A stretch of 64,000 nucleotides of DNA from the NCBI GenBank assembly GCA_964409615.1, contig CAYPDT010000001.1, positions 435,880 through 499,879 of the forward strand. Direction: 5' to 3'. Each line of letters opens with the position of its first letter. Within the stretch, counting starts at the first letter, position 1. Source of the DNA: an uncultured Candidatus Saccharibacteria bacterium. GTDB taxonomy: Bacteria > Patescibacteriota > Saccharimonadia > Saccharimonadales > AWTP1-31. Positions 1 through 64,000 of this stretch are shown here, piece by piece. A program made the translations under genes and the position numbers. The notes beneath the pieces are model-generated. The model worked only from the letters and a program-made list of their open reading frames with translations, was not told the origin of the DNA and did not search any database.

Positions 1-526
1 AGTTTTTGGTAAAGCCCCACATGCCATGCTTAGAAGCATCGTAATGAGCCAGGCCAACCATAGAAGGGTGAACGGCATCAATAGAGGTGATGTTAATAAT
101 CTTGCCACCACCCTGGGTTTTCATAACTTCACTTGCGTACTTAGTCGTCAAGAATACACTTCGGAGGTTTACATGTATCACCTTTTCGAAAAGATCTACC
201 GGCATCTGTGCGAGAGGCATTGGCGGATAGATACCAGCGTTGTTTACCAACACATCAACGCTGCCGTAGGTATCTTTGCAGGCGCTAACCATTGCCTGCA
301 CTTGCTCTTCATCGGATACATCTACGGTGAAGGCTGTAGCCTTCCAGCCTTTGTCGGTCAGTTCTTGAGCGGTCTGCTGGGCAGATTCTGCGTCGAGGTC
401 TGCGACAACTACCCCAGCACCAGCCTCTGCCAAGCGGTAAGCGATACCCTTACCAATTCCCTTAGCTCCGCCTGTTACAATTGCTGATTTGCCTGTCAGA
501 TTTAGTAGTTCTGCAAGTGGCTTCAT
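1..526 (-). CDS. Short-chain dehydrogenase/reductase (SDR) family oxidoreductase; C-terminus lies beyond the window edge
   Basis: Absent from the ORF track because it is open at the edge. The reverse complement from ATG 526-524 reads MKPLAELLNLTGKSAIVTGGAKGIGKGIAYRLAEAG...VLVNNAGIYPP...YDASKHG. This carries the classical SDR motifs TGxxxGxG, NNAG and YxxxK. AGAGGGTG (SD-like) lies 4-5 nt upstream. The + ORF 26..487 is its antisense shadow. Confidence 0.85.
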   Translation of the reverse strand, partial: MKPLAELLNLTGKSAIVTGGAKGIGKGIAYRLAEAGAGVVVADLDAESAQQTAQELTDKGWKATAFTVDVSDEEQVQAMVSACKDTYGSVDVLVNNAGIYPPMPLAQMPVDLFEKVIHVNLRSVFLTTKYASEVMKTQGGGKIINITSIDAVHPSMVGLAHYDASKHGMWGFTKN

Positions 527-609
527 AGCACCCTCTTTCTGAGCATTATGCTCGATTACCTACTTATATTATACGCTTATATGTACAGTAGGTAACAGGG
601 GGAGTACTG

Positions 610-1080
610 TTATTTTTGGATGCGAATACGTGAGACGGTAAGGTTGTTGCCTTTTTCGTCTTTATCGCCCGTAACAATTACTTTTTGGTCTTTCTTCAAT
701 GCTTTTGCGTCAGTCTGCTTACCATCACTACTGGTTACAATCGTATCTTTTGTAAAACTGGCCGTCTGCTCCTTACCTCGGGCATCCTTAACTTTGATAG
801 TCTTATCATTGACATCCGTAATTGTGCCAATAGAACTCCAGCGTCGTGAGGCGTTTCGATTCGCGGTCGAAGCAGATGAGAAAGAGCTACCGTTAGTCTT
901 AGAAGTCTTTTCACGATTTGCCCCGTTGCGGTCACCAAGTTTATAGATTCCGAATACCAGCAATACTGCCAGAAGAGCGATAATCATCTTGGTAGCGAGC
1001 CCAAGCGTTATGGTAAAAGTAACCTTTTTAGCTTTCTTTTCTTTTGGGGCACTTTTTTCTACAGGTTTGATGTCGTCCAT
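610..1080 (-). CDS. Hypothetical membrane-anchored protein (156 aa)
   Basis: ORF track. Lys-rich N-terminus, one TM helix (MIIALLAVLLVFGIY), then a Ser/Thr/Lys-rich beta-type ectodomain. No family recognised. Confidence 0.55.
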   Translation of the reverse strand: MDDIKPVEKSAPKEKKAKKVTFTITLGLATKMIIALLAVLLVFGIYKLGDRNGANREKTSKTNGSSFSSASTANRNASRRWSSIGTITDVNDKTIKVKDARGKEQTASFTKDTIVTSSDGKQTDAKALKKDQKVIVTGDKDEKGNNLTVSRIRIQK

Positions 1081-1228
1081 TTGTTGTTCTCCGTTAGATT
1101 ACTAAAGTCTTGTTCAATGACGCGGTGTAGTTGATAGATTGTCTCCATCTAATACTATTTACAGTACAACACCACCGTGAGTATCGCTATTGTTTTAATT
1201 ACTTGATTACAGCTATTGTTGTGGAGTG

Positions 1229-3916
1229 CTACAGAAGGTCTAAAAATTGCTCGAAGAACGACTTGTCGGGTGTTGCTGCATTGCTGGCCAGAGACACAGT
1301 AATCGTAGTTATTTTGGCATCTTTTATGGTCACCATCTGTTTGGCACTGGTACTATAAAATGCATTATTATTTATGGTTTTACGGTTTTTATCACTCACT
1401 TTGGTTAGAATTGCGTAAGCACTGCTTGCCGCATCAGCACTTTTAAATTCGCGAGTCGAGATAATAACCGAGGCAACTCCTTGTGGCTGTACACCATCGA
1501 CAATAAAGGCACAGGCAGACACCTGTCCCTCTTTGGTGACTGTAGTGGGGATACTAACCCGTGGACCGTTAGTCTTTTGCTTAAGAATTTGTTCTAATTT
1601 GGTTCGAGAAACCGTATCGCAGACCGCACTTTTAGCATCTTTTGGTATGGTAACCAATTGGTCCTCGACCGATGTATTGTCTTCGCTGCTATCGTAGATA
1701 ATTTTTCGTTCTGCTACAGGTTGAGCGGTACGGGTTAGCGCAAAGATTCCCCACCCGGCAGCGGCAACCATAACGATAGCCACTCCAACAAATACGCGCT
1801 TATTTACGTTTAATCTCGCAGCTCCATGGCTCCGGGACTTTTGTGTAGTCTTAGTGGAAAACTTCGAGTTCTTACGAAGATAGAAGATAGCTAAGAGTGC
1901 AACCAGGAGCGTAACACTAGGCACAACTATCCATACCGTCTGACCTGTTTGGGCAAGATTAGATGAACCACTTTGTCCACTACCATTACTATTACCTGGG
2001 TTATTAGGTACCGGCTTAATATATGAAGCACCGAGGATATTATTACTCGACCGCGCGAGCAGTATATCTATAACATCAGCGCCTTGGCTAAACAAGCGCG
2101 CATATGGAATAAAGTCTTGGTCGAGCGGTGAACCACCGGTAAAAACATAGTTGGTAAAGCTATCTGGGTTAGATGCAGTAGTGGTTGTGATGGTAGTCTT
2201 TATAACCTCACCTGATGCTAAAGAAGTTATTGGTCCGTCTGGATTATAACCACAAAGCAAAAAGGAATAATCAGAATGCTGATTAAACAAAGTACCTGCA
2301 ATGGCTGCAGAACCTGGGCCAGCCCACGTACAGTTCAAGTCTGGGTTTGACTGCGAAACATGCGTCAGATTAGGTGGCAGCAAATCAACAAACAAAGATG
2401 TCAAAAGTGGGTTAAAGCCTGATGCATCAAGTGTTCGTGGGTCCATACTAAATGGGCCAGCATTGGTAACCGTGATGGTGTAATTAAGCTGCGCACCGGC
2501 AGCGACATCTTGTGGGTTGTCTAGTGTCTTTGTTACCGCCACATCAGCTGGTTGGCTAAAGGCTTGTGCGTAGTTATTTACATCAGCATCTCTTGCACCA
2601 TCCAAAAGGTCACCACCACCATTAAAAATTTCACCTATCGTCTGTTGTTCTGGGTCACCAAAAATAACAGTAGTTAGTATCTTATTGTAAAACACCGGCG
2701 AAGCATCATCTACAACTGTAGCTACAATGACATAGCTAAGGCTTTCACCAGCATGCAAAGTTTTGCCAGAACCACTATAAGCACACGATAATATGCTGTA
2801 ATCACTGTGATTTGCGAAGACAGGGCCGAACATCGAGGCTGAACCAAGCCCACCGTAAAAACAAGCAATATCATCACCACTGACAGAGCTATACTCTAGC
2901 TGAGGCGGTAGAATGTCGTAGAATAATTCAGTTCCCTGCCCAGGAGTAGGGTCACTTACTTGCGACAAATCAAGTGCATCAGGCCCTTCGTTGCGAATGG
3001 TAACTTGGTAGTTTAGAGTATTACCTAGCGCAAAGTTTTCGGCATTTAGTAACTTCTTTTCAGCAACCAGGTCGGTAGTATATTGATGGCTATATAATGT
3101 TTGGTTATAGTTGTTGGTTTGACTGAAAGTTGAGGTAGTTATATCGTTTGAGCCAGCGAGTGCATCTTGGTAAGCGGCTGAATCTTCGTCTGTTATTGGG
3201 GTTGCACCTACCGTGAAAGTCGTCAGATTAGTGACCCGAGATTGCATGACAACAGCACTAAGAGTGTAGGCAACGCTCTGTTCAGCAGCCAGTAGGCTAG
3301 TCCCGCCAGTATGTGCGCACGTAACCACACTATAGTCGGTATGATTAGAAAACTTAGTTCCAAAGGCAACACTGCCAGCTGACCCAGCACCTAAATCGGT
3401 ACAAGTAATGGACGGGCCAGAAATAGCACTATAGGCAAATTCTGGTGGCAGCAGCACAGTGAACAAGAAGTCAGAATCAAAGTTCGAGCTGTTAAGTGTT
3501 GCTAGATCAAATGTGTCAGGGCCGTGATTAGTGGCAGTAATGGTATATTGCACCGTATCGCCCGCTACTAAGCCGACGTTACTGTTTTGCATAACGGTAT
3601 CAAACTGCAAGTCGGTTTTTGGGAGGTACGGCTGCCCCACTGTTCCAAACTCACTGGTAGAGCCGAAGCCACTAAAGGTTGCCGGTTCTAGTTCGGTGGC
3701 CGTGAGTGCAAGATTATTATGTGACGTTCCTGGCAAAGTAGCAGTAAATTCCTGCAGACCAGTTCCACTCGAAGTAACATCTACCTGCCCGATGTAGTTT
3801 TCGCCCTCGCCGGGGAAGTCTGGGTCGGCAACCGTATTGCTAAAGAATTCTATGCGGTAATCACCAGCTGGTACATCCATAGTAAAGGTAACATCAGTAT
3901 TACCAGCCTGTTCCAC
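1229..3916 (-). CDS. DUF11-type repeat surface protein with an internal LPXTG-like sorting signal, fused to a second TM-anchored domain (895 aa)
   Basis: Three ~175-aa repeats, each with a DUF11-like core (QYTITATNHGPDTFDL / NYQVTIRNEGPDALDL / NYTITVTNAGPFSMD) and an LLPPxL...C...NHSDYS...C pattern. LAQTG (1943-1957) is followed by a hydrophobic stretch and RKNSK. About 210 further residues follow, with another TM helix. GTG start, no signal peptide. Confidence 0.7.
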   Translation of the reverse strand: MEQAGNTDVTFTMDVPAGDYRIEFFSNTVADPDFPGEGENYIGQVDVTSSGTGLQEFTATLPGTSHNNLALTATELEPATFSGFGSTSEFGTVGQPYLPKTDLQFDTVMQNSNVGLVAGDTVQYTITATNHGPDTFDLATLNSSNFDSDFLFTVLLPPEFAYSAISGPSITCTDLGAGSAGSVAFGTKFSNHTDYSVVTCAHTGGTSLLAAEQSVAYTLSAVVMQSRVTNLTTFTVGATPITDEDSAAYQDALAGSNDITTSTFSQTNNYNQTLYSHQYTTDLVAEKKLLNAENFALGNTLNYQVTIRNEGPDALDLSQVSDPTPGQGTELFYDILPPQLEYSSVSGDDIACFYGGLGSASMFGPVFANHSDYSILSCAYSGSGKTLHAGESLSYVIVATVVDDASPVFYNKILTTVIFGDPEQQTIGEIFNGGGDLLDGARDADVNNYAQAFSQPADVAVTKTLDNPQDVAAGAQLNYTITVTNAGPFSMDPRTLDASGFNPLLTSLFVDLLPPNLTHVSQSNPDLNCTWAGPGSAAIAGTLFNQHSDYSFLLCGYNPDGPITSLASGEVIKTTITTTTASNPDSFTNYVFTGGSPLDQDFIPYARLFSQGADVIDILLARSSNNILGASYIKPVPNNPGNSNGSGQSGSSNLAQTGQTVWIVVPSVTLLVALLAIFYLRKNSKFSTKTTQKSRSHGAARLNVNKRVFVGVAIVMVAAAGWGIFALTRTAQPVAERKIIYDSSEDNTSVEDQLVTIPKDAKSAVCDTVSRTKLEQILKQKTNGPRVSIPTTVTKEGQVSACAFIVDGVQPQGVASVIISTREFKSADAASSAYAILTKVSDKNRKTINNNAFYSTSAKQMVTIKDAKITTITVSLASNAATPDKSFFEQFLDLL

Positions 3917-4764
3917 GATAGATGTGTAACCGTGCCAGATACACCACCGCCAGTCAGTCCAGTTCCAGCAATTACGCCGTTAATACCGCCCGCTGCACCC
4001 GTAACAGTTATCGTTCCGGTGTTTACGTCTGTAGATATGCTGACACTGCCCGAACCAACTATCGATGCGCTGCCGTTATTAGAAATGCCATTCAAACTAG
4101 ATAGAACTGTTGACTGTAGAGCACTGAGTGGAATTGTTTGACCAAGCCTAGTAACGCTACCGTCCAGTCGTTCGTTGCTGAGTGTGCCTTCGGTAATATT
4201 GCTGGCGTTGAGGTTAGTCAAAGCCGCACCACTGCCCTGAAAACTAGCAGCAGCTACGCCGCCAGAGATGTTAATGTTGCCCACTTGAGCAGGGCCACCA
4301 AGTACCGGGCTCAAGCTTACGGTATTACCCAAAATACTCGCTAGGTCGTTCAGGGCCTGGGCTGATAAATTAAGCTTACCTTGTACGGTTAAATCGCCGT
4401 TGATGGTGACCGTTTGATCGTTTAATGACTGAACCGGTAACAGGGTATCATCACCAAGGACAGGATTTTGCACGGTGTTGTAGGCGTCGATAGTGCTTTG
4501 GTTTTTGCTAGCATTCTTAACTTTGCCAGCAAGTCGTAATGCTGCGAGGCCAAGTCCGGATACAAAAAACATAACTACCAGCAGCAGAATTGCCTGCTTT
4601 TTCCAAGGTCGTGTTGGTCGACTTTTGATTTGTGTCAAGTTTAACTCAGGTTTTTGAGGTACATTAACAGAAGCAACATCAGCGTTAGCCGGTGCCTGCT
4701 GTAGGCTTTCTAAACCGGTTGTCTTTACTTGCTTATTCTGCAAGTCTAACTGCTTATTATTCAT
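3850..4764 (-). CDS. Truncated paralog of the giant fibre protein N-terminus (304 aa); probably the 5' half of a frameshifted chimera with 1229..3916
   Basis: Residues ~49-280 are identical to giant-protein residues ~42-273 (cytoplasmic tail, TM helix ILLLVVMFFVSGLGLAAL, first repeats). After the homology breakpoint (3924) only 24 unrelated codons precede the stop. It overlaps the start of 1229..3916 in another frame. Confidence 0.5.
   Translation of the reverse strand: MNNKQLDLQNKQVKTTGLESLQQAPANADVASVNVPQKPELNLTQIKSRPTRPWKKQAILLLVVMFFVSGLGLAALRLAGKVKNASKNQSTIDAYNTVQNPVLGDDTLLPVQSLNDQTVTINGDLTVQGKLNLSAQALNDLASILGNTVSLSPVLGGPAQVGNINISGGVAAASFQGSGAALTNLNASNITEGTLSNERLDGSVTRLGQTIPLSALQSTVLSSLNGISNNGSASIVGSGSVSISTDVNTGTITVTGAAGGINGVIAGTGLTGGGVSGTVTHLSWNRLVILMLPLLWMYQLVITA
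3924..4621 (-). repeat. 698-bp direct repeat, copy 1 (identical to 13157-13854, offset 9233)
   Basis: Aligned by eye at both boundaries. Translations are identical in three frames: the 304-aa versus giant ORFs, and + strand shadow ORFs 3922..4104 / 4138..4344 versus 13098..13337 / 13371..13577. Confidence 0.9.
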
Positions 4765-4806
4765 AACTCAGAATCGCCGCCAAAATCTTCTTTAATACTA
4801 TGTTCA

Positions 4807-4835
4807 ATTTTACGTGTTTTATAGAGGTAGCACAA
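4807..4835 (-). promoter_or_regulatory. Sigma-70-like promoter of the truncated paralog (TTGTGC-17-TAAAAT)
   Basis: -35 at 4830-4835 and -10 at 4807-4812 (minus-strand sense). Conserved in position with the giant-gene promoter. Confidence 0.55.
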
Positions 4836-4905
4836 GCGGAATGACCCCAGAAAAAAATATGCTCGATTTGCAACCATACAACATAGTGACCGACCAACAA
4901 TTTAG

Positions 4906-5604
4906 TTATTTTGCTAGGATAACAACTACTTCAGTGTCTTGGGGCTGTACCTCACCAGTTGGTAGGGTTGTCTGAATCTCAGCACCAATGACTTGTGCTA
5001 TCTTTTGTGTTTCGACAGCACGTTGCCCACCTGTTACATCTACCACAATATTTTTGGTATATGACGTTTTTTTAGCAGAATTTGCTGTATCAATTACACC
5101 GAGGTCTGTACCCAGGGCCTGATTTATCGACTTCTGGGCAGCCTCTAATCCGGCACTGCTAACGCCTGCATTCATCAAGGCTACTTTTACTTTGCCAGAT
5201 GTATTGATACTAAACGGGCCCTGATTGATTATCTTATTTTCAGAATCACGGTAGATAATTATCTTGCGCGCTTTAGAGTACACAACAAGGTAATCGCCGT
5301 TTTTTGCGTTTGTGAAGAATGGATCTTCACCTAGCTTTTCGCGGTCTGTAACGGCAGCAATTTGCGGTTGTTCGTCTTTTGGCAATTCCATAATCTTACC
5401 AAGTCGTGTTAGCAACTTTTTATTAGTTTCGTCAACTGCACTAGTTGGGTTATCTTTCAGGTTCTTGTACTGTGAGTAATAGAAAATACCAAAGCCAACC
5501 GCCCCGCCGACGACGATAAACAAGGCAACTCCGATAATCAGCTTCTTAACACTGATAAATCTTTCGGTTTTAAATACGGGGCGTTCCATGTTGTTCTCCT
5601 GCAT
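4906..5604 (-). CDS. Membrane-anchored LytR_C (LytR cell-envelope-related C-terminal) domain protein (232 aa)
   Basis: N-terminal TM helix (LIIGVALFIVVGGAVGFGIFYY). The C-terminal part, VKVALMNAGVSSAGLEAAQKSINQALG...NIVVDVTGG...VVVILAK, fits the LytR_C pattern. Its ATG overlaps the giant gene stop (TAATG at 5602-5606), which suggests translational coupling. Confidence 0.65.
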   Translation of the reverse strand: MQENNMERPVFKTERFISVKKLIIGVALFIVVGGAVGFGIFYYSQYKNLKDNPTSAVDETNKKLLTRLGKIMELPKDEQPQIAAVTDREKLGEDPFFTNAKNGDYLVVYSKARKIIIYRDSENKIINQGPFSINTSGKVKVALMNAGVSSAGLEAAQKSINQALGTDLGVIDTANSAKKTSYTKNIVVDVTGGQRAVETQKIAQVIGAEIQTTLPTGEVQPQDTEVVVILAK

Positions 5605-8600
5605 TAGGGTGATTGTTTAACCGACAAAGCAATCCAGTTAAAGTCGATATCTGCCGGTGCGTTGCTTGGCACGGTAATGTCAAAGCCGTCAGCCTGTACG
5701 TTTTTTACAGCGTAACCTGCAGCACTGTCTTTTGGACTTACTGTCACAATCGGTGCTTCAATATATGGTCGCGTGAAGCTAACATGCGCTGTTTTTGTCC
5801 CGGCTTTCATGGTTACTATACCAGCCAAGTCTTTATCAGCAAAGGTTACACGGCCGTCAAAAGCAACGTCGCTTCGGAAGGTCACCTTGTCTTTGAAGGT
5901 TACGAACGAATCAAAACTAACCAAGTTCTGGAATTCGGTTGTTTGGCCAACAATTCCGCCACTCCAAGCAGCTTGGCTGAGTTGCAAAACATCAACCCGT
6001 GCGGACAACCTATCAACTTTAGTATTAAGCTGTTGTACCGATTTAACAATCAACGGGGTAAGTCGCCCGTAGTCGACTGCCCAAGGATCAGTACTTGGGT
6101 CGCTACCACCAACCTTGACTGCATCAGGGAAAATTGCGTATAAGTCTTGAGCCAAGAAGCCTGTCTGGGTGCGATGGGTCGAATCAGTTATGAAGCTATA
6201 GTCGGCAACACTAATTTGCAACAAGTCATCTAGTGTGTAGCGCGTCTCGCTAATATTTTCTTTGAGTCGTTTATCAGATGTGGTGTTGTAGGTGGTAGTG
6301 TTGGCGGTTGTATCGATACTGATACTTCCTAAGTTATCTCCCGAACCGTCAGTGAAGGTAAATAGGTTTTGGGTGCCAGAAGTTTTGCCGGTTAGTACCG
6401 TCACGCCGTTTGTCCCAGTGGCTCCAACCTTGAGACTTATGTTAGTAGTTGTGGTAATGCCGCCAATGTTGATTGTCTTTGCAGCAGCACCAGTTCCGAA
6501 GTTGAGCGTCTGCGCACCGTTGCCGACGCCAATATCAATATTACCTGTCATGGCATTTGATGAACTGCCACCTAGTTCTAGCTTTCCACTGCTCAAGTTG
6601 GGTGCCAGACTTATTTGTGCCGTACTTGTATTACCGCCCAGCACAACGTTTCCTGTGGATTGTAGATATAGCCCGGCTCCACCAAAACTAAAAGTACCTC
6701 CATACGAACCACCGGTTGTGATATTAACTGCACCGGTTGAGGTGAGCGAAGTGCCACCAGTACCGGAGTTGGTAGCGAGTGAAGTATTACCGCTTGAGTT
6801 ACCGATACTGATGTACTGTTGCCAGCCATTTAGTCCGATTTGCATCAAACAACTATTACAAGCGTTCATGTATATTGAGCCACCGTCGACTGAATAGTAG
6901 TTGCCCGCCCGCACCAAGACGGTACTGCTGCTGGTATTGCCTATGGTAATGGCGTTTGCTACAGCACCAGTTCCGATATTGATGGTTTTGCCACCAATGC
7001 CACCAGTTCCGATATTGATGGTTAGCGTGCCGGTACCAGTTGAAATATTCATGGTGCCACTCTCACCGCTAGTACTACCGAGCGAAACTGCTCCTGTAGT
7101 TGTGTCTATGGCAAAAATCGGGATACCTGTTGCGTTATTAATCCTGAAAGCATCGACAGAATTAGATTGATTCTGGAAGGTAGTTGGAGAGTTAATAACA
7201 CCGTTAAAGTTAATACTGCCGAGGTTAAAGAGTGTTGCTGCACTTGAAATCTCAAGCTGCGCAGCATCGACAAAGAATGTTCGAGCAGTTGCGTCAGTTT
7301 GTCGGTAATATACATATCTTGTGCCAGAGACTGATGCACTGGTAACGAACGTACAAGTGTATCTAGTCCAACCGGTCGTAGATACAGTCTGTCCCGTTAG
7401 ACAGCTTGTATTAGTCGAGCCGTCGTTAGTGTAGCCCATTTGGAAGGTAGAGAAATTCGACCCAGAAGCCCTGGCATACACCGAAAAGCTATATTGCGTA
7501 TTAGCAGCCAGTGCAAACGTCGCAAATGCCCCAGCATTTGCAGAGGCCGTAGTTACATTTGAAAGACTACCATTGCCTGAGTATTGATCTGTAGTGGTTC
7601 GGGATATTGTGTCGCCTGTAAAAGCTGTCCAGCCATTGATATTAACATCGAAACTTGGATTCGTGAGGAGGTTGGCATTGTTTTGCCTAACAGTAAATAC
7701 ATTATTAGATGTATTACCCCCCTGAACTTGGAATATGTCGGCAGTTTGTGCGGCAGCACCTTTTATCTGTGCTTGTACAGCAGCAGCCGCACTTCCTGTA
7801 ACCTTGAAGGCTGGGAAAGAATCACTTGAACCAGAGTTAACAACTTCTACAGTATTGCCGGCAGTCGCCTCGAGCTGCAAAACATTCGCATTATTAGAAA
7901 TCTTGTTGTTAGAAATTGTTAGTGCCCGATTACTGCTGTTGAAGATATTCAATGCACCGGTACTAGTGGTATCGAAAGTCAACTGTGGTGTTCCAGTAGC
8001 ATTTTGGATCTGGAAAGCAGATGTGGAGTTCGACTGATTCCGGAAAGTTGCAGGACTATTAATGGTGCCGTTCAGACTAATATTTCCAAGAGAATAGTTA
8101 GTAGGCGTGCTTCCTGTTTCAAGCTGAAAAGCATCTAAGTAAAATGTTCTGGCGGTTGCGTCTGTCTGACGTACATACAAAGATGGTGTGCCGCCCCAAC
8201 TGCCTGGCGTAGTAAACGTACAGCTGATACGATTCCAACCCGTTGTGACTGCCTGCGCCGTAGCGCAAGAAGTGTATGTACTCCCAACCACATATCCTGC
8301 TTCCAATGTACTAAATGCTGAGGCCCCTTTGGCGTAGAACGAGAATGTATAGGTCGTACTTGTCGCTAAAGAGTATGACTGCCGAACGCCGTCTCCGGTG
8401 GCTGCTGTCGGACCAACAGCTAGCCCCGCCGGGCCAGAGTACGTTTCTGCTGTTGTCCTGGCAAAAGAAGTAGAGTTAAGGTTTGTCCATCCCGTTGTAT
8501 TCGTATCAAAAGATGGATTGACAATTAGGTTAGAATTGTTCTGCGAAACCGAAAGAATATTATTAACCGTATTACCACCCTTTACCTGTAATATGTCTGT

Positions 8601-11600
8601 GGTTTGGACTCCACTAAAACCTTGGACCATCAAGCCTACCTTGTTGGCATCTTGAGTAAACTGTTGGATAGCCACTACATTAGAAGTACCCGAATTGACG
8701 GCGAAGACATTGCCATAGCCCCCAGATCCAACACTCAAGGTTCCCGTACTGCCCGGGCCAAGTTGCAAACTAGCTGCCCCCAGGTATGAATTCGCACCAG
8801 CACCGCCCGTGATATTAGCCGAGGTACATGGCCCAACACACAGCACTCCAGTACTGGTATTAAAACTCATTTGATCAGCCCCAGCCGCATTCTGAATACT
8901 GAGGGCACGTTGTGAATCTGTCGCATTACGCAAACGCAACGAACTAGAGATAACACCATTAAGATCAATTTGTCCAGGCTGATATTCGGTAGCAACTGAT
9001 CCCAATTCCAACTGGACACCATCAATGTACATAGGGCCAGAATGTCGAATATAGAGGTATGTGCTCCCTGAAACTGTTCCGGTAGTAAAAGTACAGGTCA
9101 TGCGACTCCAAGTATTGGCCGGGATATTCCAGTTATGATTGTTACAGTCAGTGTTTGTCGACCCATTTTCTGATCTACCCGTATAGGCATTGGTCCAGCC
9201 GGCGGTATACCGTCCGTAGTACGAAAGCGTATATGTAGTATTAGAGGCAAGAGCGTACGTGTACTTAACCCCATCACTAGCAGTTGTACCGCTAAACGAA
9301 AGTGCGCCATCGCCTACAAAGGTAGGGCTCGTAATTTGAGAAAAAGTGCTAGAACCCAGTGCTGTCCAGCCAGAAGTATCAGTATCAAAACCAGAATTGT
9401 CTATCAGGTTGGGAGTAACTTGATTAACAGAGAATATTGGAGTTGCTTGCGCAGTCCCATCCTTTACCTGCAAAATATCGGCGGTCTGCGCCCCAGCACC
9501 TTGGATAACTGCTGTAACGTTTGCAGCGTTTGCCGATTGGATATTCATATTAGCAGTTTGGGTAGTGGTTTGGTTCTTAATTACGTTATTTGCAGATGAA
9601 GATACAGTACAGCCAGTACTGTCACACACCTGGTTACCTCCAACCCTCAGGGCAGTAGTTGAGTTAATATCACCAGCTACATCGAGAGTATAGCTTGCGG
9701 TGGCCTTACCGATGGCGACACGGTTGTTATATGTGTCGGCAACGAACAGATTGCTCGTTCCGGCATTATTCTGAATTTGGAAAGCTGTGGTCGTGTCTGA
9801 TTGATTCCTGAACACTGCTGGGCTAGTGAACATACCTGAGAAACTTAATGTAGCTTCTTGATATGGAGTTAGCGTCGAACCAATTTCAATCTGCATCGCA
9901 TCTACGAAGAAAACTCGTGAAATAGCATCGGTCTGCCTATAGTACACGTTACGAACAACACTTGCGGGTGTAGTAAAAGTACATGTATAGCGCTGCCACA
10001 CAGCAGAAGAGACGGTCTGCCCTGTTAGACAACTGGTGAATGTTGTATTGTCGGTATACCCCATCTCGAAGGTTGAGAAGCTTGACCCAGAGGCTTTGGC
10101 GTACACCGAAAGAGTGTATGTAGTATTCAACGCAAGGTTAGTCCATATCTGGCGAACCCCATCATTTGCTGCTGCTGTGGTGGCAATTCTAAGACTACCA
10201 ATCCCAGCATACTGCTCTGCTGTACTCCGTGTGAGGGTAGCAGAACCCAATGCACTAACGCCACCGGTTCCTGTATCAAAGTTCGAGACTGTGCCAAAGA
10301 GGTTTGTTCCGGCTGATGGATTGACGATTAATGGTGTGGCATTCTGCGTAGTATCTCCTACAGTAAGGCTACCGCCGTTGTATACGTTGCTATTGGCGTA
10401 TTGAGAGAAAGCTCCGCCCCCAGACACGGTAAGTGCACTCGCTGCAGCTGCAGTAACGCTCATACTACCAACGGACGATAGAGCAAAGCCATTAGAGACT
10501 GTAGCGCCGCCATTCCCAGTATTACTGAGGCTAAATATGTTAGTGCCCGTTGCATTTTGTAATGAAAATGCAGTGTTTGAATTTGATTGTGTACGAATGA
10601 CTACCGGCGAGTTTACCACCCCGTTCAATGCAATTGTCCCTTGTTGAAATGCAGTAGTAGTGGTTCCTGGCTCTACCTGCACGGCATCTACATAAAAACT
10701 TCGCGCTGTGGCATCGGTTTGGCGAATGCCTATAAAGCGCGTGCCAGAAACGGATGCACTAGTAGTGAAGGAACATGTATAGCGTGTCCACCCACCAACT
10801 AATACAACCTGATTGTTAACACAGTTAGATTGCGTTGTGCCGTCATTTGTAAAGGTAATCTGCATGCTACCCCACTGAGTGGTATTTACCCGTGAGTAGA
10901 AAGAAACAGCATATGATGTACTTGCGGCAAACTGATAATTATATCTGGCGCCATCGTTAGCTGCTGCTGTAGTTGTAACGAGCAGCGAGCCCAATCCAAT
11001 ATATTGGTCGGTAGTCGAACGTGCGATTGAAGCATTACCAAGAGCTGACCACCCAGAGGTATCGACATCGAAACTTGGGTTAGTTATGATGTTTGTCGTA
11101 TTCTGACTAACCCCTAGTAGTGTTGAGCCGCCACCAGAAGTAACTTGCAAGATGTCTGCTACCTGGGCGGTCGACCCCTGAATGGTTGCCGTAACACTGT
11201 TAGCATCAGCCGATTTGATGTTCATGTTAGCAGTCTGGGTGGAGGTGCCATTTTGGATGTAGTTGTTACTACCGCTACCTATAGCGTAGCCACAATTATT
11301 GCTAGTGTCGCAAACTTGGTTTGAGCCCTGATAGATTGCCCCTGTACTGGTTATCTTGGCAACAACATCGTTATTTTGGTCGCGGGCTTGCAATAAGTCT
11401 GCTGTCTGACCAGTCGCTCCCTGCACTACAGCGACCACACTACTGCTACTGGCTGATTGAATATTCAGGTTTGCCGTCTGTGTAGTAAGGCCGTTTTGGA
11501 TGTAGTTGTTGCTGCCTGAACTTGGAGCACAAGTTGCTGTTGGGCCACAAATAGCTACTCCATTAATGCGGAAACTATTGCCCGCCGCGATGTTAATATC

Positions 11601-13976
11601 TCCGTTAACATCCAACGTATAGCCAGCCGTTGCTTGGCCAATGGCAATACGAGTGTTGGTTGTGTCGGCAACAAACAAGTTGCTAGCAGCGGCATTTTGA
11701 ATCTGGAAGGCAGTGGTTGAATCGGTAGCGTTTTTAAAGAGGTTAGCAGCACTAAATGTTTGAGCACCGTTCAGCTTTGCAATATTACTGTCGTTACTCA
11801 AATTAGCACTGCTGATCTGAGTGCCATTAACTTGGAATTGGCCCGTAGTGCTAATGTTGCCGCTGGCGTCAATCTTGGCAATTACGTTGTTGCTGGCATC
11901 TGTAGCTTGGAGCAAGTTAGCAGTCTGGCTTGTTTTTGCCTTGAGTACAACTGTTGGACTGGTGGTAGCTGTCGATTCAATGTTAAAGTTGGCACCCGTC
12001 TGAAGTGAGGTACCGTTTTGGATGTAGAAATTAGCCCCTGCACTTGCTGCACAACCACTGGCATCACAAACCAAGTTACCGCCTACCCGTAAGCCAGTAG
12101 CAGAGTTAATATCTCCGTTAACATCCAATGTATAACCAGCTGTTGCTTGGCCAATGGCAACCCGAGTGTTAGTGCTGTCTACCGTGAATACGTTGGTTGA
12201 ACCCGCGGCATTCTGTACGCGAAATGCAGTGGTTGAATCTGCGCCTGCTTTGTATAATCCACTAGCTCCAATTGTCACTAAGCTGCCGGTATCGCTAATC
12301 GAGCTATCGCCTATCGATTGACTGCCGGTAAATTTAGCCAGTTTGTTAGTGTTTCCACCAAGCGTTGTAACACCACCACCAGCGCTTGCACAGTTACCAA
12401 CAGTAGTACAGAGCGTATAGGTTCCGGGGGAGGTAGCGGCATCGAGATTGTAAATTACATTTCCGGTGGGTGTTCCGGTAAAACCGAGGCTCACCGTACC
12501 CGAACCACTGGTAGCAGTCAGCTTAGTAGTCAGGTCACCCTGCAGCGTCAGCGACTGATTAGTAGCACCGATGACCATCGAAGCTGATGGTTGAATAACG
12601 TTTACAGTCAGCGGTTGAGAAAAGACCACATTGCCAGTGAATGTTTGGTTAGCATTCAATAGGGCAACGTTGGCGCTTAATCGCCCGTCGGCTAAGGTAC
12701 CAGCACTGATATTGCTGGCGTTGAGGTTGGTTAAAGCCGCACCGCTGAGGGCTGGTAGATTACCGCTGTTATCAAGTTTTACTAACTTGTTAGCTAGGTT
12801 GAAAGTATTGCCCTGCAATGTAACGTTTGCCCCCAAACGCGCATCGGCTAAGGTACCAGCACCGATATTGCTGGCGTTGAGGTTGGTTAAGTTTGTTGCG
12901 CTGATTACGGGCAGCTCACCCGCGCCATTAAGCTTGACCAGTTGGTTGGTACCGTTAAAGGTGTTGCCTTGCATGGTGACGTTAGCACTCAAACGACTGT
13001 CACTAACAGTGCCACTACTGATATTGCTGGCGTTGAGGTTGGTTAAGTTTGTTGCGCTGATTACGGGTAGTTCGCCTGCGCCATTAAGCTTGACCAGTTG
13101 GTTGGTACCGTTAAAGGTGTTGCCTTGCATGGTGACAACGCCACTATCTACATCGAGTGTAACCGTGCCAGATACACCACCGCCAGTCAGTCCAGTTCCA
13201 GCAATTACGCCGTTAATACCGCCCGCTGCACCCGTAACAGTTATCGTTCCGGTGTTTACGTCTGTAGATATGCTGACACTGCCCGAACCAACTATCGATG
13301 CGCTGCCGTTATTAGAAATGCCATTCAAACTAGATAGAACTGTTGACTGTAGAGCACTGAGTGGAATTGTTTGACCAAGCCTAGTAACGCTACCGTCCAG
13401 TCGTTCGTTGCTGAGTGTGCCTTCGGTAATATTGCTGGCGTTGAGGTTAGTCAAAGCCGCACCACTGCCCTGAAAACTAGCAGCAGCTACGCCGCCAGAG
13501 ATGTTAATGTTGCCCACTTGAGCAGGGCCACCAAGTACCGGGCTCAAGCTTACGGTATTACCCAAAATACTCGCTAGGTCGTTCAGGGCCTGGGCTGATA
13601 AATTAAGCTTACCTTGTACGGTTAAATCGCCGTTGATGGTGACCGTTTGATCGTTTAATGACTGAACCGGTAACAGGGTATCATCACCAAGGACAGGATT
13701 TTGCACGGTGTTGTAGGCGTCGATAGTGCTTTGGTTTTTGCTAGCATTCTTAACTTTGCCAGCAAGTCGTAATGCTGCGAGGCCAAGTCCGGATACAAAA
13801 AACATAACTACCAGCAGCAGAATTGCCTGCTTTTTCCAAGGTCGTGTTGGTCGATTTTGAGAAATTTTGGGTGACGAAGTAGAAGCAGCACGCTCATTAG
13901 CCGGTGCTTGTTCTAAGCTCTCTAAACCGGTTGATTTGACTTGCTCATTTTGCAAGCCTGCCTGTTTGTTATTCAT
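5604..13976 (-). CDS. Giant membrane-anchored tail-fibre-like surface protein with C-terminal Peptidase_S74 intramolecular-chaperone domain (2,790 aa)
   Basis: Short cytoplasmic tail plus one TM helix. Three 52-aa tandem repeats. Recurring fibre segments (TAFQIQNAAG..LFVADT.NTR.AIGQATAGYTLDVNGDIN). Five CBM4/9-like modules (NPSFD..T.GW ... W.RYTCTFTT ... F.VDA.Q.E). C-terminal SDKRLKENISETRYTLDDLL...TGFLAQDLYAIFPDAV...VDYGRLTPLIVKSVQQL matches the Peptidase_S74 (endosialidase chaperone) consensus. Confidence 0.9.
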   Translation of the reverse strand: MNNKQAGLQNEQVKSTGLESLEQAPANERAASTSSPKISQNRPTRPWKKQAILLLVVMFFVSGLGLAALRLAGKVKNASKNQSTIDAYNTVQNPVLGDDTLLPVQSLNDQTVTINGDLTVQGKLNLSAQALNDLASILGNTVSLSPVLGGPAQVGNINISGGVAAASFQGSGAALTNLNASNITEGTLSNERLDGSVTRLGQTIPLSALQSTVLSSLNGISNNGSASIVGSGSVSISTDVNTGTITVTGAAGGINGVIAGTGLTGGGVSGTVTLDVDSGVVTMQGNTFNGTNQLVKLNGAGELPVISATNLTNLNASNISSGTVSDSRLSANVTMQGNTFNGTNQLVKLNGAGELPVISATNLTNLNASNIGAGTLADARLGANVTLQGNTFNLANKLVKLDNSGNLPALSGAALTNLNASNISAGTLADGRLSANVALLNANQTFTGNVVFSQPLTVNVIQPSASMVIGATNQSLTLQGDLTTKLTATSGSGTVSLGFTGTPTGNVIYNLDAATSPGTYTLCTTVGNCASAGGGVTTLGGNTNKLAKFTGSQSIGDSSISDTGSLVTIGASGLYKAGADSTTAFRVQNAAGSTNVFTVDSTNTRVAIGQATAGYTLDVNGDINSATGLRVGGNLVCDASGCAASAGANFYIQNGTSLQTGANFNIESTATTSPTVVLKAKTSQTANLLQATDASNNVIAKIDASGNISTTGQFQVNGTQISSANLSNDSNIAKLNGAQTFSAANLFKNATDSTTAFQIQNAAASNLFVADTTNTRIAIGQATAGYTLDVNGDINIAAGNSFRINGVAICGPTATCAPSSGSNNYIQNGLTTQTANLNIQSASSSSVVAVVQGATGQTADLLQARDQNNDVVAKITSTGAIYQGSNQVCDTSNNCGYAIGSGSNNYIQNGTSTQTANMNIKSADANSVTATIQGSTAQVADILQVTSGGGSTLLGVSQNTTNIITNPSFDVDTSGWSALGNASIARSTTDQYIGLGSLLVTTTAAANDGARYNYQFAASTSYAVSFYSRVNTTQWGSMQITFTNDGTTQSNCVNNQVVLVGGWTRYTCSFTTSASVSGTRFIGIRQTDATARSFYVDAVQVEPGTTTTAFQQGTIALNGVVNSPVVIRTQSNSNTAFSLQNATGTNIFSLSNTGNGGATVSNGFALSSVGSMSVTAAAASALTVSGGGAFSQYANSNVYNGGSLTVGDTTQNATPLIVNPSAGTNLFGTVSNFDTGTGGVSALGSATLTRSTAEQYAGIGSLRIATTAAANDGVRQIWTNLALNTTYTLSVYAKASGSSFSTFEMGYTDNTTFTSCLTGQTVSSAVWQRYTCTFTTPASVVRNVYYRQTDAISRVFFVDAMQIEIGSTLTPYQEATLSFSGMFTSPAVFRNQSDTTTAFQIQNNAGTSNLFVADTYNNRVAIGKATASYTLDVAGDINSTTALRVGGNQVCDSTGCTVSSSANNVIKNQTTTQTANMNIQSANAANVTAVIQGAGAQTADILQVKDGTAQATPIFSVNQVTPNLIDNSGFDTDTSGWTALGSSTFSQITSPTFVGDGALSFSGTTASDGVKYTYALASNTTYTLSYYGRYTAGWTNAYTGRSENGSTNTDCNNHNWNIPANTWSRMTCTFTTGTVSGSTYLYIRHSGPMYIDGVQLELGSVATEYQPGQIDLNGVISSSLRLRNATDSQRALSIQNAAGADQMSFNTSTGVLCVGPCTSANITGGAGANSYLGAASLQLGPGSTGTLSVGSGGYGNVFAVNSGTSNVVAIQQFTQDANKVGLMVQGFSGVQTTDILQVKGGNTVNNILSVSQNNSNLIVNPSFDTNTTGWTNLNSTSFARTTAETYSGPAGLAVGPTAATGDGVRQSYSLATSTTYTFSFYAKGASAFSTLEAGYVVGSTYTSCATAQAVTTGWNRISCTFTTPGSWGGTPSLYVRQTDATARTFYLDAFQLETGSTPTNYSLGNISLNGTINSPATFRNQSNSTSAFQIQNATGTPQLTFDTTSTGALNIFNSSNRALTISNNKISNNANVLQLEATAGNTVEVVNSGSSDSFPAFKVTGSAAAAVQAQIKGAAAQTADIFQVQGGNTSNNVFTVRQNNANLLTNPSFDVNINGWTAFTGDTISRTTTDQYSGNGSLSNVTTASANAGAFATFALAANTQYSFSVYARASGSNFSTFQMGYTNDGSTNTSCLTGQTVSTTGWTRYTCTFVTSASVSGTRYVYYRQTDATARTFFVDAAQLEISSAATLFNLGSINFNGVINSPTTFQNQSNSVDAFRINNATGIPIFAIDTTTGAVSLGSTSGESGTMNISTGTGTLTINIGTGGIGGKTINIGTGAVANAITIGNTSSSTVLVRAGNYYSVDGGSIYMNACNSCLMQIGLNGWQQYISIGNSSGNTSLATNSGTGGTSLTSTGAVNITTGGSYGGTFSFGGAGLYLQSTGNVVLGGNTSTAQISLAPNLSSGKLELGGSSSNAMTGNIDIGVGNGAQTLNFGTGAAAKTINIGGITTTTNISLKVGATGTNGVTVLTGKTSGTQNLFTFTDGSGDNLGSISIDTTANTTTYNTTSDKRLKENISETRYTLDDLLQISVADYSFITDSTHRTQTGFLAQDLYAIFPDAVKVGGSDPSTDPWAVDYGRLTPLIVKSVQQLNTKVDRLSARVDVLQLSQAAWSGGIVGQTTEFQNLVSFDSFVTFKDKVTFRSDVAFDGRVTFADKDLAGIVTMKAGTKTAHVSFTRPYIEAPIVTVSPKDSAAGYAVKNVQADGFDITVPSNAPADIDFNWIALSVKQSP
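7238..11093 (-). repeat. Five ~290-aa super-repeats (fibre segment plus CBM4/9-like module) within the giant gene
   Basis: The module-start Asn codons of N(P/S/F).FD lie at 11079-81, 10281-83, 9396-98, 8517-19 and 7659-61 (aa 966, 1232, 1527, 1820, 2106). Confidence 0.8.
12663..13130 (-). repeat. Three tandem 156-bp (52-aa) coding repeats in the giant gene
   Basis: Units 12975-13130 and 12819-12974 are near-identical (MQGNTFNGTNQLVKLNGAGELPVISATNLTNLNASNI..GT..D.RL.ANVT). The third unit, 12663-12818, is diverged. Confidence 0.85.
13157..13854 (-). repeat. 698-bp direct repeat, copy 2 (5' coding module of the giant fibre gene)
   Basis: See copy 1. The upstream flanks (13855-~14060 versus 4622-~4850) are homologous but diverged. 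The downstream flanks are unrelated. Confidence 0.9.
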
Positions 13977-14018
13977 GATGCAAAATCGCTATCAATTTCC
14001 TCTTATTTCTTATGTTTA

Positions 14019-14047
14019 ATTTTACGTGATTTTTAGAGGTAATACAA
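14019..14047 (-). promoter_or_regulatory. Sigma-70-like promoter of the giant fibre gene (TTGTAT-17-TAAAAT)
   Basis: -35 at 14042-14047 and -10 at 14019-14024, located in the 120-bp gap after the kinase gene. Confidence 0.55.
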
Positions 14048-14096
14048 GCAGCATTCCCCGTAGCACAGGTTGTTAGTATTCGGCTATTTGAGTTTG

Positions 14097-17000
14097 CTAA
14101 ATGCTAGCGTTAGCAGTGATGGGTGCAACGAGTAATGGCGCAAGCTTTTTACTCTTTTGCAGTGCTGGCAAGCGTACTGTTACAGTGGTGCCGTTCTTAC
14201 TGCTGCGCACCTCTAGTCGTCCGCCTAACTTCTCGGCAATAATTCTGTTGATATGAAGGCTCAGTCCAAGCCCCTCATAGTTAAATGTCTCGGTACTGGT
14301 GGCACGATAAAATGGTTCAGATAAATGGGCCAGGTGGTCTGGATCAATACCGGTTCCATTATCTATCACCCGCAGATTCACCCAGTTACCCGCCTGTTGG
14401 GCAGAGATAGTCACTCGCCCACCAGGCTTACTAAACATGATGGAGTTGTCTGTCAACGATTCAATGATTTGTGCCAGCTCTTGGGGCTGAATAGCAACGC
14501 GTAAGCTAGCCGGTACGTCTAGCTGTAACTGTACCTGCTTTTCGGCCGCCTTGGCCTGCAGTTTACTGATGGCTCGAGGCACCTCTTGGCCAAGATTCAG
14601 CTCGGGTGAATCAACTGTTTTGGCTGAGTATAAACGTACTTTTTGCAAACTCTCTACCATTTGACCTAGAGCATGTAGACCGTTAAAGAACGTTCTTGTT
14701 TCGGGAATCGCGTGTAACTCTTGGGATATGATAGTGATATTTTCATAATGTCCTGCCAATGTTTCTGCTGCTCGTGACATAAAAGCGTTCCGTTCTTCTA
14801 TCAATTTCTGCTGAGAAATGATGGCACTTCGTGCAATCTCTTGCGAAGCACGCTGAACATCTTTGTACTTCTGAAAACCTACAAGCAATACTGCAAACAG
14901 CACTAAGCAAATCACCTGCAAAGCTGTTTGTACCGATGCAAGCACGTACACGTTTGTCAGACCAAACAGAAGCGTCACAAGCGCGAACAAACTGCCAGCA
15001 ACCACAATTGGTAGCCACACAGCTTTTTGCATAAGCGGGCTCGTGTCACCCCCACCACTCCATGCTGTAGAGCTAGTGACAACTGGGCTCGACAACTCAA
15101 GCTGACTCTGCGAGGCTAGCTGATGAACATCTTGGCCATACTTTTTTAATGCCGTTTCTAGCCGTTGCGTTGCCCAATCGGGAAGTTTTTTTAGCGATAC
15201 AAGCAACTCTAGCGCTCCACTCATAATTGCCACAGGCGTATTTAGGTAGTGATTCGTGATTGATACATACGAATCTGTTGCTTGTTTTATGGTCTTCATG
15301 TGTTCTAATTGCTCTTGTAGCTGGCGGCGGACAAGATATTCTTTGTACCCCCGGCGCCCGTACAACAATGCCAAAAATAGCAGTACTAGCAAAATAAACC
15401 ACGAGATAGCCCGGGCAATCGGTTCAACTATAAATGGCTTTTTAACGACTGCTTTTGTCTTGGGAAGTTCAGTAATACTGCCCACTGGCCGACGTTGGAG
15501 TAGTTGTTGATTTTGTTGTTGCTGCAGAGGCTGAGGCTCCTGATTGCCGCTCGCTACTGGCTGATTTTGAGTCATGTTGGGAACAGGCCGGGTTGGCACT
15601 CGTGGTGGAGGCATTGTGCTATTGGTCCCAGTAGAGCCCCCACTAGGAGCAGTTGGGTCTGGTGGGTTAGTGGTCTCGGTGCCAAGCACTACTTGCACGT
15701 TTACCTGTACTCGCCCCGCTACGAAGCCCTTAAAGTTAAGAAATCCTGAATTTGCATTCAATAGTGACGACGAGAACACAAAACCAATAGTGCCTATCTC
15801 GAGGATACTCTCAATGGAGTTAGTGGTCGAGTTATATATCCCCCAGTTGCCATCACCTTGTCTAAAAGTGTATTTACCGGGTGATTCCTGCAGTGGGGCT
15901 ATCTCCCGTACAATACCTGGGAATTCTTTTGATGACAGTGCATTGCCTGTCGTAGTATCGAACCGTTGCAACAGGTTACTACTGCCTGACACCATGAAAG
16001 CAATTGTGCCGTCTTGCGTAATACCAACCGTGTTATCGCCACTGCCATTCGATATATTTTTGGCAAACGTTACGTCCCGATTCACCGTCCAATCGTTTGT
16101 GTTTATCACCTTCATATCACCCACGGCACCACTGATCGCCGGTGAAAGATACAGCTTCTGCTGATCGGCACGGTAGTCGGCAGTGACTCTCGAGTAGTAG
16201 CGAGAAGTCACTGGATACGTACCAAGAAGTGTATAGCTATGGGCATCGAATATCTGGTAAGTATCAACATAGAAGTCTCCGTCCGATGGATTTCCTTGAT
16301 ATTCTCCACCATACACAATAAAGAAATCATTAGAAGGAGCGTCGACTGCTAACATCTTTTTGCTAGTGTTAAGTCGAGTAATCTGCCCTGTTGTAGTGTC
16401 AAAGATATCGACAGCCGAATCTAATCCAGTTGGGATGTAGATTTTCGTGCGGTCCGGAGATTGCGCTATCTTCTTCATCACATTGCCAGTCGTAATATTG
16501 AAGGGGCCGTTTGTGTCGAGGTCATAGGTTGTGGTCTGCATGGTAGTCAGATTTAACTCGGTGTACTTGTTGGCGGTACTAGTGTTTATAAAATATGTCT
16601 TTAGACCGTCAGCAGAGGTGAACACCGAGCAGTTCTCAAAAACATCCATGCCGATCGTTGCCGAGCCAGTGGTTTGTTTGGTGACAAGATCATACTTGTA
16701 TAATGTCAGACCGGCCTGAGAATACGAGTCCATGCTAAAGGTAAGGGCAACATTGCCATCTGGCGAGAGATACTGCGGAATACGCCCGTCGAAATCAATG
16801 TCGTCGTGAATTTCTACCTGGTTTTGTGCAAAGTTATAAAACTGATATCCGGTAACATTAAACTCTTCGCCCAAATAAGCAATAGGAAAGCCCGTCGAAT
16901 CAGCGCTGGCCTGTGCTGTTATGGTTGCTGCACCTGGTGTTAAACCGGTCAGTTGGTACGTCCAGTTATTGTTCTGGTCGGCAACCGCTGCCCCCTTCTG

Positions 17001-19184
17001 AACGTCGTTAATAAACAGCTCCACCTTATAACCGGCAGGGGCGCGTCCGTGCGCCGTATAGGTTGCTGAGGTAAGCTGTGTATTCGGCAAGGGGTCGGTA
17101 ATCGTCACAGTTTCGACACTAAAGTCTATCGACTTTTCAGCGAGGCTATTTTGCGTTGCAGTCACTTGACTGTTAATAGCGCCAGATACGCCTTCTTCAA
17201 GTGGTGCAACAATCTCATTCACTTCAGTAGTAGTGAGATTATACGTATAGTCGTGAAATATTTGATCTGATTCGTCTACATGGTACACAATGACTGGATC
17301 AGGTACAGCACTAAAGCGTATAACCTTATTTGATTGATTTACAATAGTTGTTGTCTGGCCCGTTGTGAGATTGAGCTGTTTGATCGCACCGCCCGTGTAG
17401 GAGTCAGTGTATTCAGCGTAGTAGCCAATATTAGCATCAAAGGGCGATTGATAAAGCGGGTTGTACGCAGACTGCTGATTAGGGCCAAGCGAAATACTGG
17501 GCTCTAGTGTTCGATCCGTTAGGTTGACGACGACAATAATGTCGCCAACTAAATTGTTGCTATAGTTAGCAACATAGGCTCTCGTGCCTGATGGATTAAC
17601 CAGGATGTCACCCACCCCTCCACAATTGTTTCCTACCTGCACTGGCGTTAGAAGCTGACCACCTACCAAGTCAATAGTTCGAAGTACAAGTGGCTGTCCG
17701 TAACTATCACAAGAGGCGAAGGTCATCGCACTGTCATCTGAGTTAATTTTTATGTTGCTCATAATGGGATTGCCCGCAAGCACAATTTCGTCAACAAGTT
17801 GCTGACTAGCGATATCGATCTTCACAAACTTCCCTTGGATCCGAACCCATACTTCATCTTGATTATTTGTCAACACCACTTGGCTCGCTTGGTAGCCTGA
17901 TTGCTCCGTTTCGTATGGCAATAGATCGATTGTCTGGACAGTGGCGTCAGCCATAGTAATCGAGACAAAAGTGGTTGTGGTGTGTAATAGGTACATTGAC
18001 TGAGACTTTGACAACGTACCAAATTCGGTTCCACTGCGATCCGTCATCCGTATGTCTTCAGAAGTCTCAAATATCTGGCCCACCAGCTCTTGGGTTGTGG
18101 TATCAATAACAGCCACGCGAGTTCCGGTAGCGTTTCCGCCACTATTGTAGATCTTGCCCACTACAACTACTCGTTGCTCATTGGTGCTCGCAATGATTCT
18201 CTCGGGTCGGAAGGGTAGCTGAACCGTCTTTATGAGATCGCCCTGGCTCGTGTCGATAATGCTAGCACCGCCGGTAGAATAGTCTGTTGAATTATAGTTA
18301 GATGACCCGCGTGTTAGTACGTATAGTCGTTGTTTAGTGGGTAGTGTCACATTCCCTAGTGATGTGTCGCTGGCTTCCATCGGCAACACAATTGTGCCCG
18401 TAATCTTATGTTCGATAGTATTAATTACCCTTACGCCGTCGTAGCTAACAGAGTATAGGTATTTGCCACTTTCTTGAGCATTAACGGTGATATTGTGGCC
18501 ACCAAGCGCCAAATTATTTACTGGCTGAAATGACCACTGGCCTTTACTAGTAGACGTAGTTGTGCCTGCAGACTGACCATCAAGTGTAATAGTTAGTATG
18601 CTGTTAGGTGGTGCAGTACCTCGTAAAATTGGACGAGGCGTAAAGGCCACGAAGCCACTAGTACCGCTTCCCGATATAGTGATGTCTAGATTTTTTGCCT
18701 GTATAAACCGCTGACTACCGAACACTATAACCAGTCCTAGTAGCGTAAAGCTAGCTAATCCTACAAACCCACTGTATGCAAACGATTTCCATCTACTCCG
18801 CACAAGCGGGATGGTCACGACCCGCACATGGTGTGACAGGTTGTACTTAACTTCTGGAAGTGCAATACGTAATGGTGCTTTGTGTTGCCTATAATCGATG
18901 GTCAGGTACAGTAGAACCCCAATCACCAGAGCCGTGCCGATTCCAAACACTAAAGTTATTGCCTGACTATTTAGGCCAAGAAGCGAATTGTGCAAATTTT
19001 CGTAAGATGGACGACCTAACGGACTCCAGCTTACTAAACCCATCAACACCGCAGGCCCAAACACTGTCAATACACATTGCAAAATATTGCGGCGAATTCT
19101 TCGTTTCTTAGAAATTTGGTAGTGGTCATGTTGAATAGAATATACCGACTTTTCACTATTTTTTTGGAAAAATTTTATCCTCAT
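14097..19184 (-). CDS. Giant sensor histidine kinase with extracytoplasmic Ig-like and beta-propeller region (1,695 aa)
   Basis: N-terminal TM helices. Ig-like segments (LRGTAPPNSILTITLDGQSAG..GQWSF; APAGYKVELFINDVQKG...NNWTYQLTGLTPGAATITAQA). YVTN-type propeller-like repeats (GTRAYVANYSNN...). P/Q-rich linker, then more TM helices. H-box-like ITNHYLNTPVAIMSGALELL. HATPase_c motifs: N box (LTDNSIMFSKPGG), G1 (VIDNGTGI), G2 (GLGLSL). Confidence 0.8.
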   Translation of the reverse strand: MRIKFFQKNSEKSVYSIQHDHYQISKKRRIRRNILQCVLTVFGPAVLMGLVSWSPLGRPSYENLHNSLLGLNSQAITLVFGIGTALVIGVLLYLTIDYRQHKAPLRIALPEVKYNLSHHVRVVTIPLVRSRWKSFAYSGFVGLASFTLLGLVIVFGSQRFIQAKNLDITISGSGTSGFVAFTPRPILRGTAPPNSILTITLDGQSAGTTTSTSKGQWSFQPVNNLALGGHNITVNAQESGKYLYSVSYDGVRVINTIEHKITGTIVLPMEASDTSLGNVTLPTKQRLYVLTRGSSNYNSTDYSTGGASIIDTSQGDLIKTVQLPFRPERIIASTNEQRVVVVGKIYNSGGNATGTRVAVIDTTTQELVGQIFETSEDIRMTDRSGTEFGTLSKSQSMYLLHTTTTFVSITMADATVQTIDLLPYETEQSGYQASQVVLTNNQDEVWVRIQGKFVKIDIASQQLVDEIVLAGNPIMSNIKINSDDSAMTFASCDSYGQPLVLRTIDLVGGQLLTPVQVGNNCGGVGDILVNPSGTRAYVANYSNNLVGDIIVVVNLTDRTLEPSISLGPNQQSAYNPLYQSPFDANIGYYAEYTDSYTGGAIKQLNLTTGQTTTIVNQSNKVIRFSAVPDPVIVYHVDESDQIFHDYTYNLTTTEVNEIVAPLEEGVSGAINSQVTATQNSLAEKSIDFSVETVTITDPLPNTQLTSATYTAHGRAPAGYKVELFINDVQKGAAVADQNNNWTYQLTGLTPGAATITAQASADSTGFPIAYLGEEFNVTGYQFYNFAQNQVEIHDDIDFDGRIPQYLSPDGNVALTFSMDSYSQAGLTLYKYDLVTKQTTGSATIGMDVFENCSVFTSADGLKTYFINTSTANKYTELNLTTMQTTTYDLDTNGPFNITTGNVMKKIAQSPDRTKIYIPTGLDSAVDIFDTTTGQITRLNTSKKMLAVDAPSNDFFIVYGGEYQGNPSDGDFYVDTYQIFDAHSYTLLGTYPVTSRYYSRVTADYRADQQKLYLSPAISGAVGDMKVINTNDWTVNRDVTFAKNISNGSGDNTVGITQDGTIAFMVSGSSNLLQRFDTTTGNALSSKEFPGIVREIAPLQESPGKYTFRQGDGNWGIYNSTTNSIESILEIGTIGFVFSSSLLNANSGFLNFKGFVAGRVQVNVQVVLGTETTNPPDPTAPSGGSTGTNSTMPPPRVPTRPVPNMTQNQPVASGNQEPQPLQQQQNQQLLQRRPVGSITELPKTKAVVKKPFIVEPIARAISWFILLVLLFLALLYGRRGYKEYLVRRQLQEQLEHMKTIKQATDSYVSITNHYLNTPVAIMSGALELLVSLKKLPDWATQRLETALKKYGQDVHQLASQSQLELSSPVVTSSTAWSGGGDTSPLMQKAVWLPIVVAGSLFALVTLLFGLTNVYVLASVQTALQVICLVLFAVLLVGFQKYKDVQRASQEIARSAIISQQKLIEERNAFMSRAAETLAGHYENITIISQELHAIPETRTFFNGLHALGQMVESLQKVRLYSAKTVDSPELNLGQEVPRAISKLQAKAAEKQVQLQLDVPASLRVAIQPQELAQIIESLTDNSIMFSKPGGRVTISAQQAGNWVNLRVIDNGTGIDPDHLAHLSEPFYRATSTETFNYEGLGLSLHINRIIAEKLGGRLEVRSSKNGTTVTVRLPALQKSKKLAPLLVAPITANASI

Positions 19185-19230
19185 ATCACTTCACTTATGC
19201 TTACTAAAACTATAGCATAAGTCACCGGCA

Positions 19231-19494
19231 TTAGACGTTGATAAACAGAGATATCTGGTTACTCGAAACTTTTAGAATACCGTTATCAATAGCAAAAGTT
19301 TTTGCCCCTTGTTCTGTCTCGATAGCTACCGTGCAATCAGTCAGTATAGCCAACATGTTTGCATGCCCTGGCAAGACATCGAGCGGGCCAATGTTGTTAG
19401 CCGCCGACAACGAAAAAGCCTTACCCTCGAATAATACTTCTTTCATGGAGTAGGCCTTAATCTGCAGTTCAGGATTGGCCGTCAGATGTTTCAT
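19231..19494 (-). CDS. atpC: F1 ATP synthase subunit epsilon, beta-sandwich domain only (87 aa from ATG 19494)
   Basis: LQIKAYSMKEVLFEGKAFSLSAANNIGPLDVLPGHANMLAILTDCTVAIE fits the epsilon N-terminal domain (..G..GILPGH.P....L). Last gene of the atp operon. The ORF-track start at 19542 is less likely. No C-terminal helical hairpin. Confidence 0.7.
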   Translation of the reverse strand: MKHLTANPELQIKAYSMKEVLFEGKAFSLSAANNIGPLDVLPGHANMLAILTDCTVAIETEQGAKTFAIDNGILKVSSNQISLFINV

Positions 19495-20836
19495 CTGGCT
19501 CCTTTGGCGTAGCCTTGGTGCTTCCAAGAATTTTTTCGACACCCTTTAGAGTTTGCTCGCGGGTGAAATATTCACCCTTTTTGCCACTCAAATCCTCGGT
19601 TACAAACATCCGCTGTGAAAAGAACTGGGTCAGTTCTTGGGCACGCTCATAGTCTAGCCGATCTTCGGGTGAAAGCTCACTTTCACCCACAATAGCAATG
19701 ATTGTTCGCAGGCTGTAATACTTGCGCATGATTGCTTTTACTCGACCTACCAAATTAAAATGACGTTCGCCAAGTATCTCGGGAGTAATCAAAGAGCTTG
19801 TGGTATTGAGTAAATCTACAGCCGGGAAAATTCCACGCTCAAATACATCACGCGACAACACAATTGTAGAATCAAGTTGCTGGCTTATCTCTACCACTGC
19901 CGGATCGCTCAGGTCATCTGCAGGAATAAAAATAGATTGGATTGAGGTGATACTTCCCTTGTCGGTGGCGTGCAACGAGTCTTCGAAGCGGTGGAGGTCC
20001 GAGAATAAACTGGCCTGGTAACCACCTTCGCTCGGTGTGGTGCCTCGCATAGCAGCCAGCTCATTGCGAGCTTGCACAAAACGATAGATATTATCCACGA
20101 AAAACAGCACATCTTTACCTTGGTCGGTAAAAGAGTGTGCCACGGTTGCTGCCGAAGGGCCGACCAATGAACGTAGTGCGGCATTTTCATTCATCTGGCC
20201 CATAAACATAACCGTTGATTCACCCAAGCCACGATCCTTAAGGGTGTGGAACAGTTCATGGCCTTCACGTATACGCTCACCAATACCCACAAAAAAGCTG
20301 AGAGCGGTTTGTTTGTCAGCCACGTTATGCATCATCTCGGTGGTCAATACCGTTTTCCCTACACCAGCGCCTCCAATAATGCCGATGCGTCGTCCTTTTA
20401 CAAACGGTGCCATGAAGTCGATAACTTTGATTCCGGTTTCGAGCACTTCGGGTTTGCGTTTTTTGCTGAGCAATTGGCGGGGTGCAGTACTCAGTGGTAC
20501 GGTTCGGCTGCTTTTTAAATCTCCCTCGCCATCTATTACACGCCCTGTAGAATCAAAAACGCGGCCCAACACTGCTTGCCCAACCGGCAACATTACCGAA
20601 GCCTCGCCCAACACAACCACATCATGTTGCTGCAGTTGCGGAGAGCCGAAGATATTAAGACAGTACACCGTGTCGTCAGTTGAGTTCTCGACAATTAACA
20701 TCACATCTGGTTTATCAACGACACTGAGCATCTGCCCAGCTTCGGGTCGCTGGTCATTGGTCAGTCGCACCACCACAAATAAATCATTCAACGCGCGGAT
20801 AGAGCCGACTTGTCCGGCGTGTGTTTTGGTAGGCAT
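19469..20836 (-). CDS. atpD: F1 ATP synthase subunit beta (455 aa)
   Basis: Walker A GGAGVGKTV; beta-type sequence throughout (MNENAALR, DNIYRFVQA, SIQSIFIPADDLSDPA); operon position. Confidence 0.93.
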   Translation of the reverse strand: MPTKTHAGQVGSIRALNDLFVVVRLTNDQRPEAGQMLSVVDKPDVMLIVENSTDDTVYCLNIFGSPQLQQHDVVVLGEASVMLPVGQAVLGRVFDSTGRVIDGEGDLKSSRTVPLSTAPRQLLSKKRKPEVLETGIKVIDFMAPFVKGRRIGIIGGAGVGKTVLTTEMMHNVADKQTALSFFVGIGERIREGHELFHTLKDRGLGESTVMFMGQMNENAALRSLVGPSAATVAHSFTDQGKDVLFFVDNIYRFVQARNELAAMRGTTPSEGGYQASLFSDLHRFEDSLHATDKGSITSIQSIFIPADDLSDPAVVEISQQLDSTIVLSRDVFERGIFPAVDLLNTTSSLITPEILGERHFNLVGRVKAIMRKYYSLRTIIAIVGESELSPEDRLDYERAQELTQFFSQRMFVTEDLSGKKGEYFTREQTLKGVEKILGSTKATPKEPDETSDGQS

Positions 20837-21687
20837 TATAATCCCCTCGCTGCTATGGTTATTTGTCTGGTTAGTTCATCACGTTCGGTACGTTTACTAG
20901 ATAAAAATTCTAGAAAAGTATGTTTTCGTTGCTTCACGGCACGTTCGTGGGCCAACGTCATGTTGGTAAAGCGGCTGGCCAATTGCGCCAAGCGGGATTC
21001 TAATAAAAGCTGGGTGACAGTGGTGTACAACATGGTTTGTTCTAATGTCAAAATTGCCACCTCTAGAGATGGTTCAAAGATATAGTTGCCCGAGGCAATA
21101 ATCTCGGCTTCACCGGTTTCTATCATGGCTTTTTCTTCTGCAGTCAATTGTTGTGCTTCTAGTAAAAACTTGCGTTTAGCTGCCTGTTGTGTGGTTAGTG
21201 AAATGTAGGCATCGTAAAAAGCGGTAGCGGTTTCGTAGGTACGAATCAAATCAACAATCGGGCCTACGGTAAAATCTTTAGTAATATCGGGTACCTCGAA
21301 GGCTCGAATTGGCTGTATGCCATGCTGCTTAAGCAGCTGTGCCCCGTGCGACCCAATGACTACTACATCTTGGCGATCAGCATGATAATGGGCTTTGAGG
21401 TCCGCCAAAATCTGTTCGTCATTTTGGCCGGTTAAGCCAGCTGGTGAGGCAACAAACAAGAATAGCTCTTTAGTGCTAATAGCAGCATCTCGTAGCGTAA
21501 TACGGGTTTCAGTGCGTAGTTGCTGATAGATTTCCCAGAGGTCGTTATAAAACATTTTAGAGCTCAGTACTTGCTGCCTAATAGATCGAATTTTGACACT
21601 GGCGGTGTTTTGGAATACCTCAGTTAAATCTTCGATTACACGAACAGTTTGTAACTCATCTTTCAGTAATCTCGTCCTGGCGTTCAT
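20836..21687 (-). CDS. atpG: F1 ATP synthase subunit gamma (283 aa)
   Basis: Lies between alpha and beta with 1-nt and 4-nt overlaps. Size and helical N/C termini are typical of gamma. Confidence 0.75.
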   Translation of the reverse strand: MNARTRLLKDELQTVRVIEDLTEVFQNTASVKIRSIRQQVLSSKMFYNDLWEIYQQLRTETRITLRDAAISTKELFLFVASPAGLTGQNDEQILADLKAHYHADRQDVVVIGSHGAQLLKQHGIQPIRAFEVPDITKDFTVGPIVDLIRTYETATAFYDAYISLTTQQAAKRKFLLEAQQLTAEEKAMIETGEAEIIASGNYIFEPSLEVAILTLEQTMLYTTVTQLLLESRLAQLASRFTNMTLAHERAVKQRKHTFLEFLSSKRTERDELTRQITIAARGL

Positions 21688-23096
21688 GATGAGTGCCCCA
21701 CATAAGTATCAACCATCTTTTGAGCTAAGTCGGCGTGTGTCTCAGAGGCAAGTGCCGAGTTCACTACTTTCTTGACTGCCTTTTTGATAGCTGGCATATC
21801 GAGCATTCTCTCGCCAGCCAAGAAAGCCGTCTTTAACATCACCTGTTGTTCGGGTAGTGTAAAGAATTCGGTTGGCGCCTGGTTAAAGAAGGTTCGAATA
21901 CGTTCTCCAAGACGAAGTGCTTGGCGATATTGATCTGGTAGTTCCTGACCAAAATGAGCAAATTCACTTGCCTGGCGATACGAGGCAAGGGTGGTGAATA
22001 TATCTTGAGCAAGTGCTTTTTGTAGGTTTTCTTGGGCACGCCCACCAACACGAGACACGCTCAAGCCAACATTAACTGGCGGGGTGCTACCTTTCTGCAT
22101 TTCTTCGGTATCAAAGATAATTTGCCCATCCGTAATAGAGATGAGGCTGGTAGAAAGATGGCTGGTTATATCGTTATTGCTGGTCGTCATAATCGGTAAA
22201 GCCGACAGCGAACGCTGGTTACTTTTCAGCTTCCCCGCTCGCTCTAGTAATGATGAATGACGGTAGAACATATCACCAGGATACGATTCGCGGCCGGGCG
22301 ACACATCGGCCAAGAGTGACATTTCGCGGTACACCTTGGCATGATTTGCAAGGTCATCATAAATAACCACTACATCAGTATCGTTATGCCAGAAATACTC
22401 ACCAACTGCAGCACCTGCATAGGGGGCCAAAAACGCCAGCGGCAAGGCGGTCAAACTATCAGCCACTATGAGCACCGTGTTTTTGAGTGTGCCATTGGCC
22501 TCTAGATAGTCGACAAGTTGCTCTACATCTGTTTTACGCTTGGCAATTAACACAAAGATAACTACGCGACCAAGCCGGGCTTGGTTCACTGCAGCCTGTG
22601 CGGCAAAACTAGTTTTACCAGACTTTGAGTCACCCATAATAGCGATGCGTTGACCCATAACAATCGGGAATAAAGTATCAACTACCGTAACACCTGTTTC
22701 AAGCTGCTGGTTTAGCATCACCCGCTCCGAGAAAGAAGGAGCAGGAGCAAACACTGAGTACGATTCTTTAGAAATCAGCGGAGCGCCACCGTCTAGCCCC
22801 CTGAGTAAGGGGTCTACTACCCTACCGAGTAGTGCATGACTAGGAGCAATTGTTAATGCATCACGATACATTACTACGTTGCCACCTACTGTTGCAGTCT
22901 CGCTGGTTAGCAAGTCAATCATTACCAATTCGTCAGTTATGCTGCGCACAAAACCAACGTCTCCGGCTTCGGTAACAACTTGGCTTCCAAGCATCACCCC
23001 AGGCATACCGCTAACTGTGAGGATGAAGCGATTAACTGCAACAATCTCACCCACCGGCATATTGGCGTTGATAAGCCGTTTATAGAGTTGGCTCAT
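21684..23096 (-). CDS. atpA: F1 ATP synthase subunit alpha (470 aa)
   Basis: Walker A GDSKSGKTS; alpha-type motifs (IYDDLANHAKVYREMSLL, PGRESYPGDMFYRHSSLLERA); operon position. Confidence 0.92.
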   Translation of the reverse strand: MSQLYKRLINANMPVGEIVAVNRFILTVSGMPGVMLGSQVVTEAGDVGFVRSITDELVMIDLLTSETATVGGNVVMYRDALTIAPSHALLGRVVDPLLRGLDGGAPLISKESYSVFAPAPSFSERVMLNQQLETGVTVVDTLFPIVMGQRIAIMGDSKSGKTSFAAQAAVNQARLGRVVIFVLIAKRKTDVEQLVDYLEANGTLKNTVLIVADSLTALPLAFLAPYAGAAVGEYFWHNDTDVVVIYDDLANHAKVYREMSLLADVSPGRESYPGDMFYRHSSLLERAGKLKSNQRSLSALPIMTTSNNDITSHLSTSLISITDGQIIFDTEEMQKGSTPPVNVGLSVSRVGGRAQENLQKALAQDIFTTLASYRQASEFAHFGQELPDQYRQALRLGERIRTFFNQAPTEFFTLPEQQVMLKTAFLAGERMLDMPAIKKAVKKVVNSALASETHADLAQKMVDTYVGHSS

Positions 23097-23542
23097 ACCG
23101 CAAGCCTTTTCATTAGTCGTGCCCTACCGGCAAAAAAGCCAGATTGCAACGAGTGGTCGTAATGCTTCTTTGGTGTCTGAATTATCACACCCGCACCAAT
23201 AGTGCTATCAGTACGAAAACTTACTATCACTCGGCCGGTCATCTGAGCACTAAACCAGTTCTGGATGGCTTGCTGCTGGGCTTCTTCCAGAGGTTGGGCA
23301 GTCACAATTTTTACTACCGGCAATTCTGCTACTAATCGCCCAACTTCCGACCGCAGCTGTGCAGTGGTTTGGGCAGTAAGCTGGTCTAAACCATTCTCTG
23401 TAAGTATTGCCTGTAAATCTACAGACAACCCATGTTTTTTTCGCTTAGTCGAAAGAGCAACATCAAGTTCTGCCAAGAGTTGCTTGAGGCGTTCGAGAGT
23501 GCCGATAGATACCGGTATGCTAATTGCTGCCCTACTCACCAC
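23093..23542 (-). CDS. atpH: ATP synthase subunit delta (OSCP-like, 149 aa)
   Basis: Lies between b and alpha. The C-terminal part, VSFRTDSTIGAGVIIQTPKKHYDHSLQ, resembles the delta C-terminal pattern (..D.SLIGG..I..G....D.S). Confidence 0.65.
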   Translation of the reverse strand: MVSRAAISIPVSIGTLERLKQLLAELDVALSTKRKKHGLSVDLQAILTENGLDQLTAQTTAQLRSEVGRLVAELPVVKIVTAQPLEEAQQQAIQNWFSAQMTGRVIVSFRTDSTIGAGVIIQTPKKHYDHSLQSGFFAGRARLMKRLAV

Positions 23543-24149
23543 TTAACTCCTTGAATAAATCATCTTTATTAGCTTCGAGGCGAGCAAGTATAAACTCTTG
23601 CTGGTCACCCAACTCTAAGCCCTGCAAACTACTCTGGAGGTAATCGGCCAAAACGTCAGCAGCCTGCTCTTCTACCAACGACTTCACGCGTGCCAAGACT
23701 TTGGTCCGATAATCACCCAAGACCGCTTGATGTTCTTGTTGCAAAGCCTCTATATCTTTCTGTAGCTTTGCCATGCTCTGTTGTAACGAACCAGCGTCTC
23801 CGGCAACGAGCCCTTTAACTTGTTCTATCTGTTCGGCAGCAGCCTGTTGCAAGGCTTCACGATTTTGGGCCAAGCTTTCTTCTAGATTAGCCAAAGTCTG
23901 TTTTTTAGCTTGAGCCACTACCTCAGCAATCTCTTTCTTAAGCGGGGACATGGCTGAAACAACATGGGCTTGCACATCTTTTTCTAACTCTTTACGGAGG
24001 TTAGCGATAAAGCTTGGTTGTAAGATGGTGAGTTTTAACTCTTGCCGATATTTATCACGCGCCCAGGTTCGCTCGCGCATCAACATAATTAGGGCTATAG
24101 CAGTCACTACAAGACATCCTAAAACCCCCAACCAGCGAACATCAAACAT
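23532..24149 (-). CDS. atpF: ATP synthase subunit b-like (205 aa)
   Basis: Single N-terminal TM helix followed by a long Ala/Gln/Glu-rich coiled coil. Sits immediately upstream of delta. Confidence 0.6.
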   Translation of the reverse strand: MFDVRWLGVLGCLVVTAIALIMLMRERTWARDKYRQELKLTILQPSFIANLRKELEKDVQAHVVSAMSPLKKEIAEVVAQAKKQTLANLEESLAQNREALQQAAAEQIEQVKGLVAGDAGSLQQSMAKLQKDIEALQQEHQAVLGDYRTKVLARVKSLVEEQAADVLADYLQSSLQGLELGDQQEFILARLEANKDDLFKELSGE

Positions 24150-24153
24150 CTTG

Positions 24154-24990
24154 TTAGCCCCCTAATATTAAATAAACTGCCGACGCCGCACCAACCACAA
24201 CAATGGTCGACAAGCCAATCATCACAAACAAACTGCGCCGTATAATACCTTTGCTCAAGGGGTTTCGCCCGATTGAATGAATACTCGACGACACCGAACT
24301 ATACAGAATGGTTGCTGATGCTAATATAGCAAAAAGTACGATTGACACCGCTATCACAGCTTGCACATTACTGACCGGCTTACCCACCGCACTTCCCAGA
24401 AAATTCCGTAAGTTATTGAGCATTGGGCTGTTCGGCTGACCATCGGGTGCCCATTGCTCCACGGTGACGTTGATAATTATTTTGCCCACCTGCACAGTCT
24501 TCTTCTTGCCAGCACTATCACTCAGTTCGACTGTTTTTTTGCCCGTGCCGGCAGTGCCATCAAAATCTTGTTGTGCGATGCCTATGACTTTTCCGGGGCT
24601 ACTTGCCTTCATGGCCACACCGTTAATTGGTGAAATACTCAGGTGGTCACCCTTTTTAATATCCCCGTTGGCAGTTGATACTTGGGTAGGCGTTTGGCCG
24701 TTACTAACCACCTGTATCCTGCTTGACCCATCGGTGAAAGTCACGAGTGCCTGCGTCTGCCCAACAGCCACACCAACCATAGAATCTCTGGTTGTAAGGG
24801 TTGTCATCTCGACCGTCTGAGCGTCTTTGGGGTCAATACTTACCAAAGCTCCTTCGCTGACAGCCGCAGTAGTTTTATAGCCGTTAGACGTAGCGGTTTG
24901 GGCGGCCAAGACAACGGCAGGTGACATAAATCCGATGGCAGAAACTGCCATCACAACAACTGCCACCAAGATTGCTTTATGTCGTAGCAC
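24154..24990 (-). CDS. Secreted-domain protein with C-terminal ATP-synthase c-subunit-like TM hairpin lacking the carboxylate (278 aa); first gene of the atp operon
   Basis: GTG start with AGGAG 4 nt upstream. Signal/TM sequence AILVAVVVMAVSAIGFMSPAVVLA. A ~190-aa beta-rich ectodomain. The C-terminal hairpin has loop SIGRNPLSKGIIRRSL, comparable to the c-subunit loop IARQPEAEGKIRGTL. There is a 4-nt gap to atpF. Confidence 0.6.
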   Translation of the reverse strand: MLRHKAILVAVVVMAVSAIGFMSPAVVLAAQTATSNGYKTTAAVSEGALVSIDPKDAQTVEMTTLTTRDSMVGVAVGQTQALVTFTDGSSRIQVVSNGQTPTQVSTANGDIKKGDHLSISPINGVAMKASSPGKVIGIAQQDFDGTAGTGKKTVELSDSAGKKKTVQVGKIIINVTVEQWAPDGQPNSPMLNNLRNFLGSAVGKPVSNVQAVIAVSIVLFAILASATILYSSVSSSIHSIGRNPLSKGIIRRSLFVMIGLSTIVVVGAASAVYLILGG

Positions 24991-25127
24991 GATTCTCCTG
25001 AAAATTCTTATGATTTAATACTAACATATCTGTTGAGCAAGCCAAAGACGGTATCTTTCATTGCTTGCGGTTTTGTTTTGAGCTACACTATTATAAGATC
25101 ATTAGAAGTGAGGGAGATACTAAATAT

Positions 25128-25634
25128 ATGGATCAAGTTGTTAAGCGTTCGCAAAATTCTGGCCAACAGGCGCCCGTTGGCGCACCAGCAAAAGTTACTC
25201 AGCAAAAACCAAAACGCTTCATTAAGTACATTGTATTTGCTGTAGCAGTATTGCTAGTGCTAGGCGGTGGCTTTATGGCCAAACAAAAAATGATGCGTAA
25301 CGACTTTGCTGGCGCTGTTAATAAAGACCGTTATCAGGCTATCTTCCTTACCAACGGCCAGGTTTACTTTGGTAAAATCGATAAAATTGGTGGCACCGGC
25401 TACACCCTAAAAGACATCTATTACCTTCAAGTTCAACAAGGAGTGCAGGGCGAAAACGCACAGCAGCAAAACCCCGATCAAAATCAGAACCTTTCACTAG
25501 CCAAGCTAGGTAGCGAACTTCACGGCCCAGAAGATGTCATGTACATCGAAGGTAAGCAAGTACTGTTCTGGGAAAACCTCAAGACAGACGGCCAGGTTGC
25601 CAAGGCTATCCAAGCCAACCAAAACAAAAAATAA
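25128..25634 (+). CDS. Hypothetical membrane-anchored protein (168 aa from ATG 25128)
   Basis: GAGGGAG SD ~11 nt upstream of ATG 25128. One TM helix (IVFAVAVLLVLGGGF). Followed by an intrinsic terminator. Confidence 0.6.
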   Translation: MDQVVKRSQNSGQQAPVGAPAKVTQQKPKRFIKYIVFAVAVLLVLGGGFMAKQKMMRNDFAGAVNKDRYQAIFLTNGQVYFGKIDKIGGTGYTLKDIYYLQVQQGVQGENAQQQNPDQNQNLSLAKLGSELHGPEDVMYIEGKQVLFWENLKTDGQVAKAIQANQNKK

Positions 25635-25652
25635 CCATCAAGCGGAAACAAG

Positions 25653-25676
25653 AAAAGAGCCTTCGGGCTCTTTTTT
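25653..25676 (+). terminator. Rho-independent terminator after 25128..25634
   Basis: AAAAGAGCC-TTCG-GGCTCTTTT followed by TT. Confidence 0.8.
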
Positions 25677-25731
25677 ACTTGCGAGACATTGCAACCACTA
25701 GACAAGCATAACCATAAAAGCACCGAAGGTA

Positions 25732-25760
25732 TTGACTTTATTACTATTTTATGTTAAATT
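25732..25760 (+). promoter_or_regulatory. Promoter TTGACT-17-TAAATT, 9 nt upstream of ATG 25770
   Basis: Read directly; no SD lies between the -10 and the ATG. Confidence 0.6.
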
Positions 25761-25769
25761 ATAGGCAAT

Positions 25770-28310
25770 ATGTCTCAATTAGGTGTTGATCATGGCGAAG
25801 CTGTGCAGCCGGTCGGTGTAACCGAACCGGAGCTTCTTGCTATCTATCAGCAAGTCGAAGGTGTGGTTGCTGATACACAATCTATGGCTGAAGCACAGAA
25901 GGCAGCTACAGACACCCTTGCCGCTCAGCAAGAGGGTGACCCGGATTACAACGCATTACTCCGCACACCTGCTGGTGAGTTTTTGAGTAGTGATGCTTTA
26001 GTACAAGTTGTGGTTCTTGGCCATTATGCTCGAAAGGTGCAGCCAGTAGCCGACAGAACGAACGACACTACAATTCCCTTCACCTTAGACAAGAGCGTTC
26101 AAGCACTAGGCGGAACCATATTGCCGTCTCGGCTAACTGAACTACTCACCTTTGTTGCCGCAAGAATGTACAATGGTGAACCATTGCTTGCTGCCGACCA
26201 GAACATGGTTAACACTGCAAAAACAATATTGCGCGAGGTTGTAAACCTAGAATCTGACGTGCCTTTCGTCTGGGAAGACTGGACCAAAGAAGCTCTGGGC
26301 CCCATCGCTGACGTAGTCGAAAACCAAGAGAGTACACTGGCTACCGAAACTGAATCTAGTGTGCAGGAACAAAGTGCCGCACTAGTTGAACAAGCAAAGT
26401 TGATTGCTGCCCTACCAACCGAAGCAACCTTAGACGGGATTGCCGGTATGGCACTCGTCGACACGCTCCGTGGCCTGCAGGACAACGTACACCCACACTT
26501 AATGACTAAAGAAGAAATTCGAGATTGCCTCCAAAAGGGTGTTGATGGTTCTATTCTTGCACTTTTAAATGCATCAAAAGTTCTTGATATTGCTAATACT
26601 GGAGTTAAGGAATCCAATCTTGGTGAAGTTCCTCGGTTAACTCTAATGGCAAATATCGCAGGTATCGGCCGCATGCGGCGCATACCTCAAATTATGCGAG
26701 GCAAATTCAGTCGCAATGCTACGGGCGACCAAAAGGCCGGCCTCATAGTTAACGCACATCAGACTATGCTGGAACTTTTACGTGTCACAGAACATAGTGG
26801 TGAAGCAATTGCCAAACTCCGCCAAACTCGAACACTTAAGGCAGTAAAGCTAAGTTTTAGTAGATTTGTCGAAATGAACCTCGAAGATATAGACAGTCAT
26901 TTTTATGGCGACCTCGATGAGTTTGGCCAGGCCGTTGAGCCGTCTACAGAAGCTACTCTAGAAATGCTGGCCCTCGAACAATATAAAAATGCACGCTTGC
27001 AGCAAGTAGTCGCTGACTTACATGCCAAGGGCGTGCTAAGCACTGTACAAGTTCAGCGCTTAGAACAATCTTTCCAATCACGTCTGGAAAGCTTTATAAC
27101 GCACAGCCAACAAAAAGAAGAACTAGCCGAAATTCAGCAGGTATTAGAACAAATATATGCCGAAATCCAGGGCGCAGAATCTCCATACGCCTACGGTTCT
27201 AAAGCCGTCCGAGCCTTCGAAGGCGGAGTTGGGCTTGTTCGTGATATGACTGAGCTCCTGGATGGCCGAGAACTTGGTGGCGATGAGCGTATTGCACGCG
27301 CACTATCCATGCTTATCTTGCAGTCCGAACAAGCCAAAGACCCTAATGAGTATTTTGATAACCTAGCAATTGCCCGCAACTTTATTCAGCAACGCATGGG
27401 TGATATTGCATTCTTAGGTGCCAGCGACCGCTACAAATCACCGCTTATAGAAACCCTGCAATGGATTGACGAAATGCTTGATTCTGGCAAAGACACAAAC
27501 TTGGCCAACAAACGACTCGAGCAATTCCTTGAGCGTTACTGCCTCGGCATTGAAGAAAGCGCGCAGCAAACTGAACCTATTGTCGACCCAAACCTTGATA
27601 TAGAGGATAACGAAGAAATTGCCGTAGATGAGAATCAGGAACAGCCAACAGAAGAATTACTTGTTGAGCCAGTTGACGAGGATGAATCCCCAGAAGCTGG
27701 TGAGCAAGAAACACCTCCAAGTAAACCAACTAAAGAGCTCGACCCTCAGCAAAAAGCGATTATAGAAGCCTACATTGGAACGCTCAGCGATATTCTGCAA
27801 AACGATATCATTACACATGCCGATGTAGATGTATTTCCTCCTGGTGAATCACTACGAAATGCACGCACAATGGGCGAGGTAACTGGCAATCACTTTATAG
27901 ATGTTGACCCTAAACGCTTAGAAAACTTGGTTTCTATGGCCCATAGCCTGCGCGAAAACGGCAAAACCGTTGAACTCATGTGGACCAACCCTACAAATTG
28001 GTCGCCACTTCCACACTTCGTACTTTACGTGCGAAATAGTGATAGTGATCAGACTGGAGTCTGTATTCTTGAAAATCCTGTCAACGGTAATGCAACCTAT
28101 GCTTTTAAGGTAGACGGTGAAGAGATTGATAGCTGGCAGGCAATTGCCGGTATGCAGCGAAGTATGGCGCGCGGATTCGGTGCAAGTGCCTTCGTGCATC
28201 CTCCAAAAGGTGCCGCAACGTTTAGCCAACACTACAGCTTAAAGCTTATGAGCTACGCAATTTCTAATCTTGGCGCTCCAACCAAACGACTAACGGTTAG
28301 CGGCAAGTAA
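25770..28310 (+). CDS. Large acidic cytoplasmic hypothetical protein (846 aa)
   Basis: Long uninterrupted ORF with a TTGACT-17-TAAATT promoter 9 nt upstream of the ATG. Helical and Glu/Asp/Gln-rich, with no TM helix and no recognisable motif. Confidence 0.7.
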   Translation: MSQLGVDHGEAVQPVGVTEPELLAIYQQVEGVVADTQSMAEAQKAATDTLAAQQEGDPDYNALLRTPAGEFLSSDALVQVVVLGHYARKVQPVADRTNDTTIPFTLDKSVQALGGTILPSRLTELLTFVAARMYNGEPLLAADQNMVNTAKTILREVVNLESDVPFVWEDWTKEALGPIADVVENQESTLATETESSVQEQSAALVEQAKLIAALPTEATLDGIAGMALVDTLRGLQDNVHPHLMTKEEIRDCLQKGVDGSILALLNASKVLDIANTGVKESNLGEVPRLTLMANIAGIGRMRRIPQIMRGKFSRNATGDQKAGLIVNAHQTMLELLRVTEHSGEAIAKLRQTRTLKAVKLSFSRFVEMNLEDIDSHFYGDLDEFGQAVEPSTEATLEMLALEQYKNARLQQVVADLHAKGVLSTVQVQRLEQSFQSRLESFITHSQQKEELAEIQQVLEQIYAEIQGAESPYAYGSKAVRAFEGGVGLVRDMTELLDGRELGGDERIARALSMLILQSEQAKDPNEYFDNLAIARNFIQQRMGDIAFLGASDRYKSPLIETLQWIDEMLDSGKDTNLANKRLEQFLERYCLGIEESAQQTEPIVDPNLDIEDNEEIAVDENQEQPTEELLVEPVDEDESPEAGEQETPPSKPTKELDPQQKAIIEAYIGTLSDILQNDIITHADVDVFPPGESLRNARTMGEVTGNHFIDVDPKRLENLVSMAHSLRENGKTVELMWTNPTNWSPLPHFVLYVRNSDSDQTGVCILENPVNGNATYAFKVDGEEIDSWQAIAGMQRSMARGFGASAFVHPPKGAATFSQHYSLKLMSYAISNLGAPTKRLTVSGK

Positions 28311-29234
28311 GCCACGTAGTTCATCGATTGTAGTAGCAGCCATGAGCTGCTCGCGAAATTCTTTGGCGCCAGCAAAACCTTCGATATAAATCTTGCAGAA
28401 TTTGTTAAGTGTGACCATCCGCCGTTCGGCGTTGCCCCAAGTTTTAGCAAAGAGCTCCACATGCTTGGTGTAGAGGTCTATCTTTTGCTGCTTAGTCATC
28501 TCCTGCCATGGTGTCTGTTTGGCAAAAACATACGGATCATGAAACACGCCACGACCAACCATAATGCCATCTAAATTGTACTGTTCGGCAAGCTGTTCGC
28601 CTTGAGCGCGGCTTTCGACATCACCATTACCAACAATCAAAGTATCAGAGGCAAGGGAAGTGCGGAGTTTTGCAACCTCACCAATTAAATCCCAATGAGC
28701 CGGGACTTTAGACATTTCTTTCACCGTTCGGCCATGAATAGTTAACATGTTAAGCTTATGCTTCAGTAAGAATTCGTGCCATGTAAAGTCAACCGTATTG
28801 AAGCCCAGGCGGGTTTTTACGCTGACAGGGAAGTCATCGCCTACCCCTTCCCTAACCGCCTGCAAAATGTCCCCTGTTAGCTCTCTGTTATTTATAAGTG
28901 CGCTGCAGCATCCGTTTTGGACAACTGGCTTGGCTGGGCAGCCCATATTAATGTCTATGCCAGCAAAGCCCATTTCTTTAATTTCTTTGGCTGTTTGATA
29001 ATAATTTTGAGGTGTCTTACCCCAAACCTGGGCAATAAGTGGCGTCTCTCTATCAGTAAACTGTAGTTTATGAATTAACTTTTCCCTACCCGGACTTTGC
29101 AAGCCATCTACATTCACGAATTCAGTAAAGAACAAGTCTGGTGCCGCTGTGTCAGCAATAATCTGCCGAAACACCGTGTCTGTCACGTCATCCATAGGAG
29201 CTAACACAAAAAAAGGTTGCGGGAGGTTATACAT
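28290..29234 (-). CDS. tRNA-dihydrouridine synthase (Dus family, 314 aa)
   Basis: APMDDVTDTVFRQII, GIDINMGCPAKPVVQNGCCSAL and PVSVKTRLG are Dus TIM-barrel motifs and include the catalytic Cys region. Confidence 0.85.
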   Translation of the reverse strand: MYNLPQPFFVLAPMDDVTDTVFRQIIADTAAPDLFFTEFVNVDGLQSPGREKLIHKLQFTDRETPLIAQVWGKTPQNYYQTAKEIKEMGFAGIDINMGCPAKPVVQNGCCSALINNRELTGDILQAVREGVGDDFPVSVKTRLGFNTVDFTWHEFLLKHKLNMLTIHGRTVKEMSKVPAHWDLIGEVAKLRTSLASDTLIVGNGDVESRAQGEQLAEQYNLDGIMVGRGVFHDPYVFAKQTPWQEMTKQQKIDLYTKHVELFAKTWGNAERRMVTLNKFCKIYIEGFAGAKEFREQLMAATTIDELRGLLAANR

Positions 29235-29240
29235 AGCTGA

Positions 29241-30002
29241 CTAAACTGACCCGACTAAATCACGAAGGGCGCGTTCTGCGATTGGGCGAGCTAAGCTGTG
29301 CTGCCGAGATTGCTGCAAGTGCTTAATCCAGAACTCTAGGCGCTTCTGTTGTTCGGTAACAGCCTTAGCTACTAGTTCCCTACTTTGACCAACGGTAATT
29401 CCAGCCAATACTTCATCTATATGAGTCTTAACCGCTGGGTCTAGTTCGTCAACACTGTAAACATCAATAATTGTCCGCGCACTTTCGAGCCCCCGAACAC
29501 GAGCGGCCCTTTTTAGTACATCAAAACCAGGTGATTCTTGCCCAGCACTTTTAGTATAGGCCTGCAAATCAACGAAGCGTACTAGTTGGCGTACTGCTCT
29601 GTTATCGCCAATTTCTTCGCTTAGACTGGAGAAAGGGTAATCAAGCAATCCAATATCTTCTTGTAAATTAGCCAATCCTTGATGGTCGCTACGTGCTCGT
29701 TGAGCGAAACCGGCAAACTCTGCAGTTTTACTACGGACTGCCTGCTCTGGCATATCAGTTCGAGCCTTACGCTGGTGTTGTAGTACCTCGTTAAGGTGAC
29801 GGGCAGTTTTACCTGGTATGTCATCAAAGGCAACTACTGCCGTTGCAGTATTGAGCTCATCACGAGTGGTGGGCAAAAAACCCTGCGTTTCGTTCATCAC
29901 CTCAAGTCGCTCAAGCGCTGTTAGCTCTTCAGGCAGCAGTATCCGCTGGTCTACCGGCGGCTTTGGTGCTTCGAAAAGTGATTGCTGTTCAGCGATTGTC
30001 AT
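29241..30002 (-). CDS. Hypothetical protein (253 aa)
   Basis: ORF track; soluble and helical; no motif recognised. Confidence 0.55.
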   Translation of the reverse strand: MTIAEQQSLFEAPKPPVDQRILLPEELTALERLEVMNETQGFLPTTRDELNTATAVVAFDDIPGKTARHLNEVLQHQRKARTDMPEQAVRSKTAEFAGFAQRARSDHQGLANLQEDIGLLDYPFSSLSEEIGDNRAVRQLVRFVDLQAYTKSAGQESPGFDVLKRAARVRGLESARTIIDVYSVDELDPAVKTHIDEVLAGITVGQSRELVAKAVTEQQKRLEFWIKHLQQSRQHSLARPIAERALRDLVGSV

Positions 30003-30101
30003 AGATATACGTTATCATAATACAGCTGTTTTTGCAAGAACATAAGCGTTTTAATATTACTCTCTTTACCCCTGTTACACGCAGTTTAGCTCGTTTTAAG
30101 T

Positions 30102-31199
30102 CTACTCCCAACGGAACAAGCGGAAAGCAATAGCATAGACTACGATAATCCAAACGCCGATGATGCCCAGCTGCGGGCCAAGCTCTAGCAAGCCTTTGCC
30201 CTCGTTGGCAATTAAGCGAATGCCGTCGATAACAGGCGTCAGCGGTAAGAAGCCAGAAACCTTCTGCAGCCATTCCGGCATTAAGAACCGCGGGAAGAAT
30301 GTGCCAGACAAAAACATCATCGGAAACACCACAATGTTGCTAAGCGGCGCAGCTTGCTGCTCGTTTCGAGCCCAACCACCAATGGCCAATCCAACCCCCA
30401 AAATACAGATAATACCCAGCACAATAAACAGTGCTAGCTCAAATATATTGCCGCTAATCTTGAGGTTAAATACTAAAATAGCCACTGCAAACTGTACGGC
30501 TATCGATATTACGCCAATGACTGACTGCGAGATTACGTTCGAAATAAAGTACTCCGAGACACGTAGTGGTGTAGTGCGCAAACGACGCAGTACTCCCTGT
30601 TTTTTCAATTCTGGGAAGACATTCACCGGCCCAAATATGCCCAAGCCAATAATCGAGAAGCCGAGCAACCCAGCAAAAGTATAGTCGAAGCGGCTCAAGC
30701 CTTTGTCATTAATCTGGCTACCTGCAGCCGTAAAGGGCATCTCAACCGACACAAACTGCTTATTGATTGCCTGGAATTGGTTCTGCAAAACAGTAGTTAG
30801 CGTACCACCGGCTTGCTCACTATTCTGTGTGTAGTACACCTTAGCTTGGCCAGTTGGCTTGCCGTCTTTCTGCTCACCAAAGTTTGCTGGCAAGACGATA
30901 GTGGCATCTACTTGGCCACGGCGCATTTTATCTTTGGCGTTGTCGAGTGAAGTTACATCGGCATCGACTTTAAAGATTGGATTCTTTTTGGTTTGCTCAA
31001 CAAGCTGCTGTGCGTACGGGCTTTTCGATTCGTTTACTAGGCCAACCGTAAATGATAAATCTCGGTCTTTACCAAATATGCCGCCAAAGACAAACAAGAA
31101 AATTAACGGAAAAGCAAAGACAAAAAAAATGGCCGTTTTGTCGCGAAAGGCCCGGCGAATAGCAATTTTAGAAAAGGTTCTAATAGATAAATAATTCAT
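30102..31199 (-). CDS. ABC-2 type transporter permease (365 aa)
   Basis: N-terminal TM helix, a large extracytoplasmic loop, then five C-terminal TM helices. Immediately downstream of an ABC ATPase (3-nt gap). Confidence 0.75.
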   Translation of the reverse strand: MNYLSIRTFSKIAIRRAFRDKTAIFFVFAFPLIFLFVFGGIFGKDRDLSFTVGLVNESKSPYAQQLVEQTKKNPIFKVDADVTSLDNAKDKMRRGQVDATIVLPANFGEQKDGKPTGQAKVYYTQNSEQAGGTLTTVLQNQFQAINKQFVSVEMPFTAAGSQINDKGLSRFDYTFAGLLGFSIIGLGIFGPVNVFPELKKQGVLRRLRTTPLRVSEYFISNVISQSVIGVISIAVQFAVAILVFNLKISGNIFELALFIVLGIICILGVGLAIGGWARNEQQAAPLSNIVVFPMMFLSGTFFPRFLMPEWLQKVSGFLPLTPVIDGIRLIANEGKGLLELGPQLGIIGVWIIVVYAIAFRLFRWE

Positions 31200-31201
31200 G
31201 G

Positions 31202-31981
31202 CTAGTCCTTCAAGTCCTTCCCGGTTAAATCAATAAACACATCCTCCAGGTTAGCCTGTTCGACATGCTGCTTCTTACTAAATCCACGAGCCAGCAACTG
31301 TTTAATAAGATTCTTGGGTGTATCGATAGTTACAATCTTGCCGTTATCCATAATAGCTACTCGGTCACAAAGTAATTCGGCTTCATCCATGTAATGTGTG
31401 GTCAAGATAACAGTCACGCCTTTAGCTTGAATATCACGAATCAAATCCCATAGGTTGCGCCGAGCCTGTGGATCGAGGCCAGTAGTTGGCTCATCCAGGA
31501 AAAAGACTTTGGGCTTATGGACCAAAGAGGCAATAACGCTAAACCGCTGCTTTTGGCCGCCAGAAAGCTTCTCGACATAACTGTTGGCCTTATCGGCCAG
31601 GTTCACTTCCTCCAAAAGCTTCTTAGCATTCACCTTCACGCCGTACGCCGAAGCCATCTGCTCTAGCTGTTCAGTAAGCTTTACACTCGTCATAAAGGCT
31701 GGACTTTGTGGTTGCACGCCAATGATATACTTCACTGCTTGTGGGTCTTCTGCAACGTCGATACCGTCTACCAAGGCTTGCCCACCATCAATCGGCCGCA
31801 ACGTTTCTATCATTTCTAAGGTTGTAGTCTTACCAGCACCATTAGGGCCCAAGATACCAAACACTTCGCCCTTTTTAACACTAAAGGTTATACCTTTAAC
31901 TACCGTTTTATCATCATACTTTTTAGTAAGTCCGGTAACCTCGAGAATTGGTTTACCGCCTTGAATTGTTGCTTTTACCAT
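31202..31981 (-). CDS. ABC transporter ATP-binding protein (259 aa)
   Basis: Walker A GPNGAGKTT, signature LSGGQKQR, Walker B FFLDEPTTGLD, H-loop TTHYMDEA. Confidence 0.92.
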   Translation of the reverse strand: MVKATIQGGKPILEVTGLTKKYDDKTVVKGITFSVKKGEVFGILGPNGAGKTTTLEMIETLRPIDGGQALVDGIDVAEDPQAVKYIIGVQPQSPAFMTSVKLTEQLEQMASAYGVKVNAKKLLEEVNLADKANSYVEKLSGGQKQRFSVIASLVHKPKVFFLDEPTTGLDPQARRNLWDLIRDIQAKGVTVILTTHYMDEAELLCDRVAIMDNGKIVTIDTPKNLIKQLLARGFSKKQHVEQANLEDVFIDLTGKDLKD

Positions 31982-31987
31982 AACATA

Positions 31988-31996
31988 ACTATATCA
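31988..31996 (-). promoter_or_regulatory. Extended -10 (TGaTATAGT), 6 nt upstream of the ABC ATPase ATG 31981
   Basis: Read directly on the minus strand; no SD. Confidence 0.5.
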
Positions 31997-31999
31997 GAT

Positions 32000-32137
32000 G
32001 TCCTGCGTATCCTGCGGCCACCTGACCGCTCACGCGCGGGTGGTCTGGCAACTGAACTGCAGAAAATATCGCATTTCTTTGCCAGACCAAACCGGCTGCG
32101 CTTGCGGAGAGTCAGGTAGCTGCACAATACGCAGAAC
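32000..32137 (-). repeat. Long-hairpin element, copy 1 (candidate structured RNA, minus-strand sense)
   Basis: 27-nt outer arms (32000-32026 / 32111-32137, 22 of 27 paired). The 84-nt core is roughly 80-85% identical by eye to the reverse complement of copy 2. The inner 10-bp helix is GGTCTGGCAA/TTGCCAGACC. Confidence 0.8.
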
Positions 32138-32151
32138 GCAGAAAATAAGTA

Positions 32152-32180
32152 CAAAAAAACGACCCGGGTGGTGCCCGGGC
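32152..32180 (-). terminator. Rho-independent terminator after the 65-aa gene
   Basis: On the minus strand: CCCGGG-CACCA-CCCGGG stem-loop, then TCGTTTTTTT. Confidence 0.75.
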
Positions 32181-32204
32181 CGCTCGTATCCAATATAGTC
32201 AGAA

Positions 32205-32402
32205 CTATTTGGTTCGCTTAACGGTAAGGAAACCGTTGCGTGGGTTTTCGTTAACTTCCATACCTGCTGGTAGGTCAGTTGCTTCTGGGCGTGAGTCTTT
32301 GCTGAAGTAGTAGATAGTCTGCTCTTTGCCGCCTCGTAGAACAACCTTCTTTGAGTTCAGGTGGTAGGTAACTCCCTTTGAGTTTGTGTGCTTGTAAGCC
32401 AT
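32205..32402 (-). CDS. Small basic hypothetical protein (65 aa)
   Basis: TTGACA-18-TATGTT promoter, GAGGGAG SD 7 nt upstream of the ATG, and an intrinsic terminator downstream. This set of expression signals supports a real gene. Confidence 0.7.
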   Translation of the reverse strand: MAYKHTNSKGVTYHLNSKKVVLRGGKEQTIYYFSKDSRPEATDLPAGMEVNENPRNGFLTVKRTK

Positions 32403-32441
32403 TTATTGTCTCCCTCTCTTATGCGTTAGTAATGCATCCCT

Positions 32442-32471
32442 AACATACTCTGGGGTATTCCCGCTTGTCAA
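32442..32471 (-). promoter_or_regulatory. Promoter TTGACA-18-TATGTT of the 65-aa gene
   Basis: -35 at 32466-32471 and -10 at 32442-32447. Followed by a leader carrying a GAGGGAG SD. Confidence 0.6.
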
Positions 32472-32518
32472 TAACATTTAACACTTTGACCGGTGTTTAC
32501 CCCTGTTACGGTTACTGT

Positions 32519-33634
32519 CTATTTTACCTCACGTTGTGCACCAGCTTCGATACAAGCCGAGCCCTGGAAGGCCTTCTGAATGTCGGCATCTTTCTCGTAA
32601 TCTTTACAGTCAGATGGTGATTGGAAGCCAAGTACGCCAGCATATTTCCACTCTTTTTGTGCCTCGGTTTTAACAAATTTAAGCGGTGCTGTATTAGTAC
32701 TAACGGTCGTGATTTTGTAGTTATTCTTGCCATCTTCAACTTTGCTAATGCCAAAGTATTCATACTGGCTCTTGGCAACAGCCTTCAGGTACAAGTCTAC
32801 AAAAGGCTTAACTTCTTTGGCTGCGCTAGCAATTTTGTCTGTTGTAATACAGTCTGCCCATACAGAGCTGTAACCTGCATTTATGGGCATCGAGCAAAGT
32901 ATTGAATCTTTTTTGTAGTAGTCGTAGGTAACATCAGTTGCCGGTTGGGTGATGGTTATGGTATCAACTTTCTTATACCCCAGTGTTGTAATGTACTCCC
33001 CAAGCGCCTTTAAGGTGTCGGCTTGTGCCTTGCTGCTCACTTCGTAGCTAGTACCCTTGGCATTGATAAGATGATTAAAACTTCCACCCTCCTCAGTAGG
33101 GATGTGCACCATGTAGTCAACACCATCAGTTTTATATATGACACCGTTTCTATTATCGTCTTCTACTGTGTAGGTATAGTTAGCCTTTTGAGCATCATGC
33201 AGTGTTTTGGCTTTGGCCTCGAGTTTCAAAATGGTTACTACTGGGGTTGTTGCATCTTCTTTAGTCGTGTCGCTTACGACTGGCTGATTATTGTTTGGGG
33301 CTGCCTTTTTATCTTTACCCGTGAGCAAGAAGAATGATAGGCCACCAATAATAAGCAGTACTACCAGGACGGCGACAATCGGCAAAGCCTTGGAACGGGG
33401 TTTCTTGAATGGTGCTGGTTGCGACAAATAGCCGACCGATGGGCTTGGTGTTGATTCTGCAGGCGTCTCGTTTGGTAGGCTAAGTGGTGAAGATGGCTCA
33501 GCAGGCGCGTTGGGTACCGCAGGTTCCTGGGTTACTACCGGCTCCGAAACCGTTGGCTCTGGTGTAGGGGGTGTGGTTGTTGGTTGATCTGGCTCGAAAC
33601 TAGTTGGGGGTTGTGTATTATCCATAAGCATCAT
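32519..33634 (-). CDS. Pro/Thr-rich membrane-anchored hypothetical protein (371 aa)
   Basis: Pro-rich N-terminus, one TM helix (LPIVAVLVVLLIIGGLSFFLL), and a ~250-aa ectodomain containing Cys residues. Confidence 0.6.
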   Translation of the reverse strand: MMLMDNTQPPTSFEPDQPTTTPPTPEPTVSEPVVTQEPAVPNAPAEPSSPLSLPNETPAESTPSPSVGYLSQPAPFKKPRSKALPIVAVLVVLLIIGGLSFFLLTGKDKKAAPNNNQPVVSDTTKEDATTPVVTILKLEAKAKTLHDAQKANYTYTVEDDNRNGVIYKTDGVDYMVHIPTEEGGSFNHLINAKGTSYEVSSKAQADTLKALGEYITTLGYKKVDTITITQPATDVTYDYYKKDSILCSMPINAGYSSVWADCITTDKIASAAKEVKPFVDLYLKAVAKSQYEYFGISKVEDGKNNYKITTVSTNTAPLKFVKTEAQKEWKYAGVLGFQSPSDCKDYEKDADIQKAFQGSACIEAGAQREVK

Positions 33635-33717
33635 TGTAGCACCATCGTGGCACCTTAAGCTGGCATGGACACTATCAGCAGTTCTGCCGCGAGAACAGCT
33701 CCCTCGACGTGCTTAGA

Positions 33718-34329
33718 CTATAAGTCGTGCAGCTCGGCCTTCACCCAGCGTTCAATCCCAAAGCGTACCACAAAACAGGCAAACGAAATACTGGCGACCA
33801 CCAAACTCCAACCGGCTAAATCCGGCGACCAAACTGGTGATACGAAATCAAACTTGTACAGGCTATCTGGTATTTCTTTCTGTTGAATTCCTCGAGCACT
33901 AACATATTCGGTAATGCATGGTATGCGCCCACTGCCCGACAGGCCAACTGGGAAGCGCTTTTCACATTCAGCTTGGGCTTCGGTGTATATCTTAACGTTC
34001 TCAACACTCAAACGGTCTTGCTCGGCCTTCACAAGCCGTTCATAACGATACTTAAGCTGTATTGGCTGTTTGATACCGTTATCACCGCTCGATAGACTAG
34101 TATTCATGTGGCTGTACATATATTGCCGCAGTTCCCTGAGGGACGCCTCGACATCGCCGTTATCTTTGTCGGTCTGTACTACCTTATCTCGTAGGCGCAT
34201 GGCAGTGATATTGTTGTTCCGCAAAGCAAAAATACTGACCACCCCACTAACAATGGCCACAACCAAGAAAGCCCACAAATTAATGTGTTTGAGTACCTTG
34301 TAAAAGTGTCGGAACCAGCGCTTATCCAT
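33718..34329 (-). CDS. Hypothetical membrane protein, two TM helices (203 aa)
   Basis: TM helices near both ends (LWAFLVVAIVSGVVSIFAL; GWSLVVASISFACFVV). Confidence 0.55.
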   Translation of the reverse strand: MDKRWFRHFYKVLKHINLWAFLVVAIVSGVVSIFALRNNNITAMRLRDKVVQTDKDNGDVEASLRELRQYMYSHMNTSLSSGDNGIKQPIQLKYRYERLVKAEQDRLSVENVKIYTEAQAECEKRFPVGLSGSGRIPCITEYVSARGIQQKEIPDSLYKFDFVSPVWSPDLAGWSLVVASISFACFVVRFGIERWVKAELHDL

Positions 34330-34345
34330 AACCGTTATTATGCCC

Positions 34346-35554
34346 CTAGCCTTTCAGTGATTCAAATTTCTCGGTAGTTATTAGCATCGAAGCAATTGCT
34401 GCAATGGCAAACCCGATGATTATTGTTGCACGCGCAGAAAGCACCATGGCCAAGACCACAAGCACCCACCACATGATGGCCTTTGCCATGCAACCCATAA
34501 TTTCCATAGAGGTAATAAAGACTATTCGATGGCCCGGTAAATCATCAGCGGCATCATAAAAGCCTTTGGTGTAGGGCAGTCGATAACCAATAGTTATTGC
34601 TTCATTTGCCACATTTGTCGCCAAAGCCATAGGGTAACTAACCGTGAATACCCGCACTATGTACACCAAGCTATTGGCAACCGCGCTGTATCGTAGCAAG
34701 GGCCGGCCTTTCTTGTTATCAACTACCCTGCCGATAGCGTGAGCCGTAAACGCAGCCACCAGCACTGAAACCGAAGCCATGATGCCAACTCGTGCGAACA
34801 CTGAATCACCGGGCAAGACAAAAAGTGCCAAGAACAGCGGCCATAACATTAGGCACAAAGTATTCTCGACATTGACGCCTATATGAGCTGGGATATATTT
34901 GCGGACCTTACCGTACTGGAAGCCGGCAAAATCGAGTTTTTGGCGAATACGAACTGGTTCTGCAGTTTTAAACAGTGGCCAAAGACCAACCAGCAACATA
35001 ACAATAGATACTAAAAAGATGTAGCGTGAGCCAAATACCGAAGCTACCACACCACCAGTTAGAGGGCCCAGTGCTGTGCCAATCTTCTCCATAATTTGCT
35101 CAAAGCCCAGCTCTTTGCCACCGTGATTCCGATGTTTTACTTTTGAGAAGTCGATATGAAATGGAATGAAAAAGAAGCTATTAGCGCCTCCCCAGAATGC
35201 GCCCAACAAAGCCAATGGCCAGCCAAAGTTAGGCAAGGTTAAGAACAAGGCCGAACTAATAATTTGCATCAACTGCCCTATTACCAATGTATGTTTGGGG
35301 CCAATCCGTGCGGTTGTATACGCTGCTGCCAAATCAAGGCCAATACGAGCTGTGAAGTAACAGCCAAAAACGCTCATAATTGCCGGTAAAGAGTATCCCA
35401 GTTTGTACAAATAAACGGGAATAAAAATACCTACCATGCTAATCGCAAGACTGCGAATCATCATAGTCGCATAAATCTCGCTCAGTTCATTGAAGGTAAC
35501 ATCACGCCACGGATGACGGTAGGCCAGCAATTTTTGGATTATTTTTTGTAACAT
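34346..35554 (-). CDS. Major facilitator superfamily transporter (402 aa)
   Basis: About 12 predicted TM helices in two halves. Size and loop pattern (..GPKHTL.. after TM2) are typical of MFS. Confidence 0.7.
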   Translation of the reverse strand: MLQKIIQKLLAYRHPWRDVTFNELSEIYATMMIRSLAISMVGIFIPVYLYKLGYSLPAIMSVFGCYFTARIGLDLAAAYTTARIGPKHTLVIGQLMQIISSALFLTLPNFGWPLALLGAFWGGANSFFFIPFHIDFSKVKHRNHGGKELGFEQIMEKIGTALGPLTGGVVASVFGSRYIFLVSIVMLLVGLWPLFKTAEPVRIRQKLDFAGFQYGKVRKYIPAHIGVNVENTLCLMLWPLFLALFVLPGDSVFARVGIMASVSVLVAAFTAHAIGRVVDNKKGRPLLRYSAVANSLVYIVRVFTVSYPMALATNVANEAITIGYRLPYTKGFYDAADDLPGHRIVFITSMEIMGCMAKAIMWWVLVVLAMVLSARATIIIGFAIAAIASMLITTEKFESLKG

Positions 35555-35622
35555 GTTTATTTAGTTTTACTACTATCAGCATACCATACATAAGCACAAC
35601 TAACACCTACCAAAACACCTTG

Positions 35623-36372
35623 TTATTGCCCTGGAAGGTCGGGAATCTGCGGTTGCGGCGTAGGCTCTGGTAACGGTTGTTGGGCTTGTGCCAGACTTGG
35701 CTGTGATTGATTACTTGCAGTAGTGGCGTTGGCATTTTCACCAGTGGCAAATTGCGTAATCTTGTTCAATATAGAAAGGTCACTACCATCCTCCGTCTTC
35801 AGCTCCACGCCAATAAATGAAGCAATCTGCTGTGCTTCTTGTAATAACGGGCCGTCCTGCCCTGAAAGATCCATACTGAGTGGCCCAATACCCAAGGTGC
35901 CCTGGGCTTCTTTTGATTTCTCGCCAACGGTGATTGTTTTATTATCCCTAAACACAAGTGTTACCGTGCCAGTTAACCACATTTCTGGGGTGTTGCGCTG
36001 AGTATTTGTCCGCTGCTCAACGCCTTTGGTGTGTTGAACGAAGGCAATATCTGCCAGATTAAAGCCATCGTCAGATGATTTATTGCCAATTAGACGTTCC
36101 CTATGCTCTCCGCTCTGCCCTTTTTTACTGAGCCGAATTACTTTTTTCTCGGCAGTCAGCAGAATCCACGCTCCGATAGCAATGGCGCCGACAGAAAATG
36201 CTATCAAGGCCCACGGTGCTTGCTGCCCTGGCTTGCCGAGCTCTAGAAAGCCCCGGAAAACTAAAAATAATAACAACCCAATGCCAAATAGGATAAACAG
36301 AACACCACCCAATAACGTGCTTTTACCACTGTCCGTAATGGTCATCTCTTCTGGTGTTTGTGTAATCTTCAT
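35623..36372 (-). CDS. Hypothetical membrane protein (249 aa)
   Basis: Two TM helices near the N-terminus and a Gln/Pro-rich C-terminus. Confidence 0.55.
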   Translation of the reverse strand: MKITQTPEEMTITDSGKSTLLGGVLFILFGIGLLLFLVFRGFLELGKPGQQAPWALIAFSVGAIAIGAWILLTAEKKVIRLSKKGQSGEHRERLIGNKSSDDGFNLADIAFVQHTKGVEQRTNTQRNTPEMWLTGTVTLVFRDNKTITVGEKSKEAQGTLGIGPLSMDLSGQDGPLLQEAQQIASFIGVELKTEDGSDLSILNKITQFATGENANATTASNQSQPSLAQAQQPLPEPTPQPQIPDLPGQ

Positions 36373-36446
36373 AGCTTGAGTATATCAAAGTGGCTATGCT
36401 TGTATGACTTGTGGTCAGTTGAGTAGTGGCAAGCTATACTAATACT

Positions 36447-37745
36447 ATGCATATTTTCTTTTCGGGTATTGGTGGCGCTGGCATCGGCCCTCTTGCCATG
36501 GTCGCCCAGCAAGCGGGCTATACTGTTAGTGGTAGCGACAAACAAGACTCCCAGTACATCAGCTATCTTAAAAAACACGGCATTACTAATATCCATATTG
36601 GGCAAGATGCTCAGAGTTTGGCCGACGTACATAGCGCAACCCCCATCGATTGGTTTGTATATTCTTCGGCCGTTGAAAAAGAAAATGCCAATGCCCCAGA
36701 ACTTGTTTTTGTACGTGAACAAAGCATTAAATTCAGCAAACGCGACGAATTACTCAACCAAATACTTACCGACAAGCAGCAGAAACTGATTGCCATTGCC
36801 GGTACTCACGGCAAAACCACAACCACTGCCATGGCTGTTTGGTTGCTTACCCAATTAAAGACGCCTATAAGTTACATCCTTCCCGCAAAAACAAGCTTTG
36901 CCGACATGGGTCATTTTAATCCTAACGGTGAGTTTTTTGTGTACGAATGCGACGAATTTGACCGCAATTTCCTTGCGTATCAGCCCTATTTGAGCCTTAT
37001 CACCGGTGTAAGCTGGGATCATCACGAGATTTTTCCGACCCGCGAAGATTACCAAGCTGCTTTTAAAGAATTTATTAGCCAAAGCGCTCACACTATTTTG
37101 TGGCGCGAAGATTACGACTACTTGAGTATTACCGGAACATCACGGCTCGACGTCTTAGAATCCGACCATCCGCACATTCAAGACATAACCCTAGCTGGTC
37201 AGTTTACTCGACTCGATGCATGGTTAGTAATTCAGGCCATCCACGAAGCTATCAAAACACCAGTCAAAGAACTAATTTCCCACATGAACAAATTCCCTGG
37301 TTTGCAGCGACGTATGGAACAACTGATTCCAAACCTGTATAGCGACTACGCTCACACTCCCGAGAAGATTCGGGGAGGCATGAGTGTAGCCCTAGAGATG
37401 GCCAGCGCAAAAAATCAGGATGTTGTAATCGTATACGAAGGCCTGACAAACCGTCGGCAGCACTACATGATTGATGATTACAAAGATTGTTTTGATGGCG
37501 CTAAACAAGTTATCTGGATTCCTAGCTACTTAGCTCGTGAAGACCCCAACCAGCGAATTGTCCCCCCAGCCGAACTTATTCAACACCTCACCGACCCATC
37601 TGTTGCCATGGCTATGGAGCGCGATGAAGCACTTAAAAAAACTATCCAGGCTCATCTGGATGCTGGTGATATGGTTGTCGGTATGGCCGGTGGCGGCGGT
37701 GACTCTCTCGACGAATGGCTCCGTAGAGAATTCACCAGTATTTGA
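36447..37745 (+). CDS. murC: UDP-N-acetylmuramate--L-alanine ligase (Mur ligase family, 432 aa from ATG 36447)
   Basis: N-terminal FSGIGGAGIGPLA (MurC/Mpl-type) and the ATP-binding loop AIAGTHGKTTTTAM. TATACT lies 6 nt upstream of ATG 36447. Confidence 0.8.
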   Translation: MHIFFSGIGGAGIGPLAMVAQQAGYTVSGSDKQDSQYISYLKKHGITNIHIGQDAQSLADVHSATPIDWFVYSSAVEKENANAPELVFVREQSIKFSKRDELLNQILTDKQQKLIAIAGTHGKTTTTAMAVWLLTQLKTPISYILPAKTSFADMGHFNPNGEFFVYECDEFDRNFLAYQPYLSLITGVSWDHHEIFPTREDYQAAFKEFISQSAHTILWREDYDYLSITGTSRLDVLESDHPHIQDITLAGQFTRLDAWLVIQAIHEAIKTPVKELISHMNKFPGLQRRMEQLIPNLYSDYAHTPEKIRGGMSVALEMASAKNQDVVIVYEGLTNRRQHYMIDDYKDCFDGAKQVIWIPSYLAREDPNQRIVPPAELIQHLTDPSVAMAMERDEALKKTIQAHLDAGDMVVGMAGGGGDSLDEWLRREFTSI

Positions 37746-37795
37746 CAATGTACTATTGATAATATTGTAATATTCTGCTATTATATAGTTATCCA

Positions 37796-37870
37796 ATGGT
37801 TGAAAGCCATTCAACCGTCGGGGTATTACATCCGAGAGCACTCCTCTTAACCGAGGAGTGTTTTTATTGA
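37796..37870 (+). ncRNA. Candidate ~70-nt small transcript (or 24-codon micro-ORF MVESHSTVGVLHPRALLLTEECFY), antisense to the NYN gene 3' end
   Basis: TATAGT (37784-37789) is followed by 6 nt and then ATG, the same architecture as the leaderless genes here. It contains the hairpin GGTTGAA-AGCCA-TTCAACC and ends in an intrinsic terminator (37839-37865). Confidence 0.3.
37839..37865 (+). terminator. Rho-independent terminator (murC and/or the small transcript)
   Basis: CACTCCTC-TTAACC-GAGGAGTG followed by TTTTT. Overlaps the last codons of the convergent NYN gene. Confidence 0.75.
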
Positions 37871-38422
37871 ATGCTGGCGGTGCTTAACGTCTGACCCCCA
37901 AATGTCTTGATTAATACTTAAGACATCTGTATAGCTATCTGCTCCCGTACGAAGTTCATTTGAAACATTGTTACGAGATGAGTAGATATGCACCTTCTTG
38001 CCTTTGTTACGCACAAACCTAACAAGAGCAAGGAAATCAGAATCCCCACTGAACAAGATTGCTTCATTATACTTTTTTATTTGGTTAACAACATCTATGG
38101 CCATTTCAACATCCATGTTGCCCTTTTCTTGAATAACTAGACCATGTTCGGTATCTACCTTTATTTGCTTCAAGACTTTTTTTCGTACCACAAATTTCAA
38201 GGCCTTCTCTAGGTACACATAAAAACTAAACTTGCCGGCCGTACTATATTCACGCGTGCCGGGAGCAGGATATGCATCATAGTAATACACCCTAATGTCA
38301 GCAGCATGGTACGTGACTTTAATAAATTCTTTGAGTTTTGCAAGATCAAACATACGCCCTTTGGCCTTCTGAACGGCCCATAGATTAGATGCATCGATAA
38401 AAACAAAAACTACCTTGCTCAT
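37847..38422 (-). CDS. NYN/LabA-like (PIN-related) domain protein (191 aa from ATG 38422)
   Basis: VFVFIDASNLW, YYDAYP and LFSGDSDFLALV are NYN (DUF88/LabA) motifs. Confidence 0.75.
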   Translation of the reverse strand: MSKVVFVFIDASNLWAVQKAKGRMFDLAKLKEFIKVTYHAADIRVYYYDAYPAPGTREYSTAGKFSFYVYLEKALKFVVRKKVLKQIKVDTEHGLVIQEKGNMDVEMAIDVVNQIKKYNEAILFSGDSDFLALVRFVRNKGKKVHIYSSRNNVSNELRTGADSYTDVLSINQDIWGSDVKHRQHSIKTLLG

Positions 38423-38460
38423 ACATCTCATTATAAATGAGATACGCTGTGGCAATAACC

Positions 38461-38925
38461 CTATATTTTGGGTGACCACTCTTGACGGGGGTTGCCCTCA
38501 AAATCTTTAGTATTAAAGACTACAAAGTTTGTAGGTGTAATTCTATAAAATTTATTGGTGTCGGTGCCGTCTTTCATCTTTGCTTTTGCGGCATCATCTT
38601 TACCAAGTTTTTCACAGTAACCGTCTACAACTGCGTGGTCGGTTGCTTCAGCTAAAAGTTCGGCAACCCCCTCAACAGTCATTCCGATTATGTAATCTTC
38701 TTCAGGAGTATTTTCGTGCACCTTAATAACTGCAGCCACTTTTGGATTGGCGGCAATTTCTTTAGAATGTCGCCGTTCGGTAGTGCTGCGCCAATATATA
38801 CTGAGGTCGTCATCTGCGTAAAAATGTATATTGCACAACCATGGCTGGCCATCTTTTGCTGTTGCCAGTTGGATAACATTGTTAGTTTTTAGGTATTCTC
38901 GTACACATTCTTCAACGGTTTTCAT
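38461..38925 (-). CDS. Pyridoxamine 5'-phosphate oxidase-family FMN-binding protein (154 aa)
   Basis: LATAKDGQPWLCNIHFYADDDLSIYWRSTTERRHSKEIAANPKVA fits the PNPOx-like split-barrel pattern. Confidence 0.7.
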   Translation of the reverse strand: MKTVEECVREYLKTNNVIQLATAKDGQPWLCNIHFYADDDLSIYWRSTTERRHSKEIAANPKVAAVIKVHENTPEEDYIIGMTVEGVAELLAEATDHAVVDGYCEKLGKDDAAKAKMKDGTDTNKFYRITPTNFVVFNTKDFEGNPRQEWSPKI

Positions 38926-39263
38926 CGGTTATCTCCTGCTCCCTTTATAACATCTCGCTGTTTACGAGATTGCAGCTTGGCAACGTTACGCTGCATAATG
39001 TCGTCGAATGATAATCCTAAGCTATCAGCCATAACGGCGATATACCAAACAACATCGCCTAATTCTTTGGCTAACTCGGCCGTATCTTCAGCAGTGATAA
39101 CACCCGCTTTGTAGGCAACGATTTTCTTCCATTTTTCAACCACCTCACCAGCTTCGCCCGCTACGCCCATGGCCCAAATAGTTTTTTCCATCAAAGTGTC
39201 TTGATGTGTGGGGTCTGTATACGCAGTTGTTAACGCTTGTTTCTGGTACTCATCAAATGTCAT
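38922..39263 (-). CDS. MazG-like nucleotide pyrophosphohydrolase (113 aa from ATG 39263)
   Basis: FDEYQKQALTTA, GVAGEAGEVVEKWKK and ELGDVVWYIAVMADSLG are MazG EExxE/D-type motifs. ATGA overlap with the upstream NUDIX gene. Confidence 0.8.
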   Translation of the reverse strand: MTFDEYQKQALTTAYTDPTHQDTLMEKTIWAMGVAGEAGEVVEKWKKIVAYKAGVITAEDTAELAKELGDVVWYIAVMADSLGLSFDDIMQRNVAKLQSRKQRDVIKGAGDNR

Positions 39264-39736
39264 ACGTATTCTCCTTCTTTCCAACCAAACTCAAAATAAG
39301 TTTGCTTGTTGTTATACGCATTTATTAATGCGTGCTGGTACTCCATTAATTCTTGTGGCAACGCATCCAAGCCAAACCATGCGCCCTCACCATGTTTATG
39401 AGGTTCAGCATTATGTGGTTCACCCAACCATTCATGGCATACAAACATCACATCTACCCAGGCTTCACCTGGTGCGTTGTCGGACTTACGATGCATAGTT
39501 AAGGCATAGTGCATGTCTTGTGCGTCTACCGTAACGCCAACTTCTTCAAAAGCTTCACGTACCGCCGCTTCCGTAAACGACTCGCCGGCATCTACCTTAC
39601 CGGCCGGCAAACTCCACTCACCGTCACGGTAACCCGTATTAGAACGTTTAATAAGGAATGTTTGGTTATCTTTGATGAGGAGCATGTAGCTTGCAGCGCG
39701 CGTTTTGGCTTGATTTGGATCATTGTTACTACTCAT
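39260..39736 (-). CDS. NUDIX hydrolase (158 aa)
   Basis: Nudix box GKVDAGESFTEAAVREAFEEVGV (GX5EX7REUXEEXGU). Confidence 0.88.
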   Translation of the reverse strand: MSSNNDPNQAKTRAASYMLLIKDNQTFLIKRSNTGYRDGEWSLPAGKVDAGESFTEAAVREAFEEVGVTVDAQDMHYALTMHRKSDNAPGEAWVDVMFVCHEWLGEPHNAEPHKHGEGAWFGLDALPQELMEYQHALINAYNNKQTYFEFGWKEGEYV

Positions 39737-40311
39737 GCGTCTATTGTAACAGCGCCCTGTCGTAGCACTTCAATTGCATCATCTACTACCCTTATTAAGG
39801 TAGAGGGCTGCAGGTTGGCTCGTTCACCACCGTCGATATAAAAGTCTACCGAATTACCAAAATATGCCTGGGCTTCGGCAATAGTATTCGCCGGTGGCTC
39901 ACCGGGTTGATTAGCACTGCTAGTGAGTAGAGGGCCCGTTTTTTCTAAAAGCTTAACGAGTTTAGCGTCATCTACAACTCGTACTGCTAACGAAGCCTTG
40001 CCTTGGTCGAGGTAGCCGAGTTTAGGATTGTCTGTTGGGACCACAACGCTTACTTGACCGGGCCAAAACTGCTGCACTGCTGCAAGGTACCGGCGCTTCA
40101 TGCCAAGTTCTACCAATTGGTCAACACTCGCGGCGATTATAGTACCGGGCTTATTCTCACGCGACTTTAGCTGATACAGGCGCTCCACCGCAGCATGATG
40201 AGCCGCAACGCATACCAAGCCATACACTGTATCGGTTGGGAGTACGCCCACTGCACCACCAAGTAGAGCTTGCAAAAGATCAGCGTCTTGTAGGTTTTTG
40301 CTTTGAATCAT
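39733..40311 (-). CDS. tsaC: L-threonylcarbamoyladenylate synthase, YrdC/TsaC type (192 aa from ATG 40311)
   Basis: LPTDTVYGLV, KSRENKPGTII and LLTSSANQPGEP are YrdC-domain motifs. TGtTATAAT lies 6 nt upstream of ATG 40311. The ORF-track start at 40353 would translate promoter sequence. Confidence 0.8.
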   Translation of the reverse strand: MIQSKNLQDADLLQALLGGAVGVLPTDTVYGLVCVAAHHAAVERLYQLKSRENKPGTIIAASVDQLVELGMKRRYLAAVQQFWPGQVSVVVPTDNPKLGYLDQGKASLAVRVVDDAKLVKLLEKTGPLLTSSANQPGEPPANTIAEAQAYFGNSVDFYIDGGERANLQPSTLIRVVDDAIEVLRQGAVTIDA

Positions 40312-40317
40312 TACTGC

Positions 40318-40326
40318 ATTATAACA
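40318..40326 (-). promoter_or_regulatory. Extended -10 (TGtTATAAT), 6 nt upstream of the tsaC ATG 40311
   Basis: Read directly; no SD. Confidence 0.55.
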
Positions 40327-40356
40327 GGGGTGTCCCACCCTAGCCATAACCACCGG

Positions 40357-40416
40357 TCCAAGGTCCGACCTTGGAAACCGTCAATTTCCAAGCTGTTTCC
40401 AAGGTCGGACCTTGGA
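40357..40416. promoter_or_regulatory. Paired 19-bp palindromes, copy A (TCCAAGGTCCGACCTTGGA - 22 nt - TCCAAGGTCGGACCTTGGA); candidate operator
   Basis: Units at 40357-40375 and 40398-40416. Each is a perfect 9-N-9 palindrome. Located between the divergent tsaC and mscS starts. Confidence 0.6.
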
Positions 40417-40420
40417 AACT

Positions 40421-40429
40421 TGGTACACT
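40421..40429 (+). promoter_or_regulatory. Extended -10 (TGgTACACT), 6 nt upstream of the mscS ATG 40436
   Basis: Read directly. Palindrome unit A2 ends 7 nt upstream of the TACACT hexamer. Confidence 0.5.
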
Positions 40430-40435
40430 ATAAGC

Positions 40436-41332
40436 ATGAACATATTTGCAGTTTCACTTGATAGTAAAAATATTACCCTGTTTGATCAGCCAAAAGCTTG
40501 GCTAGAGACCCATGGTCTGAACATAGTCATCATCATTGTTGGGGCATGGGTGCTGAGGCGCGTTGGGGTTGCCCTAATTACCAGCATTATCAACCGTGCT
40601 ATTAGGGGGCATCAGTTCGCTACCGAAACCGACCGCAAAAAACGCATCGATACTATCGACAGCCTCCTGGGGGCTCTCAGCAAAATTATCGTCTGGATTG
40701 TTGCTGTCATCATGGTTGTGGATGAGCTTGGGATTAATACGGCTCCATTGCTTGCAAGTGCTGGTGTGGTGGGAGTTGCCTTCGGTATTGGTGCTCAGTC
40801 ACTCATAAAAGACTTCACTAACGGGTTGTTTATCATCCTAGAAAACCAATTTAGAGTTGGTGACTTTGTACAATTCGATACCGTTAGTGGTGTAGTGCAG
40901 TCGATTACGATGCGTACAACCATACTAAAAGATTTCGATGGCAATGTGCATCACGTGCCCAACAGTAGTATTGTAGTAGCGACAAACATGACCTTTGGTA
41001 CTAGCGGTATTAACCAAGACTTTACCGTTAGTGTCGATACCGACCTGGAGAAGCTTGAAAAAGTTATTAATGAGGTTGGTGAGTCATTGGCTGCAGACGA
41101 AAAAATTGGCAAGAAAATTAAGCGCAACCCATACTTTGCTCAGGTTGTTAAGTTTGGCGAACGAGGTATTGTAGTCAAGGTCTTGGGCGAGACAACACCG
41201 GGTGCACAATGGAATGTCAAAACCGAACTTATCAAACGATTGCGTCAAGCATTTATCGAGAATGGTATCGACCTACCAATGTCACCTCGTGCCGATAAAC
41301 TAGCTAAATCTAGCCCGAAAAGCAGCAAATAG
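40436..41332 (+). CDS. mscS: Small-conductance mechanosensitive channel (MscS family, 298 aa from ATG 40436)
   Basis: Three TM helices, then FRVGDFVQFDTVSGVVQSITMRTTILKDFDGNVHHVPNS (MscS beta-domain signature). Confidence 0.85.
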   Translation: MNIFAVSLDSKNITLFDQPKAWLETHGLNIVIIIVGAWVLRRVGVALITSIINRAIRGHQFATETDRKKRIDTIDSLLGALSKIIVWIVAVIMVVDELGINTAPLLASAGVVGVAFGIGAQSLIKDFTNGLFIILENQFRVGDFVQFDTVSGVVQSITMRTTILKDFDGNVHHVPNSSIVVATNMTFGTSGINQDFTVSVDTDLEKLEKVINEVGESLAADEKIGKKIKRNPYFAQVVKFGERGIVVKVLGETTPGAQWNVKTELIKRLRQAFIENGIDLPMSPRADKLAKSSPKSSK

Positions 41333-41866
41333 CTCTGACTGTTCCAACTGTTTAAGTTGGTCTTTACACCACCATGACCACTCATCTTTAGTATCGGCTT
41401 GAGCTTTCTCGACAAATTCCTGCCAGTCGAGCCACTCAAAATTATCTACCTCTTCAGCATTAGGATTTGGTTGGGTGGTTGCGACTGCTACGTATACTGG
41501 GCAAAATTCATGCTCAATGATTCCGTTATAGGGTGGTGTTTTATAAATGTACTTTGGTAGTACAACTTGCAAATCAGTAATCTGCATGCCTAACTCGTAG
41601 TCAGTACGCCTGATAACTGCATCGTCACGAGATTCACCAGGTGCTGGATGGCCACAGACTGAGTTTGTCCAGACATTGGGCCAAACCTTCTTAATTGATG
41701 CCCGCTGAGTGACCAAAAATTGGCCTTTATCGTTAAAAATGTAGCATGAAAATGCGGAGTGTAGTCGTGTATTACCATGATGAGCTTCGAGCTTCGGAGC
41801 TGTCTCGCCAGTCGGCTGGCCATTTTGATCCACGTACACAACGCGTTCTTGATTAGGGTCGGTCAT
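41300..41866 (-). CDS. idi: Isopentenyl-diphosphate delta-isomerase, type 1 (188 aa)
   Basis: RLHSAFSCYIFNDKGQFLVTQRASIKKVWPNVWTNSVCGHPAPGES and EHEFCPVY match IDI-1 active-site motifs. Confidence 0.85.
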   Translation of the reverse strand: MTDPNQERVVYVDQNGQPTGETAPKLEAHHGNTRLHSAFSCYIFNDKGQFLVTQRASIKKVWPNVWTNSVCGHPAPGESRDDAVIRRTDYELGMQITDLQVVLPKYIYKTPPYNGIIEHEFCPVYVAVATTQPNPNAEEVDNFEWLDWQEFVEKAQADTKDEWSWWCKDQLKQLEQSELFAAFRARFS

Positions 41867-41867
41867 C

Positions 41868-42932
41868 TTATACTCCTATTAATTCTTTATGACGCCGAAT
41901 TTTTTCGCGTACAACACCCGCTTTTAAGTCACGAAGCGAGAAAGCTCGGCGATTGATTTCTGGCACCGCCCGCAATCCTAGTACTTCCGCAACCTCAAGC
42001 GTTGTTTTATCTGGAGTGGATGCACTGGCGGTTACAACAGTTAGGCCCTCGATAGTGCCAAGTTCGGCTGCCTCTTGGGCATTTGCCACGGCGTGCACAG
42101 TTACATCTGGTTGCCCATCAGTTAAATGCTGCGCTAATTCATAGTAACTTTTACCATTGGCCGACTCTGGATCAGTTGCCACAACAATGCGCCGGGGCTT
42201 TAATTCTACTGTTTGCGCCACTCCACGTTGCCTGTCTTCTACCGCAAAACAAACTTCACCACGATCAGTAAACTCTACCTTGGCAGTACGTTGCTGTGAA
42301 CGAATATATGTGGCCACTTGTTCTCTATAGGCAAGTACCTTTGAGCTTTGTAGGGTAGTTTGGCTAACTATGCGGTACATACCCGATGCGCCCAACAAGT
42401 CGCTTGTTGGACGTTCACCAAGCTCTAGATAACGGCGATGTACCGGAAAATACTCTACTCTATCACGAGTTTTAATAAAATCAAGATGCCCAACCATGCC
42501 TTCAACTTCGTCGTGGAGCTTATCAACTTCACCCGGCTTTCCATGACAGATGTATAGTAAGCTTTCTCCGTTTCGTCGCGCGCGACGAGCAGACTTGTGG
42601 GTTGCCAACACCAGAGGACAAGCGGCATCAAAAGTAGTAGAACCAATTTGCTCAAGTTTCCACTGAACTTCTGGGCTTGTACCATGTGCGCTAGTAACTA
42701 CTAACTGATTCGGTGGAATTTCGGAGACATCCTCAACAAAGATTACTCCGCGAAGCGCATGAAAGTTGGTAACATCACGATTATGAACAATATCATGGAG
42801 CCCATAGACGGTTTCGATTCCGGCGGCACGTGCTTCATCAGAGACCATTGTTACGAGCTGGTCTGCTGCTGCAACACCTTCACAGAAGCCAAAGTGCTCG
42901 GGGAATACAACTGATTCAACACCTGCTGACAT
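41868..42932 (-). CDS. ispH: 4-hydroxy-3-methylbut-2-enyl diphosphate reductase (354 aa)
   Basis: FGFCEGV, HDIVHN and TSAHGTSPEV are IspH/LytB motifs and include cluster-ligand Cys positions. Adjacent to idi. Confidence 0.8.
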   Translation of the reverse strand: MSAGVESVVFPEHFGFCEGVAAADQLVTMVSDEARAAGIETVYGLHDIVHNRDVTNFHALRGVIFVEDVSEIPPNQLVVTSAHGTSPEVQWKLEQIGSTTFDAACPLVLATHKSARRARRNGESLLYICHGKPGEVDKLHDEVEGMVGHLDFIKTRDRVEYFPVHRRYLELGERPTSDLLGASGMYRIVSQTTLQSSKVLAYREQVATYIRSQQRTAKVEFTDRGEVCFAVEDRQRGVAQTVELKPRRIVVATDPESANGKSYYELAQHLTDGQPDVTVHAVANAQEAAELGTIEGLTVVTASASTPDKTTLEVAEVLGLRAVPEINRRAFSLRDLKAGVVREKIRRHKELIGV

Positions 42933-42966
42933 CTCTTAATTCTACCACAGGCCAGGTTGGGTAAGC

Positions 42967-43842
42967 TTAGAGACCGAGAGTAGTATCGCTTAAGTCAGCT
43001 TCTTGGAAGTCTTTGGTGTCGTCGATTTTCTTTAGCGAAGCATCAATGTCATCACTAGCCTTTTGAACATCGTCAGCCGTTGCAGGGTTTTTGGTTTTTT
43101 GTGTCACTGCAGGTGTATTCTTTTTAGCGGTATCAGCTTTGGTCTTGTTATTCTGCCAATAGGCGTAGCCAGCACCGGCGATTAATGCCAATGATATTAG
43201 CACGGCAACAAGGATAGCTCCGAGGTGACCTTTGTGTCGAGGCGCACTTGTTATAGGTGCCGTCACTACAGAACCCTCTGATTTTTCAGTTTCTGCTGCT
43301 GGTTTTTCTTCTGGTTTAGCTACTGCTTCTGATTCAGAGGTCTGAGGCTCATTATCTTCAGTTAGGTTATCCTCAGTATTTGCCGAAATTTCTGGCGCTG
43401 TTCCACTCATAATTGGAGCGGTGTTTTGCTGAGGGTCTTGCGGTGGGTTAATTGAATCGTCTTGTGCCGTCTCGGTGATTTGTGTCGCAGGTTCGGGTGA
43501 TACCTCTGGTGGTGAACTCGGTTCGTCTGCACTAGTCTCTGTGCTAAAACTTGCCTGACTAGGCTCATCGGCAACTGGCATGTCACTAGACGTTGAAATT
43601 TCTGGCGCTGTATCATTAACTGAATTTTCAGATGGTAGTGGCGCATCAAGTTGGTCTAGAGACACTGGGCTAGAATTTACCGATGGGGGTGCCATAGAAC
43701 TACTGCTCGTACTTGTCTGGCTTACAAAGCCATCAACAGAGCGACCACCCGATAGTGGGGCTCGATCGATAGGCCGCCGCGTGACCGGGATACTAACATG
43801 ACCCGAAGGAGTTGGAGTAATCGGCTTAGTAATGTCGTCCAT
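42967..43842 (-). CDS. Ser/Pro/Glu-rich membrane-anchored hypothetical protein (291 aa)
   Basis: Low-complexity acidic N-terminal region, one TM helix (AILVAVLISLALIAGAGYAYW), and a short C-terminal tail. Confidence 0.55.
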   Translation of the reverse strand: MDDITKPITPTPSGHVSIPVTRRPIDRAPLSGGRSVDGFVSQTSTSSSSMAPPSVNSSPVSLDQLDAPLPSENSVNDTAPEISTSSDMPVADEPSQASFSTETSADEPSSPPEVSPEPATQITETAQDDSINPPQDPQQNTAPIMSGTAPEISANTEDNLTEDNEPQTSESEAVAKPEEKPAAETEKSEGSVVTAPITSAPRHKGHLGAILVAVLISLALIAGAGYAYWQNNKTKADTAKKNTPAVTQKTKNPATADDVQKASDDIDASLKKIDDTKDFQEADLSDTTLGL

Positions 43843-43843
43843 C

Positions 43844-44491
43844 TTACTGTGCTGCTTTCTTAGTTGTGTCTGTGGCTTTAGCTAGAGATGCTTGAGCAGT
43901 CTTTAGGCTAGGCTTTAGGGTGTCTTGTAGATAGGTACGAATTGCCATGACGTCTTTGTTGACACTTGTACGTTGCCCACGAGCAGCCTCAAGCGTTGCT
44001 TTAAAGCCCACGGGGTCGGTTGTGCAATCTTGCTCGTTTAAATCGGCGAGAATAGATTTATAGTTAGTGACGTCTGTGCTATAGGTTTTGATGAGTTCAG
44101 CTACTTTTGTTTGCTGTTCGGTTAGCTTAGTAGTATCAACATTCGCGTCGTTGAGTTGGCCAACAATCTTTTCGACAGTCGTGGTAATGTCACCGTAGAC
44201 AGTTGTACGATTTGTGCTACTAGTACCAACCGTTACGGTAAGCGCTTTTGTAATAGTCTGAGCAGCTTTGCATTTGCCCTTTAATACTGTCTGCTGGGCG
44301 GCCGTTAGCTGCACAGGGTTTTTAGTCTTGTAATCTTCCACTCGTTGAGCAAGCGTTTTTGTAGATTGCTTTGTAGCATCATTTGTCGCTGCAGGAGTAG
44401 CGGCAGGCGTGGCGGCCGAAACTGCTGGCACATATAGTGCCAAGGATAAAACCACACCCAGAGCCATCACCATTCGGTTAAGTTTTTTCAT
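43844..44491 (-). CDS. Secreted helical hypothetical protein (215 aa)
   Basis: Signal peptide (MVMALGVVLSLALYVPAVSA) followed by a Thr/Lys/Ala-rich helical region with two Cys residues. Confidence 0.6.
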   Translation of the reverse strand: MKKLNRMVMALGVVLSLALYVPAVSAATPAATPAATNDATKQSTKTLAQRVEDYKTKNPVQLTAAQQTVLKGKCKAAQTITKALTVTVGTSSTNRTTVYGDITTTVEKIVGQLNDANVDTTKLTEQQTKVAELIKTYSTDVTNYKSILADLNEQDCTTDPVGFKATLEAARGQRTSVNKDVMAIRTYLQDTLKPSLKTAQASLAKATDTTKKAAQ

Positions 44492-44560
44492 AGTTACCTT
44501 TATTTTACCACAAGCGTTTTATTGTGCTATATTCATGCCTCCGCCCACCATGCAACTGTC

Positions 44561-45379
44561 TTAAATAGTAGCCAGCCGGTAGACATTTGCATTGCAGTCA
44601 ATCAGACCTTCTCGCTCTAAATCATCCAGCACTGTACCGAGGCGGGAGTCTGCAATGGCGACAGACAACTGCTCAAGACTCTGGCTGTCGCCGGTAAGCA
44701 AACGCAAGACTTGCCCACGAATTTGCCGCTTAGAACCTTCAAATTTTGACTGTTTTGCATAATGCTTACTACTTCGTGAAACATTGCCAATAGTAGCTTT
44801 GAGATAACTACCGTAATCCATCAAGGCCCAATACCATTCACGAGGATTATGTTGGTCGAGAGTGTCTGCAATCAAAGGCAACAGTTCTTTATCATAAATG
44901 TCATCACGGTCGGCAAAAAAATGATGGATGAACACTGTTCGGATATTAGTCTCTACGAATACAACTGGTTTATTAAAGGCGTAAGCCAGGATTGCCCCAG
45001 CGGTATTAACCCCCACTCCAGGTAGGCCGACTAACGACTTTTGGTCTGATGGAAAGACACCATTATACTGCTGTACCACGGTTTGTGCGGCTTGCCATAA
45101 AAACTTAGCCCTCCGGTTATAACCAAGCCCTTGCCAAGCTCGTAGCACATCTGCCAATGACGCCTCTGCTAGGCTTGCAACAGTTGGGAATAATGCTAAA
45201 AACTCTTGGTATTTGTGGATTACCCGCTGGACTTGTGTTTGCTGTAGCATTATTTCACTAACTAAAATTAGGTAGGGGTCAAACGCGTCACTTTGGGTAG
45301 AATGACGCCACGGTAAATCACGACCATAATCGTGATAATACGTCCAGACCGTATCTGTAAAGTTAGTGTATTGTTGCAC
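44561..45379 (-). CDS. HhH-GPD DNA glycosylase, MutY/A-G-specific adenine glycosylase-like, without Fe-S cysteines (272 aa)
   Basis: LPWR...DPYLILVSEIMLQQTQV..V...Y..F...FPT, GLGYNRRA and LPGVGVNTAGAILAYAF are MutY N-terminal and HhH-GPD motifs. The whole protein has only one Cys. Confidence 0.75.
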   Translation of the reverse strand: MQQYTNFTDTVWTYYHDYGRDLPWRHSTQSDAFDPYLILVSEIMLQQTQVQRVIHKYQEFLALFPTVASLAEASLADVLRAWQGLGYNRRAKFLWQAAQTVVQQYNGVFPSDQKSLVGLPGVGVNTAGAILAYAFNKPVVFVETNIRTVFIHHFFADRDDIYDKELLPLIADTLDQHNPREWYWALMDYGSYLKATIGNVSRSSKHYAKQSKFEGSKRQIRGQVLRLLTGDSQSLEQLSVAIADSRLGTVLDDLEREGLIDCNANVYRLATI

Positions 45380-45430
45380 AGCCTTATGCTACCAGACAGG
45401 AGTCAACATGCATACGTTCAAGATAATAAG

Positions 45431-45724
45431 CTACGATTTACGCTTAGCAATCTGTGTCATACCAAAGGCAAGCAGTGCAAAGCCAGGTAACACCCTAACC
45501 GCACTAACAATACTCACGTAGTACCAACCGCCACCAGAGCCAAGCTCGGTAAATGCATCACTTACATCAGCATATGCCCAGTACAACACCCCTATAGCGC
45601 CAATTATAAAAGGTATATAGGTCAACCAGCCCTCCCTGCTGTTAGGTAAATAGCTGCCTCTAACTTTTATGAACCACTTTCGTTTTTTTAGTACTTTTGC
45701 TTTGTGAGTCTTTTTTTGTGCCAT
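45431..45724 (-). CDS. Small membrane protein (97 aa)
   Basis: Basic N-terminus with two or three TM helices. Overlaps the end of the upstream gene by 65 nt, so the start is uncertain. Confidence 0.4.
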   Translation of the reverse strand: MAQKKTHKAKVLKKRKWFIKVRGSYLPNSREGWLTYIPFIIGAIGVLYWAYADVSDAFTELGSGGGWYYVSIVSAVRVLPGFALLAFGMTQIAKRKS

Positions 45725-47081
45725 ATGTATTTAGCCCTTCATATATCATTATACAAATTACCATTCCAAAACCCAGGTACAACAGCCACTCCCCACTGTA
45801 GACATAGGGAGTTTTTACCGTGTTCGTCTTGGCCTCTACTAGTAGAGTACTGCGTCCTTTAACTTCAGCTGTTTGCTTACCATTTATGTCTATGCTGTAG
45901 GCACTGGCGGCGTTGGCAGATTGCAAAAAATATCGAGCATTAGCGACCGCCATAAAGCGAGCCAAGCTCTTTTGTTGCCATGCGAACAAGGGCGAGCCCT
46001 TAAAAATAGATAGCGAGGCAGAATTGGTGAACACAGTAGCCCCGCTGCGTGCAAAAGTACGGTAATCTTGAGGTGCAATAATGCTTGAGCAAACAGCAGC
46101 AGCCACTGAGACCTTGTCACGAATATAAAAGGGCTGTAGTTGATTCTTGCCTTTAAGCACCGACTTAGCGTAGCTAAAGTAATTCAGTGTCTTGGTTTGC
46201 CCTGTTAATCGTAATCCAAAACGCACAATATATGCCAAATCTTCGCCGCCAGGTATCAATCGATGCTTGGGTTGCTTAGTAACAATACCGTCTTGGGTAT
46301 TACCAAACAGCAAGTTGTTAATATGGCCAATAACTGGGGGTCTATAGTACTGCTCTGAACCAACAAAATAAGTCTTGGGTTGTTTTTGATTAGTCCGACG
46401 AATGCGCTCTGTAAGATTCTTGTTTGTTATTTTTTCAAGCCCATATTCAGGGAACACAACCAGCTCACTACCTCTCGGTTCAATTGGAGGTACGCGGTCT
46501 TTTAGGGTTTCACTTATTAGGGTGACTGGTAGACTTACCCCACTCGGATTACGGTAAAATAGCCAACCGCACAACGCCAAAAAAGCGCAAACCATCAAGG
46601 GAACCACCGATAACCACTTTTTTTTATGAGTCAGCAAAAAGTAGGTCAGCCAAAAGAAAGTAGCCAAGCCGTAAAAGCCTACCAAACGAGCCGCAAAGCG
46701 AAGTGGTGTGTTTGCTAAAAGCAGTGCCGGAGACCCCATAGGCAAAACATTATCTACACTTCCTTGCGGCCCCAACCACAGAATAGTTGTCAGCCAACAA
46801 GCCAAGAAATCTGCCACCGCTAACAGCGGAAGCCCTAGAGGAATTACCCACTGCTCTCCGTATTTATCTGCAATCTGTTGCAGTAACCGAAAGAATTTCC
46901 ACATCACCGATGAAGTAATTGCAACGTTTATTCCAAACACAACCACGGCCAAAATGTAGCCTTGTAGTTTTGAACCAGCCAAGTCGAGCATATCAGTAAA
47001 AAATACCCACGACCATGCCACCCCAAACCAAACGACCAACCCCATAAGAGCTGGTCGTTTATGTAGCGTCGCTAGTTTCAT
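45660..47081 (-). CDS. lnt: Apolipoprotein N-acyltransferase-like (polytopic N-terminal domain plus CN-hydrolase domain, 473 aa)
   Basis: About 6 N-terminal TM helices. The C-terminal domain has ELVVFPEYG (Glu), KHRLIPGGEDL (Lys) and AAVCSSII (Cys), resembling the Lnt E-K-C triad context. Confidence 0.55.
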   Translation of the reverse strand: MKLATLHKRPALMGLVVWFGVAWSWVFFTDMLDLAGSKLQGYILAVVVFGINVAITSSVMWKFFRLLQQIADKYGEQWVIPLGLPLLAVADFLACWLTTILWLGPQGSVDNVLPMGSPALLLANTPLRFAARLVGFYGLATFFWLTYFLLTHKKKWLSVVPLMVCAFLALCGWLFYRNPSGVSLPVTLISETLKDRVPPIEPRGSELVVFPEYGLEKITNKNLTERIRRTNQKQPKTYFVGSEQYYRPPVIGHINNLLFGNTQDGIVTKQPKHRLIPGGEDLAYIVRFGLRLTGQTKTLNYFSYAKSVLKGKNQLQPFYIRDKVSVAAAVCSSIIAPQDYRTFARSGATVFTNSASLSIFKGSPLFAWQQKSLARFMAVANARYFLQSANAASAYSIDINGKQTAEVKGRSTLLVEAKTNTVKTPYVYSGEWLLYLGFGMVICIMIYEGLNTYGTKKDSQSKSTKKTKVVHKS

Positions 47082-47084
47082 TAA

Positions 47085-47783
47085 CTACTTTGTAGGTGCT
47101 GGGGTGCTAGTCGAGCTGGTAGAAGCCGGTGCAGTACTCGTTGAGCTAGTCGAGCCATAGTTTGCAACTTCTCGAATAATAATGTTGCTAACATCGATGG
47201 ATGAACCAGCCGCCCCTACTGCAACTCGACCAAGAAACATAGTATTGGCATTCGAGTAAGAGACAGCTAGGGTACCCGTGCAATAGGTCGCAAATGACGA
47301 TGAGTTTATTGTGGATCTCTGAGTCGCTGATGAGCCAATCTGGCCTGGTAGAAAGGAGGACAGTAGCCATAAATTAAGCTCTCCCTTACCTCTTGCCGTA
47401 GCGCAAATTTGAAAGTTCTTGCCAACCATTGTTGCATCTATGGGTGTAGCTTTTGGCATAATAAAAGCTGCATTTGGGGTATAGGAATCTGCAACACCCG
47501 GGGCACTACATTTTAAGTTAAACCCAGGATTTGGATTTTTTTGATCACCAAGTTCAATTTTAGTCGTTTTACAAGGCGAAGCTGTGGGCGTCTCACCAAT
47601 GGCAATTGTGTTGGCGGCTGCTGTGTACGTCCAGGTGGCAACCGCAGCAAAACTCTTATAAACAATTATCCCGCCACCGATGATAGCAAAAGCTAATACC
47701 GAAACAATCAGGCGCCCTTTAGGAGTGTTTAAGTCTAGCTTTTTTAAAGCATTATTTTTATTAGTCTTTTTGGGTGCAGGCAT
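47085..47783 (-). CDS. Membrane-anchored/secreted hypothetical protein with Ser/Thr-rich tail (232 aa)
   Basis: N-terminal TM helix (LIVSVLAFAIIGGGIIVY), a Cys-containing ectodomain, and a C-terminal STSSTSTAPASTSSTSTP tail. Confidence 0.55.
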   Translation of the reverse strand: MPAPKKTNKNNALKKLDLNTPKGRLIVSVLAFAIIGGGIIVYKSFAAVATWTYTAAANTIAIGETPTASPCKTTKIELGDQKNPNPGFNLKCSAPGVADSYTPNAAFIMPKATPIDATMVGKNFQICATARGKGELNLWLLSSFLPGQIGSSATQRSTINSSSFATYCTGTLAVSYSNANTMFLGRVAVGAAGSSIDVSNIIIREVANYGSTSSTSTAPASTSSTSTPAPTK

Positions 47784-47819
47784 GATATTCCTTATGGTTA
47801 GTTGACTATAGAGTATTGC

Positions 47820-49028
47820 TTAAACTGCTGCAGTGTCAAGTCGCTTACGATTTTTTGAATACAGCACTACCAATAGGCAGACCCAAAGGGTCATTTCCAT
47901 TTGAATATTGATATTATTTACTAACAAGAATAAGACAATAAACAAAAGTATCTTTTGTGCCACGCCTACTGGACTATAATTCAGTTTTGTAGCTCGTAAA
48001 GCCAGCACTATAAGCCAAAAGAATACGCCAAAAATTATTACACCCCGCTCTACAAGTATGTCGACAAAATAATTGTGGCTACTCTCGAATCGAATACCAT
48101 CACGGGTGTCTTCGGCGAGTAACGGATAAGCTGGACCGTTGGCATGGATATTACTTTCTATAGAGCCGCTACCACCACCGAGCAGCAGTTTGATTTTGTC
48201 TTTTGGTACACTCGCCTGGATAAGATTCAACCGGTATTCTGCACTCTCCACAAGATACGGCACATTGTATAGCCTGCCGAAGTAACCCCGCATAATTACA
48301 GCCAGCACAATCAACCCTAGGCTCAGTGCAGCAAGTAATTTAAGGTAACGCTTGCAGTAACTCCAAAACATCCAAACCATAATCGCGGCAAGCAGTATAA
48401 GCGCACTTCTAGTCTGCGTGAGCAATAAACAAATAGATAGAAAGCCGATACCACCAACAACATGCCAACTGCGATTGATTCGATTTTTATACAGCCACAT
48501 ACCGATGATAATGCCAATAGCAAACACACAAGCAGCGTAAATAACCTGGGAGTCTAAAAAGCCCAAACGCATTGTTGCCTTGGTGTTGGCGACCCAAAAT
48601 ATAAAGTTGACCACTGCCCATGCAACGGTTCCATAAAAGACACCGGTAAGCGTTTTTCGTAAATCAAGCGATAGTACAAATAGGGCAATAGCAATGCTGG
48701 CTAACAATGACAGGATACTAGGATGAACTAAAGGGTGCCCAAAAAGAGCACTTTGGGTATTCGAGGTTGCCAAAAGTAATACAACCGAAAGCAATCCAAA
48801 CGGTCCAACCACTTGTTTAACCAGTTTGTCCTGAAGAATATCTCGGGCATATAGCCACACGTAGGTAATAGCCAGCGCGCCGGCAAAACCAATAAAACAA
48901 CGCCTGAGCCAAAAGGCCATATATAAATTTGTAGTCCAGAAGAACATACTCAAAAACACACTCAGTGTAGTCGAAAAGCGAAGTAAACTTTGGGATGTAC
49001 TTTCTTGCGACATTTTTGTCTTAGACAT
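47820..49028 (-). CDS. O-antigen ligase/Wzy_C-like polytopic membrane protein (402 aa)
   Basis: About 10 TM helices. LLLTQTRSALILL and SSHNYFVDILVERGVIIFG fit the Wzy_C pattern (HN.Y...L.E.G..G). Confidence 0.6.
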   Translation of the reverse strand: MSKTKMSQESTSQSLLRFSTTLSVFLSMFFWTTNLYMAFWLRRCFIGFAGALAITYVWLYARDILQDKLVKQVVGPFGLLSVVLLLATSNTQSALFGHPLVHPSILSLLASIAIALFVLSLDLRKTLTGVFYGTVAWAVVNFIFWVANTKATMRLGFLDSQVIYAACVFAIGIIIGMWLYKNRINRSWHVVGGIGFLSICLLLTQTRSALILLAAIMVWMFWSYCKRYLKLLAALSLGLIVLAVIMRGYFGRLYNVPYLVESAEYRLNLIQASVPKDKIKLLLGGGSGSIESNIHANGPAYPLLAEDTRDGIRFESSHNYFVDILVERGVIIFGVFFWLIVLALRATKLNYSPVGVAQKILLFIVLFLLVNNINIQMEMTLWVCLLVVLYSKNRKRLDTAAV

Positions 49029-49044
49029 TGTTATAGTTATACCA
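49029..49044. promoter_or_regulatory. Back-to-back overlapping extended -10 elements (TGtTATAGT on +; TGgTATAAC on -) in the 15 bp between divergent ATGs 49028 and 49044
   Basis: + element at 49029-49037 (6 nt to ATG 49044). - element at 49036-49044 (7 nt to ATG 49028). Confidence 0.5.
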
Positions 49045-51353
49045 TGCCTCGCCTTCGTTTACTTGTGGCTTCTAGATTGTTGAAATCCCCGAACTATCTA
49101 CGCCTATTTCTTTGTACTCCTCTGTTATTCTTGCCAGGGTTACCTGCCTCTAGCGGTCGGGTTCAGGCATTAATTTCACTGGCAATTCTGATAGGTGGTG
49201 GGATTATGTCCCTCCAGTTCAAGCACTATGCCAACATGTCAGCCATATTAAAAATAATCATTAGTATTTTCGTAGCATCAGTTATTGCAACCATCGCCGC
49301 ACGGCTTATAATCCACAAGCCATTGTACTTTTTAGGACTTGACCCAGACTATATGGGGCTATTTGCTTGGCTCGGAATTTTAGCGGCAGGCATATTTTGG
49401 GCCCCGTACTACAAGCTACTACTCGATGCTCGGTCTCGTGTTATCTGGCTAGGGCTCCTCGTAGTCTGTTGCCTGATAGGAATTCCGGCTATCATTTCGA
49501 ACACCCCTCTAATGGGTGTATTTTTGAGACCGGCTACAGTGGCTTTGATTGGTAATCTACTTCTAATAAGTTGTTTATTTGATAGCAAAAAAGTCTGGTG
49601 GCCTGGGGTCCTAATTAGCACCGGAGTAATTCTAGTGACCCAGGATACACTTGGAATACTATGCTTAATTACCCTGTTGTTATGTGGAATTTACTGGCAT
49701 CGCCACACGCCAAAAAAACAGGCAATTTTGGGTGGTGTGCTTGTTGGATGTACATCTTTAGTAATGCTATTGCCGGGTTATTTCTGGAGTTTTGGACAAG
49801 CCAAACTGAGCAGAAGTACTCACGAAACAGCAACACTATATAGCCAATCATGGCAGAATTTTAGCGTACATCAACTGTTCTATAACATTGGCCCAGGCAC
49901 CCTCACCACCGACACTAACAATCAAAATCCAGTACCGGCCAGTATTGTTCATGACTTACGATTACCGGGTATCGCCTTTGGTAGGCACGGCCTTCTGTAT
50001 GATTCTTTTATCTTTTTCGGTGGCATCTCTGCCCTTTGTATTGTCGTTGGTATATTACTTGGATACCGTCGATGGCTGCGGGGAGACATCGAGCCAAAAT
50101 ATATGTTGCTGTACAGCGTATTACTAACATACACCCTACTTTTTCCACCCAATATTTTTTGTACTAGCCTCTTTTTTATTGTGCAATTTGGCATCCTATT
50201 ACCCAAGACGACAGCATTACACTGGCATAGATTTCGAGCACGTAGGCTAATGCTGCTACTCGCCATTTTATGTAGCAGCCTCGTGTTTCTTTTTCTTACC
50301 AAACTCTTCACCGCAGAAAAACTACCAGCAGCGACCAGCCCTGCCGTAACGCAAAAACTTAATGCCGCCACCCAAAAAGTATTAGAGGAATCTATTCGTA
50401 AGCATCTAGTGTTTTCTGCCTCACCACGCGGAAGCGCTGTTTTATTAGATGCAGATACTGGTATGGTCCTAGGCTTAAGCGATGTTATCTCGGAAAAACG
50501 CAGTGCCTGCAAAGATACATTGTCTTGTCGTAACCCACAACTAAATGCTGCATTACAAGCCTGGGAACCAGGCTCAGTCATGAAGCCTTTGTTGGTTGCA
50601 GCAAGCTTAGAATCTGGTGTCACTCAGCTGAACGATACGTTTTTTGATCCACCGTATCGCAAAATAGATGATTTTGCTGTGTACGATGCCCAGCCGCACG
50701 AGCCAGAAACCATGCGGATTCAGGATGTCTTGAATAGGTCACGCAACACCGGTGCTATTCATGTGTTTGAACAGTTCAAGAAAGTCGGTGAGCCCGCTGA
50801 TATCTGGCGAACATACCTCACCAAGAATTATATGTTCGGTCAACCAACCGGAATTGATGCCAGTGAAGCGTCGGGTACCATCCCAAATGGGCTCGGCAGC
50901 CGAGAGCTTAACCGCCAGTTTACTATGAGCTCCTACGGTATAGGTGTTACCGTGACACCTATACAGTTAGCTGCAGCTTACGCCAGCTTAGTTAATGGCG
51001 GAATATACCGTCAGCCGCACCTTCCAAACGACAATACTTACACTTCATTTCGTAATCTTTCACCCGAGACAAGTAAAAAAATGCTGGCATCACTCAAAGA
51101 AGTGTATACCAAGAACAAAGTAGTCGACCTTGATGCTAATTTGACACTTGGAGGTAAAACAGGAACAGCACCGGCTTACGATGGTGGTCAATCGTATAAG
51201 CCAGCTGTCGATATTGGTGTGTATGCTGGTTTTATACAAAAGAACAACAAAACCTACATCCTGGTTGTCAAAATTGATGAGCCAAAAACAAAAGAGTTTG
51301 CCAGCTACGCTGCACGAGACACCTGGACTGACATAGTATCAAAATTATATTAG
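49044..51353 (+). CDS. Polytopic membrane domain fused to a class-B penicillin-binding-protein transpeptidase domain (769 aa from ATG 49044)
   Basis: About 430 aa with at least 10 TM helices. Then the transpeptidase motifs SxxK (GSVMKPL), SxN (NRSRNTGA) and KTG (GGKTGTA). No recognisable PBP pedestal/dimer domain. TGtTATAGT lies 6 nt upstream of ATG 49044. Confidence 0.75.
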   Translation: MPRLRLLVASRLLKSPNYLRLFLCTPLLFLPGLPASSGRVQALISLAILIGGGIMSLQFKHYANMSAILKIIISIFVASVIATIAARLIIHKPLYFLGLDPDYMGLFAWLGILAAGIFWAPYYKLLLDARSRVIWLGLLVVCCLIGIPAIISNTPLMGVFLRPATVALIGNLLLISCLFDSKKVWWPGVLISTGVILVTQDTLGILCLITLLLCGIYWHRHTPKKQAILGGVLVGCTSLVMLLPGYFWSFGQAKLSRSTHETATLYSQSWQNFSVHQLFYNIGPGTLTTDTNNQNPVPASIVHDLRLPGIAFGRHGLLYDSFIFFGGISALCIVVGILLGYRRWLRGDIEPKYMLLYSVLLTYTLLFPPNIFCTSLFFIVQFGILLPKTTALHWHRFRARRLMLLLAILCSSLVFLFLTKLFTAEKLPAATSPAVTQKLNAATQKVLEESIRKHLVFSASPRGSAVLLDADTGMVLGLSDVISEKRSACKDTLSCRNPQLNAALQAWEPGSVMKPLLVAASLESGVTQLNDTFFDPPYRKIDDFAVYDAQPHEPETMRIQDVLNRSRNTGAIHVFEQFKKVGEPADIWRTYLTKNYMFGQPTGIDASEASGTIPNGLGSRELNRQFTMSSYGIGVTVTPIQLAAAYASLVNGGIYRQPHLPNDNTYTSFRNLSPETSKKMLASLKEVYTKNKVVDLDANLTLGGKTGTAPAYDGGQSYKPAVDIGVYAGFIQKNNKTYILVVKIDEPKTKEFASYAARDTWTDIVSKLY

Positions 51354-52039
51354 TTTAAGGTGTAGCTAGTGATTTTCCAGATGTTATCAACTAGCTGTAA
51401 ATTACCAATTCCCTTGTAGTTTTTACCGCTCATAACAGCGCTAAAGTTAACCGCACCAGTACTACCGCTCGTAGCCGACCAGCTTGCTTCGTCTACCTGC
51501 ACGGTACTGCCGGCGGGCACCTTTGAGGTGTCAGCAGTTACATACTTATTGTTTTTTAGGCCGTCTTTCTCGATAGAAGTAATCGCCGTACAAACTCCCT
51601 CTGGCATACCGCTGACTCCACAAGGTGCCGTTGGGTTAGTGCTTGTGTTTGTATTGGTATTAGTATCGTTTGCAGAACTCGTCGTATTAGAATCAGAGGA
51701 CGACTGTTGATTAGTTGAGGTTTTTTCTGTAGTTGTGGCGGTAGAGTTATTCGACGAGGTTGTTGCTTGACTAGTATTGGTGCTGTTCGGCGATTGAGAG
51801 GATGCAGTCTGATTAGTCTTAGTTAGGTAATAGGTCATACCGCTATAGCCCAGCAACACCGCCAGAGCGATACCAAGAATCAGAGCTAACACCTTGGTTA
51901 TACGAGAGTGGAAGATAGGCCCCATGCTCACTCGCTTCACTGTTGGTTTGGCTTGAAAAACCGGTGCCGGCTCGGGCGCCTGTTCTTCAATCTTCTTTGG
52001 AGGAGCGCTCAAGTCGAGCGGGTTAAAGTCAGTAATCAT
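51350..52039 (-). CDS. Membrane-anchored Ser/Thr/Asn-rich hypothetical protein (229 aa)
   Basis: One TM helix (VLALILGIALAVLLGYSGMTYY), a low-complexity S/T/N linker, and a ~90-aa C-terminal domain. Confidence 0.55.
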   Translation of the reverse strand: MITDFNPLDLSAPPKKIEEQAPEPAPVFQAKPTVKRVSMGPIFHSRITKVLALILGIALAVLLGYSGMTYYLTKTNQTASSQSPNSTNTSQATTSSNNSTATTTEKTSTNQQSSSDSNTTSSANDTNTNTNTSTNPTAPCGVSGMPEGVCTAITSIEKDGLKNNKYVTADTSKVPAGSTVQVDEASWSATSGSTGAVNFSAVMSGKNYKGIGNLQLVDNIWKITSYTLN

Positions 52040-52091
52040 ACATAAGCATTATGACGGATAGAGTTGTTTATCGCCAGCCCGTCTGGCACAT

Positions 52092-52724
52092 CTACTTCAG
52101 ATTATCTTTAATAGCATCGGCCAGTACTTTGGTTTGTTCTAGTGTGGCCTTAGTGACGCTGGTGCCTGTGTAATGGCTGATGATATACCAGTTATTACCG
52201 GCCAACACATTTAGTTGTCCGGTAGAGGGATTGAAATATGCCTTACTTCCATAACCGGTGACATCCTGCACTCCGGCCGGCTTTGCGCTGGTGAATGGAG
52301 TTTGGTTTGATGCAGCTCCAGCTTTGTTCTTGGCAGCACGAACTAATAGCCCAACCGTTTCGATGCTAGCTAGCTGGTCTTTAACCGATCCGGTTGTCAC
52401 AGATTTATGCGTGTAAATACAGTTGCTTACCGAAATGTCATCTGTCGAAGCAGTACCGGCCGAGGTATCACCTTTTTCTGCACCGTCACCCAAGACTTTT
52501 TTTGCAACACCAGCCGATAAAACATCACAGGCATCCACGGCCACCATAGCGTCATTGCCAGTTTTAATGTTTGAGGTATCAATTGCCGACGAAGATGGGT
52601 CTTTCTTGGTCAATACTATGCCTATGCCAGCACCCACGATGACTACTCCAGAAACAATAGCAATTATTAGCTTATTCACTCCGACTCCTTTAGCCTTAAT
52701 GTTACTTATGGAAATATTGTACAC
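52092..52724 (-). CDS. TM-anchored hypothetical protein, paralogous to the C-terminal domain of 1229..3916 (210 aa)
   Basis: The GVNKLIIAIVSGVVIVGAGIGIV anchor and the shared pattern (A)CD......L ... VS.C.(F/Y) ... K.A.AAS also occur in residues ~700-895 of the DUF11 protein. Confidence 0.6.
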   Translation of the reverse strand: MYNISISNIKAKGVGVNKLIIAIVSGVVIVGAGIGIVLTKKDPSSSAIDTSNIKTGNDAMVAVDACDVLSAGVAKKVLGDGAEKGDTSAGTASTDDISVSNCIYTHKSVTTGSVKDQLASIETVGLLVRAAKNKAGAASNQTPFTSAKPAGVQDVTGYGSKAYFNPSTGQLNVLAGNNWYIISHYTGTSVTKATLEQTKVLADAIKDNLK

Positions 52725-52771
52725 CCCTTGTTAACCAGCGATGTGTGCAGATAACTAAGCCGCTTGTGATG

Positions 52772-53071
52772 TTATAAAGCGCCGACTAACTCTCTTTGGG
52801 TGTATGCAGCGTTCATGCGGGGAGTATAGTGTGCATAATTTGCCCGTGATGACACAGTTGGCGCACTTCGGCGCACTTGCCTTTGTGGTAAAACTAACTT
52901 TGAAGCTCTTGCCTGGCTGACCGTTTTAAATTTTGGAGCTTCTGTTTTTACGACCGCATGAGCTTTTGGACTAAAGACGCTCAGAATAGACTTGCCGTAA
53001 TGTATACCAACTTCGATTGGGTCATCTGCAAGCGTTTCGTAGGTGAGGTTCAGATTTGCGAGTAAACTCAT
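52772..53071 (-). CDS. Hypothetical protein (99 aa)
   Basis: ORF track only; basic C-terminal half. Confidence 0.4.
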   Translation of the reverse strand: MSLLANLNLTYETLADDPIEVGIHYGKSILSVFSPKAHAVVKTEAPKFKTVSQARASKLVLPQRQVRRSAPTVSSRANYAHYTPRMNAAYTQRELVGAL

Positions 53072-53143
53072 ATTTTTGTTTTTTTCTGTACCCTTTTATT
53101 ATACCGCTTATGTCAAACATAGGCATGCGCTCGGGTTAGGAGC

Positions 53144-54109
53144 CTATTTTTTATCGGTAGTCTTGGGTGGCAGATAAAATTGACGTTCTTTTCGGTAGCT
53201 ATTCTGCAGCAATTGATTTCGGATTAGTTTAATAACAACTAGAACTAGTAGCACTGCACTAGTAATCATAACCATTATCGAAGACCATGTAGCAGCTTGG
53301 CCGCCAAGTCTAAAACTGCCCTGCATGACAACAGTAGTCATGAATACTGCACCTAGAATAAGTTTGCCAACTGTTCCTAACTTTTGTCTTTGTAACCGCC
53401 CTGTCGACGAAGTGTTTGCGGCGCTACCAGATAGAGCCAATTTTCGTGGGCTATTATCATCAATACCCTCGGCAAGCTTGACGGCTAGTTGGTAAAACGA
53501 TTCTAATTGTTCAACTTTCCGTAGGTAACTATATTCATAGAGGTACAAAATATCGTTTTCAACCTCCATATCGTAGTAGCCATAATTGGCCATGATTATG
53601 CGCATGACGTCTGGTGCAAACAGTGATAAGGTGGTAATTTGCTGCCCACCAGGGAAATAAATGTCGAAGTACTGCCCAAAATCACCTTCGGCCGTATAAC
53701 GCTGGCTAACATCTAACCCATTATTTTCTTGCATGTCGTTCAACTTAGAGTTCACAAACACGTGGGCTCCTGTACCCTTAAGAGAAATCGCTGCTACGGT
53801 TCGGGCATAGGTCCGCTTATTTTTACCACTACCTTCGGTATGTGTCAGAAAGAATAATGCGACATTCTTACCGACGCTCTTGTCAGTGCCGTATGTCTTA
53901 TAGCTCATCATGCCCTGCAACACACCGGTATAGCCAGTTCGACTCGTGGGTTCAAACGTTAGCCCATGCTGTGCCGCAAAGGCGATGAAGCCCTTATCTT
54001 GGCCGTTAAACCAACGAAATATGAGCCAAATAATCACACTCACAAAAGCAATAAAACTTACCGCATTGGCTAATAACTGAAGGCTAGAAACGTTATCCAT
54101 ATTTAGCAT
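53144..54109 (-). CDS. Hypothetical membrane protein (321 aa)
   Basis: N-terminal TM helix, a ~200-aa soluble middle region, and two C-terminal TM helices. The start (54109 or 54100) is ambiguous. Confidence 0.55.
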   Translation of the reverse strand: MLNMDNVSSLQLLANAVSFIAFVSVIIWLIFRWFNGQDKGFIAFAAQHGLTFEPTSRTGYTGVLQGMMSYKTYGTDKSVGKNVALFFLTHTEGSGKNKRTYARTVAAISLKGTGAHVFVNSKLNDMQENNGLDVSQRYTAEGDFGQYFDIYFPGGQQITTLSLFAPDVMRIIMANYGYYDMEVENDILYLYEYSYLRKVEQLESFYQLAVKLAEGIDDNSPRKLALSGSAANTSSTGRLQRQKLGTVGKLILGAVFMTTVVMQGSFRLGGQAATWSSIMVMITSAVLLVLVVIKLIRNQLLQNSYRKERQFYLPPKTTDKK

Positions 54110-54123
54110 AAGTATAACAATGT

Positions 54124-54152
54124 TTGACTTACAAAAGGCTACATTTTATAGT
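54124..54152 (+). promoter_or_regulatory. Promoter TTGACT-17-TATAGT, 7 nt upstream of ATG 54160
   Basis: Near-consensus hexamers with optimal spacing; no SD. Confidence 0.65.
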
Positions 54153-54159
54153 TCCGAAC

Positions 54160-54834
54160 ATGCCCGGAGACCGCAAACGCTTTGCTCGTGCCACTAAGCA
54201 ATGGCACACAATGCTCGAGGATCAGAACTTTAGTGCGTCATCAGACACTGGTATAATTGCTGTGCTTTGTTCCTATTACTCAGATGAGCGTGCTGACCAT
54301 GATGGTCGGGAGATGCCCGAAGATACACTCGCAATTCGGGCTGTGGCCGAGCAGCTTGCCCAACGAATCACCGAACACGGACGGGTAGCTGAACTAGTGC
54401 TAAATGCATCTCGCGATGACATCACAGCCGCACTACAAGACCGTGCGGTTAGCGATATGCATCTTGTTGGACACGGCTGCTTATCGGCCATCGACTTAAT
54501 ATCTGTTACCGACGATGGAGTTGAAGAAGCATACTACGATTGGGAAGACATAGTTGCAAACGTAACTCACTTAAAACGGGGGCTTTTTGTGCAGCGAACT
54601 TGTGGTGTCTACGCACGACCGTTTTCGGTCCCACTGGGTTTATTTGCAACTATTTCTCCTGCTAACGTGTACGTACCAGCCGGCCACGAAATTGAGGCCT
54701 ACGACATAGACCATCCCATCTATGAGTTATTACAACCCTTGAGTGATGGCGAAGAACTCACTTACAGCTATATCAAATCAGTATTCTACGACGCTGAGCA
54801 GTTGGCTCAATTTTCAAATTACCAAAATACTTAG
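54160..54834 (+). CDS. Hypothetical cytoplasmic protein (224 aa from ATG 54160)
   Basis: A textbook TTGACT-17-TATAGT promoter ends 7 nt before ATG 54160. HLVGHGC ... LFVQRTCG weakly recalls a caspase/CHAT-type His...Cys dyad (low confidence). Confidence 0.6.
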   Translation: MPGDRKRFARATKQWHTMLEDQNFSASSDTGIIAVLCSYYSDERADHDGREMPEDTLAIRAVAEQLAQRITEHGRVAELVLNASRDDITAALQDRAVSDMHLVGHGCLSAIDLISVTDDGVEEAYYDWEDIVANVTHLKRGLFVQRTCGVYARPFSVPLGLFATISPANVYVPAGHEIEAYDIDHPIYELLQPLSDGEELTYSYIKSVFYDAEQLAQFSNYQNT

Positions 54835-54844
54835 TACTGGCGAA

Positions 54845-56170
54845 CTATGGTGCTAAGCGGTTGATGTCTCGTGGGAAGAGGGTTGCCTCTTTTACATTAG
54901 CCAGGCCAATGGTTTTCATTACAAAGCGATCCACACCAAAGCCGCAACCACCATGCACAGGCAAGCCATATTTAAATGCTTGCAGGTATGCTTTAAAGCC
55001 TTCGTGTGTAACATCTAAGCCAGCTTTGGTCATCTGTTCTATCATCTTTTCGTAGTTGTTCTCGCGGAGTGGCACAGTTGAAAGTTCAACTCCACGGAAT
55101 ATTAAATCGCCCCACAACACGGTGCCGTCTTCGACATCCAGTTTGTGATAGAACTTACCAGCCGCCAAAGGAAAGCGCACTGCGTATACAAGATCACTGC
55201 CTAGTTGCTTGCGTGCATGTTCAGCAATCCAACGCTCTTCATCTGGTGTTAAGTCTTTCTCGTCGGTAACTTCGGTTTTGGTCGCCTTGGTATACATTTC
55301 GTGAATTTCTGCAATCGTAAAGCGGGGCACCTTGCCGTCTTCAGGTAGCTTTAATTCTGGCGCGTTCAGCGACTTCAGGTCGTCAGCAAATTCTTCGTAC
55401 ACTTTTCGTAGAGCATACTGCGTCATATCAGCAACCATGTCGAGCACTTCGTCATGGTCTTTTACAAAACCCATTTCAAGGTCGAGCATCGTCAGTTCAG
55501 TCAGGTGGCGCGTAGTTGCGCTTGGCTCAGCTCGATAACTATGGCCAATTTCGAAAACACGTTCGAATGCACCGACCATAATTTGCTTAAAGAACTGGGG
55601 GCTCTGGGCCAAGGTAGCTGTCTTGCCAAAATAGTCCAGCTCGAATACTTCGGCACCACCTTCAGTGGCTTCAGCTAGAAGTTTTGGTGTATCAATTTCG
55701 ATGAATTCGTTCTGATGTAAAAAGTCCCGTAAATGGCGCGTTAAACCCGATCGGATTTTAAAGATTTTCTGCTCTTGAATGTTACGTAGGTTAAGTGGAC
55801 GAAGCTCTGGGTCGAATAGCGTATCAAGGTGTTCGCTTTTATGACTTATAGGCTTGTCAATCTCGATTGGTGGCTCTTCGGTAACCGGCACTATAACGGT
55901 AATTGTCGGGTCGTGCAGCTCGGCTCCACCTGGAGCACGCTCATCAGGGAAAACGGTACCGGTAATCTCTACAACTGAGCCGATTTGCATACCACGAAGT
56001 TTTTCGACTTCTTCGCCTTTCTCTACTAATACTTGTGTCAGCCCGCTGCGATCACGGACGTTAATAAAGTTCAATCCACCCAGCAAACGCTTTTTGTGAA
56101 TCCACCCTTGTATAGTTATTTCTTTACTGCCATGACTGGCAACATCTCGTGCTAAAACTCTTTCTTTCAT
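54845..56170 (-). CDS. aspS: Aspartate--tRNA ligase, archaeal/type-2 (441 aa from ATG 56170)
   Basis: Class IIb motifs: FRAEPS-like YRAEPSATTRHLTE, GGCGFGVDRFVM and a C-terminal LFPRDINRLAP. The ORF-track start at 56284 would translate the palindromic element. Confidence 0.85.
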   Translation of the reverse strand: MKERVLARDVASHGSKEITIQGWIHKKRLLGGLNFINVRDRSGLTQVLVEKGEEVEKLRGMQIGSVVEITGTVFPDERAPGGAELHDPTITVIVPVTEEPPIEIDKPISHKSEHLDTLFDPELRPLNLRNIQEQKIFKIRSGLTRHLRDFLHQNEFIEIDTPKLLAEATEGGAEVFELDYFGKTATLAQSPQFFKQIMVGAFERVFEIGHSYRAEPSATTRHLTELTMLDLEMGFVKDHDEVLDMVADMTQYALRKVYEEFADDLKSLNAPELKLPEDGKVPRFTIAEIHEMYTKATKTEVTDEKDLTPDEERWIAEHARKQLGSDLVYAVRFPLAAGKFYHKLDVEDGTVLWGDLIFRGVELSTVPLRENNYEKMIEQMTKAGLDVTHEGFKAYLQAFKYGLPVHGGCGFGVDRFVMKTIGLANVKEATLFPRDINRLAP

Positions 56171-56178
56171 ATGTCTCC

Positions 56179-56187
56179 AGTGTATCA
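56179..56187 (-). promoter_or_regulatory. Extended -10 (TGaTACACT), 8 nt upstream of the aspS ATG 56170
   Basis: Read directly on the minus strand. Confidence 0.5.
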
Positions 56188-56219
56188 CCCGTAAGGTGTT
56201 TGTTAAACGCACCCGCTTG

Positions 56220-56281
56220 TCCAAGGTCCGACCTTGGAAAAAGGACAGTCTATCCAGCTGTTTCCAAGGTCGGACCTTGGA
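56220..56281. promoter_or_regulatory. Paired 19-bp palindromes, copy B (same units, 24-nt spacer); candidate operator upstream of aspS
   Basis: Units at 56220-56238 and 56263-56281. The spacer is homologous to copy A (..GTC.AT..CCA(A)GCTGTT). The flanks CACCCGCTTG / CAAGCAGCGGGTG extend the inverted repeat. Confidence 0.6.
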
Positions 56282-56434
56282 CAAGCAGCGGGTGGGTATA
56301 TTTTAGTTGGCTGAGGGAGGGTCGAGTACGTAGCAAAAGAACGCCGGCTTAGCTACCGACCCGAGAATTTCTATTAGAATTGCGGATTGCACGTACTATT
56401 ATCATATTAAGTAAATTATATCATGTAATCTGAA

Positions 56435-57493
56435 TTAGGCAATTTCGGGATTATCAACAACTGGCGCCTGCTCTTCGGGAACGTGAGTGTGAGCTTTCTT
56501 GTCTTTCTTAGCCTCTAATGCTGCCACTGCCCGGAGGTCTTCGTATTTATCGAACTCATCAACAATTTGCTTGCCCAGCACTTGTTCTAACACATCTTCA
56601 ATAGTGATAATGCCAACCACTTCTTCAAAACCATTTACTACAATAAACAGATGATGCTTAGTGCGCAAAAAGGCTTGCAAAGCATGCTGAAGTGGCTTTT
56701 CTTCGTTAACATAGAAGACCGATTTCTTCATGGTGTTCTTCACCGTGCCACCGGTTTTAGCCTTTACTAAATCGCGGATATACAAGGTGCCGATGATTTC
56801 ATCCGGTTCATCGCCAAGAACAGGAAAACGTGAAAAGCCGCTCTTGTGTAGCTCATCCATCAATAACGGGCCGATTGCTTCATCTGCCTTGACCATCTTT
56901 ACGACCCGTTTAGGCGTCATGATGTCGCGAATTAACTTGTCACTAAAACTAAGCGCGCTCTTTACGATACCTAGCTCATACGTAGACATGCGATTATCTG
57001 GTTGATGAGCCTGCTTGTCTAGTAATTCAACGAGGTCTTCTTTTTGATAAATACCACTGTGCACTGTTATGCGACTGTGCTTCTGGGCAAAAGCCCCAAT
57101 CTTGCTCAAAAGAGGATACAGGCGCTCAAGCACCCAAGCTAAACCTGGGGCAACAACTTTAGCCATTTTTTCGCTCCAGGTGGTAACACGACTATTTGGC
57201 AACCATGCAAACGCTACCCACAGTAAAGCAGCACAGCCAAACAGGGCCAGCCAAGCCGGCAAACTGGTAGTAAGAGCAACAAAAAATCCGGCCGAACTGA
57301 GGCCGATGATTAGCCACAGCACAATATCAAGGCTCACGCCATACGAGACAGCCCGGTGCAAGCCTCTAGCCATTTCATCACCTTTGGCGGCCCGACGTTT
57401 TAACTCTTTAACTGGTACTTTACTGTAAGTTTTTTGGATTGAGACACTGGCAACCGTCAGTACGGCGAGTACCAAAATTAGAAACGCTATCAT
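56435..57493 (-). CDS. CNNM/DUF21 plus CBS-pair domain protein (CorC/HlyC-family transporter-like, 352 aa from ATG 57493)
   Basis: Four N-terminal TM helices, IRDIMTPKRVV, a CBS pair, and IITIEDVLEQVLGKQIVDEFD. Confidence 0.8.
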   Translation of the reverse strand: MIAFLILVLAVLTVASVSIQKTYSKVPVKELKRRAAKGDEMARGLHRAVSYGVSLDIVLWLIIGLSSAGFFVALTTSLPAWLALFGCAALLWVAFAWLPNSRVTTWSEKMAKVVAPGLAWVLERLYPLLSKIGAFAQKHSRITVHSGIYQKEDLVELLDKQAHQPDNRMSTYELGIVKSALSFSDKLIRDIMTPKRVVKMVKADEAIGPLLMDELHKSGFSRFPVLGDEPDEIIGTLYIRDLVKAKTGGTVKNTMKKSVFYVNEEKPLQHALQAFLRTKHHLFIVVNGFEEVVGIITIEDVLEQVLGKQIVDEFDKYEDLRAVAALEAKKDKKAHTHVPEEQAPVVDNPEIA

Positions 57494-57516
57494 ACTAACT
57501 ATAGTACTATATAAGT

Positions 57517-58164
57517 ATGAGTAAGAGATTTTTGGTCGTTTTATTAGTGTGTGTTCTTGGGTTATTCGGCGTGTATGTCGCCACATCAAAAAAAGATTCT
57601 AAAGACAATGGCGGTAAAACCACCGGTGATACCTCTAAAGTCAGCAATCACGTCATTGGCGAAAACAGTAAAAAAGTAACACTCGTAGAATATGGCGATT
57701 TCCAGTGCCCAGCCTGCGGCCAGTATTACCCTATCGTTAAACAAGTTAAAGAAAAGTACGCTAAAGAAATTCAGTTCCAATTCCGAAACTTCCCACTTAG
57801 CCAGATTCACCAAAATGCCCGAGCATCGTCTCGTGCGGCTGAAGCTGCAGCCAAACAGAATAAATTCTGGGAAATGCACGACCTTTTGTACGACAACCAA
57901 AGCAGTTGGCAATCGAGTAGCAATACCGCACCAATTTTTGAGTCATATGCCTCACAACTCGGGCTTGATTTAGCAAAATATAAAACCGACTACGCCAGCA
58001 CTGAAGTCAACGATATTATCAACGCAGACTATGCAGAAGGTGCAAAACTCGGTGTTAACTCTACGCCAACATTCTTCCTGCAAGGTAAGAAATTAGAAAA
58101 GAACCCCCAGAACCTCGACGAGTTCAATAAACTTATCGAAGACGCCATCAAGAACGCAAAGTAA
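57517..58164 (+). CDS. DsbA-family thiol:disulfide oxidoreductase (215 aa)
   Basis: Signal/anchor sequence, then EYGDFQCPACGQYYP (CxxC) and STPTFFLQGKKL (cis-Pro loop region). Confidence 0.85.
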   Translation: MSKRFLVVLLVCVLGLFGVYVATSKKDSKDNGGKTTGDTSKVSNHVIGENSKKVTLVEYGDFQCPACGQYYPIVKQVKEKYAKEIQFQFRNFPLSQIHQNARASSRAAEAAAKQNKFWEMHDLLYDNQSSWQSSSNTAPIFESYASQLGLDLAKYKTDYASTEVNDIINADYAEGAKLGVNSTPTFFLQGKKLEKNPQNLDEFNKLIEDAIKNAK

Positions 58165-58167
58165 CAA

Positions 58168-59391
58168 CTACTTTTGACCTAGCTTGCTGAGCGTGTCGGC
58201 CCAGTTCATTCGCTGCTCAACAGCTGATTGCGTTGCTGCGTCTGCACGATGCGTTAGCTTGCCTGCACCACCCTGCCCAGCAACCACCGCATACTTCTTG
58301 GTGAGCGATATTTTTGTCAGACCATTCCGATTCGCAAGACTAAGGCAATCATCCTGATACTGCTTGCACTTGCTGGCAATATCCAGCCAACCTTGCACAT
58401 TCTTGTCGTACTTCACCGACATAGTCACGTCGATACTGGCACTGCGTTGTTCTTCTGGTTCTAGTTGATCAAAGATAAAGTTTCCGGTTGCATATACAAT
58501 CAGCCTCCCGTTATATACCTCGGTGTTTTGCACCCAGTGAGGATTATTAGCAATCACAAATTCTGGCCCTTGATCGGCGATGGCATGAGCAATTTCCTGC
58601 TGTATAGCATTAGCTGTTGGTTGGTATTCGGTTCCCATTTCAACGAATGCCAAAACTGGCATGACTTTTGCATATTGTTTCATCTGCTCAATTTCACCAG
58701 CAAGGGGCTTGCGGAAGAAATAATGCCATCCGCACATGGCTACCGGTAAGTTGGCCTTCGACTCTGCACTGCTTTGTTTTTGTATTCGTACAGGCAGCGT
58801 AATAACCTCACATATATCTTTAGCAACTCCCGGATCAAAGCTACCAAAATATTGGACGCCCGCTTCTGCTAAGTGCTGTCTTGTTTCGGCAAGGCCGACC
58901 GCACCACCTTGGTCACCAGTATGGTTATTGGCTAAATCGTAAACATCAAAGTACTTTTTTGCTTCAGATAAAAACTCTGGACGACAATTAAAAGTGAGTT
59001 GGCTCACCTGCACCGCAAACGGAACTATATTATTAGTAACCGGGCATTCAAAACTGGTTATCCAAGCGTCATAACTCTTGCGGTCAAAAGTATCCAGCTG
59101 ACTAAACGGATGTGCGTAGTCATAAGTACCATCCACACGGCGGCTATCGCGTTCGACAGCCCGCGCCCAAACAGTTGTACCATGGAACAAATAGTGACCC
59201 AAAACACTACTGGCCTGATTAACATTCTGCATCTTGGCAGCTTCTGGCGGTGTTGTGCCTTGCTGCGAGCTCCGATTGCGCAACCACATTGCGCCACTAA
59301 AACCGATAAGACCAATAAGTACTATGCAAGACAGGAACAGATACAACTTCTTGTGTCCGCGCTTCTTAGTGCCAATAGAGTAGTCAGCCAT
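58168..59391 (-). CDS. CapA/PGA_cap-family metallophosphatase-like protein (407 aa)
   Basis: N-terminal TM helix. DLANNHTGDQG, MCGWHYF and ANNPHWVQ are typical of CapA. Confidence 0.7.
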   Translation of the reverse strand: MADYSIGTKKRGHKKLYLFLSCIVLIGLIGFSGAMWLRNRSSQQGTTPPEAAKMQNVNQASSVLGHYLFHGTTVWARAVERDSRRVDGTYDYAHPFSQLDTFDRKSYDAWITSFECPVTNNIVPFAVQVSQLTFNCRPEFLSEAKKYFDVYDLANNHTGDQGGAVGLAETRQHLAEAGVQYFGSFDPGVAKDICEVITLPVRIQKQSSAESKANLPVAMCGWHYFFRKPLAGEIEQMKQYAKVMPVLAFVEMGTEYQPTANAIQQEIAHAIADQGPEFVIANNPHWVQNTEVYNGRLIVYATGNFIFDQLEPEEQRSASIDVTMSVKYDKNVQGWLDIASKCKQYQDDCLSLANRNGLTKISLTKKYAVVAGQGGAGKLTHRADAATQSAVEQRMNWADTLSKLGQK

Positions 59392-59429
59392 ATTACTAAT
59401 AAGTATGGCATACGTAGATTTATATCGAT

Positions 59430-60479
59430 TTAGAATCTAGGGTCACGGGGAGGCCAGCTGGAATCGGGGTACTCCTCAAAAGATTCATGACCAGCACCGT
59501 CGCTTGATTGCACTTCGATAAATCCTATAGATAAACCAAGGGCATCTAGAATTAACGATTGTAATTCAGCCGGGCCACCAAAGGTTCTTCGACCAAGCTC
59601 GAATCTCGATAACCTGCCGTCTCCGCAGCCGTTATTGAACTGCCGCCTGAGTGCAGCACCGTTTCGCATCATTTCATGAAGCTCAACACGTGCTAGTCGA
59701 TCATTATATGAAAGACCTCTCGTCCCAACGCTCACAACTTGCGAACGGCCGTCACCTTTAACTAATCCTTCTTGTGGACCAAATGGCTTACAGACATCCT
59801 TAATTTCAAAGTCGTCAAAAACCACAAAGTCAGGATTATCGACTGTTCTATTGCGAATATTGTTAACAACTCCAGTTCTAACATCAAGAGTGTTAATATC
59901 ACGAAGAGCCGTAGTAATGCCATCCATTGATGCTCCTGTATGACGACAAGCATCTAGGACCAGAACTCGGCCGTTAAACTTTTCGTCTTTCTGAACTGCT
60001 TCCAGGAATTGTGGAGTAAATCGGCCTGCAACCTGAGAACGACCGCCCATAAGCAAGTCAAAGCGGTAGTCTTTTCGACCCTGACTTCGCAGTTGTCGAT
60101 CTAAACGCGGGTTGAACGCAAGCTCACTAGCGAGTCGTCCGTAGCTGACCTCGCTCGTTTCTGCATAGTTTTGGATAGCACGAACATAATATTCATCTTC
60201 GTGGTGTACATCTGGGGATAAAAAGCCAGCTGGGTTTAAGAAGTAGATTGAAGGTCGAGTTTCATCAGGTGCTACTTCTTCAAACGCCGCCCGAATAGGA
60301 ATCTGAAGGTTTCGTACAGCGCGATCAACAAGTACCAACGTACCAATATCTTCTTGACGAAGATATTCAGCGACCCGATATCCCGCTTCGGCAATCATTG
60401 CACGTTCTTGGGGGTTGGTAAAATATTCGAATGGATACGGTTGACCACCATGGTGTTCACCGCCTGAAACGTAACTCAT
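59430..60479 (-). CDS. Hypothetical protein with PRTase-like core and C-terminal XRE-like HTH (349 aa from ATG 60479)
   Basis: RVLVLDACRHTGASMDG resembles a PRPP-binding loop. The C-terminal RLSRFELGRRTFGGPAELQSLILDALGLS resembles an XRE HTH. gTGgTATAAT lies 8 nt upstream of ATG 60479. Confidence 0.5.
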   Translation of the reverse strand: MSYVSGGEHHGGQPYPFEYFTNPQERAMIAEAGYRVAEYLRQEDIGTLVLVDRAVRNLQIPIRAAFEEVAPDETRPSIYFLNPAGFLSPDVHHEDEYYVRAIQNYAETSEVSYGRLASELAFNPRLDRQLRSQGRKDYRFDLLMGGRSQVAGRFTPQFLEAVQKDEKFNGRVLVLDACRHTGASMDGITTALRDINTLDVRTGVVNNIRNRTVDNPDFVVFDDFEIKDVCKPFGPQEGLVKGDGRSQVVSVGTRGLSYNDRLARVELHEMMRNGAALRRQFNNGCGDGRLSRFELGRRTFGGPAELQSLILDALGLSIGFIEVQSSDGAGHESFEEYPDSSWPPRDPRF

Positions 60480-60583
60480 AAACATGAATTATACCACATT
60501 TATTTAAATATAGCAATATATGATTAGCAAATCTCGCATGTTTGCCAAACATACCTAACAAGAGAACGGAGCAGTACTAGTAG

Positions 60584-60673
60584 CTAGTACTGCAAAAACT
60601 GCTGCCAGCTGGGGCGCTTTATTTTAACTTCCACTTTATAGCCTCGACTAATTGTTTTTACTTTGATTCCCAT
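60584..60673 (-). CDS. Candidate unlisted 29-aa basic peptide (MGIKVKTISRGYKVEVKIKRPSWQQFLQY)
   Basis: Below the ORF-track size cutoff. A strong SD (AAGAGGGGAA) lies 5 nt upstream of ATG 60673. The stop sits inside a perfect 10-bp hairpin (60571-60593). Confidence 0.3.
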   Translation of the reverse strand: MGIKVKTISRGYKVEVKIKRPSWQQFLQY

Positions 60674-60690
60674 AACTTCCCCTCTTTTGG

Positions 60691-60733
60691 GCCACAAAAA
60701 ACCGTCTCAAAATTTTGTGTGGCTATTTTTTTT
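60691..60733 (+). terminator. Rho-independent terminator inside the 420-bp intergenic region
   Basis: GCCACAAAAAA ... TTTTGTGTGGC (10 of 11 paired), followed by TA and eight T. There is no annotated + strand gene upstream. Confidence 0.6.
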
Positions 60734-60906
60734 GTAAATTTTTGTTTTTCTTGGGAGCAATTAATACACGTTTTGTGCGCTCACAAAGAATACGTAGGAT
60801 TTTACATAAGCATGATGGCTTTGTCAACACATAGTCTGCGTAATTAGTTTGCACTCTCTACGGCTATGGTATACTGAGCATAAGCAATAAACATAAAAGG
60901 GTACGT

Positions 60907-61146
60907 ATGGCAACAAAAGCAAAAACAACCAAGAAAAAAACAACTGTTAAGCGCGTAGCAGTGAGTCCAGAAACTGGTCGCCTAACAGCTGCAGCTGCCA
61001 CCTTATTTGGTGGTGTAGTGGTGGTACTTATCGGTACGCTACAAGATAACGATGACATTAAACTTCTCCTCATTGGTTTTGGAGCAGCATTCTTAGTACT
61101 TGGTGGAGTACTTGTCGGCATGTCCACTAAACCTTGGAAGAAATAA
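60907..61146 (+). CDS. Small membrane protein (79 aa)
   Basis: TTTGCA-16-TATACT promoter (~60848-60875), a leader containing AAAAGGG, a Lys-rich N-terminus and two TM helices. Confidence 0.6.
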   Translation: MATKAKTTKKKTTVKRVAVSPETGRLTAAAATLFGGVVVVLIGTLQDNDDIKLLLIGFGAAFLVLGGVLVGMSTKPWKK

Positions 61147-61162
61147 CTTCCGGCAATAGCTC

Positions 61163-62863
61163 ATGCATAGCAGCGTCTTTAACGAAATTAGTGCCATCAT
61201 CGCACTCGGTGCTGGCATTGCACTTATTATGCGCTTTTTGCGCCAACCACTGATTATTGGTCATATCCTTACAGGTATCATCGCTGGCCCAACAGTCTTA
61301 AAGCTCATTCATGCCGACGCCTCGTTTAGCGGCTTATCCGACATGGGTGTAGCGCTACTGCTTTTCATTATTGGCCTCGATTTAAGCCTTAAGGCATTTT
61401 CGAGAGTCGGTAAAACAGTATTTCTAACGACTGCTGCCCAGATCAGTACCATAACAGCAGTAGGCTACGCTTGTTCACGACTTTTGAACTTTAATAAGAC
61501 TGAGTCTTTTGTATTAGGGCTCGGTTTAGCCATGAGCAGCACTATTATTATCGTAAAGCTGCTAAATGATAAAAAAGAAACAACTCGTCTGTATGCTCAA
61601 ATTACCATCGGCGTACTGCTGCTTCAGGATGTAGTAGCTACCATTGCAAAGATTGGGCTGGCTGCAAAGTCACATCCTGGTGACACAGTACAAACTCTGC
61701 TCACCCTTGGCCTCAGAGGCATTGCCCTAGTTGTACTGCTGTATAGCCTTGTTCGGTACATTGTGCCCCACTTAACTGATACACTCGAGCGCAACAAAGA
61801 ACTACTGCTACTGTTTTCACTTGGCTGGGGGTTGGGTTTTGCCCTCTTGTTTGCCAAAGCAGGTTTTTCTATCGAAATTGGCGCTCTGTTTGCGGGTGTC
61901 AGCTTAGCAGGCCTACCATATAGTAGTGAGATGGCTTCACGGCTAAAGCCGCTACGTGACTTCTTCTTAGTTATTTTCTTTATCACGCTTGGGCAGACAA
62001 TGGCACCCGGAAAGCTAACACAAGTTATTCTGCCTGCCCTCGGACTAAGCTTAATTGTTCTTATCCTAAAGCCACTGATAGTGTTAATCAGCATGGGCAG
62101 TATGGGCTACACTAAGCGCGCCAGTTTTAAGGCTGCAGTAGCCATGAGTCAGGTCAGTGAATTCTCGCTCGTATTCCTTGCCGCTGCTGTGGCTAGTGGT
62201 TTTGTGGCCGAACGAGCCTCTACCACACTTACCCTGACGGCGTTAATAACCTTTGCCACTTCGACCTACCTCATTAAGTACGACAATGTAATCTTTACTA
62301 AGCTCGAACGACATCTCCGCTTATTCGAGCGACACGTTACTAAACTCGAACAACACGGCGGTACCATGACATACCCTATTGTTCTCTTCGGCTACCGCAA
62401 AGGTGGTCATGAATTCTTAAAAACGTTTAAGAAAATGGAGAAGAAGTTTGTGGTGGTCGACTACGACCCCGAGAATATAGAGACCCTCGAACGCCAACAG
62501 GTACCTTATCTGTACGGCGACGCCACCGACCCCGAACTACTCGATGAGCTTAACCTTACCAAGGCACGGCTCGTTATTTCTACTATTGGCGACCGCGAAA
62601 CCAACCATTTTTTGGCGCACTGGCTAGCTACCCATAATCCACGAGCTGTCTTTGTTTGCTCAGCTGACCGTGCAGAACATGCTTCTGACTTATATTCCGA
62701 GGGAGCCTCGTACGTAATGATGCCGCACTATATTGGAAGTGAAAAAATCAGTACCTTTATCCGCCGCAATGGCTTTAATAAGAGCGAGTTCAAAGCCTTC
62801 CGCGAAAAACACTTATCGTACTTACAGTCACATTTCGAAGAACAAATCGAAGAAGCAAGTTAA
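61163..62863 (+). CDS. Cation:proton antiporter (CPA2/Kef-type) with C-terminal RCK/TrkA-N domain (566 aa)
   Basis: About 12 TM helices (GHILTGIIAGP start typical of the Na_H_Exchanger family). The C-terminal part, VLFGYRKGGHEF...VVVDYDPE...YGDATDPELL, is RCK-like. Confidence 0.82.
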   Translation: MHSSVFNEISAIIALGAGIALIMRFLRQPLIIGHILTGIIAGPTVLKLIHADASFSGLSDMGVALLLFIIGLDLSLKAFSRVGKTVFLTTAAQISTITAVGYACSRLLNFNKTESFVLGLGLAMSSTIIIVKLLNDKKETTRLYAQITIGVLLLQDVVATIAKIGLAAKSHPGDTVQTLLTLGLRGIALVVLLYSLVRYIVPHLTDTLERNKELLLLFSLGWGLGFALLFAKAGFSIEIGALFAGVSLAGLPYSSEMASRLKPLRDFFLVIFFITLGQTMAPGKLTQVILPALGLSLIVLILKPLIVLISMGSMGYTKRASFKAAVAMSQVSEFSLVFLAAAVASGFVAERASTTLTLTALITFATSTYLIKYDNVIFTKLERHLRLFERHVTKLEQHGGTMTYPIVLFGYRKGGHEFLKTFKKMEKKFVVVDYDPENIETLERQQVPYLYGDATDPELLDELNLTKARLVISTIGDRETNHFLAHWLATHNPRAVFVCSADRAEHASDLYSEGASYVMMPHYIGSEKISTFIRRNGFNKSEFKAFREKHLSYLQSHFEEQIEEAS

Positions 62864-62868
62864 GCAAT

Positions 62869-63016
62869 AGCCCACTCACAGAGCCCACTGCCACTAGACT
62901 CTCCGTCAGCGCAGCCGGGTTGGTATGACAAGGAAATGCGATAATGTTATTGCAGTTCAGTTGTCATGCCATCCGCGCGTGAGCGGTCTAGTGGCAGTGG
63001 GCTCTGTGAGTGGGCT
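62869..63016 (+). repeat. Long-hairpin element, copy 2 (candidate structured RNA / terminator, plus-strand sense)
   Basis: Perfect 31-bp outer arms (62869-62899 / 62986-63016), an 86-nt conserved core, and an inner helix GGTATGACAA/TTGTCATGCC. A T-run (63021-63026) begins 4 nt after the 3' arm. Confidence 0.8.
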
Positions 63017-63656
63017 AAGCTTTTTTGTTGGCTGATTCGATATCGTGGTACAGCCATTGTTTACGGGCATAAGTTTCGACACTCTTAAGTAGCCCTTGTG
63101 GGTGCTCGCCGGCAATCATACTGGAACGAATTTTTGTTGAGGAAATAAGTGGCTGTGTATTGGTTGTGTGCCACAGTGCTAATGGCTGAACCGGCAGATG
63201 CTGAGCCTGTTGAACTATAACCTCTGAAGAGACGCCTTCCCGCTCTGCCACAATAATCTCAACTTGTTGCAGCATATACTCTACGTGGGGCCATTGCTCT
63301 GGAAAGTGGGTAAGGTGGTCGAATAAATCAGCTCCCAGCAAAACTGCAAGAGTATCCTTGGGGAAGCGTTTTTGTAAGTGCCCCATGGTGGTCTTTGGCA
63401 GAAAGTATTTACCAGGCAAATCAAGCACCCCTAACCGTGGATGAGCTCGCACAGCAAGCTCCAACATAGCTATACGGTGAGCAATATGGCTAACCTGCGG
63501 CTTGCGGCGGGGCTTGACCTCTGGTGCGAAATAAACCATGTCTAGATGGGCAACCTTTAGGGCGTGTAAGGCAAAAGTTACATGCCCTTTGTGTACCGGA
63601 TCAAAACTGCCCGAGAATATACCAATTCGCCGCGGGGTTTTTGAGGTTTTAGACAT
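63015..63656 (-). CDS. nadD: Nicotinate/nicotinamide-nucleotide adenylyltransferase (213 aa)
   Basis: IGIFSGSFDPVHKGHV (GxFxPxHxGH) and ISSTKIR (the ISST.IR motif). Confidence 0.85.
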   Translation of the reverse strand: MSKTSKTPRRIGIFSGSFDPVHKGHVTFALHALKVAHLDMVYFAPEVKPRRKPQVSHIAHRIAMLELAVRAHPRLGVLDLPGKYFLPKTTMGHLQKRFPKDTLAVLLGADLFDHLTHFPEQWPHVEYMLQQVEIIVAEREGVSSEVIVQQAQHLPVQPLALWHTTNTQPLISSTKIRSSMIAGEHPQGLLKSVETYARKQWLYHDIESANKKA

Positions 63657-63828
63657 CCAACGGCATACCTTCGCAGCACTTTGTAGGCATATGGCACGCT
63701 AGGCACATAAAGTGACCATGAACTGGTTGAATTGGGTAGTGCCCACAATTGTCGCAAAAGAATTCTGGAGATTTATCTTTGATAAGTTCTTGGTAAATTT
63801 GGTCGTCGGTGTTTGTATCGGTATTCAT
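63649..63828 (-). CDS. Unlisted Cys-rich small protein (59 aa), 8-nt overlap with the nadD start
   Basis: Below the ORF-track cutoff. Reads MNTDTNTDDQIYQELIKDKSPEFFCDNCGHYPIQPVHGHFMCLACHMPTKCCEGMPLDV, with CxxC...CxxC...CC suggesting a zinc ribbon. Its stop overlaps the nadD ATG (GATGTCTAA). Confidence 0.45.
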   Translation of the reverse strand: MNTDTNTDDQIYQELIKDKSPEFFCDNCGHYPIQPVHGHFMCLACHMPTKCCEGMPLDV

Positions 63829-63868
63829 TGTTACGCCTTTAGATTATAAGTTTTGGAATCTTTACTCA

Positions 63869-64000
63869 TTAATAGGTGCCTTTGGTTGCTTGCTTGTTCT
63901 CTTTTGCACCACAAGAAGTACAAAGTTTTTTAACTTGCGTTTTATTATACGCATAGACAATGCTCTTGTTACCACATTTGCATGCTCGTTGTGTGTCTTT
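63869..64000 (-). CDS. C-terminal fragment of a protein ending in a zinc-ribbon (CKCG...CTSCG); N-terminus beyond the window
   Basis: An open frame at the edge reads ...KDTQRACKCGNKSIVYAYNKTQVKKLCTSCGAKENKQATKGTY, with the stop at 63869-63871. Identity is not determinable from 43 residues. Confidence 0.4.
   Translation of the reverse strand, partial: KDTQRACKCGNKSIVYAYNKTQVKKLCTSCGAKENKQATKGTY

Follow-up and report, generated by a model that had tools for sequence, protein, structure and literature searches.

Long hairpin at the kef-nadD boundary

In the window, by which we mean the whole 64,000-nucleotide stretch of Saccharibacteria DNA that was analysed, a Kef-type cation/proton antiporter gene (kef) and nadD converge on a spacer that is occupied, from 4 nt past the kef stop codon (TAA, 62861-62863) through the nadD stop codon, by a single hairpin of 150 nt (Table 1). 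Its two arms form a 32-nt inverted repeat that is 100% complementary and encloses an 86-nt interior. The right arm takes in all 3 nt of the nadD stop codon (TAG, read as CTA, 63015-63017), and TTTTTT begins 3 nt past the arm. An earlier note on this DNA had rightly described a perfect stem placed between two convergent stop codons and followed by a U-run, but its measurements need adjusting: the arms, given as 31 bp, are one base pair longer; the left arm starts 4 nt rather than 6 nt past the kef stop; the right arm covers 3 nt rather than 2 nt of the nadD stop; and the U-run lies 3 nt rather than 4 nt past the arm. In the minimum free energy fold, two added G-C pairs (62864/63020 and 62865/63019) extend the stem right up to the U-run, and the sense RNA forms a single rod of -112.9 kcal/mol (z = -14.2 against shuffled sequences). 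No other match to the arm at three or fewer mismatches was found in the window, or in 100 shuffles. The 5' arm has an internal repeat (GCCCACT twice and GCCACT once), and the apical domain consists of a stem (GGUAUGACAA/UUGUCAUGCC), a GAA/UUC helix with an A.G mismatch, and a UGCGAUA...UAUUGCA hairpin.

Table 1. Coordinates in the window of the two element copies and of the genes around the kef-nadD spacer
Feature	Position	Strand	Remarks
Copy 1	32000..32137	-	5' arm 32111-32137, core 32027-32110, 3' arm 32000-32026
Kef-type cation/proton antiporter gene	61163..62863	+	PF00999 + PF02254; its transcript would enter copy 2 in sense
Copy 2, 5' arm	62868..62899	+	TAGCCCACTCACAGAGCCCACTGCCACTAGAC; perfect 32-nt inverted repeat with 62986-63017
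Copy 2, 4-nt 5' bulge UCUC	62900..62903	+	beside AC/GU closing pair; from alignment and folds
Copy 2, conserved 5' basal block	62904..62918	+	CGUCA-GCGC-A-GC-C-GG; bulged A 62913, bulged C 62916
Copy 2, apical domain, long form	62919..62972	+	compensatory changes between copies and across the family
Copy 2, conserved 3' basal block	62973..62986	+	CC-GC-GCGU-GA-GCGG; U62980 pairs with G62909 (invariant G.U)
Copy 2, 3' arm	62986..63017	+	last 3 nt, CTA, are the nadD stop codon
T6 run directly past the extended stem	63021..63026	+	Lys-Lys of nadD on the minus strand
nadD, nicotinate-nucleotide adenylyltransferase	63015..63656	-	PF01467; convergent with kef

A second copy of the element (copy 1; the hairpin at kef-nadD is copy 2) lies 31 kb away, and both stand among housekeeping genes. 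The cores of the two copies are ~87% identical, which bears out the proposal in the earlier note that the 86-nt interior is conserved between them. The arms differ in sequence yet still pair: those of copy 1 are 27 nt long and 81% complementary, and their 26 aligned positions comprise 21 Watson-Crick pairs, three G.U pairs, one A.C and one other mismatch. Compensatory changes also separate the inner stems of the two copies (GGUAUGACAA/UUGUCAUGCC against GGUCUGGCAA/UUGCCAGACC). Copy 1 sits between an intrinsic terminator (32157-32185) and the ATG (31981) of an ABC-2 ATPase gene, which places it in a 5' leader or promoter region and not at a 3' end; the statement that it is not in a terminator position therefore holds.

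In the window, a covariance model of the family detects these two copies and no others, with scores of 86.8 and 83.7 bits; the next match scores 14.9 bits. Weak model matches at 40.4 kb and 56.2 kb, considered as a third copy, belong to a different palindromic repeat. A small ORF in the core was also rejected, the ATG of copy 2 being absent from copy 1. A search of the window for tRNA and tmRNA genes returned none, and Pfam assigned 20 of its proteins to housekeeping functions, with no transposase, reverse transcriptase or Nop-domain protein among them. Homologues of nadD and kef assign the window to Candidatus Saccharibacteria.

A dispersed hairpin family in Saccharibacteria

Representative genomes, metagenomes and viral contigs were scanned with the pattern GCGCAGCCGG N35-65 CGCGCGTGAGCGG, and the family was further searched with a covariance model (R1) that scores family loci at 58-94 bits. 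Together these searches yielded ~25 further distinct copies, all of them in Saccharibacteria/Patescibacteria genomes and metagenomes. The representative genomes contributed 11 Saccharibacteria/Patescibacteria loci, beside chance matches in G+C-rich genomes, and the metagenomes ~16 more distinct loci; the viral contigs held no match to the core pattern. By the strict pattern there are one to five copies per genome, with five loci in the metagenome-assembled genome JARIHB01 and two in CAYUUT01. In one sequence, L108, two family members stand head to head, 66 nt apart (4635-4744, minus strand; 4811-4921, plus strand), and the minus-strand copy was recovered by the model alone. Its variant core (GCGGAGCCGG with CCGAA) evades the search pattern. 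The basal blocks thus show some variation, and the pattern scans underestimate the size of the family.

The copies share a common anatomy. Outer arms of ~13-35 bp, copy-specific and mostly perfect, lead to an AC/GU closing pair; the 4-nt 5' bulge next to it reads UAAA, UCAA, UUAA or UGAA in most members. Above this lies a basal core (CGGAA-GCGC-A-GC-C-GG ... CC-GC-GCGU-GA-GCGG) with an invariant G.U pair, a bulged A and a bulged C, and a purine-rich internal loop. The sequence GCGCAGCCGG is present in 27 of the 28 copies, the model-only copy carrying GCGGAGCCGG instead, and the 3' basal block is identical in 28/28; the invariance of the basal blocks is partly, and that of the 3' block largely, preset by the search pattern. 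At the G.U position, however, the pattern permitted either pyrimidine and U alone was found in the 28 copies. The apical stem varies with compensation and takes two forms, a long one (GGARAUGC...GCAGYUCAG, as in both window copies) and a short one (GAGACYNNRGGCUC), and the A.G mismatch is kept in both. In a model-guided alignment of 28 sequences, 87% of cells are paired, compared with 28-52% after sliding of the partners. Covariation scores 0.489, a value attained by none of 500 shuffles (0.168), and double changes occur in 24 of 37 pairs, although the aligned sequences are related and such shuffle statistics overstate significance.

The family is uncatalogued. None of the 4227 covariance models of Rfam 15 matched anywhere in the window at gathering thresholds, permissive Rfam scans of the two copies gave chance-level matches alone (E 0.55-7.7, far below gathering scores), and literature searches, including searches with the conserved sequence strings, found no description of the element. 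It is a dispersed, low-copy hairpin family specific to Saccharibacteria. Bacterial interspersed hairpin repeats and structured RNA motifs are known as a general kind; a conserved asymmetric centre between free, perfect arms is unusual among them. The genomes of Saccharibacteria and other CPR bacteria are tiny and densely packed, and very few non-coding elements have been described in them. Here, ~28 representatives define a structured element that covaries strongly, folds in a strand-specific way and has an asymmetric core with almost no variation.

Filled and empty sites

The earlier note had asked whether orthologous kef-nadD spacers carry the element. Near-identical strains do and other relatives do not: copy 2 is present at kef-nadD solely in strains of 98-99% identity (L007, L146 and L147), and in relatives at 59-87% identity the spacer measures 2-28 nt and has no hairpin. 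Similarly, copy 1 is found in four near-identical assemblies, and the orthologous site lacks it in L155 and L157, at 92% and 90% identity. Both window copies are missing from the orthologous sites of relatives with 82-92% protein identity. Overall, L007, L146, L147 and L151-L154 carry an element and L001-L006, L149, L150, L155 and L157 have empty orthologous sites, and a filter-free model search agrees with every one of these calls. This distribution indicates that both window copies are lineage-specific insertions and that entry into the kef-nadD spacer was recent.

The empty sites are not palindromic, and the insertions show no sign of target-site duplication: across the family, the longest word shared by the two flanks has a mean length of 3.69, against 3.48 in mismatched controls. 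Candidate duplications at copy 2 (TAAGC) and copy 1 (TCTG) are at chance level. The earlier note had named two outcomes that would refute it: an untranscribed element absent from all relatives, or a many-copy mobile palindrome with target-site duplications. An insertion-polymorphic palindromic element in many copies, absent from all but near-identical relatives, is indeed what we find; target-site duplications are not, and neither are the arms conserved terminal repeats. The arms have no significant similarity to the relatives' empty-site sequence, in a comparison of low power in which the relatives' empty spacers do not align with one another. We also considered that the right arm might derive from nadD coding sequence, and rejected this: the C-terminus NKKA is ancestral (P0007 has ANKKTLR), and so is the stop, which the element-free relative L149 has at the same codon. 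The arm therefore ends exactly at the original stop codon.

Several further observations concern the insertion sites. At copy 1, insertion coincides with the loss of a segment that the relatives retain (L155 1090-1200 and L157 1096-1200, compared with window 31982-32156). This segment, which runs from the terminator to the ABC-2 transporter gene, holds a palindrome, GTTAACACGTTAAG, followed by TATATT, and is probably the promoter and operator of the ABC operon; if so, that promoter has been rearranged in this lineage. The short-read metagenome contigs L007 and L147 end inside the element, so the inverted repeat fragments assemblies at these loci. In sample SRR12022136, the copy 1 region (L153) is 100% identical to window 31975-32215, and the kef region recovered from the same sample, judged from L146/L147 against window 61163-63017, fits a lineage with 18% divergence from the window at 4-fold sites, which indicates either mosaic recombination between strains or co-existing strains. 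The element breaks short-read assemblies and alters neighbouring gene ends and a promoter region.

Selection on the core and the arms

Comparison with L146, a 99% relative, separates the behaviour of the two parts of the hairpin. At 4-fold degenerate sites, divergence of the window from L146 amounts to 18% in kef and 9% in nadD. The arms have changed at roughly the neutral rate, with 8 of 64 positions different, and none of the 86 core positions has changed, those of the apical domain included. Such invariance points to strong constraint on the core sequence. It also strengthens the earlier argument that the core has a role beyond termination, since the core is the conserved part of a ~28-copy family and is unchanged despite ~16% neutral divergence.

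The arm differences in L146 comprise two compensated C-G to U-A pairs, two new G.U pairs, one C.C mismatch and one terminal pair; four of the altered positions lie in the 5' arm of copy 2, two of them compensated on the other arm. Thus, arm pairing has been maintained. This could be due to selection or to template-switch correction of quasipalindromes, which is a known process. Both compensated pairs strike the same position of the repeated GCCCACU motif: the two GCCCACU units in 62868-62899 both read GCCUACU in L146 (2444-2475), and the partner positions have changed too, making four parallel changes. This suggests conversion between the repeat units or selection on the motif.

Elsewhere in the family, elements have been kept at the orthologous sites L026/L140 and L066/L092 despite divergence of the flanks. 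These orthologues keep recognisable arms, although arms and apical stems have diverged, and the basal core is intact. The paralogues L026 and L056 present the opposite picture, with identical 77-nt cores, unrelated arms and an identity that ends exactly at the closing pair. The contrast points to exchange of cores between copies or to arms that were made afresh. Apart from orthologous or old paralogous pairs, the copies share no arm motifs above the null expectation, and a resemblance between the arms of a window copy and L026 (TAGCCC(C)AC..CACAG) is not significant. Against 300 kb of Saccharibacteria DNA the arms gave chance 12-mers alone. The element still inserts at new sites, and it is also retained at some sites across diverged genomes.

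Strand asymmetry of the fold

The hairpin is not equivalent on its two strands. Arm mismatches across the family comprise 19 G.T against 5 A.C (p = 0.0066, with non-Watson-Crick pairs all scored alike), and the new substitutions in L146 and L154 yield G.U pairs, never A.C. Of 30 copies, 27 fold better as the sense strand (mean difference -9.1 kcal/mol), and for the core alone the count is 29 of 30. Copy 1 (-85.3 vs -75.8 kcal/mol) and copy 2 (-112.9 vs -99.1 kcal/mol for sense and antisense) favour the same sense relative to the core, and at kef-nadD this is the plus strand, as the earlier note had supposed. Together, the excess of G.T, the bias in folding, the new G.U pairs and the invariant G.U pair of the core argue that the element has been selected as a single strand of one sense. 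The acting molecule is most probably the sense single strand as RNA, which is the simplest reading, with single-stranded DNA as the alternative; G.T wobble stabilises DNA hairpins too. With 86 nt separating the arms, duplex DNA is unlikely to form a stable cruciform.

Genomic context and termination

Copies of the element abut stop codons, usually at a distance of 0-30 nt. Many stand between convergent genes or immediately past the end of one gene, and almost none between divergent genes. At L026/L140, for example, the hairpin again takes up the space separating two convergent stop codons. In ~17 of 24 copies, the element has the same orientation as the gene on its 5' side. The other ~7/24 are antisense to that gene, and four copies lie antisense within tandem gene pairs. 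These antisense copies would need a promoter of their own, and no conserved promoter is visible for them. No neighbouring gene family recurs among the loci, neighbours being shared solely at orthologous loci, and the flanking genes differ between loci, in contrast to what is expected of a riboswitch or cis-regulatory leader.

Among the copies, only copy 2 has the geometry of an intrinsic terminator, with a stem (62864-63020) that runs into U6 behind the kef stop codon; a simple terminator scanner flagged just a 5-bp sub-hairpin of it. Its U-run is made up of the Lys-Lys codons of nadD on the opposite strand, and none was found behind copy 1 or other members of the family. Thus canonical intrinsic termination cannot be the function of the family. 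The suggestion that the hairpin could act as an oversized intrinsic terminator is therefore tenable at kef, where the stem is flush with U6, and does not extend to the family, with no U-run elsewhere and ~7/24 copies antisense.

A working model and its alternatives

The reading that we prefer, with a probability of about 0.5, is that the element is an insertion-polymorphic, low-copy family of rod-shaped hairpins that works as a sense single strand, most probably as RNA, and that serves as a local terminator or insulator at kef-nadD. The hairpin has three parts: a near-invariant, asymmetric basal core, an apical stem-loop held at the level of structure, and outer arms of which pairing alone is kept. 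The asymmetric features of the core (the G.U pair, the bulged A and C, the purine-rich loop and the 4-nt 5' bulge) have the look of a platform for recognition by a protein. After recent entry of the whole hairpin into the kef-nadD spacer, sense RNA would be made by read-through from the upstream gene, kef transcripts entering copy 2 in sense. We infer that such RNA would fold into a 150-nt rod whose 31-bp helix, flush with U6, would end or stall transcription; the rod may also protect the 3' end and separate the convergent kef and nadD transcripts.

RNase III could then cut the long perfect duplex and release the conserved core hairpin. The sense transcript would contain a perfect helix of 31-32 bp, against the at least ~20 bp of uninterrupted dsRNA taken as the mark of a substrate, and a 31-bp perfect helix is long enough for RNase III. 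This arrangement resembles the processing stems of rRNA and tRNA, in which long complementary flanks surround a conserved structured RNA and only the pairing of the flanks is kept. Those stems, however, flank essential operon RNAs, whereas the element is an 86-nt hairpin present in several mobile copies.

The strongest alternative, to which we give clearly less weight, is a selfish element that moves as single-stranded DNA, comparable to REPIN/RAYT or IS200/IS605 derivatives. The core would then be a hairpin read by an unlinked HUH or tyrosine-type enzyme, and effects at the RNA level, such as the terminator and the RNase III site, would be incidental. Much of the evidence is compatible with this. 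Insertion polymorphism is seen at both window loci; target-site duplications are lacking, as with IS200/IS605 and IS110 elements; copies occur in both orientations relative to neighbouring genes, and in L108 as a head-to-head pair; the strand-specific asymmetry and the extrahelical bases recall other single-stranded DNA recombination substrates; and identity stops sharply at the foot of the core in L026 and L056, where identical cores meet unrelated arms. Set against it, however, no transposase, reverse transcriptase or integrase adjoins any copy, and no family of flanking genes recurs among the loci examined. An unchanged 86-nt core at an orthologous site, against ~16% neutral divergence, and retention across diverged genomes would be surprising in inert copies. 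Copy number is also low, at one to five per genome by the strict pattern.

Like REP/BIME/REPIN, Correia, ERIC and RUP repeats, the element is a short, multi-copy, insertion-polymorphic intergenic hairpin at gene 3' ends and in convergent spacers, and transcripts of REP-type repeats likewise form long hairpins that can end or stabilise mRNAs or be cut by RNase III. The layout is reversed, though. In REP-type repeats, and in MITEs, an enzyme recognises conserved arms that flank a variable centre; here conservation falls on an asymmetric centre, and the arms are unshared and vary freely while staying perfectly paired. Target-site duplication is again missing here, and copy number is low. No RAYT (Y1 HUH) gene was found near any copy, in the 64 kb or at the short loci. 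Integron attC sites are similar in that they are recombination-type hairpins of which structure and extrahelical bases are conserved and one folded strand is functional. In attC, however, it is the base (the R'' and R' boxes) that is conserved and the centre that varies, and the sites lie in cassette arrays by intI, whereas the conserved part of the present element is internal. When R'' (RYYYAAC) and R' (GTTRRRY) boxes were sought as a pair at the foot of the hairpin, neither a GTTRRRY box nor an array was found; an ACUYAAC-like sequence does occur at the 5' bulge of some copies, where it is unpaired, and the window copies read ACUCUCC.

More daringly, and with a probability that we would put at a small fraction, the core may be a self-propagating hairpin module that shifts between arms or creates its own. 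The paired 3' end of the core could prime copying of the sequence lying 5' to it (snap-back synthesis), or cores could be swapped between resident hairpins. Such a module would account for identical cores in unrelated perfect arms, for the boundary at the AC/GU pair and for the lack of target duplications. If real, it would be a mechanism of mobility not described for bacterial repeats. The layout of the element raises two questions: which protein reads the core, and how new arms are made or stay perfect.

Three further explanations each fail their own defining tests. A classical MITE (Correia, ERIC or RUP type), formed by deletion from an insertion sequence and mobilised through transposase binding to its terminal inverted repeats, would explain a short, multi-copy, insertion-polymorphic intergenic palindrome near gene ends; indeed, several copies per genome and the contrast of filled and empty orthologous sites are what any mobile repeat would give. 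We nevertheless regard it as very improbable, because the terminal arms are unrelated between copies even where cores are identical, shared flank words do not rise above background, and neither solitary half-cores nor longer parent elements occur in the DNA examined, save for copies truncated by contig ends.

An oversized or bidirectional intrinsic terminator that evolved in place for kef and nadD is slightly less probable still. Copy 2 resembles Rho-independent terminators in having a stem followed by U6 just downstream of a stop codon, and the convergence of the two genes suits this explanation. However, the hairpin is ~ten times the usual size and has a conserved structured interior, the relatives' short spacer does without one, the same core stands at unrelated loci and in other genomes, and the U-run is nadD coding sequence and no trait of the family. 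In-place evolution is thus contradicted as a full explanation, and termination remains a local consequence of the insertion.

Equally improbable is a guide-bearing hairpin, in which the arms would be acquired specificity sequences, in the manner of spacers or TIGR stems, and the core a handle for a protein. A constant core with unique arms of 25-32 nt would suit it, as would the 'variable but consistently palindromic' stems of TIGR-Tas systems in CPR bacteria (PMC12045711). TIGR stem-loop units lie in tandem arrays by a tas gene and have box C/D motifs with unpaired spacers of 8-12 nt (PMC12045711). The likeness lies in the occurrence in CPR bacteria and in variable but palindromic stems around a functional interior (PMC12045711), whereas the present elements are solitary, dispersed and built around an 86-nt paired rod. 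When the motifs of box C (RUGAUGA) and box D (CUGA) were sought (PMC12045711), the core of copy 2 had neither UGAUGA nor CUGA and was fully paired, with kef, nadD and an ABC transporter as neighbours; unpaired spacers, a tandem array and an adjacent Nop-domain gene are likewise lacking. Moreover, inheritance of the arms is vertical, and they drift with compensation at a roughly neutral rate. The element had no match in phage or plasmid collections and its arms no exact match in viral contigs, in searches of low sensitivity. That the arms are programmable double-strand guides is more speculative still.

Other repeats in the window

The weak model matches mentioned above correspond to a second, unrelated family of palindromic repeats (GTCCAAGGTCCGACCTTGGAAAC and its complement), which forms double palindromes at gene boundaries at 40356-40418 and 56215-56286. 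One site lies beside an MscS-like gene at 40412 and the other overlaps the start of a class II aminoacyl-tRNA synthetase gene (54845-56284, minus strand); the covariance model scores both at chance level. The window also holds an exact 300-nt duplicate (3924-4223 and 13157-13456, 9.2 kb apart). Many internal direct repeats occur between 5604 and 19184, in two giant minus-strand ORFs of 2790 and 1695 amino acids that probably encode repetitive surface proteins.
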